DNA of 64,000 bases, taken from NCBI GenBank assembly GCA_000004695.1, contig CM000150.2, positions 2,624,001-2,688,000 on the forward strand, given 5' to 3'. Source of the DNA: Dictyostelium discoideum. Lineage: Eukaryota. This document shows, piece after piece, positions 1 through 64,000 of the stretch. The position numbers were made by a program, and so were the translations under genes. The stretch's first letter is position 1, and every line of letters begins with the position of its first letter. Below the pieces are notes generated by a model. That model had not been told where the DNA came from. It ran no database searches and was given only the letters and a program-made list of their open reading frames with translations.

Positions 1-1095
1 AAACGGAAAGTCTCTTTTTAGATTCAAATGCCTTTTGGTGGTTTTAAAAAAATATTAAAAAAAAAAAAAAAAAAAAAAATATATTTCAAAAAAAAAAAGA
101 AACGATTCTTTAGTTTCTGAAATTGTGTAAATAAAACCAATGAAAAAAAAAAAAAAAAAAAATAAACAATCAAATATTTTTTTTTTTAAAAAAACAGTTT
201 AGAAAAAATATTAAAAAATCATGTTATACCAATTTATTATTTTTGGTGGTTTTTTTTTTTTTTTTTTTTTTTTTTCTCATTTTCCTTTTTTTTCAATCGA
301 TATTGAATTACTTAAAGGTTTCTTTTTTATTTTATTTTTTAATCTTTACACAAAAACTCATTCTTTTAATTCATTTTTTTAAAAAAAAAGATATAAAATA
401 TCATGATTCCAATTGGTGTAGTGGAATGATGTGAGTAAATATATTTATTTTCATTTTTTTTTTTTTTTTTTTTTTTTATTTTTTTTTTTTAATAATACTT
501 ATCGTTTTTATTTTTTTTTTTTTTTTTTAAAACCTTATAAAAAAATGTGTGGTTACATATACAATGATATTTTTGCTATAATTTTTCCAAATAAAAATAA
601 AAATAAAATTAATAAATTAAATAAAATAAATAATTAATTGGATAATTAAAAAAAAAAAAAATTAATATTAATTAAAAAAAAAAAAAAAAAGTAAACCCCA
701 AATATCTGTTATTTAAATTAGAAATTTTAGATGTTATTTTTATATATTTTGTTATATATAAAATAACTTATCAACTATTTCGATTTGATTTGTATTTTAT
801 AGTTGGTTAGTAAAAACAGAAATTTTTAAAATATGTTTTAATTTAAATAATATTATACTTAATTTATCTTCTTTGATTGGTAGAATAATACTTTGGAACC
901 ATCCATTTTCTGTAAAAATAAATTTGGTTTATTTTTATTAAATGTTTAAACATATCTTGGAAAAAATAAAAAAATAAGATAAAAATAAAAAATAAAAAGA
1001 TTTAACCCCAACTATCAATATAAATTTTAAAATAAATAATAACAAATAAATTTAAATTTTGTTTTAAAAAATAATAATAATTATCTGTTCTAAAT

Positions 1096-1127
<32 letters not shown>

Positions 1128-1583
1128 TGAAAAAAGAAAAAGAATGAAAAAAAAAAAAAAGAATGAAAAACAAATTTGGTCCAATTAAAAATAAATAAAT
1201 TTTAAATAACATGAACATTTAATAATATTTATTTAAAAATACCAATAAAAAAAAAAATTATTAAAAAAAAAAATCCTTTAATTTCCACTGATAAAATCAA
1301 CAAAATATTAAAATTATATATAATTTTATGTTTCTATACATCTTACCAAACTCTAAATGACCAGTTAATCCTATTGAAAGGTAAAAAAAAAATTAAAAAA
1401 AAAAAAAAAAGAAATTAAGGTAATTGATTTTGTTATAAAATTATTTTTTTTTTTTTTTTTTTTAATTTTATTTTTTTATTTTTTTTTTTTGTTAATTTAA
1501 TTTTGAGAAAAAAAAAAAAAAACTCTTTGGTTTTCAATCATTAATGAAATAATTTTAACAAAACCCAAAGCCTGTTTAGTACT

Positions 1584-1621
<38 letters not shown>

Positions 1622-2237
1622 AACTTTTAAAATTTTTATTTAATATTTCTTTGAAAAAAAAAATATCATTGCACTTCGTCAAACTTTATAAGCAAAGAAA
1701 AAATAATCTTAAGTTCATTGAGATGCTTTTTTAAAAAATTTTACTCATTGTGCAAATTAGCAGAATAGTTTTGTTTTTGTGTAACGCAAAGTTGAATATC
1801 TATTTTTTCAATGGATAAAATGGCAAATTACAATTTTGAATTTTTTTTCTTTTGGGATTTTTTCTTTTTTTATTTTTTTTTTTTTTTTTGGATATTTTTT
1901 TACTTTAAAACAAAATAAAATGATTGGATCAATGATTAGTTTGAGCTCGATTAAATCTTGGGGGAAAAAAAAAAAAAAAATAAAAATAAATAAAAAAATA
2001 AAAATAAAAAAAAATAAAAAGAAAATAAAAAAAAAAAAAAAAATGATATTTTATTGACAATGTGGTTGTTTAATTTTAACAATGAAAATTTTTTTTTTTT
2101 TTTTCACAAAAAAAAAGAAGAGAAAATAAAAAAAAGAAAAATAAAATAAGAGAAAGGAAAAAAAAAGAAAAAAAAAAAAGAAATAAAAAAAAAAAATAAA
2201 ATAAAAAAAAAAAAAAAGAAATAAAAAAAGGAATAAA

Positions 2238-2269
<32 letters not shown>

Positions 2270-2393
2270 AAAGAAAGAAAAAAAAAAAAAAAGAAATAAA
2301 AAACTAAATAAAAAAGAAAACAATTTTAACTCCCAACCAAAACCATTTTGATCAATTTTATTATTAGTTAATTCATTATTAGCTCAAGTATGA

Positions 2394-2505
<112 letters not shown>

Positions 2506-2542
2506 TTATTTTTTCTCTTCAATTACTATTTTTATTATTTTA

Positions 2543-2573
<31 letters not shown>

Positions 2574-3247
2574 CTCTATTATTATTTTTATTATCATTAT
2601 TATTATTTATTTTATTATTATTACTATTTATTATTATTAAAGAAATAAATATTGATTTAAAAAAATAAAAAAAAATGGACTCGTAAAGCAATTGGAAAAA
2701 TTCTTGTTGATGTCATCTTTGCCATTTTAAAAAAAAAAATAAAAATAAAAATAAAAAAATAAAAATAAAAATAAAAAAAACTAAAAAATTGATATAATTT
2801 GATTGACATTCTTTTTTTTTTTTTTTTTTTTATTATTTTTTATTTAATTAATAAACTATTTCATTCTTTAATTATTTTTTTTTTTATTATTTTTTTATTA
2901 TTTTTTTATTATTTTTTTATTATTTTTTTTAATCACTGTGATTACTTTTCTCATTAAATTTCTCTCAAAAAAAAATTTTCAAGTGAGACAAGAGAGAAGT
3001 AACAGCTCTCTAAAATTTTTAGATTTTTTTTTTTAAATAAAAAAAAAAAAAAAAAATTTTAAAAAAAAAAAAAAATTTAAAAAAAAAAAAAAAAAAATTT
3101 TTTTTTATTATTTTATTAAGTTTTACAACAGCCGTTTATATAATTTTTATTCTTATTATAACTATTATATAATTTTTTTATTTTTTTTTCTCATTCCAAC
3201 TAAATTACTATTATCCTTTATAATAAATTTATATATATATATTAAAA

Positions 3248-4493
<1,246 letters not shown>

Positions 4494-4564
4494 ATTAATA
4501 TTTCATAAAAATAAATAATAATAATAAAAAAAAAAATAAAAAAAATAAAATAATTGTAATCAAA

Positions 4565-4690
4565 AGTCTTTTTAATAAATGATAATAATGGTGATGATGA
4601 TAATGATGTTTAATAAAGAGATTAAAGTCTTTTTAATAAATGATAATAATGGTGATGATGATGATGATGATGTTTAATAAAGAGATTAAA
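4565..4690 (+). repeat. Tandem duplication (2 units of about 61-66 bp) in the rab7 3' flank
   Basis: The unit AGTCTTTTTAATAAATGATAATAATGGTGATGATGAT(A/G)ATGAT..GTTTAATAAAGAGATTAAA occurs twice in direct tandem. Confidence 0.8.
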
Positions 4691-5415
4691 ATATTTAAAA
4701 AAATTATTACCCATTTTATTTGATTTTATGAATTGTTATAATCATAAAAAATATATATATAATTAAATAATATATTATATATATATATTTTTTTTTAGAA
4801 TATACAAAGATTAATACTTTTTTTTATGAAATAAATAATATAAATTATAAAAAATATTAAAACAAAAAAAAATTTAATAAAATAAATAATTTTTTTTTTT
4901 TTTTTTATTATTATTACCCTTTTAAGTGAAAAATTTTACCCTTTTTGCCATTGCCCAATAAAGCACAAAATAAAATAAAAAAATCAATCAATAATAAAAA
5001 AAAAAAACAGGGTAAAAATGATGAGATTTTGTAATAATATTTTTAATAATTTTAATTATCTTGCACAATTTTTTTCCAAAGAAAAGAAAAATGGTAAAAT
5101 AAAAATAATTAAATCCTCATCACAAAAAATAAAAAAAAAAAAAACCTAGTCACTGAGGTCAGCATTTGAATTTTTTGTCTTTATAAGAATTTTTTTTTTT
5201 TTTTTTCCATACATTATTATATTTTTATTTATTTTTTCTTATTTTTTTTTAATTTTTTAATTTTTTATTTTTTTATTTTTTAATTTTTTAATTTTTTATT
5301 TTTTTTTTTTATTTTTATTTTTATTTTTTATTTAACTACAACAAATCATATATGTATAAAATATAATAATAATTAAATTTATAAATTCATTGTATAAAAA
5401 AAAAATCAAAAGAAG

Positions 5416-5465
<50 letters not shown>

Positions 5466-5487
5466 CAAACAAAAATAAAAATTAAAA

Positions 5488-6345
<858 letters not shown>

Positions 6346-6811
6346 TAATCAATTTAAAAAAAAAAAAAAAAATAAAAAAAATTAAAAAAATAAAAAAAAT
6401 AAAAACAAGATCGTACAATTGTAAATATATAATATATAATAAATTAGGGAAAAACTATAGTAATTTTAATTTTTTAATTTTTTAATTTTTTTTATTTATT
6501 TTTTTTTATTTTTTTTTTTTTTTTTTTTTTTTGGAAAAGCAATCAAAAGATCAAAAAACCATTTTTTATTATATTATTTTTATTTTTATTTTTTTTTTTT
6601 TTTGATTAAATTATTTTTTTTATTTTTTTAATTTTGCGAAAAAAAAAAAAAAAAAAAAAAATGAAACTCAATTTCATTTTATATTTTTAGAGAACAATAA
6701 ACTTCAAAAACATTTATTGTTTTTGTTTTTCCAAAAACATTAAAACACACCACATCAACATAGACCCCCCCTCCACTTCTCCCATAACACAAAATATAAA
6801 AATTAAAGAAG

Positions 6812-7796
6812 ATGTCAATTAAAACGCTAACATTATATAATTTTAATACCAGTTATTCATTTGGTAAAGAGGAGAAAAAAGAAAAAGAACAATCACTTAC
6901 ATCAAAATTAGCACGTTTAAAAGATTCTTATGAAAAAGAAGGATTAAGAAAAGCAGTAGAGGGTATCATTATTATTCATGATCATGGTCATCCTCATATA
7001 TTACTTTTACAAGATAATAATTATTTTAAATTGTATGTATATTTTTACAAAAAATAAAATCTATAAATAATTCAATTCAATTCAATTTATAATTATACTA
7101 ACCATATATGGTTAACATATATATATATATATATAGACCGGGAGGTAAACTTAAACCAGGAGAAAATGAAATTGATGGACTTATAAGAAAATTAACAAAA
7201 AAACTATCACCAACAGGTACTCCTGTATCAGATGCACCTTGGGAGGTATGATAATTTATTTTATTATTTTTTAATTTTTACTACTATCATTTTTATACTA
7301 ATATTTTTTAATTTAATTTAATTTAATTTAATTTATTTAATTTATTTAATTTTTAAAGATTGGTGATCATGTTTCAACATGGTGGAGACCAAATTTTGAA
7401 CCATCCCTTGTATGTATAATTTACTTTTTTTTTTTTTTAAACCCCAAATTTAAGATTAATAAGAAAATCTAATTTTCGTTTTTTTATTATTTTTTTTATA
7501 GTTTCCATATATTCCTTCTCATATAACTAAACCAAAAGAATGTAAAAAACTATTTGTTGTTACCCTTCCTGAAAAATGTAAGTAAAAAAAAAAAAACAAT
7601 ATTTAAGTTTTGGTTACTAATTTACATCATCATTAATATGAAAAAAATAGGTAAATTTGCTGTTTCAAATAATTTAAGTTTAATTGCTGTGTCACTTTAT
7701 GAAATTTATAATAATTCTCAAAGATATGGTGCTGTAATTTCAAGTATTCCTGCACTCATTAGTAGATATACTTTCGTTTATCTCAATGTAGATTAG
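6812..7796 (+). CDS. Cleavage and polyadenylation specificity factor subunit 5 (CFIm25/NUDT21) homolog; 5 exons, 200 aa
   Basis: Exons 6812-7032, 7137-7245, 7359-7409, 7502-7577, 7651-7796. The spliced protein ...GLRKAVEGIIIIHDHGHPHILLLQDNNYFKLPGGKLKPGENEIDGL...[90 protein letters not shown] matches recalled human NUDT21 ([44 protein letters not shown]...[75 protein letters not shown]). Donors are GTATGT, GTATGA, GTATGT and GTAAGT, and all phases are consistent. Confidence 0.85.
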
Positions 7797-8260
7797 ATAT
7801 AACCAAAAAAAAAAATAAAAAAATAAAAAATGATAAAAAATAAAAATAATAAAAATATATATATATAAAAAACAACAGAATGAATGTAATCATTCTGTTT
7901 TTTGATTTTTTTTTTTTAAGTGTCAAATTTAAATGTTTTTATTGTCAATAAAATATTATTTTCACCTTTTTTTTTTTTATTGATAAAAACACCTAAATTT
8001 TTATTTTTAATATTTTAGTAAATTGGATTTATTTTTACTTTGAAATAAAATAAAATGAAGTAAAAAATAATTTAATTTATGATCGTTTTATGATTTTTCA
8101 TTGTGTGTGTTTAAAAATCAAAAAACATTTTGGTTGTAAATTTTTTTTTTTTTTTTTTTTTTTTTTCAATTTTTTTTTATTTTTTTTTTATTTTTTATTT
8201 TTTTTATATTTTTTTTTTTTTCATTCATTTTTATTCCTTCACACACAATATATATCGAAA

Positions 8261-8988
<728 letters not shown>

Positions 8989-9519
8989 AAATAATAACAA
9001 TAGTAATAATAATAACAATAATTAATAATAATAATATACTTTAAATACAAACAATCGCACGATAAGATTGTAAAAGGAAAAAAAGAATCAAATCACGAAA
9101 AAAAAAAAAAAAAAAAACAAATCACGTTATCAAGAACCATATACTACTTTTTTAATATAAACGTAGAAAGAAAACTAAAAACCTAAAAAAAAAACAAATA
9201 AAAAAATATAAAATTGTAAAAACAAAATTAAAAAAAAATAAAAAAAAATATCTAATTATATGTTTACAATAATCTTGGGGAAAAAAAAAAAAAAAAAAAA
9301 AGGAAAAAGAAAATGTTACTTAAACTAAAAATTTTTTTTTATTTTTTATTTTTTTTTTTTTTAATATTTAAATGTAGTCTTTTTTTAATCCTTTTCATTT
9401 TACCTGTTTCTTCTTTTTTTTTTTTCTTTTTTTTTTTTTTCCTGATTTGTTTTTTTTTTTTTTTTTTTTTTCTTTTCCTGACTTGTTTTTTTTTATTTTT
9501 TTTTTTTTATTAAATTAAT

Positions 9520-10450
9520 TTAACCAGAGAAAGAAATTGAACTTCTAATTTCAGTTTTTGGTAAAAAACGGATTAAATTTAATTTTTGGTCAAATTGACA
9601 AATTTCTTTTAAATTTTTATCCAAATTATTTTCAATATGACTGAGTATTGATTTATTATTTCTGTCACCAACTAAAGCAGTTTTCATATCGACATAAATT
9701 TCTTTAACTTCATTTTCCTCATCCAAATGTTTAATTACCCAACAGAATGGATGATTTTGACTAAATTGAACTAAAAATCTTACTGCTATATTATTATTAT
9801 TATTATTATTTACTCCACCATTTGTAGGTGATGGTGTTAATAATAACTCTTTTACTTTTTCATTTGTAATAAATAAAAATATCATTCCTAAATTCCAAAG
9901 ATCCATTGCATTCTTTTGATATTTAATAACTTTAAAAACTGGTGATAAAATTGAAATAAATGAATCAAATTCTTCATTTGTAATTTTATTTTCTTTTTTT
10001 TTTTTTATTATTATTATTAAAATTAATTAATATTAGTAAAAGTGGAAAAAAAGTGGGAAAAAAAAAAAAAGATAATATTTACCAGCAATTTGATTTAATA
10101 AATTTTGTAAAGGTTCATTTGGTAATAATTGATATTGTTGAACTAAATTTTTTCTAATATTTAAACAAATTGGAAAGAATTTTTGAAGTGTTTTAATAAC
10201 ACGATGATGAGTAACTTGATTAAATAAATATGGTTGTTTTTCTTGTTTTTCTTGTTTTTGTTTTTGTTGTTCTTGCTCTTGTTGTTGTTGTTGTTGCTGT
10301 TGTTGAAGCTTATCAGCATCCTCTAATGATAATGAATGTAAACTATGAGTGTTGCTGTTATTTTCTTGATTGTTTGATATTAATAATGGTACAGTGTCTT
10401 TATACTATTTATTTTTTTAAAAAAAAAATAATAGATTAGTTTATAATTAT

Positions 10451-10490
<40 letters not shown>

Positions 10491-10876
10491 ATTGACAAAA
10501 CTTACTAAAAATATTTCATCTTTTAATAATTGACAAAAATGATCAACCCATTGGGAATCATTTGCAAATACTATGAATCTCTCAGAGTAATTTGTTTCAA
10601 TTGTAAATTGTTCTTTGGTGATTTTATGAATTAAGCAAATTGAAAATTTCAATGAAGAAAATTGTGTTGTTGCTTTTACACATTTTAATGCTGTCTTACC
10701 GCTATATTTATTATTCTCAATTGGGAATAAATCAAATGTATGATGTTCAAATAAATCTGATTTTTCATTATTACTTAAACTTAATGGTGATGTATTTCCA
10801 TTATTATTATTATCATTTTCATTATTTCCATTCTGTATATTATTATTATTGTTATTATTATTACTATTACTATTAC

Positions 10877-10970
<94 letters not shown>

Positions 10971-12041
10971 GTTTATATTATTATTTATATTATTACTATT
11001 ATCGATACTATTTAAATTACCTATATTATTATTATTATTATTATTGTTTATATTATTATTTATATTATTATTTATATTATTTACATTATTATTTATATTA
11101 CTATTTATATTATTATTATTATTTATATTATTATTATCATTTTCATTTGAATGGTTCGGTGATAAAGAAGTATTTATAATATTATTTGTAATTGGTATAA
11201 TTGTACTATTTTGACCAATACTATTGATAGTTTGAGCAGAAGAATGTACTTTTAATTTTGAATAAGTGTATGGAAAGTTTGAAGTTGTGAGCATTTCAAT
11301 TATTAATTCATCAGGTTGCATTTGTTTATGTCTTTTAAGCATACCAGGGAATGGTTGTCTAGCAAATACCAATACTGCACTAGAATTACCATCGATAAGA
11401 TCTAAAGATGAATTGAAATCTTTTGGAGATGTTGTTGAGAATCCAATTGAAAATCGGTCCAATTCTTTCAATAAAATTGATAAATGTTTTGAAAGGTTAT
11501 GTAAATCTAATAATTTCAATTGTAATGAATGTGTAATAACAAATTCGAATCCAGTGACTAATTGAATTATTGAATCCCATAATGTTTTTATAATTGTAAT
11601 GGTTTGAGTTATCTCTTGAATAAGTAATGCACAAACTTGTGTAATATGTTGTGACTGTTGTTCAAATATAAATTCAGTTGGAAAATCTGAATCAATTAAT
11701 TTACTATTATTATTATTATTATTTTCATTTTTGTCTAATTGTTGTTGTTGTTGTTGTTGCTGTTGTTGTTTCTCTTCATATTCTTTCATTTGATTTTTTA
11801 AACTTATACCTTGTAAAATTAATCTATTTTGTTTTGCAATAAAATTTGAACATAATAATTTTAACTCTTTTGATTTTTTACTATAATAGTCATGTTCTTC
11901 TTTCATGAAACCATCAATTGTAATTGCAGATGATTGCTCCGATAATAATTGTTTTTGTTTTATTTCTGATTGAATTCTATGTTTGGCAAGTTCTTCAACC
12001 AATAATAATGGTTGAAGTTGTTGTAGTAATTCATCTGACAT
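9520..12041 (-). CDS. Coiled-coil and PH-domain protein of unknown function (about 776 aa), 3 exons, poly-Q/poly-N tracts
   Basis: Minus-strand exons 12041..10506, 10404..10083, 9992..9520. Intron 1 is 10405-10505, with donor GTAAGT at 10505-10500 and acceptor AAATAG. Intron 2 is 9993-10082, with donor GTAAAT and acceptor AAAAG. The phases run 0/0 then 1/1. The 518-aa ORF ends KDEIFL at a GTAAGT donor. The downstream exon has no ATG but continues in frame (YKDTVPLLISNN...QQQQ...NQIAG, then ENKITNEEFDSFISILSPVFKVIKYQKNAMDLWN...). The segment KSDLFEHHTFDLFPIENNKYSGKTALKCVKATTQFSSLKFSICLIHKITKEQFTIETNYSERFIVFANDSQWVDHFCQLL has PH-domain character. Confidence 0.6.
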
Positions 12042-12556
12042 TTTATAATAATAATAATATATAAATATTTTTTTATGTAAAAAAATAAAAATATATATAT
12101 CTCTAAATGTGAGAAATTAAAAATAAAAAAAAAATGTAAAAAAAGAAAAAAAAAAAAAATTTTCTCTCACCCCCTATGAGACCAAAAACCCGAAAAAAAA
12201 AAAACCATTTTTTTAATAAAAAATAAAAATAAAAAAAAATAAAAAAAAATAATCTTATTAAAATAAATAAAAAAAAAATACTATTATAGGAATTTTGAGA
12301 TCTTATTTAGTTAATTATAAAATAAAATAATAATTTTTAAAAAAAAAAAAAAAAAAACATTAATTAAAAAAAAAAAAAAAAAAAATATCCTAATCAAAAA
12401 AAAACATTAATTAAAAAAAAAAAAAAAATTTAATAATAAAAAATTAAAATTATTTTTAGTTTAAACAATATTCCTTTTTTTTTTTTTTTTTGGAATATAT
12501 AATGAAATCAAGATATATTTTTAGTAATAGTTTTAGTTTAATCAAAATAATAATAG

Positions 12557-12607
<51 letters not shown>

Positions 12608-12801
12608 AAAAATAAATAAAATTTATTTACTCACAGAAAAAAAACGAGCTTTTTAAAAAAGTTTTCGTTTTGTCATTTTTTTTTTTTAATTTATTTTTAT
12701 TTTTAATTTTTTATTTATTATCATCTCTCAATTGAAAAAAAAAAAAAAAATTTATTATTATTATTTTATTATTAATAAATAATAAATAATAAATAATAAA
12801 T

Positions 12802-13126
12802 ATGGCAGTTAGTAAAAATATAAAATCAAATGTTTCTACACATGTAACAAAGAAAGCAACTAAAAAAACTACAAATAATGGTGAAGAATCAAAAACTGTT
12901 AAAAAAGCAGTCAATAATAAATTATTATCTGATGAAATCAATGAAATTTTACATAGTTCAGAGAATATAAAGAAATCAATTGATCCAGAATCCATGGATT
13001 ATTTTGGTGATTCAGCAAAAGTATCGAAATCTGATGAAAATTTTGGTGAAATTGAAGATGATAAGTATGTACATATTTTTCCCTTTTTTTTTTTATAAAA
13101 ATTATAATTAGCTAATTATTTATTAC

Positions 13127-13223
<97 letters not shown>

Positions 13224-13727
13224 GTCGAGGTACAAGATTAAAGGGTGATATTCCAACAGAATTCACATCTGGTAAATATTCAGGTAAAAAATCATCAAGA
13301 AAAGATAATGATATGGAAGAAGATGATGAACTTGATCAAGATAATGAATATGATATTTTTGGTGGTGATAAACAAGATGATGATGATGGTGATGATGACA
13401 ACAGTGAGGATTTAGATGATGCTTTTGATTTTCAAGATAAACAAGATGATGATGATGATGATGATGACAAAGAAGATGATGATGAAGATGATGATGATGA
13501 TGAAAATGTTGTAGTATCATCAAATATTGATAGAGCTGATATGTTATTTAAAAAATTACAAAAACAAGAAAAGGAAGAAGAAAAACAACCAAAATTAGTT
13601 GGTCACACAAATGAAGCTGATGAAATGGAAAAAGCTCAAAATACAAAGAATCAAACTGTAAATAATATATTATTTTATTTATTTATTCATTTATTTATTT
13701 ATTGAATTATTTAATTGACTCAATTTA

Positions 13728-13808
<81 letters not shown>

Positions 13809-14688
13809 TTAGGCATTATATAATGAATTTTTAACAACTAGAATTTTATTACAAAAAACTATAAATTGTGCAAATAAATTACCAAAACCAAAAATATATA
13901 AAGAATTTTTAGAATTAAATGATGAATCATTACAAAAGAAATTTAAAGAAACTAAAACAGCATCATGTTTATTAATATCAGAATTATATAATCTTCAATC
14001 TGAATTGATTGATTTAAATGATGAAATTCCAAAACAACAACAATCAAAGAAAAGAATTAGACCAGATCAAAGTTTATCAGAGATTTGGAATACCATTGAA
14101 GAACAAAATCAAAGATTAGATCAATTTCATAATCAAACAATTACAAAATGGAATAATAGAATTAGCGTTACTTCTTCAATCAATAGTGGTGGTAAAGGTG
14201 GAAATAATTTGAAATCACTTAATCAATCAATTTTATCACAAATTCAAAATACATTAAATGATTTTGAAAGATTACAAAAAAGAACAAAATTAAAGAGAAC
14301 TACATATAGAATTATAGGCGAGAAGCAACAACAACTATCAAGTGCAAATAGTATTGACCAAAATGAAGAAGAAAAAGATGAATATGATGATGAGATTTTC
14401 GATGATACAGATTTCTATCAAACTTTATTAAAAGATTTAGAGGCTAATAATAGTGAAGAGAATGAAGTTGGTTCACAATATTGGATTGAAATGAGAAATT
14501 TAAAAAAGAAAAAGAAGAAGAAGGTTAATCAAAAAGCATCAAAGGGTAGAATCCTTCGTTATGAAGTTTTCCCAAAACTTGAAAATTTTATGACACCACA
14601 ATCATTACCAATCCCTGATTGGAATATTGATCAACTTTATCAAAATTTATTTGGTGGTTTAGGAAATGTTAATATTAATTTAAATTAG
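12802..14688 (+). CDS. AATF/Che-1/Bfr2 homolog (apoptosis-antagonizing transcription factor; AATF-Che1 and TRAUB domains); 3 exons, 523 aa
   Basis: Exons 12802-13064, 13225-13657, 13813-14688. Both introns are filled with (ATT)n microsatellites. It has a highly acidic D/E-rich N-terminal region. Exon 3 (ALYNEFLTTRILLQKTINCANKLPKPKIYKEFLELNDE...ELYNLQSELIDLNDE) matches the AATF-Che1 core. The C-terminus (KASKGRILRYEVFPKLENFMTPQS...NIDQLYQNLFGG) matches the TRAUB domain as recalled from AATF/Bfr2. Confidence 0.8.
13118..13222 (+). repeat. (ATT)n microsatellite forming AATF intron 1
   Basis: A perfect array. The acceptor ATTATAG is at its 3' edge. Confidence 0.9.
13731..13808 (+). repeat. (ATT)n microsatellite forming AATF intron 2
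   Basis: A perfect array followed by the acceptor TTTTAG. Confidence 0.9.
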
Positions 14689-14838
14689 AGATTTAATTAA
14701 AATAAAAAAAAATAAAATAAATAAAAATAAAATAAAATAATAAAAAAAAAAAATCAATTGCTTATTTAATTTTTTTTTTGATTTTTGATTTTTTAATTGT
14801 TTTTTTTTTTTTTTAGGATGTATCAAATAAATAAAAAG

Positions 14839-14877
<39 letters not shown>

Positions 14878-14881
14878 TGGG

Positions 14882-14912
<31 letters not shown>

Positions 14913-15126
14913 CAAAATTTTGTGTCCTTTGACAATAAAAATAAATTGCTTAAACAAAAATTAGTGTTTTTATTTTGTTTTATTTTTATTTTTTATATCT
15001 CGATTGATTCAATAAATTTTTTTCCAAAAAAAAAAAAAAAAAAAAAAAAAAAACTTTTTTAAAAAAATAATTAAAGAAAAAATTTAAAAAAAAAAAAAAA
15101 ATTTTTAAAAAAAAAAAGTAAAAATT

Positions 15127-15166
<40 letters not shown>

Positions 15167-15563
15167 CCGAAGTTTTTTTTTTTTTTTTTTTTTTATTTTC
15201 AAGACCGACTTCTTCAGACAAAAGTGTACGTTAATTTTATACATATAATTTTTTTTTTTTTTATCATTTTTTTTTTTTTTTTTTATTATTGTTTACTTTA
15301 TTATTGTTTTTTATAATTTTTTTTTGTCTTATATGTACTTTTTAGACGCACAAAAATAGAAAATTAAAATAAAAAAAGAGTAAAACAAATGGCCTTTGTA
15401 TTGTGTGTTTTCAAATAGAAAAAAAAAAAAAAATTTATAAATAGAAGTTTATTTTCACCTTTTTTATCTTTTATTTGTTTATTCTTATTTTCTTTTTTTC
15501 TTTTTTTTTTTTTTCTTTTTTTTTTTTTCTTAACACACAATACCAAATAATAAAATAAAACTT

Positions 15564-15608
<45 letters not shown>

Positions 15609-16022
15609 TTAAAACCAAATTATTAAAAAGAAAGGAAAATTTAGTTTCTTATACTTTTCACATTTTGTTGGAGGGACTTTGATATAATTTCAACAATCAA
15701 TTCAATTAGTAATATCAACTGAACTAAAAAAATAAAAAAAATAAAATAAAAAAATAAAAAAAAAAAAAATAAAAAAAAAAAAAAAACCCCAAACCTCATT
15801 CTTTTTTACACATATAAAAATAGATACATTTGTGTTGTGCATTCGTTTTTTTTTTTTTTTTTTTTTTTTTTCACAAAAAAAAAAATAAAAATTAATTTAA
15901 ATTTAATTTTAAATTTATTATTTTTTTCTCACATACGACAAACTAAAAAAAAATAAATTATTAATTTTTAATTTTTTTTTTATTATTATTAAAATTTAAA
16001 TCACAAACGAAAGAAATAAAAC

Positions 16023-16722
16023 ATGTCCGCAAGGTAAATAGAATATGAAAAAACTAGTTTTTTTTTTTTGGCATCCTCTTTATATTTTTTCCTCCATAAA
16101 AAAAAAAAAAAAAAGCAAAAAAAAAAAAAGTTATAACAGGAATAAATAAAATAAGCTTCTTTTTTTTTTTTTTTTTTTTTTATCTGAGAGGGGGAGATAA
16201 AAAAAAAAAGAGGAAAAAAAAAAAAAAAGAAAAAAAGAAATAAAAATAGAACTCAAAATACTAATCAAGTTTTTTTTTTTTTTTTTTTATATTTAATAAA
16301 ATAGTAATAAAGATGACCAACTCATGAAAAATGAGTTCGAAAGTACCTACGACAAAATTGTCGATTCATTCGACAATATGGAGCTCCCAAAGGATCTCTT
16401 AAGAGGTATCTACTCCTATGGTTTTGAAAAGCCATCAGCCATCCAACAAAGAGCTATCATTCCACTCTCAAAAGGTTTTGATATTATTGCCCAAGCTCAA
16501 TCTGGTACTGGTAAAACTGCTACCTTCACCGTTGGTATCTTATCTAGAATTGATATTTCAGTCCTCAAATGTCAAGCTCTCATCATTGCCCCAACTCGTG
16601 AACTTGCTCAACAAATTCAAAAGGTAAATATTAAATAACCAAGATGACAAATACAGATGACGATGATAACAACGAAACAGATAACTAATAGAAAATCAAT
16701 TGGTGAATTATGATTAATTTGA

Positions 16723-16784
<62 letters not shown>

Positions 16785-17648
16785 TTATAGGTTGTTTTAG
16801 CTTTAGGTGAATATTTACACATTAAATCATACGCATGTATTGGTGGTACTAAGATTACTGATGATATTCAAGCCCTCCAAAGTGGTGTACACGTAGTTGT
16901 CGGTACCCCAGGTCGTGTCTTTGAAATGTTATCACGTGGTATCATTAATCGTGACACCATTAGAATTTTCTGTCTTGATGAAGCTGATGAAATGTTATCA
17001 CGTGGTTTCAAGGATCAAATCTATGAAATTTTCAGATTCTTACCAAAGACCATCCAAGTTGGTTTATTCTCTGCCACCATGACTGATGAAACTTTAGGTA
17101 TCACAAGCAAATTCATGCAAAACCCAGTCAGTATCCTCGTCAAAAAGGATGAATTAACCCTTGAAGGTATTAGACAATTCTACGTCAACGTTGGTGTTGA
17201 ACAAGGTAAATTTGAAGTTTTAACCGATCTCTACGAAACCCTCTCTATCACTCAATCCGTTATTTTCTGTAACACCCGTAGAAAGGTCGATTGGTTAACA
17301 AGCAAAATGACCGAACAAAAATTCACCGTCTCATCAACTCACGGTGACCAAAAGGATCGTGATGGTATCTTACAAGCTTTCCGTTCTGGTGCTACTCGTG
17401 TCCTCATCACCACCGATCTCTTAGCTCGTGGTATTGATGTCCAACAAGTATCACTCGTTATCAACTTTGATTTACCAACCAACATTGAAAATTACATTCA
17501 TCGTATCGGTCGTTCAGGTCGTTTCGGTCGTAAGGGTGTTGCCATCAACTTTATCACTGACGCTGAAAGAGGTCAAATCGATGAATTATCTCGTCATTAC
17601 AATACCTACATTGCCGAAATGCCACAAGACATTGGAAGTTTCCTCTAA
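16023..17648 (+). CDS. tifA: Eukaryotic initiation factor 4A (DEAD-box RNA helicase); 3 exons, 395 aa
   Basis: Exons 16023-16033 (11 nt, MSA+S), 16305-16623 and 16791-17648. Motifs present: PSAIQQRAI (Q motif), AQSGTGKT (motif I), PTRELA, GTPGRV, DEAD (in [11 protein letters not shown]), [16 protein letters not shown]. Exon 3 is near-identical to recalled human eIF4A1 ([11 protein letters not shown]......V.LSATM....[24 protein letters not shown]). Confidence 0.9.
16728..16780 (+). repeat. (AAT)n microsatellite in eIF4A intron 2
   Basis: A perfect AAT array of about 17 units just upstream of the acceptor ATTATAG. Confidence 0.85.
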
Positions 17649-17871
17649 ACGAGTTCCAAAAATGGTTTATAGTTCAGTTGGTCCCCATTTGGTGAGGGCC
17701 ATAGGGTTTATAAATCGACCGCCCCCCTCCCTATCCAATACTCACACCACAACAACATATTTCATCCGCTCATTATAAAAACAACAAAAACTTCAACTCT
17801 TTTACACCTCGTTTAATAAAAAAAAAAAAAAAAAAAAATTTAAAAAAAAAAAATATCCTTTGTTATTATTA

Positions 17872-17905
<34 letters not shown>

Positions 17906-18148
17906 TAGAGGGTTTTATTCTATTTCCATTTTTTTTCTTTATTTTGCAATTTCAATGATTATTTATTTTGAATAATTTTAATTTTCCAATTATTAAAAGT
18001 ATAAAAGTAATATCTTTAACCATTTTGTTTATGTTTAAAAATTCTAAATAGCATCTTTAAATCTTTAGTTGTTCATCCATTTCCAAAAGGTTTATACCCT
18101 TTATTAGAATAATTTGATTACAATTTATTATTAATACATTCATTTAAG

Positions 18149-18196
<48 letters not shown>

Positions 18197-18576
18197 GAAA
18201 TATTATTATTATTTTTCGTTTATAGATTTTGGTATAATAGTTAATTTATTGGATTGGTTATCATAATCCTTTGGATTCTTTTGAAAAAGAATTGAAAATT
18301 AGTGTAATCTTTTGATTTTTTTAAGAAGTGTCAATTTAAAAAAAAAAAAAAAAAAAATAATAATATAATATAATCTATCATAAACTAGTTTTAATTGCTG
18401 ATTTATATTGGTATGTATTTAAAAGTATATTATTCTTTTTGATAGGTTGGGTCAAGGGATATTTTTTTTTTTTTTTGCACTTGGATGGGTGCAAATAATA
18501 AATTTCAAACCTTTTTTTTTTTTTTCTTTAATATTTTAATTTTATTATATATATTTTTTTTATTATTAAAAAATAT

Positions 18577-19428
18577 TTAATTTTTGATTGGATTATATTC
18601 ATTAATAATATCTTTCCAATTTTTTAAATTATAATCAAAAAGTTGATTTGATTTTGGGTGAGGATTTAATAAGAATTGTTCAGCTTCTTCTAAAGTTACT
18701 TCCTTTATTGATGGTGATGTTGGTAAATTATTTATAGTTTTTAAAAGGTTATTAATTATATGATCTTTGGATTGATATCTATCTTTTAATTTACAGAGGA
18801 ATGAAAGGTGGTCTCTATTTTGACGATATTCAGGTATTTTATCAGGCTGTTTCAAACAAGCCATCATATGATCATCTTTAAAATCATATAGAAATGAGGT
18901 ATGATGTAAAAATTTATGTTTTGAAAATGATTGTGCATTACCTCCAAATTTTTGTTTACCAAATGCATAATCGTTCTCTTGTAATCTAAAATCTAATTGT
19001 TCTTGAAAAACATGTTTATAAAATGAATTTGCTGACCAATTCATTATATCTTTTGGATAAATATTACCAACATTAATACTTGTGGTGGTAGTTTCTGTTG
19101 TTGTTGTTGTTGTTGTTGATGACATGGTTGGAAATAATTGTTTTAATGTTTCAAATTCGAATAAAATTGAAGTAAATAATGTGTTTTCATCAGCAACTAC
19201 TGTACCACCACCAGAAAAACGTTTCATTGTTTGAATACCTCTAGATTCGACTTCATCTAAATTCACCAATTTATCAGCTTTGCCTGTGGCTCCAACAATT
19301 ACTATTGGTTCTGGTGTACCATTATTTATAATTATCCAATTACCTGAATTTGGTGTTCTATATAAAGCTTCTTCAATTTGAAGTTGTTTTAAAATTGGAA
19401 ATCTATTTAATCGTAATAATCTAATCAT
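18577..19428 (-). CDS. BPL/LPL catalytic domain protein (lipoate-protein ligase / lipoyl- or octanoyl-transferase family); single exon, 283 aa
   Basis: A 283-aa ORF on the minus strand. The segment GTPEPIVIVGATGK...ESRGIQTMKRFSGGGTVVADENTLFTSILFE matches the LplA/LIPT1 signature block (RRxSGGGTVYHD) as recalled. No intron is evident. Confidence 0.55.
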   Translation of the reverse strand: MIRLLRLNRFPILKQLQIEEALYRTPNSGNWIIINNGTPEPIVIVGATGKADKLVNLDEVESRGIQTMKRFSGGGTVVADENTLFTSILFEFETLKQLFPTMSSTTTTTTTETTTTSINVGNIYPKDIMNWSANSFYKHVFQEQLDFRLQENDYAFGKQKFGGNAQSFSKHKFLHHTSFLYDFKDDHMMACLKQPDKIPEYRQNRDHLSFLCKLKDRYQSKDHIINNLLKTINNLPTSPSIKEVTLEEAEQFLLNPHPKSNQLFDYNLKNWKDIINEYNPIKN

Positions 19429-20088
19429 CTAATAAATAAATAAATACAATAAAGTAATGATATCGTTTTTTCATATGAAAAAAAAAATAAAAAAAAATAA
19501 AAAAAAACAAAAAAAAAAAAATTTAAAAATAAAAAAACTTTTTTAATCTTTTTTTTAATTGATTACTTTTACCTTTTTTTTCTTTTTTATTAATTTAAAT
19601 TAAAATTTTAATATTAATTGGCCTTTTTTTACCAAATGGAATAATTTTTTATATTTTTTTAAAAAAAAACAAAAAAATATTTATATAAAAAAAAGAAATA
19701 AAAAAAATATAAAAAAAAAAAAAAAAAAAATTATAATACCAAATTACTTAAATTCACATTTAAATTCTAAAATATATAAAATCATTATTACAAAATTAAA
19801 TAATACATTTTTGTTTTTTTAATTTTATAATATTATTTTTTAATTAACCCATAATTTTTTTTTAAACTTGGAAAATAGTTTAATTTTCTTTTTTTTTTTT
19901 TTAAAAGTTTCCTTTTTATTTTTTTTTTTTACTTTAAAGGAATACTTTATTTTTAAAAAAACTCAATATTTCTTAGAAAAAAAAAAATCAAAAAAATTTC
20001 ATTTTTTTTTTTTTAATTAAATTTTTTTTTTTTGTTTCATTTTTTATTTAAACTACAGTTTACAATTAATAAATAAATAAAAATTAAA

Positions 20089-20150
20089 ATGGGTTCTTCA
20101 TCACAATCACAACCACCACCACAACAACAACAACAACAACAACCACAACC

Positions 20151-20181
<31 letters not shown>

Positions 20182-20186
20182 CCACC

Positions 20187-20223
<37 letters not shown>

Positions 20224-21514
20224 CCACAACAACAACCACAAACACAACCACCACAACAACAACAACAACAGCAACAGCAACAACAACCACAACAACAGCA
20301 ACAACAACCACAACAACCACCACAAGCCTCCAATTCAAGATTTTCTCCATCCACAAATGATGGTAATGTTGGACCAACACCATCCAATACTGCTACATTG
20401 GATGGTATAGCATTTTCAGCCAAATCAGAAAATGCATTTGAAATATCACAAGTATTGAGTGCTATATACAAAGTTGACCCTGAAAAGAGTAAAAAAAAAG
20501 ATATTCAAAATGTAAGTTCAGAATAGCACAATAAAAACAAAAAATTCTATTTACTTTTATTAACACATTTATTATTATTATTAATAGCAATTTGCAATTT
20601 GTAAAATTGCAGAGAATGCATTAACATTTATTGTTGAAGAAGGAAAACATTTCCAAGGTTTAGCAGGTTTTAAAAATACATTTTTTAAAGAATATAATTT
20701 TAATGCATCTCCTCAACAAGGTGCTTCAACAGCAGATCAGCAACAACAACAGCAAACATTATTATTCAAAATTAATTTATCAATGTTATTAGATTGTTTA
20801 ACAATTTTTGGTAATTCAAGTTTTACATCTGTTCAATTCTTATATAAAGGGTATGGTTCACCCTTTATTTTATTATTAGAGGAAATTGGTGGTGGTGTTG
20901 AAACACATTGTTCAATTAAAACAATGGATGCAGATGAAATTTTAGAGTTTGATTTACTTACACCTGTATCAAATAAATTATTTATGGAATCAGAGAACCT
21001 TTTAGAGGCTTTTGGAGAACTGGATTATACTTCAAACTCTTTAAATATTTTATTAACACCCGAAGCACCTTTCTTTAGATTATCAACCAATGGTCAAATG
21101 GGTTCATTCAGAATGGACTATTGTAAAAAGAAATCGGCTGATGATACATTTGAATATCATGACCTTCAAATACCAATTGAATACTCTTTCCCATTATCTC
21201 TTATAAAGCCATGTATTAAAGCACTCTCTCTTTCAAAGAAAACTCGTATAAGTCTTACTCAAGGTGGTCTTTTATCATTTCACCATATTATTACGACTGG
21301 CCCACAACAACATTTAGTTGAATTCTTTATTTTAGCATCTTCAAATAATTTAGATGAAAATTATTATAATCAAAGTAATAATTTAAATAATCAAAACCAA
21401 AGTAATAATAATAACAATAATACTGATAGTAATAATAATATTAATAATAATAATAATAATAATAATAATGTAAATACAAGTAATGATGTTCGTATGGAAG
21501 ATATGCAATATTAA
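20089..21514 (+). CDS. rad1: Rad1 (9-1-1 checkpoint clamp subunit, Rad1/Rec1/Rad17 family); 2 exons, 449 aa with a long N-terminal poly-Q/P extension
   Basis: Exons 20089-20511 and 20588-21514, with intron 20512-20587 (GTAAGT..AATAG, phase 0). Exon 2 (LSMLLDCLTIFGNSSFTSVQFLYKGYGSPFILLLEEIGGGVETHCSIKT...FFRLSTNGQMGSFRMDY...LIKPCIKALSLSKKTRISLTQGGLLSFHHII) aligns to recalled human RAD1 (NLTVLLDCLSIFGSSP...CYQGYGYPLMLFLEEGGVVTVCKINT...YFRLSTFGNAGSSHLDY...LLKPSTKALVLSCKVSIRTDNRGFLSLQYMI). The N-terminus carries about 70 codons of (CAA)n. Confidence 0.8.
20107..20330 (+). repeat. Coding (CAA)n/(CCA) array encoding the poly-Q/P N-terminus of Rad1
   Basis: About 70 consecutive CAA/CAG/CCA codons inside rad1 exon 1. 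Confidence 0.9.
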
Positions 21515-21713
21515 TTAAATGTTAATAAAAAATTGTAAATAGGACTTTTTTTTTGAAAAAAAAAAATAAAAAAAAAAAAAAATAATTAAAAATTCGAGTA
21601 AATAAATAAGTATATATACAATATTTTTTTATTTTTTTTTTTTAAAGATTTTAATTTTTTTTTTTTTTAATCAAAAATATTTTTAATTATTATTTTTTTT
21701 TTTTTATAATTCT

Positions 21714-24700
21714 TTATTTAAAAGAATTACCTTTTTTATTTGATTTATTTTGATTAGCATGTGAAAAAGCGAAACCAGTATTAACTTTATCATGTCTTAT
21801 TGATTTCATCCAAGTTAAGAATTTAATTCTCTTCTTTTTTCTTTTTTCTTGTTGTTGTGGAGATTCAACACCCATTTCTTCGATATCATTGGTCTTTGAA
21901 AATTTAGCCAAGTTTTCTTTACTCATAATATCGGATGGTTTACCATAGATTTTCTCGATTTCTTGAACGATTTGATAGTTGTAAGGTTTAACATCTCTTT
22001 GGATGTATTTGTAAATGACGTCGGGTGCCAAACAAATGGTTGGTAGCACAGCTATTGATAACCAGAATGATGGACTTGCAAATATTTTATAGGCAACATA
22101 ATAGATATCACCACTTGAAGTTGAACCAATACCTGGAATTGCAGCTAAAACTGCTACCCAAGCGAACCAAATTAAAATGGAAGCCCAAATTGAGAAATGA
22201 GTAATCCAAGTCCAATAACGAGTTTCAAATGCCAACTTAAAGTTTACGGTTATAACCACGAGAATGAAAATATTTTGACCCATTGCCCAAAGGTCCAAAG
22301 TGTCACCAGATTCCAATAAAGTACTACCATGACTGTAGAGACCATAAACACCAAAGAAAATAACCACTGAATGAATCCAAGCTTCAACGATCCAAACCCA
22401 AAGTACACGTAAATTGAATTCACTATCTTTTTGACCACTTGCATATAGTTGAGGATATTTTTGTGATGATTCAGCAGAGACATCTTGATCAAAGATAGCA
22501 CAAACAATAATTGGAAGACCAGTGAAAACTACATTGAAAATTGAAATGGACCAAGAATCAAACATTGTTTGAGCAGAGAAGGAATTGTAAATACCAAACC
22601 AAAATTGTGTCATTGCAAACACCATATTCTTGTAGAAACAATATAACATAAGTTTACTATTTCTCTTGTAATCCCAACGACCATGTACAACCAATAAACG
22701 ATAGAGGAAACTAAATTGTGCAATCGAATAATCGGATGCCATAACTGCTTGCATACCCTCATGACCACTAATACCAATACCAATGTGAGCTGCTTGAATC
22801 ATAGAAACATCGTTTGCACCATCACCAATTGCCAATGTAACGGCACGTAATGTATCACGAACCATTTTAACAACTTGAGCTTTTTGAAGTGGAGTGGTAC
22901 GACAACAAATAACAGATTTACAATTGGCAGCCAATTCAAGGAAAACCGATTTCAATTCGCCTTCCAAGGCAAAGTTTAGACATGAACCTTCGACAACCAA
23001 TGCAAAGCCAGAGTTTTGATGATTTTCGGCATCATCACTAAAGTAAGCATCGATAGCACCTTGAATTTGATTGTGTACATCCTCTTGATTACTACCATTC
23101 AAAATGATAATCCTCATATCCGATGTTAAAAGATGACATGAGAAACCAATGTTGATGGCAGTTTCTTGTTTATCACCAGTGAGTACCCAAATTTTAATGT
23201 TTGCTTTAATGAGATTTGCAATTGCTTGTGGTACACCCTCTTGAAGTTTATCTTCAATAGCGGTTGAACCAATCAGACTGAGATTACGTTCAATCAATTC
23301 ACTAACTTTGTCAACTTTCATATCACGATCTTGAATGGAGATTGCAGCTTCTTTGTAGAGTTCATTCCATTGTTGATAATCTTCCTCCTCGAGGTAAGTG
23401 TAGGCAAGACATAAAGTTCTAAGACCATCTGCAGCAAAATCTTGAAGAAACTCTAGTGTGATTGAATAAAGTTCCTCTTGATCCTTTCTAAGTAATGGAA
23501 GTACGGTGGTATCAGCACCTTTACAATAGAGTATGATACGACCTTGTGGATTACGACAAATGACAGACATTCTCTTACGATCACTATTAAATTCTAAAAC
23601 GTTTAAAACTTCGAATCTTTCAATCTTTCCACGAATATTTACAAGACAACCGGTTGGATCACGATTATAGAAAGCATAACCCAAATTCTTTGCAGCGGAA
23701 ACCAAGGCAGCCTCATCGGGTGAAGAAGCTTCATAAATGATTTCAGAGTCATCTTTATTTGGACGATCAGGTACGACGGAATGACAAACAGCCAACAAAG
23801 TGAGGAATTCATTGATGAGGAAAGATTGTTCGGAATTTTTATCCTCATCCAAGTGAGTGATTATACGACGATCCTTAAAGCCAAACTTTGGATCGGCACC
23901 AACTATACCCTCCATTGCGATACCATATGGTTTATTTGAGGAGGCATCATCTTCTCTTTCGACATTACCATAGACCATTTTACCAACAGAACATTTCAAG
24001 AAATCCATTTGATTTCTAGTGAGTGTACCAGTTTTATCAGAGAAAATGTATTCGATTTGACCCAACTCTTCACTGAGATTACTTGTACGAGTACGTGCTG
24101 GTGTATTTGTTTCAGGATCATACATTTTCACATCCCAACCCACATAAACGGCTTGAGCAACCTTTACCAACTCCAAAGAGACATACAAAGAAATTGGAAT
24201 CATAACTGCGAAAGCAATCATAAATGAAAAGAGATTGAGAACTGCTTTACGTACATCTTTTTGTTCGAAATCCAAATACCATTGTTTATCGATATTGGTG
24301 CTGGTGAGAATGACACTAACAATCATACCAACTACACAAACCACAAACATAATAATGAAAAGATTGATGAGTGCTCTATTGACCAACTTTTCCAAAGTAC
24401 TTCTTTTCGATGGAGCATCGGTTGAATTTTGCATCAATTTGGTATCCTCACCAGTGTAAACCACTGCACCATAAATCCATTCCGTATTTCTAAGGACACA
24501 ACCTCTTAACAATGTTTGTGTATTATTCAATGGATGCTTTTGGCTATCGTCGGTCATTTGAATTGCACCATTGTAAACGTAAATGACATTGTTTGGATGT
24601 TCACATTCTATATTACCTCTGAAATGCGCTAAATCCTCTTCGGATCTTAAAATTTCAAATGTTTGTGGAATGGCTTGACGTTGTTTCAAATTGGTTTCAC

Positions 24701-25590
24701 CATCTAAATTACTAGTTTCAATATAACAAACACCATGTTGTTCAGAGGAATTTAAAACTACTAAATCTGCTGGGAATCTTTCACCCTTATTAACTTGACA
24801 AATATCTCCAACTTTTACTTGTTTCCATGGTACAATTTCAAATTTACCATTTCTTAAAATTCTACAATCTAAATTATTAACTGTTTTATCTGATAAATTT
24901 CTTTTCTATAATAAATAAGAATAAAAAAAAAAAAAAACATTAATATTATTTATTAATTTTATTTTTTTAAAAAATAAATTATAAAAAAAAAAAAACACTT
25001 ACAATATCTTCAATACCTTCTTTAACTGCAGTTACAGCTAATACAAAAATTAAAGGTATCCAAGTTGTATAAGCATTAACTGGTGAGATACCTGGAATTA
25101 ATTGAATGACTGCAATTACAAGAAAATAGAAATTTGCAGCTCTTCTAAATTGTTCGTATAAATTCTTTGGTATGAATGACCATGGTGTATATTTTGTTGT
25201 GGAGATTTTATTATGAATAAATTTGAATGGTATATTTCTTTCTGGTTGATTTATGAAAATGTTTCTACTACTACCTATATATTTCTTCTTTTTAACTTTT
25301 TTCAATGCCTTTGGCTTCTTTTTGGGTTTATTTGAACGTAATGATGATGATTTCGTTGACTTTCTTGCTGCACCACTTGATATGGTTGATGATGGTGCTC
25401 TGCTTAAACTTGATGGTGGAGAATATTGATCCTCCCCTATATTATTATTACTACTATTATTACTTTTATGTAATGGTGATATGGTTTGTAATGATGGCTT
25501 TGAGTTACTACCACCAGCGCCACTACTACTACTACCACTTGGTGCGGCTGAGTCTACCAATGGTATATCTGTATATTGTTGATTTTCCAT
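21714..25590 (-). CDS. P4-type ATPase (phospholipid-transporting flippase); 2 exons, about 1259 aa
   Basis: Minus-strand exons 25590..25003 and 24905..21714. The intron is 24906-25002 (donor GTAAGT, acceptor TTATAG, phase 0). Exon 1 ends ...[10 protein letters not shown] and exon 2 resumes [78 protein letters not shown]. This is the canonical P4-ATPase block. Motifs present: DKTGTLT (phosphorylation site), [12 protein letters not shown] and GDGANDV. Confidence 0.9.
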
Positions 25591-26599
25591 TGTAGGACTC
25601 TTTTTACCACTATCTAAAATCCAACCTAAATTAGATTCTTTTAATTATAAATTTGTTTTTTAAAAAAAAAAAAAAATGTTATTATATTATAGTTTTTTTT
25701 TTTTTTTTTTTTTTATGAAAAAAATAATAATATGTGGTATATATTACAAATAAAAAAAAAACAAAATTGAAAAAAAGAAAAAAAAAAAAAAAAAAAAAAA
25801 TTTATTGTATGTGTGTTTAATTAAATAAATTTAATTATGTATTTAGTCTGAGGTAAGCGAGAATTTGCGTGAAAGTGTGTGTGTGTCTATGTGAGTGGGT
25901 AAAAAAAATAAAAAAAAATAAAAATAAAAAATTATTTATTTTTTAATTTTTAAAAAAAAAAAAATAAAAAATTTACCAACAAACTTATCGTTGTTGTTTG
26001 TATGACAATAAGGTATGTCTTTATATAATAGGTTATGACAATATTTATTATTATTGTTATTATTATTATTTTTTTTTTTTTTTTATTTTTATTTTTATAT
26101 TTTTTTTTTTTTTTATTATACGAAAATTTTAAAATAATAATGATAGAATAAATTTATAAAAATATTACAATTATATATACGATGGTTTTATTTGCTCTTT
26201 TTGATTTGTTTATAATAACCTTTTAAAATAAAAAAATATCAAAATAAAATTTTGAAAAGGGTTTTTTTTGAAAAATTGATTTTTTTTTTTTTCTAACCAA
26301 CTTTTTTTTTAATTTTTTATTTTTTTATTTTTTATTTTATTTTTTATTTTATTTTTTTATTTTATTTTTATTATTTTTTATTATTTTTTATTATTTTTAT
26401 CCTTTATTATTTTTTAATAGATAAATGGGTGATGAATGAATTGAGTTATTGAGATTTTACAAAACAAAAACTAAAAAAAAAAGGGGGTTAAAAAAAAAAC
26501 ACACAAAAAAATTTTTTTTTTTTTTTTTTTTTTTCATGGGTGTGTTTTCAAATAAACTAAAATTTGTAATTATAAAATTTAAATTTAAATTTAAATACA

Positions 26600-26717
26600 T
26601 ACGACTACTATTTGATTGTGCATCAAAACTTTGGTCTAAGCTATTTAAATCATTTTGAGAAGGTTGCTGCTGTTGCTGCTGCTGCGTATTGTTATATTGT
26701 TGATCTTTGTCATGCAT
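26600..26717 (-). CDS. Candidate short coding exon (MHDKDQQYNNTQQQQQQQPSQNDLNSLDQSFDAQSNSS+R) ending at a GTATGT donor. It may be an upstream 5' exon of the flippase or a separate tiny gene
   Basis: There is an ATG at 26717 on the minus strand. The stretch is richer in GC than its surroundings and ends in phase 1 at cgt|GTATGTATTT. Two AG acceptors just upstream of the flippase ATG (TTTAG|GTTGG and TTTTAG|ATAGTGG) are both phase-1 compatible. Either would read in frame into ...[17 protein letters not shown]. That splice would need an intron of about 980 bp, which is long for this genome. Confidence 0.25.
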
Positions 26718-26851
26718 TTTTCAACTATTTAATATTTATTTGTTGAATTTGACTTCCAACCAACTTTTGTATTGATATAAAGGTTCTTTTTTTTTTCTTT
26801 TCTTTTCTCTCTATGATTTTAATTGATTTTTGTTTTTAAAATTATTATTAT

Positions 26852-26903
<52 letters not shown>

Positions 26904-27078
26904 AATTGAATTGAAAAAAAAAAAAAAATTCAATTAATATCTTTAAACGTTATTTTTTTTTTTTCCTAATGAATTTGGGTGGTTCTGAAATTAATGAACA
27001 ATAAAATATTTTAATATTTACACTTTATATTATAGTTGTTGATAACTTTTAGTTTAATTATTAAAATGCTAAACTATA

Positions 27079-27113
<35 letters not shown>

Positions 27114-27698
27114 CTTTTAAACCATCTGTAAAATAATTATATTAATAAAATGAAATACAGAGATTAATGAGGTTTTCTTGAAATTAAAATTTTTGAAAAT
27201 AAAAAAAAAATTAAAAAAAAAAAATTAAATAAAAAATAAAAAAAAAAATAAAATAAAAAATAAAATAAAATTAAAAACTGAAAGATCGAGAATTGAAAAA
27301 AATTTAAAAAAATTAAAAAAAATAAATGAAATAACAATATTAACGAAAAGATTAAATAAGAAAGGGGTGGATTCTTTTTGATTCTAATCAAAACAACACA
27401 ATGTTGCAAAGTTTTGAAAAAAAAAAAAAAAAATAAATAAATAAAAAAATAAATAAATAAAAATTAGGAACATACAATTAATTTTTTTTTTTTTTTTTTG
27501 TTATTGAAATTATTATTATATTCCTGTTATGGCTATTTATAATTCTTCTTTAGTAATATAATTTTTAATTTATTAATATATTAGTGTTACTGAATTTATT
27601 AATAAATGCGCTAAATAAAATTAAATTAAAAAAAAAAAAAAATAAATAAAATAAAATTTACAGTTATAATTATTTTTAATTTTTATTTTTGTTTAGAG

Positions 27699-27733
<35 letters not shown>

Positions 27734-28602
27734 ATTTTTATTATTTATTTATTTTAAAGATTACTATTATTTTTGGTAATAGATAGAATATTTATAATTA
27801 TAAAGTTGATTATACACAAGTTTTTATTTTTTTTAATATAAATTCTATAGCCTCTATAATTGAAATAATCTTTTTTTTTTTTTTTTTTGATTATTTTATA
27901 ATTTTTATTATGTTTTTTTTATTATTTTTATTTTTTTTTTAAAAAAAAAATTTTAATTAAATATAAAAAAAAAAAATAAATAAAAAAAAAAAATATTATT
28001 TAAATAATATTAAAAAAAAAAAAAAAAAAAAAAAAGAGAGATTTTGTGGGGTGGGATTAAATTAAATTACAAAAATTTTATAAGGTTATAATAATGCAAA
28101 ATAACTAACAACAAAAATTGTATAAACTTTTATTATTATTGCAACTTACATGGTGCGTTTTAGTTTTTTTTTTTTAGTTTTTTTTTTTTATTGTTGAAAT
28201 ATTAAGTTAAATAAATAAATAAATAGAAGTTATTAAAAATATAAGAAAAAAAAAATATATAGTTTAATGATAAAAGAGAAAAGGAAAAAAACTAATTTCT
28301 TTTTTTTTTTTTTTTTTTTTTTTTTTTATTTTTTATTTTTTATTTTTTATTTTATTTTTTATTTTAATATTAATAATTAATATAAGACATGGATTGTAAA
28401 AAATTAAATTAAAAAATTAAAAAATTTAAAATGAGGGGGGTGAAAACAAATATTAATCGAACAACAATGAAACGTATTGTTTTTTAGTTAAACTAAGGGA
28501 AAAAAAAAAAAAAAAAAATAAATAAAAAAAAAAAAGTGAAAAAAATTAAAAAAATAATAATTTACCAGTTATAATACAAATAAATTAATTTCACTTTCGT
28601 AA

Positions 28603-28657
<55 letters not shown>

Positions 28658-28693
28658 CACACGACTTGAAATAAAAAAAAATAAAAAAAAAAA

Positions 28694-28732
<39 letters not shown>

Positions 28733-29184
28733 AAAGTTATCATATTATATGGTCATATGACCACAACAGCAAAAAAAAAAAAAAAAAAAACATCCTCTCA
28801 TAATTACAACATCAAAGAATTTTTTAAATTTAAATTAAAAATTGATTGTTATGTCGCGAGTGCATGACACTTGACATTTATTTTTTTATTTTTTTTTTAT
28901 TTTTTTTTTTTTTTAATTTTGGAATAAAAAAAAAAAATAATTTTGGAAACAATTGTTCGATTACAACGAATCTGGATTCTTATCAAAAATAAAAATAATT
29001 GGATCAATATTTAATTAATATTTTTTTTCTTTGAAATATATATTATTATTTTTTTTTTTTTTTTTTTTGTTTCTAAAAATAGAATATTTTCTTTTTTTTT
29101 AAAAAAATAGAATTTATTTATTTATTTTTTTAATAGTTTTTATTAATAGTTTTTATTAATAGTTTTTATTTTTTTTTTAAAAAT

Positions 29185-30559
29185 TTATTTTAACATAAAA
29201 GCTTCAATTTCATCAATAGTTCTTGGTAAATTTTTTGAAAGATTATCACAACCAGTTTCAGTGACTAAAATATCATCTTCAATACGTACACCACCAATGT
29301 TACGATATTTATCTAATTCGGTGAGATTAAAGAATTTGGCAGTTTCAGGATTTGATAAAGCTTGAGTGAGTAAATGATTGATGAAATAGCAACCAGGTTC
29401 AGAAGTGATGACCATACCAGCTTTGAGGGTACGAGTAGTTCTGAGTGAATGAACTTTTGGTTGACAATCACCTAAATAACCACCTACATCATGTGTATCC
29501 AAACCAAGGAAGTGACCTAAACCATGTGGGAAGAAAACTGAACCAATTTTATTGGCAATTAGATCTTGAAGGTCACCAACCAAAATTCCAGCTTTCAATA
29601 AGGCAGCTAAAATACAACGTTCAGCCAATTTATGCATATCTACCCAAGAAACGCCTGGTCTCATTGCTTCCATAACGGCTACTGAAGCATCCAATACGGC
29701 TTGATAGACAACTCTTTGTTCTGGACTGAATTTACCGGTGGCAGGGAAAGAACAGGTGATATCGGCGGTATAGCTATGATATTCAGCACCCATATCGAAT
29801 AAACAGAAACCATTCTCACTGATGGTGGCAGAGTTTGGTTCACCTGCATGACCATAATGGAGGACGGCAGAGTTCTTATTGGCGGCACAAATACAAGTAT
29901 AACCAACATTTCTACAACCCCATTCATTGTAAACATGATGAAGGAACTCACTTTCACATTGGTACTCCTTTAAGCCAACCTTGACTTTACGCATGACATG
30001 TTTATGTGCAGAAACGGAAGCATCGACACAATAACGAATTACCTCAACCTCCTTTGGTGATTTAATTACACGACATTCGGCAATCTCTGGGAATAATAAA
30101 GTATTGTTTACATTGAAAGTCTCTCTTAAACCTGGATATTGTGGTTCTACAAATGTTGAGCCACTATCGGTGTTGGTACCCAAGATGGTGTAGATTGTGG
30201 ATGCGTTCTTACTCTTTAAGTAATCCATCATCTCATCGACATATAATACTTGGTCGACTAAAAAGATCGATTTATAGTATTCTTTTGAACGAATTTCTCC
30301 CATCCATGTTGCATATTCAGCTGGCAATTTTGGAATACATAAAATACTAGTTGCTTGTTCATCCAATCCAACAATACCAAAACAATCTGGAATATCTGAA
30401 CCAAATGTCCAAAAAAAGTATCTTTCTTGTTTAAATAATGGTTCATGATCTGTATCATATTGCATTGTTGATTTACCACTTTCTAATAAAATAAATGAAT
30501 TTTCTTTAACTTGATCTTTATCTTTTTTTTAAATTTTTTTTTTTTTTTTATTAATATAT

Positions 30560-30605
<46 letters not shown>

Positions 30606-30791
30606 GAATAATAATATCATACGTTTTGATAAAATTTGAGAAACTAATCTTTGTCTATTTTCTTTATGTAAAACTAATGGTACTTTTAATGTATTATTAC
30701 CTAACCAGTAATAACCTGGAGAGTATTGACTATCAAGATGTGTTTTTTCACAACAATCATCTTTACCTTGGTTTCTTGGATGTACTGACAT
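29185..30791 (-). CDS. pepD: Xaa-Pro dipeptidase (prolidase, M24B metallopeptidase); 2 exons, 501 aa
   Basis: Minus-strand exons 30791..30623 and 30521..29185. The intron is 30522-30622 (donor GTATGA, acceptor AAAAG, phase 1). Exon 1 has [29 protein letters not shown]. Exon 2 has ...[13 protein letters not shown]...[23 protein letters not shown]...[26 protein letters not shown]...[17 protein letters not shown]...[13 protein letters not shown]...[12 protein letters not shown]. This is colinear with recalled human PEPD, including the metal-binding D, D, H, E, E positions. Confidence 0.85.
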
Positions 30792-31369
30792 TATTAATAT
30801 ATTATTAGTTATTGAAGTAAAAGTAAAAAAGAAAATAAATCAAAAAAAAAAAAAAAAAAAAAATATCTTTTCAATTTGGAAAAAATTAAAAAAATGAAAA
30901 AAAAAATAAAATTAAAAAAATTAAAAAAAAAATAAAAAATTAAAAATTAATTATTTTTTTTTTTCCTCATATCTCTTGTTTATTATAATAATAATCAATT
31001 AATCTTAAAAAAAAGAAAATTATTTTTCGTGTTTTGGTTCCTAATTAGTAAATTTTAATTTATTTTTTTTTTTTTTTTTTTTTAACCGAAATAATTTTCA
31101 AAATAATTAAAATTATTTCGAAATAAATTTACAAAAAAGAGTGATAGTTTTTTAATAGGTAATTAATTATTTTAGTTTAAATAAAAAAAAAAAAAAAAAA
31201 GATTTAATTATACAATTAAAAAAAATAATAAAAATAAAAGATAATATAATTTTTTTATTTTTTTTTTTATTTAAAACAAAAAAAAAAAAAAAAAAAAAAA
31301 TGGTTTTTTTTTTTTTTTTTTTTTTTTTTTTGATCAAATTTGAATGATTATTAAAAAAAAAAAAATTAA

Positions 31370-33301
<1,932 letters not shown>

Positions 33302-33391
33302 AAAAATCAAATAAATAAATAAATAAATAAATAAACAAATAAATAAATAAAATTTTTTTTTTTTTTTTTTTTTAAATTAAATTATTTAAAT

Positions 33392-43176
<9,785 letters not shown>

Positions 43177-43440
43177 TTTTCTATATTTTTTTTTTATTAT
43201 TTTTGTTTTCTTTTGTTGTTTTTTTTTATTTTTTGCTTATTTTTTGATTTTTTTTTTTGTTTAATGTTTTTTTTTTGATTTTTTTTTTTTTTTTTTTTTT
43301 TTGATTTTTTAATAATTATTATTAAAATAAATATATGATTAAAAATATATGATTATATTATTAAATATTTATGTGCTTATAATAATAATAATGTATTATA
43401 AATATTATATATATTTATATATAATAAATATATTTACACG

Positions 43441-43478
43441 AGTGTATGTGTGTGTTTGGTGTGTGTGTGTGTGTGTTA
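43441..43478 (+). repeat. (GT)n dinucleotide microsatellite (imperfect) in the pats1 upstream region
   Basis: GTGTATGTGTGTGTTTGGTGTGTGTGTGTGTGTG. Confidence 0.8.
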
Positions 43479-43759
43479 AATTAATGAGTTTTAACAAAAA
43501 AAAAAAAAAAATAATAAAAAATAAAAAAAAATAAAATAAAAATTTGAAAAAAAAAATAATAAAAAAAAAAAAAATAAAATAAAATAAATTGAAAAAAATG
43601 ATTATTTGATTTTTTTGTAATGTTTTTACTAAACGTATAAATATATAAAATAAAACCTATAAATATATAAAATAAAAAAAAAAAAAAAATAAAAAAATAA
43701 AAAAATAAAAAAATAAAAAAAAATAAAAAATAAAAAAAAAATAAAAAAAAAAAAAAATT

Positions 43760-43797
<38 letters not shown>

Positions 43798-44446
43798 CAA
43801 AATAAAAAATTATTATTATCTTTTTTTTAAAATAAAAAATTATTGTTTTTAGCTTTATAAAAATTTAGGTAGATTTGAGAAACTGTTTTTTGTTTCCTTT
43901 TCAAATGTTTTTTTTTTTTTTTTTTTACTTTGGTCAATATTTAAAAAAAAAAAAAAAAAAAATTATAAAATTTTAATTAATGATATTTTTCAACAAATCA
44001 AAAGGTTAAATTAAACCAAATCAAATTCATCCAAGAATAATGTAATTAAATTTATATTTTTAATATTCATAAATATCATATATAATTATAAAAATTTCGA
44101 AATTGGGTAAAAATGGTTTCCCTCATTACCGACCATCAATTTGCCCAATTCATTTTTTTTTTTTATTTTTTTTTTATTTTCACTTTTTTTTTTTTTTTTT
44201 TTTTTTTTTGTTTTTTTTATTTGAAAAATAATTATTAATAATAAATGAATATATAAATTTCCAAAATTTGATTTTTTTTTTTTGTGGTTCTCAGCAAAAC
44301 TATTAATTTCCATAATCAAAATAAAAAAAATAAAAAAAATAAAAAAATAAATAAAAAAATAAATATTTATTTTTTTTTTTTTATTTTTTTATCCCATCAA
44401 TTTTTTATTTTAATTTATTTATTTAATAAATATAATAATAATTTAA

Positions 44447-46641
44447 TTATTTAGTTTCATTTGATAATGAAGATTCATTTGAATCATCATTTAAACTTTC
44501 AATACCACTTATAGTATTTCCAATTTGAGCAGAAGATTTTGAAAAACCAAAACTATTTGAACTATTGTTACGATTTGCACTTTCAGCACGAGCAGAGGCA
44601 ACAGCTGATTGTTTTCTTTGAGTGAAATGTTCATGTGATCCTTGTTTTTCATTACCAAATATTCTCCAAAACTTTGGTAAGAAAAAGATTAACAAAGCAC
44701 CAGTTGTAATGAAAATACCAGTAACACAAAGTATGATAGTTTCAGATTGTTTATCTTGTGGTGATATCATTAGTGGTACAATAACGAATAAACAAAAACT
44801 AATTGAATATAAAGTTTTGGCAATTGCTGTACATTCACTAAACTCCTCAATATGTACAATACGAATTTTCCATGACACAAATACACCCACCAATAAAAGT
44901 GTACCGAAATAAGCCAATATCGAATACAAAGTAGCCGCACCAGTATAATTCATTTTACAAATTGTCATGTACTCAAATTTACCCAACGAATCAATACCCT
45001 GTGCTTCGATTGCCTTTAAATCACCCACCGTTGTAATAATTGACATCAATACAATATTAATTACTAAACATAATCCAACCCATGGGTATAATTGGTTATT
45101 TGTAATTGTACGTATCTTTAATTCCGGATTATCAAATATTAACCAAATTCTAATATTTTTCACAACCAAACTACCAATCAATGTTGAAAATCCAATTGTA
45201 ACCAACCAAAATCTTGCATTACATTGATGTGTACTAATTGGTGCAACCCAAACAATAATACCAATAAAAATAATTACCCCACCCAATAATGTAAGATTTA
45301 AGAAAGATGGACTTGCTGAACGAATCGATGGTGTATCTTGATATTTAACAATACCAATCATCATTAAAATTACAAACCCAATTAATAATCCCGACACAAT
45401 TGAAAATCCAATTTGTATTGATCTTTGGAATTCAACCTAAATAATAATAAAATAATATTAATATACATTTAAATTAATAAATCGAAAAAAAGGGGAGGGG
45501 GGTTTACAAAACTTACTTTTGAAAATTTAATTGTATAATTTCCTAAATAATTCATATCACCAACTGGAGCATCTATACCAATGAAACCGGTGGTAGTTAT
45601 ACAGTTTGTTGTGTTTGGTTGTCTTGTTAAATTATATTTTTGAGTGTATCCTTCCATATATTCATTACAAAAGTATGGATGAAGAGTTCTGACATAGGAT
45701 GCAAATGATTTAGTTTGATTTATAATTTTAAATTTAGTCTCTGCTGAAACTTGGAAACCAAAACTAAGGTCGTACAAACTTAGGTTATTATCTTTATTAA
45801 AATCAGCATACCATTTGCTTGGTGGAATTTTATTTTTAACAGCAGATGCGATTGGAACGAAATATTTAGTCCAATTGTATGCATATGTATAAACTACATT
45901 CTCGCCATACACATCCCTCTGTGGGAACCCGTTTGTGCCAATGGCGTATCTGCCACGGGAGATCGCCACATTGCTGGCGGTGAAGTCGTCCAATGTATCA
46001 CCAATGACGTCACAGTCGTAGACATCGATGAGATTCTCGGCGGCGCCTTTGGTCTTGTCTTTGTCTAGGTAGCTACCGATGTTGTAGTAGTAGAATTTGA
46101 TATTTGGATTAACACTTTTAGCACCGAGCCAGAAAGCATACACAAAACAATCACTGGCGCCTGCAGTGATGCCAGGTGAGATGAAGCCAATTTTGTTGGT
46201 TTTGGTTTGCAAGCCTGCAAACATGCCGCTGAGGTAATTCACCGATGCGTAGTTGTAAGTGAATTGAATTAAGTTCTTGGTTGTTGCTCCACTACCTCTT
46301 ACTAGAAATTGAGTTTTAATCTCTGTACTATTGACATACATTGCAGCAATTTCTTTACATGCATCGCCATGGTCAAGACTGGAACAAATTACTAAATCAA
46401 TATCATCATTTTGAATGATTGGTAATAATAACTCATAAGTATCATTTCTTCCAGAAACTACAAATAATCTTGAATCTTCAATATCCATTGCTTTAGTTAC
46501 ACCAATTCTACCTAGATTAATCATATTATTCCAACCCAAATCACTTGGTGGTCCAGTTGTTAAAGTTATCATTTTAAAACTTTCAATTGAATTAATAATA
46601 AAACATATTATTAAAATTATTGATAAAATTAATTTTATCAT
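44447..46641 (-). CDS. Class C (GABA-B-like) G-protein-coupled receptor of the Dictyostelium Grl family: signal peptide, periplasmic-binding-protein-like (BMP family) extracellular domain and a 7TM region. 2 exons, 704 aa
   Basis: Minus-strand exons 46641..45517 and 45436..44447. The intron is 45437-45516 (donor GTAAGT, acceptor TTATTTAG, phase 0). Exon 1 starts with a hydrophobic signal peptide (MIKLILSIILIICFIINS) followed by a PBP-like domain of about 360 aa. Exon 2 has seven hydrophobic helices (SIQIGFSIVSGLLIGFVILMMIGIV ... ILCVTGIFITTGALLIFFLPKF) and a Ser/Asn-rich cytoplasmic tail. Confidence 0.75.
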
Positions 46642-46768
46642 TTTTTTTTTTTTTTTTTTTATTTTTTAATTTTAAATAATAATAAATTTATTAATTTAAC
46701 TATTTATAAAAATAATATATTATTATTATTTTTATTACTATTATTAAGTATAATTTTATTTGATTAAT

Positions 46769-46804
<36 letters not shown>

Positions 46805-47067
46805 AATATACTATAAATATTAAATTGCCAAAGATTTTTTATAGCGAATTCATTTTAGATTCACTTGTTAAATTCCAAAACATATATTTTTGGGGTCTGT
46901 AATAGAATTGTTTAATATAAAATAAGAAAGCCACCACTTTTTATTTTTTTTTTTTAAAGAATTTTGGTTTTTTTATTTGAACACTAAAAGACAAAAGAAA
47001 TGAATAAACGAAGGACTTTTGGCACATCAATGATTATTGGTAAATGTTTTTTATCAATTGATCCACA

Positions 47068-47109
<42 letters not shown>

Positions 47110-47494
47110 AAATAAAACAATCATAATTTGAAACTTAACCATGAAAAATCCAAAAAAAAAAAATCGGGAAACCACAAAACAAAGATTATTGGAAAAAAAT
47201 CTTTTCAAAAATTAAAGAGTCAGAGCCAATTCGAATATTTCATTTGTTTATTTTTTTTTTTTTTTTTTTAAATAGATCACTCTTTAAAATTCCACAATAC
47301 TTTATTTATTTCTTTTTTTTTTCTTTTTTTTTTTCTTTTTCTTTTATTAATAACAATAAGTTAATTTTTTTTCTTTTTCAATTTAATTCTTTTTTTTTTT
47401 TTTTTCATTTAAATAAATATTTCAAACTCAAACCATGAAAAAAATTAAAAATTTGATTTTTTCACAAATCTATAAACAAATTTATAATATTATT

Positions 47495-47530
<36 letters not shown>

Positions 47531-47655
47531 AAACATTATAATGATTATAACATTGATTTTTTTTTTTTTTTTAATAAAAAAAAATTTTAAATACCATTAC
47601 AACACTAATGTTGAATATAATAATTTCTTTGAATAATGCAAACCATTTTTTCTAG

Positions 47656-47691
<36 letters not shown>

Positions 47692-49128
47692 TGCACCAAT
47701 CAATTAAAAAAACTAAAAAAATTATTGGACAAAACTACTTTTGATCCGCATCTTTATCTTTCCAAAAAATACTTTTAAATTTTTAAATTAAGAATAAATG
47801 ACGCTAAAAAAAAAATTAAAAAAAAAATAAAAGAAGAAAAAGAAAAGTATTTTTAAAAAAAAAATAAAAAAGAAAAAATAAGATAATTGAAAATAAAAAA
47901 AAAAAGAAAAAAAGAAAAATAATAAAAAATATTTTTTATATAAATTTTTTAATTTTGTTTAATAATTAATTTTTAATTTCTTTTTTTTTTTTTTTTTTTT
48001 TTTTTTTTCATTATTGATTATTGATAAGGTTTGAAGAAATGTAATATTTGCAGGGATTGATATTCACTGTCCGGGATTTTATAATTTTTATAAAATTTTA
48101 ATCAAACCTAATAAAAAAATAAAATTTTATATAAAAAAAATTAGCGACAGTGATCTTGTTCATGAGATTCAAAAATTTTTTTTTTTTTATTATTATTTTT
48201 TTTTTTCTTTTCAATTTTTTTTTTTCCAAAATGCTCTTATTTTTTTTTTTTTTTTCTTTTTTTTTTTTATCTAGTTATAATTTCATTATTATTTATTTGT
48301 TTATATATTTTATTTATTATTTTTTTTATTTATTTATTTATTTTTATTATTAAATTTTTTAAATTTGAAAGTATAAAAACAAATCAAAAAAAAAAAAAAG
48401 TAAAAATAAATTATTTTTTTTTTTTTTTCCGCGGTGTAACCCCAAAAAAAAAAAAAAATTAAAAAAAAAAGATATTTTTGAAAAACTTTTTAAAAATATC
48501 TTTTTTTTTTTTAATTTTTTTTTTTTAGTTTTTTTTTTTTTTTTCTTTTTTTTGTGAAAAAAAAAATTGCCCTTAGAAAAAAGAAAAAAAAAAATAATAA
48601 TAGTAATAATAGTAATAATAAAAATATTAATATAAAAAAAAAAAAAAAAAAAAAAAAGAATTCTTTAAACAACTCACACAAACACTAAAAAAAAACAAAT
48701 AAATAAATAAATCTATTTATACATTTTAATAAAAAAAAAAAAAAAAAAAAAAAAAGTTTTTATAGCATCAATCATTTTGGTAAGAATCTACTTTATTTGT
48801 TCGTTTAATATATTTTTATGTGGTGATTGTTGTTTTTAATTTATCATCAATAAAAGTGGTTTGTACCTTTTTGTTTAAATTTATTTTTAATTTCTTATAA
48901 AATTTTAAAATCTCGATCAACTTCAACACACACACACACTTACACAATCAAATGCATTGTAGTCTTTAAGAATTTTTTTTTATTTTTTTGTTAATTTTTT
49001 TTTTGCCTTTTTTCATTTTGTGTGTATTAAATATATATGCACTATTGTTGATCTAGATTTATTGATAATAAAACACACACACACGCTCCCTAAAAACTTG
49101 TTTATTTTTAAAAAAAAAATTTTTCCTG

Positions 49129-49163
<35 letters not shown>

Positions 49164-49436
49164 ACACCAATATTTGTTCTTTTTTTAACCAAATTGGGTT
49201 TTTTAATCATGATAATTATAAAATTTTTTTATTGTTTAATTTTTTTTTTTAAAAAAATAATTTTTTAATGTTTGTTTTTTTTTTTTTTTTTTTTTTATAT
49301 GTCAAACAATTTTTATCTTTTGAAAAAAATAATTATAAAGAAATTTATTTAGTAAAGAGAAAAAAAATAATTCTTAAGTGAGTAAAAATTTTAAAATTAA
49401 ATAGTGTTAAGAAAAAAAAAAAAAATAAAAAAAAAA

Positions 49437-49471
<35 letters not shown>

Positions 49472-50042
49472 GTGTTTTTATACACTTTTTGATGTTCTCA
49501 CATAATTAATGATAACAACATGTGGTATCAAAAAATAAATAAAATTTATTTTATTTATTTTTTTATTATATTCATACCACACACCCAAACCAAATATATC
49601 CAAATTATCTATACAAATATTTATTTGATCACACATAACAAACACTACTGTACGAAAAAGGAGACTTTATTTTATTTTATTTTATTTTATTATTTTTTTT
49701 ATTTGAGAATGGCAATATTCTACAACACACACATAAAAAAAAAATATATATATTTTAAATATATTTGTTTTTTTTTTATTTTTATTTTTTTTTTTTTTAT
49801 TTTTTATCTTATTTTTTCTTTTTTTTTTTTTTTTTAATTTTTTTATTTTCTTACTATTTGTTTTTTTATTTTTTTTATTTTGTTAATATCAATTATTTTG
49901 TATTATCATCAAAAAAAAAAAAAAAAAAAAAAATAAAGTTTCATCATCAATATCATCATCAGAACAATCATAACCACCATCTATAAATTGACAATTAATC
50001 AAATTTTGCGATTTATATAATTTTTATCTGATTAAGAAGAAA

Positions 50043-50043
<1 letters not shown>

Positions 50044-50136
<93 letters not shown>
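50044..50136 (+). repeat. (ATA)n microsatellite, intergenic
   Basis: A perfect AAT/ATA array of about 30 units. Confidence 0.9.
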
Positions 50137-50137
<1 letters not shown>

Positions 50138-50199
50138 TATAAAAAAAAAAAAAAAAAAAAAAAAACCGAAAAATGGTTGGTATAAACAAAACAATAAAT

Positions 50200-50233
<34 letters not shown>

Positions 50234-51535
50234 TTATTTTATTTTAATAATATTTTTTTTTTTTTTTTTTTTATTTTTTTTTTTTTTTTTTGCACTTAAC
50301 TATATTATTTTATGTGTGTTGTTGTTTTGTTGTCTAAGTGTGGTTTGTGGATTTAAAAAGAAAAACAAAACAAAACAAAACAAAAAAAAAAGAAAAAAAA
50401 AAAAAAATATAATAATAATTTAATACCTATTACACGCATTCATCAAATTTTTTTATCTTTATTTATATATATATATATATTTATATGGTATGATTTTCAA
50501 AATAATATTTGTAATATTTTATTTTAATTTACAAATTATAATTGAATCAGTATCTGTTATTGGTATATTAATATTTTTTTTGTGTGTGTGTGTGTGTATA
50601 TGTTGTGTATTTGTGTGTGAAGGGTTGGAGGGGTCAATCTCTAATAATATTGACATTAGATAGTATAAAAAAAAAATAAAAAAAAATAAAAAAAAATAAT
50701 AAAAAAAATAAAAATAAAAATATAACACATTTAGCATATTGTTATAAATCAACTTAGAGATTATTTATTATTATTTTTTTTTTTTTTAAAAAAAAAAAAT
50801 AAACAAAGTAAAAAAAAAGTGGATAAATGTTTAAAAAATCTCAATTTTATTTTTATGTGTCTCAGTCTTTCACGACAAATATTTTAAGAACAATAGTAAT
50901 AGAACAATAATAATAATAATAAATGTAATAACAATAATATTTATGATAATAAAAAAAAAAAATAATAATAAAAAAAAATAATAATAAAATAATAGTAATA
51001 ATAATATTCTCTTTTTTTTTGCTACTAAAAAAAAATAAAATTTAAGCACACCCCTTTGTATCATATCCAACCAAATACTGTTCATATGCGATAATAACAA
51101 CAACTCACCATGTTATAAATGAATAAATAATTAAAATAATTAAAATAATTAAAATAAATAATTTAAATAATTTAAATAAATAAATAATAAATAAATAATT
51201 AAAATAAATAAAAAAAAAACACCATCACACACTAAAAAAAAAAAAAAACACTCGCCAAAAACAAACACACTCACACCCACTCACAAATATATTGTGCGTA
51301 ATAAATATAATAGTTCAAAAAAAAAAAACCCGCTTTAGGGTGGTGTGACTAGCTTTCTTTTATTATTATTTTAATTGTTTTGATTTTTATTTTTTATTAT
51401 TATTATTTTTAATTTTTTAATTTTTTTTTTTTTTTAATTTTTTTTTTTTTTTTTTTTTTATTGAGTGTTAGTTTGTCTGTTTGTTATATTATTTTTATCA
51501 TTATTATAACTATCAAAATAATATATAATTATTTA

Positions 51536-51569
<34 letters not shown>

Positions 51570-52040
51570 TTTAAATAGTTTTTTTTTTTTTTTTTTTTTT
51601 TTTTGGTTTAAGTTGGGTTAGTTTTAACTTTTTTTTCGGTGTGTTTTAAAAATAATAATAGTGGATGAAAAATAAATGAATAAATAAAAATAAATAAAAA
51701 AATAAAAAATAATTAAATTAAAAAAAAAAAAAAAACAAATAAAAAAAAAAAATAAACACAGTGTTTAATTATTTTTTTTTTTTTTCTTTTTTTTTTTCAA
51801 AAAAATAAATAAATAAATTAGTAATATACTAACATCCTTTATTATTATTATTTTTTTTTCTAAAAATAGATACTCCACTTTTTCTCCTTTTTCCAAAAAA
51901 TTTTGACAATTATCTTAAAAAAAAAAAAAAAAAAAAAAATTTTTTTTTTAAATAACGATTACCAACCCTGTATATAAAAAAAAAAAAAAAAAAAAAAAAA
52001 CAAACAAAATTAAATAGTAAAAACATATATATAAACAAAG

Positions 52041-52593
52041 ATGACAAAAAAAGATAATAATATTAAATTAAAAACTAGTAATAGTTTACCATCATCACCA
52101 AATGGTGCAACTAAAATTAAGAAATCCAATTCGTCAAATTTAAAGAAATCATCAACTTCTGAAAGATTAAATGGTAAAGTTAGTAATAATAGTAATATAT
52201 ATAATGATGACATTCAAATTGAATTCACTAAAGATGATGTGCCATTCTCAAAACAAACATTAAATAATCTTGGCTTATTATTAAATAATCATACAACTCG
52301 TAGAATCTTTATTCAATTTTCAGAGAAGGAACATTCACATAATCATGTTTTGTTTTGGCAAGAAACTAAAGAATACAAAGAGAAATTCATTGAAATTAAT
52401 CAAGAACAATTATCAACTCAACCAGAACAACAACAAGCAACAACTTCAACATCCTCTTCAACTTCTTCTTTACAACCACAACAATCACAACAACAACAAT
52501 CATCTTCATCTTCTTCCTCATCATCATCACAACAAAACTCAACACAACAATTATCTAATTTAGTTACTGATAATAATAATATAAATAATAATA

Positions 52594-52644
<51 letters not shown>

Positions 52645-53561
52645 TAAATAATATAAATAATAACAATAGTAATAATAATAATATAAATAATAATAATAAT
52701 ATAAATAATAATAATAATAATAATATAAATAATAATATAAATAATAATAATAATAATAATATAAATAATAATAATAATAATAATAATACAACTACTACAA
52801 CTACAACCACAAGTAATAAATCATCACCAGTAATGCCATCTATAACACCAAATACTCTTGCATCTGATCATACAATGGCTGAGGCACCACAACATGGTTC
52901 TTCACCAACTTCAATGACTGTAGAATTAAAAAATCACAAAGGTGATAATTCACCAAGTTCAAGTACTCCACGTATTAAATCAATAAATGGCGCAAATAAT
53001 ATAAATGACGACGCTGCCTCTTCTTCTTCTTCTTCCTCATTATCATCGAAAAAAGAAAATAATAATACAAATAATAATAATAACAATACAAATAATAATT
53101 TAACATCATCACCAATTCAAAATAGAAAAATTACAAATAGACGTAGTCAATTTTTATCAGGTAATCGTGTTTCAAGAGAATCAACACCAGATGATAATAC
53201 AGATGATGAAGAAAATGAAATTGCAATGATGCAAAAATCCAATCTTAAAAACTGTCTTTATATATTTGATAAATACCTAACTCCATCGTCCGAACTTGAG
53301 GTGAATTTAGATTTCAAAACCTTTATTGAAATAAAGAAAAAAATTGATCAAAACCAAATCACTGTAAATATCTTTGAAAAATCCCAAAAAGAAATCCAAG
53401 AAGTTATTGCAAATGACTCTTATTTCCGTTATAAGTCTTCAACAACATTTAAATATCTATTAAATTGTGCTGAACAATTTGAAAAAGATAATAGTTTAAT
53501 ACCTTCATCTGATGATAAACCAAAATTAAAATCTAGAAAATCAAAGTTTTTTTGTATGTAA
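52041..53561 (+). CDS. RGS (regulator of G-protein signalling) domain protein, 506 aa. The RGS fold is interrupted by a poly-N/Q/S low-complexity insert of about 250 aa
   Basis: A single ORF. The N-terminal half of the RGS domain is FSKQTLNNLGLLLNNHTTRRIFIQFSEKEHSHNHVLFWQETKEYKEKF. The C-terminal half is NCLYIFDKYLTPSSELEVNLDFKTFIEIKKKI...ITVNIFEKSQKEIQEVIANDSYFRYKSS. Both match the RGS-box consensus (F..L......F..F...E...EN..FW.....Y; A..IY..Y......EVN.......I........F..AQ..I...M..DSY.RF..S). Confidence 0.7.
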
Positions 53562-54065
53562 TAATAATAAAAATTTAAAAACTAATAAAAAAAAAAAAAA
53601 AAAAAAAAAATTAAAAAAAAAAAAAAAAAAACTATTTTATTACATATATATAACTTTTTTTTTTTTTTTTTTTTTTTTTTGGGTCTATTTTTGGATTAAA
53701 CTTTTTCAAAGGCATATTCTTTTTTTATTTTTTTATTTTTTTTTTATTTTTTTTTTTTTCCAATAATCAGTTGGGTCGTCCCAATCAGTTTTTGTGATAT
53801 TTTTTTTTTTTTTTTTTTAATTTTTTTTTTTTTTTATACATTTTTTTTTTTTTTTTTTTTTAATCACTTTTTTCATATTCCTTTTTTTTATCATCATTTG
53901 CAGATAATTTTGTACTTTTACCTTTTTTTTTTTTTTTTTTTTTAATAATAACAATAATAATAGTTTTTTAAAAAAAACTTTGTATAATAATTTATAAATA
54001 ATTTTTTTATTTTTGTTTTAGAAAAAAAAAAAGTAAATAATAATAATAATAATAATAAAAAAGAA

Positions 54066-56954
54066 ATGTTTAAAGTATCAAAATATAGACACACAGTTGG
54101 TAAAATTGATAAACGTGAACTTTGGTATCCAGATGTAAATACAACAGGAAATAGTTCAGCATCAACATTTATTAAAGCCAATTCAAAATGGGTAGCATTA
54201 AATTGGCAATCAAATACTGGTACTATTGGTTTAATTCCATTGAAATCATTTGGAAAGAGAAAAGGTGAAACCTTTTTAATTCATGCACATTCATCAGGTG
54301 TTATAGATTTTGAATTCAATCCATTCAATGAACATCAATTGGTGACAGCATCAGATGATTCAACAATTAAAGTTTGGAATATTGATGAAGCAATTAGATC
54401 AGGTGCAACATCATTATCAAGTGCATCAATTGTTTGTAGTGGACATTCGAAATCAGTTGAATGTATAGCATTCAATCCAGTTGCTAATAATATTTTAGCA
54501 TCATGTTCAGCTGATAAAACTTTAAAAATTTGGGATCTTTCAAATGGGGAGGAGAAATACAGTTGGAATTTTGAACAAGGTTCATTGACATCATTATCAT
54601 GGAATTATGATGGTTCATTATTGGTTGCCACTGGTAAAGATTTAAAGAATAGAATTATCGATGCAAGAACTGGTGAATCAATTCAAGTTGGCGATGGTAA
54701 TCAAGGTGTAAAAGCATCACGTGTCGTTTGGTTAGGTAATTTAAATCATTTCTTAACAGCTGGTTTCTCAAAAATGAGAGAGAGACAATTGGTACTTTGG
54801 TCAAGTCAAGATCTATCAAAACCAATTAAATCGATAACTTTGGATAGTTCAACTGGTATTATCTCACCAATCTATGATCAAGATGCTCAATTATTATTCA
54901 TCTCTGGTAGTGGTGATTCTTCAGTTCGTGTTTTCGATATGAATACCCAATTCACAAAGGATCCAGCTTTCACAGAGTTATCACCTGTACCATCTGATAC
55001 TCCTTCAAAAGGTATTTGTGCATTACCAAAGAGAGCTTTAGATGTAATGGAAGTTGAAATTGATCGTATCTTTAAGGCAACTCCAAATAATATCATTCCA
55101 ATCACTTTTAACATGTCTAGAAAATCAAAATCAACCTTTGCTGATGATCTCTTCCCAAATACCGCTTCAACTAAACCATCTTTATCTTCAATTGATTGGT
55201 TATCTGGTGAAAATAAACAACCAATTTTAGTTAGTTTGAATCCTTCTGATAATCAAATTAATAACGATTTAGATGATTTACAATTAAATGATAATGAACC
55301 AGTTAAAAAATCAACATTTTTCATTGATGATAATACAAATGATAATAGTAATGTTGTTGAACAATCAAAATCAGAACCAGAACAACAACAACAAGAAGAA
55401 AAGAAAATTTCATCATCATCATCATCATCATCACCAACTAATTCATCATCAAATGTAATAAATAGTACACCATCATCACCAATAGTTAATGATAATATTC
55501 AACGTACTGGTATTGTACCAAAAGTTGTACGTTCATCAAAATATAGACATATTTCAGGATCTGCTCATCAAAAGAGTCAATTTTATACAAATTTAAAAAT
55601 TAATGGAAGTACTTCAAATACATGTATTGCAGTTAATAGTGAATATGTTGCAGTACCAATGGTTGGTATTGGTGGTCCATTAGCTGTTATTCCATTAGCT
55701 GATAAAGGTCGTCAAATTCAAGTACCATGTATTGAGATTGGTAGTCAATTATGTGATTATGATTTATCACAACATAATACATCGTTGGTTGCAACTGGTT
55801 CAGAGGATTCTCATGTTAAAGTATTCAAAATTCCAACTGGTGGAATTCCAAAAACTACCGCTAATAAATCAAATAATTACACTACAACCGAGGCAGATTT
55901 CGTTGGTCATAATAGAAAAGTGATCTCTGTTAATTTCCATCCAACCGCTGAAAATGTTTTAATTACAAGTGGTGGTGATATGGTTGTAAAACTTTGGGAT
56001 CTCAATGAAGGTGGTGCCGGTGAGAAATTATCATTTGCAAATGTTCACACCGATATGATTACAAGTGTAGATGTAAATTGGACAGGTGATAAGATTTTAA
56101 CATCAAGTAAAGATAAGAAAATGCGTATTTTCGATCCACGTACTAATAAAGGTGGTTTAGCTAGTGAAACAGTCACTCATTCAGGATCAAAAGGTGGTAA
56201 GGCAGTTTGGTTAGGTCAAACTGGAAATATTTTCAGTGTTGGTTTTAATAAATCATCTGAACGTGAATATCAACTTTGGGATAGTAGAAATCTTCAATCA
56301 GGTACACCATTAGCTTCTGATAAACTCGATCATTTATCAGGTGTAATTACACCATTCTATGACGAAGATAGTGGTGTCATTTATTTAGCAGGTAAAGGTG
56401 ATTCAAGTATTCGTATGTTTGAAATCAATGATCAAGAACCATACGTACATTATCTCACACAATTCTCTGCTGGTACTCCACAAGTTGGTGTTGCTAAATT
56501 TGCCAAGAAAACTTCAATGGATGTTAAGAAATGTGAAATCGCTCGTTTCTATCGTTCAACCGATTCAACCATTGAACCACTCTCAATGACTGTACCAAGA
56601 AATCGTCAAGAATTCTTCCAAGATGATATTTATCCTGATACTCGTCAAACTTGTACACCAGTTATGACCTCTGAAGAATGGTTCGATGGTTGTATTCGTG
56701 AACCAGAATTCGTCTCCATGAAACCTTCAGATATGATTAATCTTTCTGATGCTCCACCACCACCAAAGAAAGAAGATAAATTCGTTGTCAGTCAAGAAGT
56801 TGACAATACTCCTTCAAGAGATCAAGTTACTAATTCTCTCTTATCTCGTGTTTCAAATCAAAATGCTTCAAGTAATTGGGAACAAATTGAAAAATTAAAA
56901 CATAATTTCACTGATTATGATAATGGTGATATTTCTGATAGTGAATGGGATTAA
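54066..56954 (+). CDS. corB: Coronin 7 / POD-1-type tandem coronin (two WD40 coronin units), 962 aa, single exon
   Basis: Two coronin N-terminal signatures are present: [13 protein letters not shown] at residue 1 and [19 protein letters not shown] at about residue 480. Each is followed by WD repeats ([43 protein letters not shown]). A Ser-rich linker lies between the two units. Confidence 0.85.
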
Positions 56955-57141
56955 ATTAAATTAAATTAATTTCAAAATTAAATAATTACAAAAAAAAAAA
57001 AAAAAAAAAAAATCATTGTCAATATTATACTAAAAATAAAAAAAAATAAAAAAATTATTTATTTTAAATACTAAAATAATTAAATATTATATTTATTTTT
57101 TTATTTTCATAAATATTGTTATTTTATTTTTATTATTATTT

Positions 57142-57466
57142 TTAAAAAATATATAAATAACTATCACGTTTACCACCTTCAAAAAATCCTTGAACACCAC
57201 CATTTAATGCACCAACAACAACTCCATTTGTAAATCCAATTAGAAATCCTAAAACTCCACCAATTGGATTAAATCCTTGTGATTTATTTCTACCAAAATT
57301 ATTATTTGACGAAGTTTCATTAATAATTTTTTGAGTTGAATTTGATTTTAATGATCCAATTTTAGAAATAGATTCTGATTAATATAAAATAAAATAAAAA
57401 ATGTTAATAATTTTTTTTAAAAAAAAAAAAAATTTAAATTTTATAATACTTACCAATGATGGTCAT
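57142..57466 (-). CDS. Candidate small Gly-rich membrane protein (81 aa), 2 exons. Hypothetical
   Basis: The minus strand has ATGACCATCATTG (57466..57454), then donor GTAAGT. The intron is 57375-57453 and the acceptor is TTAATCAG. Exon 2 (57374..57142) encodes ESISKIGSLKSNSTQKIINETSSNNNFGRNKSQGFNPIGGVLGFLIGFTNGVVVGALNGGVQGFFEGGKRDSYLYIF and ends in TAA. This segment is richer in GC than its flanks and is codon-like. It is missing from the ORF track because exon 2 has no Met. Confidence 0.35.
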
Positions 57467-57540
57467 TTTATTTAATATTTATATTGGAAGACTAAATTGT
57501 ACAGATTATAGATATTAAAAAAAAAATTAAGAATTTATAC

Positions 57541-57571
<31 letters not shown>

Positions 57572-58632
57572 AAATATAAGAAAAAAAAAAAAAGTGGGTG
57601 ATTAAATCCGATTTAAGATTATTAAATAGAAATAATTGATTAGTCAGACTTTTAGTTTTTTAAATAATTTTATTTTTTGTATTTTTTTATATTTTTTTTT
57701 ATTTTTTTTTATTTTTTTTTTTTTTTATTTTGTTGAAGGTATATATAGTTGGTTATACCATTTGTTTTTTATTTAAATTTTTTTTTAATTTTTTACCCCA
57801 CTTATATAAATTTGGGAAAAATAAAATCGAGTTAAACTCAAGAAATATTTATATTAATTATAATGGGTTTTTTTTTTATTTATTTTTCATTTAAATAACT
57901 ATAGGATTTTTCTTATGATTAAGAAAAGATTAAAAATATCTGTACTTTAATGAACTAAAATATATTATGAATATTATTCCTTTTCTTATAATTAATGTAA
58001 ATAAATATTAAGAAAAAAACAATTTTATATTAATATATAAAATATTAATAATTTATTTTTAATTTTTTTAATTTTACTTTACTTAACAATGATTTAATTT
58101 TATTTATTTTTAATATGAATTTAGTATAGATAAATTGAGAGCACAAAAATACACAAAATCATATAAAATATTTATAAATTTAATGTTATCATTCTGTTTT
58201 TTTGATTAATATAATTTTTTTTTAATTTAAAAATTTTAATTTTAGAATTTAACTATTTATGATTAGGTACATGTTTAACAGGTTTAACAATTTGTTTAGG
58301 TTTAACAATTTCTTAAGGTTCAACAGGTTCATTTGGTTCATCCAACTCACAATAATATTAATAGCTTAAATCCATAATCTATTCTTAAATCAATATGGCA
58401 CTATCATTTTTATCCATTTTTATTATGTGTTTTTCAAATGATAATATTCAATAAGTTTTACAATATTTAATTTTTAAAAATAATAAAAAATTTCTTATCC
58501 AATAATTTAATTTTTTATTATCACCAATCAATCCTTATTAAGTAAAATGACATAGGTTTTTTAAATTCCAGATAAATGGGTACCAATGAAAATCAAGAGA
58601 AAAATACAATGATATTGATAAATTTGTAATAA

Positions 58633-58679
<47 letters not shown>

Positions 58680-58746
58680 AATATTATAATGTTGTTACTT
58701 GATTATTATTATTTTTTTTTTTTATTTATAAAATATAAAATTTTAT

Positions 58747-59218
58747 TTATTTTGTTGGTAAAACTTTATAAGGATTTAAAATATTATTTGGATCCATTGT
58801 ATTTTTAATTGATTTCATTAAATTAATTGAATTATTTGATTTTGAATAATGAAGGAAATCAGGTTTCATTAAACCAACACCATGTTCAGCACTGATTGAA
58901 CCACGATGTTCACTTGTATATTCATAAACAAATGGTTCAATCATATCGAAAATTTCTTTACTATATGGTTTCTTTGGTGTTGAAATATTTAAATGTAAAT
59001 TTCCATCACCAACATGACCAAATCCAACTACATTTGCTTTATCATCAAATTTAGCTCTCATTAATTCTACAATTGAATAAAATTGTTCAATTGGTAATGA
59101 TAAATCGTATTTATAAACTGCACCTTCTTTACCTAATGATTCTGTAATTGATTCTCTAAATTTCCAAAATGCTGATATCTAATTTTATTAAAATAAAATA
59201 AAAAAATAATATGTTAAT

Positions 59219-59259
<41 letters not shown>

Positions 59260-60442
59260 CTTAAAAAAACATACATTTTTTGAATCAGTCGCTAAAGAAC
59301 CATCAATAATTAAATTTTCAGCCATAATTGATTCTAAGAAATTATTTAATTTCTCAGAATCATGAGTTTCATTGAAACCAGAAGTTTCTAATAAAATATA
59401 GAATGGTGATTTCTCTTGGAAAGGATCTTGAACTTGTTGGTGTTTTAAAACCAAATCTATACAAGGTCTATCCATAAATTCAAAAGCTGATAAAATATCA
59501 CCCAATTGTGATTTTGCACGTGATAAAACAGTTTTAACTTGATTGAAATCTTGACATGCGAAAAGACCAACATTAACACTTGTTGGTTTTGGTGGTGTAA
59601 TCATTGACACCTTTGTGACAATACCCAAAGTACCTTCAGATCCAATGAAAAGTTGTTTTAAATCGTAGCCTGTGTTATCCTTTCTAAGAGTTGAAAGACA
59701 ATCTAAAATGGTACCATCAGCTAAAACTGCCTCTACACCTAAAACATTACCATGTAATGATCCATAACGTAATAAACGAATACCACCTGCATTGGTTGAT
59801 ACATTACCACCTATTTGACAACTACCTTTTGCACCCAAATCCAATGGCACAGTATATCCCATTGGTGTTAAATAATTCTCTATCGTCTCTAATACTGTAC
59901 CTGCTTGACATACAACCACACCCGTAACTGGGTCAAATTTTTCAATCTTATTCATATTACTCAATGATAATATAATTTCATCATGTACTGGTACACTTCC
60001 TCCTACCATACCTGTATTACCACCTTGTGGTACAACTGCAATTCTTTATTATTGTTATTAATTATTATTATTAGATTTATTAATTATTATTAGGTTTATT
60101 AATTTTTTTTTTTTTTTAAATTTTAATTTATAAAAAAAAAAAAGTTTACTTTTTATCATTACAATATTTTAAAATTTTTGAAACTTGATCGGTTGTTTTT
60201 GGTTTTAAAACTAAATTACTGTTACCTTTATATTTTCTCATCCAATCTTGATTGAAACCATCAATATCTGATGGATCGGTTAAAATTGAATGTGTATCTA
60301 AAATGGTTTTAAAATGTTCAATATCATCATTATTAATTATTGCATATGATGAGTCTCTGCTTGGTTTTGCTTGACTACTATAAAATAATTTATTATTAAA
60401 CAATTTATTTTGTAAACATTTATTTAGTCCATTTCTAATCAT
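58747..60442 (-). CDS. D-2-hydroxyglutarate dehydrogenase, mitochondrial (FAD-linked oxidase family); 3 exons, 497 aa
   Basis: Minus-strand exons 60442..60150, 60043..59275 and 59178..58747. The introns are 60044-60149 (GTAAAC..AAAG, phase 2) and 59179-59274 (GTATGT..AAATTAG, phase 0). The spliced protein ...[36 protein letters not shown]...CQAGTVLE...[74 protein letters not shown]...SAFEFMD...ETSG.N..HD.EKL..FLE...[14 protein letters not shown]...[10 protein letters not shown].......V...RA.....[14 protein letters not shown]...SAEHGVG..K......SK......LM...K...DP..ILNPYK.LP aligns almost residue for residue with recalled human D2HGDH. The N-terminus is presequence-like ([15 protein letters not shown]). 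Confidence 0.85.
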
Positions 60443-60475
60443 TTTATTGTTGTGTGGTTTATGTCCGAATGGCTG

Positions 60476-60510
<35 letters not shown>

Positions 60511-60919
60511 AAAAAATGTAAATATAAAAAATGTAAAAATAAAAAATTTTAAAAAATATCTTTTTATAAAACTATGCAACTGGTTTGTTGTTTATTAAGT
60601 GTTAACTTATGTTTTTTATTTTTATTAAAAGACATACATTTATATCATTTTAATTCTTTTTTTTTTAATATTTTTATTTTTTTTTTTTAATCGGGAGCTG
60701 AAACATTTCTTTAAAAAAGTTATCAAAAAAAAAAATAATGTACAAAAAACAATTATACACAAAATTTATATATAAATATTGGAATAAATTAGTATATAAA
60801 AAACTAATTTTTTTTTTTTTTTTTTTTTTTTTTTTGAATTGGATAACGCAATTATTATTTGCTTCTCCTTGAGATGCTAGATCTCATTTTATTTTTTTTT
60901 TTTTTTTACAGGGTCTTTT

Positions 60920-61140
60920 TGATTAAAACATCTTTTTTGTCCAAACTTTTTTCTAAATCTTTTTTTATTTTATCGTCTGGTTCGTGATTGATGTTTATGA
61001 CGTATTTGAATTGTTTTTTTTTTAATTGAGTTTTATCCACAATTTCGCTTATTTTTTGTAGGCATTTGTGTTGCTTAATATTTGTGGTGTTGTTTGTGAT
61101 TTTCATTTTATTTTCTTTCTATCTTTTTTAATTTTCTGAA
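60920..61140 (-). mobile_element. Second, 5'-only fragment of the same TRE5-A-like element (B-module-proximal sequence plus the first 63 codons of ORF1)
   Basis: Segment 60921-61140 is near-identical to 62648-62870 (GATTAAAACATCTTTTTTGTCCAAACTTTTTTCTAAATC...TGTGATTTTCATTTTATTTTCTTTCTATC). It diverges sharply at 60920, and a T-run flanks it on the plus strand just as for the main copy. I read it as the remnant of an older insertion at the same tRNA target, or a rearrangement. Confidence 0.5.
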
Positions 61141-61147
61141 TAACTTG

Positions 61148-61149
<2 letters not shown>

Positions 61150-61208
<59 letters not shown>

Positions 61209-62909
61209 TTATAGAAAGTACTGAGTGAATTATTGTATTTTTTGAGATGTTTAGGAAGTTCTATTGCGGGTGTTGATGATGATTTGTGACACCCCTTGTC
61301 CTGTTTTATCAATTGGTGCGTGGTGTGTTATTTTGTTTTTATATTGTTGATTTATTGAGTAAATTTTATTTGTTTTTATATTTGTTTCAGTTAGAAGTGC
61401 TGCGTCCAGCTTGTTGTTGTCTAAAACGGTGTTTATTATGCTGGCAGATTGGATGGTGTTGGATCCTTGGACGTTCCAAACACCTATTCTTATTGTGTTT
61501 TTCTTTATAGTTTTATTTGGGGTAGATTTTTATCTACCTTTTGAAGTTTCTGGTTTATTTTGTCTTCTAACTGATCTTTACTTTGTTCGTTGTGTTGTTG
61601 GTCTTGTGTGTTTGTGGGGTTTTTTGATTTATTGATTTGTTTTAGAATTTCCTTGTTGAAGTTGTCTATATCTTCATCCATTTTTGTTTTTATGCTTTTT
61701 TGTCCATATTCACCCAATTTTGGTTTGACTGGTGTTTTGTTGGTCTTGTTTGTTTTGTCTTGTTGTTTCTTTTTTGGTGTGTTTAACAATTTACTTGGTG
61801 AATCGATAATTTTCGATGGTGTACCATAGGTTGGGCTGAAACTCATGATATGTTTTATTGGAGAGGAGAAGAACCATTGATTTGAAGGGATTGAAAGTGG
61901 GAATTCTATTTTTCTTATTGCATCAGTGTTTGGGCTGGTGAAGTCGAAGATATCATTTGCCTCTCTAAGTTTTTCTTCCGTTGTTAGTCCCTTTGTTTCG
62001 CCGTGTTGTTTTATTGGTGTATTGTATGGAGATGGTGGTTCGATAGGTTTTTCTGATTTTGTTTTAATTTCTTGAATGTTACGATGGTGAAATGATCTCA
62101 TTCTTAATTCTGTTAGTTCATCCACGTTTTTAGTGATGCTTCTATTACCTTTGAGCTGTATCATCTAGGGCCATAAATGTTTTATCATTAGATGAGGATG
62201 TGATTGGTGGAATAATGATTGTTCTTTTTCCTTGTTTTGGTATTTGTTCTGATGTAGATTGTGGTTGTTGTTCATCTGATTGTTTTTTATTTTTGTTTTC
62301 TTCTTGATTTTCTGGTAATGAGGTTTGATCTCTCCATCCTTTGTTGGAGTGTCCAATTAATGTTAGATTGTCTAGTTCAATGATAGTGTCAAATTCTTCT
62401 ACGACTCTTTTCACTGTTTTGATAATTAGAGTTTCGCCTTTAATTTCTGATTTAATTAGTTTACATCCTTCATTTTCTATTACCCATTCTATTTCTGTGA
62501 GTGATTTATACCAATCAAAATCTGTATACATATTTTTTGGTCTTATAGTGGTTATAAATTGTCCTTTTAATTCTGCATCAAACATATTTACAAAATAGAT
62601 TACTGTACTAATACTGTCTGTGAGAATTTTGAATGTATTATTACTTTTGATTAAAACATCTTTTTTGTCCAAACTTTTTTCTAAATCTTTTTTTATTTTA
62701 TCGTCTGGTTCGTGATTGATGTTTATGACGTATTTGAATTGTTTTTTTTTTAATTGAGTTTTATCCACAATTTCGCTTATTTTTTGTAGGCATTTGTGTT
62801 GCTTAATATTTGTGGTGTTGTTTGTGATTTTCATTTTATTTTCTTTCTATCTTTTTTATTTTTCTTTAAAAAGTTAAAAATCTGGAAATTTTCTAATTAA
62901 CTTGGTTCC

Positions 62910-62960
<51 letters not shown>

Positions 62961-63230
62961 GTCTTTTTTATATGAAAAATGAAATAATCAAAAAAAGAGA
63001 TTGTTGTTGTTGTTTGTTTTTTTCGATCTGATTATTTTTTGCTTTTTTTTTGAAAATTTTGCTACGCAAAATTCTCAAAACGAAACAAATAATAAATTAC
63101 AATAAAGTAAAAAGATGGCTTTTTAAAATAGTTTATTTATTTATTTATTTGTTTTTTAAGTCTTTTTTATATGAAAAATGAAATAATCAAAAAAAGAGAT
63201 TGTTGTTGTTGTTTGTTTTTTTCGATCTCT
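61150..63230 (-). mobile_element. TRE5-A-like (formerly DRE) tRNA-gene-targeted non-LTR retrotransposon. The copy is internally deleted (TRE5-A.2-like): 5' duplicated A-module, B-module, ORF1, truncated ORF2 remnant, and 3' oligo(A)
   Basis: The 5' end of the minus-strand element (63230) lies 48 bp upstream of tRNA-Glu (63279), on the opposite strand from the tRNA. That spacing is diagnostic of TRE5-A. The blocks are two direct copies of an A-module-like block of about 70-200 bp (62957-63156 and 63157-63230, sharing AAGTCTTTTTTATATGAAAAATGAAATAATCAAAAAAAGAGATTGTTGTTGTTGTTTGTTTTTTTCGATCT), a plus-strand T-run at 62906-62956, ORF1 at 62834..62145 (229 aa), an overlapping -1-frame ORF at 62164..61505 (219 aa) with no RT or endonuclease motifs (so most of ORF2 is deleted), and a plus-strand T-run at 61150-61206 (oligo(A) on the element strand). 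The composition is much less AT-rich than the flanking DNA. Confidence 0.55.
62145..62834 (-). CDS. Retrotransposon ORF1 protein (TRE5-A-like ORF1p), 229 aa
   Basis: An ORF inside the retroelement. Its first 63 codons are duplicated at 61106..60918. It overlaps the next ORF (62164..61505) by 20 nt in the -1 frame, which is typical of a non-LTR ORF1/ORF2 junction. Confidence 0.55.
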   Translation of the reverse strand: MKITNNTTNIKQHKCLQKISEIVDKTQLKKKQFKYVININHEPDDKIKKDLEKSLDKKDVLIKSNNTFKILTDSISTVIYFVNMFDAELKGQFITTIRPKNMYTDFDWYKSLTEIEWVIENEGCKLIKSEIKGETLIIKTVKRVVEEFDTIIELDNLTLIGHSNKGWRDQTSLPENQEENKNKKQSDEQQPQSTSEQIPKQGKRTIIIPPITSSSNDKTFMALDDTAQR

Positions 63231-63278
63231 ATAAAAAACTAATTTATTCCAGTATTGAAATTAGAATTTTCAACTAAA

Positions 63279-63350
63279 TCCTCATTGGTGTAGTCGGTAA
63301 CACTCTAGTCTTTCACACTGGTACCTCGGGTTCGATTCCCGAATGGGGAG
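63279..63350 (+). tRNA. tRNA-Glu (anticodon UUC)
   Basis: Manual cloverleaf. Acceptor stem TCCTCAT pairs with ATGGGGA (one G-U). D-stem GTGT pairs with ACAC. Anticodon stem CTAGT pairs with ACTGG. Anticodon loop is CTTTCAC (anticodon TTC at 63312-63314, U33 and A37 present). Variable loop is 4 nt. T-stem TCGGG pairs with CCCGA, with T-loop TTCGATT (B-box GGTTCGATTCC). Discriminator is G at 63350. A Pol III terminator T8 follows at 63352-63359. Confidence 0.85.
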
Positions 63351-63351
63351 C

Positions 63352-63359
63352 GTTTTTTT
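63352..63359 (+). terminator. RNA polymerase III terminator (T8 run) for tRNA-Glu
   Basis: TTTTTTTT lies one nucleotide after the tRNA discriminator base. Confidence 0.7.
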
Positions 63360-63377
63360 TACCCAAAATATTGGATC

Positions 63378-63392
63378 GCGGGTTCGATGTTT
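63378..63392 (+). promoter_or_regulatory. External B-box-like element (duplicate TFIIIC-binding motif) downstream of tRNA-Glu
   Basis: CGCGGGTTCGATGTT (GGTTCGAT core) lies about 28 bp after the tRNA 3' end. Dictyostelium tRNA genes are known to carry an extra downstream B box (exB) in many cases. Confidence 0.4.
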
Positions 63393-63582
63393 GGATAAAA
63401 AATGTAAAGAATTTCGTAAATTTGAAAATAAAAAATAATAAAAATAAAATAAAAACAATTTTTCGTTTGATGAAAAGTTCAGTTTTCAGAATATTTTCAC
63501 ATAATAAACATTCGCAAAATTTTACTTAATTATTTGATTATTTATTATTTTACTAAACTTAATTTAATTTATATATATTTAT

Positions 63583-63790
63583 CTTTAACAAAAATAGAAA
63601 AGAGTGGTCTAAAAAAAAAAAAAAATGAAACTCCTTTTTTATAAAATCAAAATTTTGTATCTGAAAACTAAAATAATATCTTTAACAAAAATAGAAAAGA
63701 GTGGTCAAAAAAAAAAAAAAAAAATGAAACTCCTTTTTTATAAAATCAAAATTTTGTATTTGAAAACTAAAATAATATCTGTATTTAAAT
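63583..63790 (+). repeat. Tandem direct repeat, 2 units of about 97 bp, downstream of tRNA-Glu
   Basis: The unit CTTTAACAAAAATAGAAAAGAGTGGTC.A(13-15)TGAAACTCCTTTTTTATAAAATCAAAATTTTGTAT.TGAAAACTAAAATAATATCT occurs twice (63583-63679 and 63672-63780) with 3 mismatches. Confidence 0.8.
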
Positions 63791-64000
63791 CTCTTTCTCA
63801 GACCAATTAATAGGCTTATTTATCAATATTAAAAAAAAAAATCATGTGTTATGGATCACATTTTAAAAAATGAACTTTAATTTTAAAACAATTATTTTTA
63901 TTCAAAAGTTATTACAGGGTATATTTTCCAAATCCTTAAGGGGAAAATCATTTTAAATTTATAACTTTGGTGGTAAATCGCTTGTATCTCTCTTGAAAAA

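Follow-up and report, generated by a model that had tools for sequence, protein, structure and literature searches.

A structurally complete TRE5-A.2 retrotransposon very probably lies head-to-head with a tRNA-Glu(UUC) gene of Dictyostelium discoideum

TRE5-A and TRE5-A.2 have been characterized since about 1990, and their targeting of tRNA genes has become a textbook example of integration into 'safe havens' of a compact genome. The published layouts are AB-ORF1/ORF2-BC for TRE5-A.1 and AB-ORF1-BC for TRE5-A.2 (PMC3159450), and, of the TRE elements, only TRE5-A is stated to have a duplicated B-module (PMC3159450; PMC5006619). TRE5-A.2 has a 72-bp deletion at the B-C junction, so that 87 bp remain at the 3' end of its C-module (PMC3159450), and is described either as an element that 'lacks the entire ORF2' (PMC5391098) or as one with a 'large deletion in ORF2' (PMC3159450). 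Integration of TRE5-A relies on TFIIIC/TFIIIB, with the ORF1 protein binding TFIIIB subunits (PMC3159450; PMC5391098; PMC5911963), occurs at published distances of 46-49 and 40-54 bp upstream of tRNA genes (PMC5911963 among the sources) and leaves a target-site duplication of variable length, 10-16 bp (PMC9012585).

The window analyzed here is a 64,000-nt stretch of the D. discoideum genome (contig CM000150.2), to which all positions refer. With high confidence, we assign the segment 60808-63229 of its minus strand to a single, structurally complete TRE5-A.2 (formerly DREb), the known non-autonomous, ORF2-deleted form of the D. discoideum non-LTR retrotransposon TRE5-A (Table 1). In 5'-to-3' order along the minus strand, this ~2.4-kb element begins with an extra G, a full A-module, a partial A-module, the 5' B-module and ORF1, continues with about 80 ORF2 codons in the -1 frame, a deletion junction and about the 20 last ORF2 codons, and ends with a 3' B-module that opens with an A-run, a shortened C-module with 3' hairpins and an oligo(A) tail, a layout that agrees with the published AB-ORF1-BC of TRE5-A.2. 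Two copies were used for comparison, namely a related longer element from the sister species D. cf. discoideum (L001) and an independent TRE5-A.2 copy from another D. discoideum strain (L002), which lies at a tRNA-Thr(AGU) gene with a spacing of 49 nt and matches the present element at 97.8% identity over 2,405 bp. Searches with both elements (blastn and tblastx) detected no further TRE-like DNA in the window outside 60814-63251. Nowhere else in the window are the two strands as asymmetric in composition as in the element region (at 61001-62000, AT skew is -0.51 and GC skew is +0.31), in line with a previous reading of this DNA from its sequence alone (the sequence-only reading), but it is not the only GC-normal DNA, as that reading had also claimed, since GC content reaches 0.30-0.38 in many coding stretches, e.g. 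22001-24000 and 34001-38000.

Table 1 Features of the TRE5-A.2 element and its tRNA target, in window positions.
Feature	Position	Strand	Evidence
Target-site duplication, left copy (element 3' side), TATAAAAAACTAATTT	60795-60810	.	longest word shared by both flanks
True 3' oligo(A) tail, 28 nt	60808-60835	-	TRF, T28 run on plus strand
C-module remnant, shortened TRE5-A.2 form	60836-60916	-	published bases, fold, identity to L001
3' B-module with internal A-run (61150-61207) and non-functional copy of the ORF1 start	60917-61213	-	repeat, self-BLAST, L002 junctions
ORF2 C-terminal remnant, ...LPKHLKKYNNSLSTFYK*, stop TAA at 61205-61207	61205-61265	-	translation; L001
ORF2 internal-deletion junction	61266-61291	-	break in similarity to L001
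ORF2 N-terminal remnant, -1 frame relative to ORF1, 25-nt overlap	61292-61529	-	translation; D. cf. discoideum proteins
ORF1, 444 codons when intact, split here in two	61505-62834	-	tblastn of P0002; L002
ORF1-breaking cluster, 13 differences in 78 bp	62076-62153	-	global alignment to L002
5' B-module with A-run (62914-62956), part of the 5'-UTR and ORF1 start codon (62832-62834)	62645-62959	-	repeat, self-BLAST, ORF list
Partial second A-module, first ~73 nt of the unit	62957-63029	-	repeat spacing of 199; BLAST agrees; also in L002
Complete A-module, 199-nt unit plus extra G at 63229 (element 5' end)	63030-63229	-	repeat search, BLAST
Target-site duplication, right copy (tRNA side), TATAAAAAACTAATTT	63230-63245	.	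exactly at element end
tRNA-Glu(UUC), target gene	63279-63351	+	ARAGORN; Rfam RF00005, 56.3 bits
Internal B box of tRNA-Glu, GGTTCGATTCC	63329-63339	+	sequence; intact

The element and the tRNA-Glu gene lie on opposite strands, with the element 5' end toward the tRNA and 49 nt (63230-63278) between that end and position +1 of the tRNA. This spacing, previously counted as 48 bp, falls within the published 40-54 bp and is, like the orientation, typical of TRE5-A; together with the modules and C-module bases described below, it bears out the earlier proposal of a TRE5-A-type element head-to-head with tRNA-Glu(UUC). The A28 tail and a target-site duplication, both hallmarks of non-LTR elements, were also found. 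The duplication is 13-16 bp long, depending on the last three T of its left copy, which merge with the oligo(A) tail; identical 13-mers at the same fixed offset occurred at 20 of 57,999 window positions. It brackets the whole unit (60811-63229), and the 2.4-kb unit therefore results from one insertion. The sequence-only reading had instead proposed two successive TRE5-A insertions at this tRNA gene, with an older 5' fragment (60920-61140) displaced by a newer element (61150-63230). TRE-TRE tandems do occur (PMC5391098; PMC9012585), a real one exists in L002, where an older 5'-truncated fragment lies behind the TRE5-A.2, and the long A-run at 61150-61207 had been taken for the 3' oligo(A) of the newer element. 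However, the target-site duplication that this scheme called for between 61150 and 63230 was not found (longest common word, 7 nt), the 16-bp word pairing 60795-60810 with 63230-63245 instead. The supposed old fragment would moreover be 3'-truncated, which is not the product of target-primed reverse transcription, and it is followed by a C-module and tail. In L002, the junctions between ORF2 tail, A-run, B-module and C-module are identical, with a separate target-site duplication around the whole unit, and canonical TRE5-A already includes a 3' B-module (PMC3159450). We consider two insertions very unlikely; the outer duplication, the C-module and tail and the L002 junctions effectively refute nested or successive events.

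The B-module of this single element is present twice, with A and B at the 5' end and B and C at the 3' end, which is the modular arrangement of TRE5-A. The direct repeat formed by 60917-61137 and 62645-62865 is identical at all 221 nucleotides and, as noted earlier, duplicates the B-module and the first 63 codons of ORF1 (60918-61106). Such a repeat, like the 2.4-kb match to L002, is far beyond chance. TRF detected plus-strand T-runs at 61150-61210 and 62914-62956, and gapped self-BLAST paired the 3' B-module with 62645-62959, both A-runs included. The A-run at 61150-61207 is thus internal and opens the 3' B-module, mirroring 62914-62956 of the 5' B-module, and is not the tail, which lies at 60808-60835. 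What was previously described as an older fragment is the element's own 3' B-module, and a start at 60920 leaves out its terminal 112 bp, made up of the C-module and the tail. The complete identity of the two B copies over 221 bp could suggest recent homogenization, and hence an origin of the B duplication within this copy once it had inserted, through gene conversion or unequal recombination, instead of inheritance from the RNA template. Against this, the same arrangement is found in L002, along with what distinguishes the 5' from the 3' B-module (a 29-nt indel and the ORF2-tail junction), it is present in diverged form in L001, and the duplication is a published feature of the family (PMC3159450; PMC5006619). 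A local origin is accordingly rejected as extremely improbable, the arrangement being common to L002 and L001. Upstream of the 5' B-module, 62933-63029 and 63132-63228 match at 94% with a period of 199 bp. The earlier notion of two direct copies of a 5' module therefore holds as a partial duplication only, with an A-module number of ~1.37 (one full ~200-bp unit and a partial unit of ~73 bp). The complete unit (63030-63229) holds the plus-strand promoter known from publications, in which an A-module of 200 bp has promoter activity (PMC3159450).

The C-module remnant has a length of 81-87 nt (81 nt to the end of B identity; 87 published); the range reflects the way of counting the junction and the A-run, and the boundary is ambiguous owing to microhomology at the junction and to the length of the A-run. 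The remnant shares 94% identity with the L001 C-module, and the B-C junction has 74 nt fewer than that of L001, compared with the published deletion of 72 bp. With 60836 taken as position 1, U, C, A and C occupy positions 15, 26, 35 and 38 and lie in two predicted stems; all four match the bases mutated in the published C-module of TRE5-A.1 (T15, C26, A35 and C38), the 3'-terminal hairpins of which are required for retrotransposition (PMC3159450). For the 54-nt 3' end, folding at 37 °C gave a minimum free energy of -11.3 kcal/mol and folding at 22 °C one of -16.9 kcal/mol (z = -3.0 relative to shuffled sequences), consistent with the stem-loops of a TRE5-A C-module. The oligo(A) tail directly follows the end of the C-module and directly precedes the target-site duplication.

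ORF2 is reduced to two remnants, confirming the earlier view of an internally deleted, non-autonomous copy. The N-terminal remnant reads NTIRIGVWNVQG...LLTET (also given as ...NTIRIGVWNVQGSN...LDAALLTETN...GQGV) and recalls the beginning of an APE-type endonuclease domain, as judged from motifs and from homologue linkage in L001 and in the protein P0013, which joins the ORF2 N-terminus to a GDFN motif. Two D. cf. discoideum proteins (P0012 and P0014) show 86% identity to the remnant, whose frame is in accordance with the -1 frameshift published as needed for ORF2 (PMC5911963). A Pfam scan of this fragment gave no significant match, a PDB sequence search returned only a chance match to a pentapeptide repeat (E = 2), and an exhaustive HMMER search with the 92-aa ORF2 fragment against 1.84 billion representatives retrieved three short Dictyostelium proteins only, and no full-length ORF2. 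Similarity to L001 breaks between 61291 (L001 8212) and 61266 (L001 10786), and the L001 interval missing here contains an ORF with an RVT_1 match (E = 4.5e-11). By this comparison, most of the APE domain, all of the RT and the zinc finger have been deleted; ORFs and translations revealed no RT or zinc-finger coding sequence in 60808-63229, and the complete ORF2 of TRE5-A.1 is accordingly not present. The C-terminal remnant has its counterpart in the final residues of the L001 ORF2 piece of 408 aa (...LPKHLKEYNNSLSSLFK). With ~80 N-terminal and 20 C-terminal codons kept, the copy fits the wording of a 'large deletion in ORF2'.

ORF1 is split into pieces of 229 aa (62145-62834, minus strand) and 219 aa (61505-62164, minus strand) that overlap by 20 nt, both spanned by tblastn with the D. 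discoideum AX4 protein P0002. The 229-aa ORF previously equated with ORF1 is thus real but only a part of it, and the 219-aa ORF, rightly seen as a -1-overlapping second frame, corresponds, by tblastn and by comparison with the intact ORF1 of L002, to the C-terminal half of ORF1 (residues ~237 to 444) and not to ORF2. The reported lack of endonuclease motifs holds for the 219-aa ORF, but the real beginning of ORF2 is preserved at 61292-61529. ORF1 shows 100% identity to D. discoideum AX4 proteins, all labelled 'hypothetical protein', and its intact version in L002 has 444 aa and 51.3 kDa, in line with the published 51 kD (PMC5911963). Residue 10 is Ile, which fits the published I10* mutant (PMC3159450), the start at 62834 lies inside the 5' B-module, and Pfam scans of the two pieces gave no significant family match, all as in TRE5-A ORF1, a protein without similarity to other ORF1 proteins, except for the frameshift in this copy. 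In comparison with L002, the cluster at 62076-62153 contains four indels removing 5 nt, plus substitutions, whereas only ~6 differences are found in the ~2,300 bp outside it (~99.7% identity). The apparent -1 overlap of the two ORFs results from a 1-nt deletion at 62153. We regard it as possible, though rather doubtful, that the cluster is no artefact of sequencing or assembly but records a real, localized mutational event, such as an error-prone stretch of reverse transcription, a template switch or a patch of repair introduced during integration.

The proposed family assignment follows published structural descriptors and not a named nucleotide match, given that the homologous proteins all carry the label 'hypothetical protein'. 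With TRE5-A.2 the copy shares the overall organization and ~2.4-kb size, the large ORF2 deletion, the shortened BC junction, which leaves about 87 nt of C-module, the C-module hairpin bases, a 51-kDa ORF1 when intact, the oligo(A), a 13-16-bp duplication and a site 49 nt upstream of a tRNA gene in head-to-head orientation; no structural difference was found, except that ORF1 of the present copy is split by the indels at 62076-62153. The autonomous TRE5-A.1 (DREa, ~5.6 kb) has in common with it the A-, B- and C-modules, ORF1, the -1 ORF1/ORF2 overlap, the target preference and the orientation, but its ORF2 is complete (APE, RT and zinc finger) and its C-module has the full 134-137 bp, while the present copy is devoid of most of ORF2 and of ~72 bp at B-C. 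TRE5-B and TRE5-C are likewise L1-clade non-LTR elements inserted ~50 bp upstream of Dictyostelium tRNA genes, and the C-module of TRE5-C is related, with a reported identity of 78% (PMC3159450). A different tRNA-targeting family (TRE5-B, TRE5-C, TRE3 or DGLT-A) that only resembles TRE5-A was also weighed. However, TRE5-B and TRE5-C have no duplicated 3' B-module (PMC3159450), TRE3 sits downstream of tRNA genes and DGLT-A is an LTR element located 13-33 bp upstream (PMC5911963), and the four C-module bases, Ile10 and the ORF1 size all match TRE5-A. Assignment to these families is therefore highly improbable and was rejected on the 3' B-module, position, C-module bases and ORF1 size. The TRE5-A.2 copy also recalls trans-mobilized LINE derivatives in its reliance on an autonomous ORF2 protein and in keeping a 3' RNA recognition structure; it differs in keeping its own ORF1 and promoter, being an internal-deletion derivative and not an unrelated SINE.

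According to the published model, transcription of the element would have started at the A-module promoter, and its RNA would have been recognized via the C-module hairpin and reverse-transcribed at the target, in trans, by the ORF2 protein of a full-length TRE5-A.1. Guidance to ~49 bp upstream of tRNA-Glu(UUC) would probably have involved binding of the ORF1 protein to TFIIIB positioned by TFIIIC, as modelled in the literature. At this locus, one insertion event left the 13-16-bp target-site duplication. If still mobile, the copy, with its ORF1 now broken, would need both ORF1 and ORF2 proteins from other copies.

A TRE5-A.2 beside a tRNA-Glu gene is already known biology and nothing is structurally new in this copy. 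The value of the result lies in the corrected anatomy, which otherwise adds little beyond correct annotation: a B-module repeat inside the element, beginning with an A-run, can be misread as two nested insertions, and it is the target-site duplication that decides. The copy also records a frameshifted ORF1 within an otherwise intact, probably recent TRE5-A.2. Should the ORF1-breaking cluster be real, the copy would represent a naturally occurring ORF1-null TRE5-A.2, with which one could ask if copies of this kind are still mobilized in trans.

The element lying beside tRNA-Glu(UUC) is a known TRE5-A-family element in a known place, its identity being set by published TRE5-A structural descriptors, all of which, among those examined, were found in it. 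Its 5′ end faces the tRNA gene at a distance of 49 nt, inside the published TRE5-A-to-tRNA distances of 46-49 and 40-54 bp (sources including PMC5911963). The sequence-only reading had correctly named the family, the tRNA gene and the tRNA-targeting signature, and the repeats and ORFs that it described are present. Strand asymmetry in the window peaks at 61001-62000, left of tRNA-Glu (AT skew -0.51, GC skew +0.31); the claim that this is the only GC-normal DNA in the window is contradicted by many coding stretches at 0.30-0.38 GC.

Features of the TRE5-A-type element and its target tRNA gene (window positions)
Feature	Position	Strand	Remark
Target-site duplication TATAAAAAACTAATTT	60795-60810 and 63230-63245		adjoins tail / adjoins A-module
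A28	60808-60835	minus	directly after 81-nt segment
81 nt beyond 3′ B-module	60836-60916	minus
219-aa ORF	61505-62164	minus	overlaps 229-aa ORF
229-aa ORF	62145-62834	minus
T-runs	60808-60835, 61150-61210, 62914-62956	+
tRNA-Glu(UUC)	63279-63351	+	ARAGORN and Rfam agree

Around the tRNA gene, a T8 run directly after it (63353-63360) is a likely Pol III terminator, and a second B-box-like motif, GGTTCGATGTT (63381-63391, 30 bp beyond the gene end), resembles the 'external B box' found at ~80% of Dictyostelium tRNA genes (PMC5911963). A 99-bp tandem repeat ~230 bp downstream (63580-63780; 2.1 copies, 96% identity) had no other match in the window and a single weak hit (78 nt, 73% identity) in L002, DNA of another D. 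discoideum strain (GCA_054883475.1). The neighbouring gene (58747-60442, minus strand) encodes a FAD-linked oxidase with at least three exons (Pfam FAD_binding_4 and FAD-oxidase_C); its start codon, probably at 60442, lies ~365 bp from the element tail, which places the insertion within the upstream intergenic region of that gene. Elsewhere, ARAGORN called a tRNA-Asn at 47531-47612 whose anticodon, ATT, is unusual; Rfam at its gathering threshold returned no tRNA there, and in such AT-rich DNA the call is probably spurious.

TRE5-A.1 and TRE5-A.2 have the layouts AB-ORF1/ORF2-BC and AB-ORF1-BC (PMC3159450), the 290-bp B-module of the 5′ untranslated region being repeated in the 3′ one; TRE5-B and TRE5-C do not have the duplicated module (PMC3159450; PMC5006619). 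Positions 60917-61137 and 62645-62865 of the window were identical at 221/221 bases, and gapped self-comparison extended this repeat, aligning 62645-62959 to 60917-61213 with both A-runs included. The run at 61150-61207, previously taken for the 3′ oligo(A), is thus internal and opens the 3′ B-module, and the supposed older 5′ fragment at 60920-61140 is the element's own 3′ B-module, followed by the 81-nt segment and A28. Numbered from 60836, C-module positions 15, 26, 35 and 38 are U, C, A and C, the same four bases mutated in the published hairpin study (PMC3159450), and they sit in both stems of the predicted fold. The B-C junction is 74 nt short relative to L001, D. cf. discoideum DNA with a related longer element, in agreement with the published 72-bp BC deletion of TRE5-A.2, which leaves 87 bp of C (PMC3159450). 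At the 5′ side, 62933-63029 pairs with 63132-63228 in a 199-bp-period repeat (94%). A single extra G at 63229, the element's 5′ end, precedes the repeated A-module unit, and the internal partial A copy begins AGATCG... without it; this G could have been added without a template or stem from the cap, as known from full-length L1 insertions.

The longest word common to both outer flanks was the 16-mer TATAAAAAACTAATTT, target-site duplications of 10-16 bp having been published (PMC9012585). Identical 13-mers at the same fixed offset occurred at 20 of 57,999 window positions, and a looser control, any common word of at least 16 nt between AT-rich segment pairs, gave about 1.5%; since shared words occur in both controls, the telling point is the exact abutment at both element ends. 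Between 61150 and 63230, the junctions proposed earlier for such a duplication, the longest shared word was ≤7 nt. The entire unit, 3′ B-module included, therefore arrived in one insertion and is enclosed by a target-site duplication of 13-16 bp. The proposed history of two successive insertions is unnecessary; it grew out of three parts of the element being misread, namely its 3′ B-module, its internal A-run and the second ORF.

A second copy of the element, in L002, lies 49 nt upstream of a different gene, tRNA-Thr(AGU), with 97.8% identity over 2,405 bp; it shares the A plus partial-A and the ORF2-tail/A-run/B/C junctions, and the complete unit is bracketed by a target-site duplication of its own, TCGAATTCATGAAA. 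The A-runs inside the two B-modules (62914-62956 and 61150-61207) are 10 and 19 nt longer in the window copy than in L002, and are hypervariable homopolymers within the element. A genuine TRE-TRE tandem is found at L002 3911-7259, where this TRE5-A.2, with its intact 444-aa ORF1, has directly behind it an older 5′-truncated TRE5-A starting within the ORF2 zinc-finger region; nothing of that kind was found in the window.

Several D. discoideum AX4 proteins, each named just "hypothetical protein", match the 229-aa ORF at 100% identity. One of these, P0002 (375 aa), extends beyond residue 229, and its residues 237-362 aligned by tblastn to the 219-aa ORF, which is thus the C-terminal half of ORF1 and not a separate second ORF; its assignment as ORF2 is ruled out by the same alignment. 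In the L002 copy ORF1 runs without interruption for 444 aa (51.3 kDa), in agreement with the published 51 kD (PMC5911963), and has Ile at position 10, consistent with the published I10* mutant (PMC3159450). Relative to this intact ORF1 and the AX4 proteins, the window copy is split by 13 differences in 78 bp (62076-62153), comprising four indels that take out 5 nt and several substitutions, several of them A-to-T, against ~6 differences in the remaining ~2,300 aligned bases of the 2.4-kb element. The cluster is either a low-quality assembly patch or a real localised mutation cluster.

ORF2 translation in TRE5-A requires a -1 frameshift (PMC5911963). In the window, 61254-61529 is open in the -1 frame with respect to ORF1, whose end it overlaps by 25 nt; this stretch translates as KSTPNKTIKKNTIRIGVWNVQGSN...LDAALLTETN...GQGV..., and its N-terminus recurs in three D. 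cf. discoideum proteins (P0012, P0013 and P0014), linked in P0013 to a GDFN motif. The motifs WNxxG, L(x)ET and GDFN are characteristic of the AP-endonuclease fold, which the remnant may be said to resemble; the short fragment returned nothing significant in Pfam or PDB searches, and the reading accordingly stays a resemblance. The match to the L001 element breaks at 61291 and restarts at 61266, the L001 interval absent from the window copy being 2.6 kb with an RVT_1 ORF (E = 4.5e-11), and the last ~20 codons, LPKHLKKYNNSLSTFYK* (stop codon 61205-61207), match the L001 ORF2 end. The ORF2 deletion is thus real, placed by the alignment at 61266-61291, and no RT was found in the window element, bearing out its earlier description as an ORF2-deleted, non-autonomous copy. 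The L001 element itself (2480-11350), diverged and TRE5-A-like (81-94% identical), adjoins a tRNA-Thr(AGU), retains sequence coding for RT and a B-C junction without the deletion, and is interrupted by a ~4 kb stretch with a further RVT_1 gene in opposite orientation.

The window copy keeps an intact A-module and C-module hairpin. In TRE5-A the A-module acts as the plus-strand promoter, and the C-module hairpin, itself essential, doubles as a weak antisense promoter; the TRE5-A.1 ORF2 protein mobilises TRE5-A.2 in trans, the ORF1 protein binds subunits of TFIIIB, and both a functional B box and TFIIIC are required for targeting (PMC3159450; PMC5391098; PMC5911963). An engineered ORF1-stop element retained 35% activity (PMC3159450). 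Because its ORF1 is frameshifted, mobilisation of the window copy would at best be less efficient.
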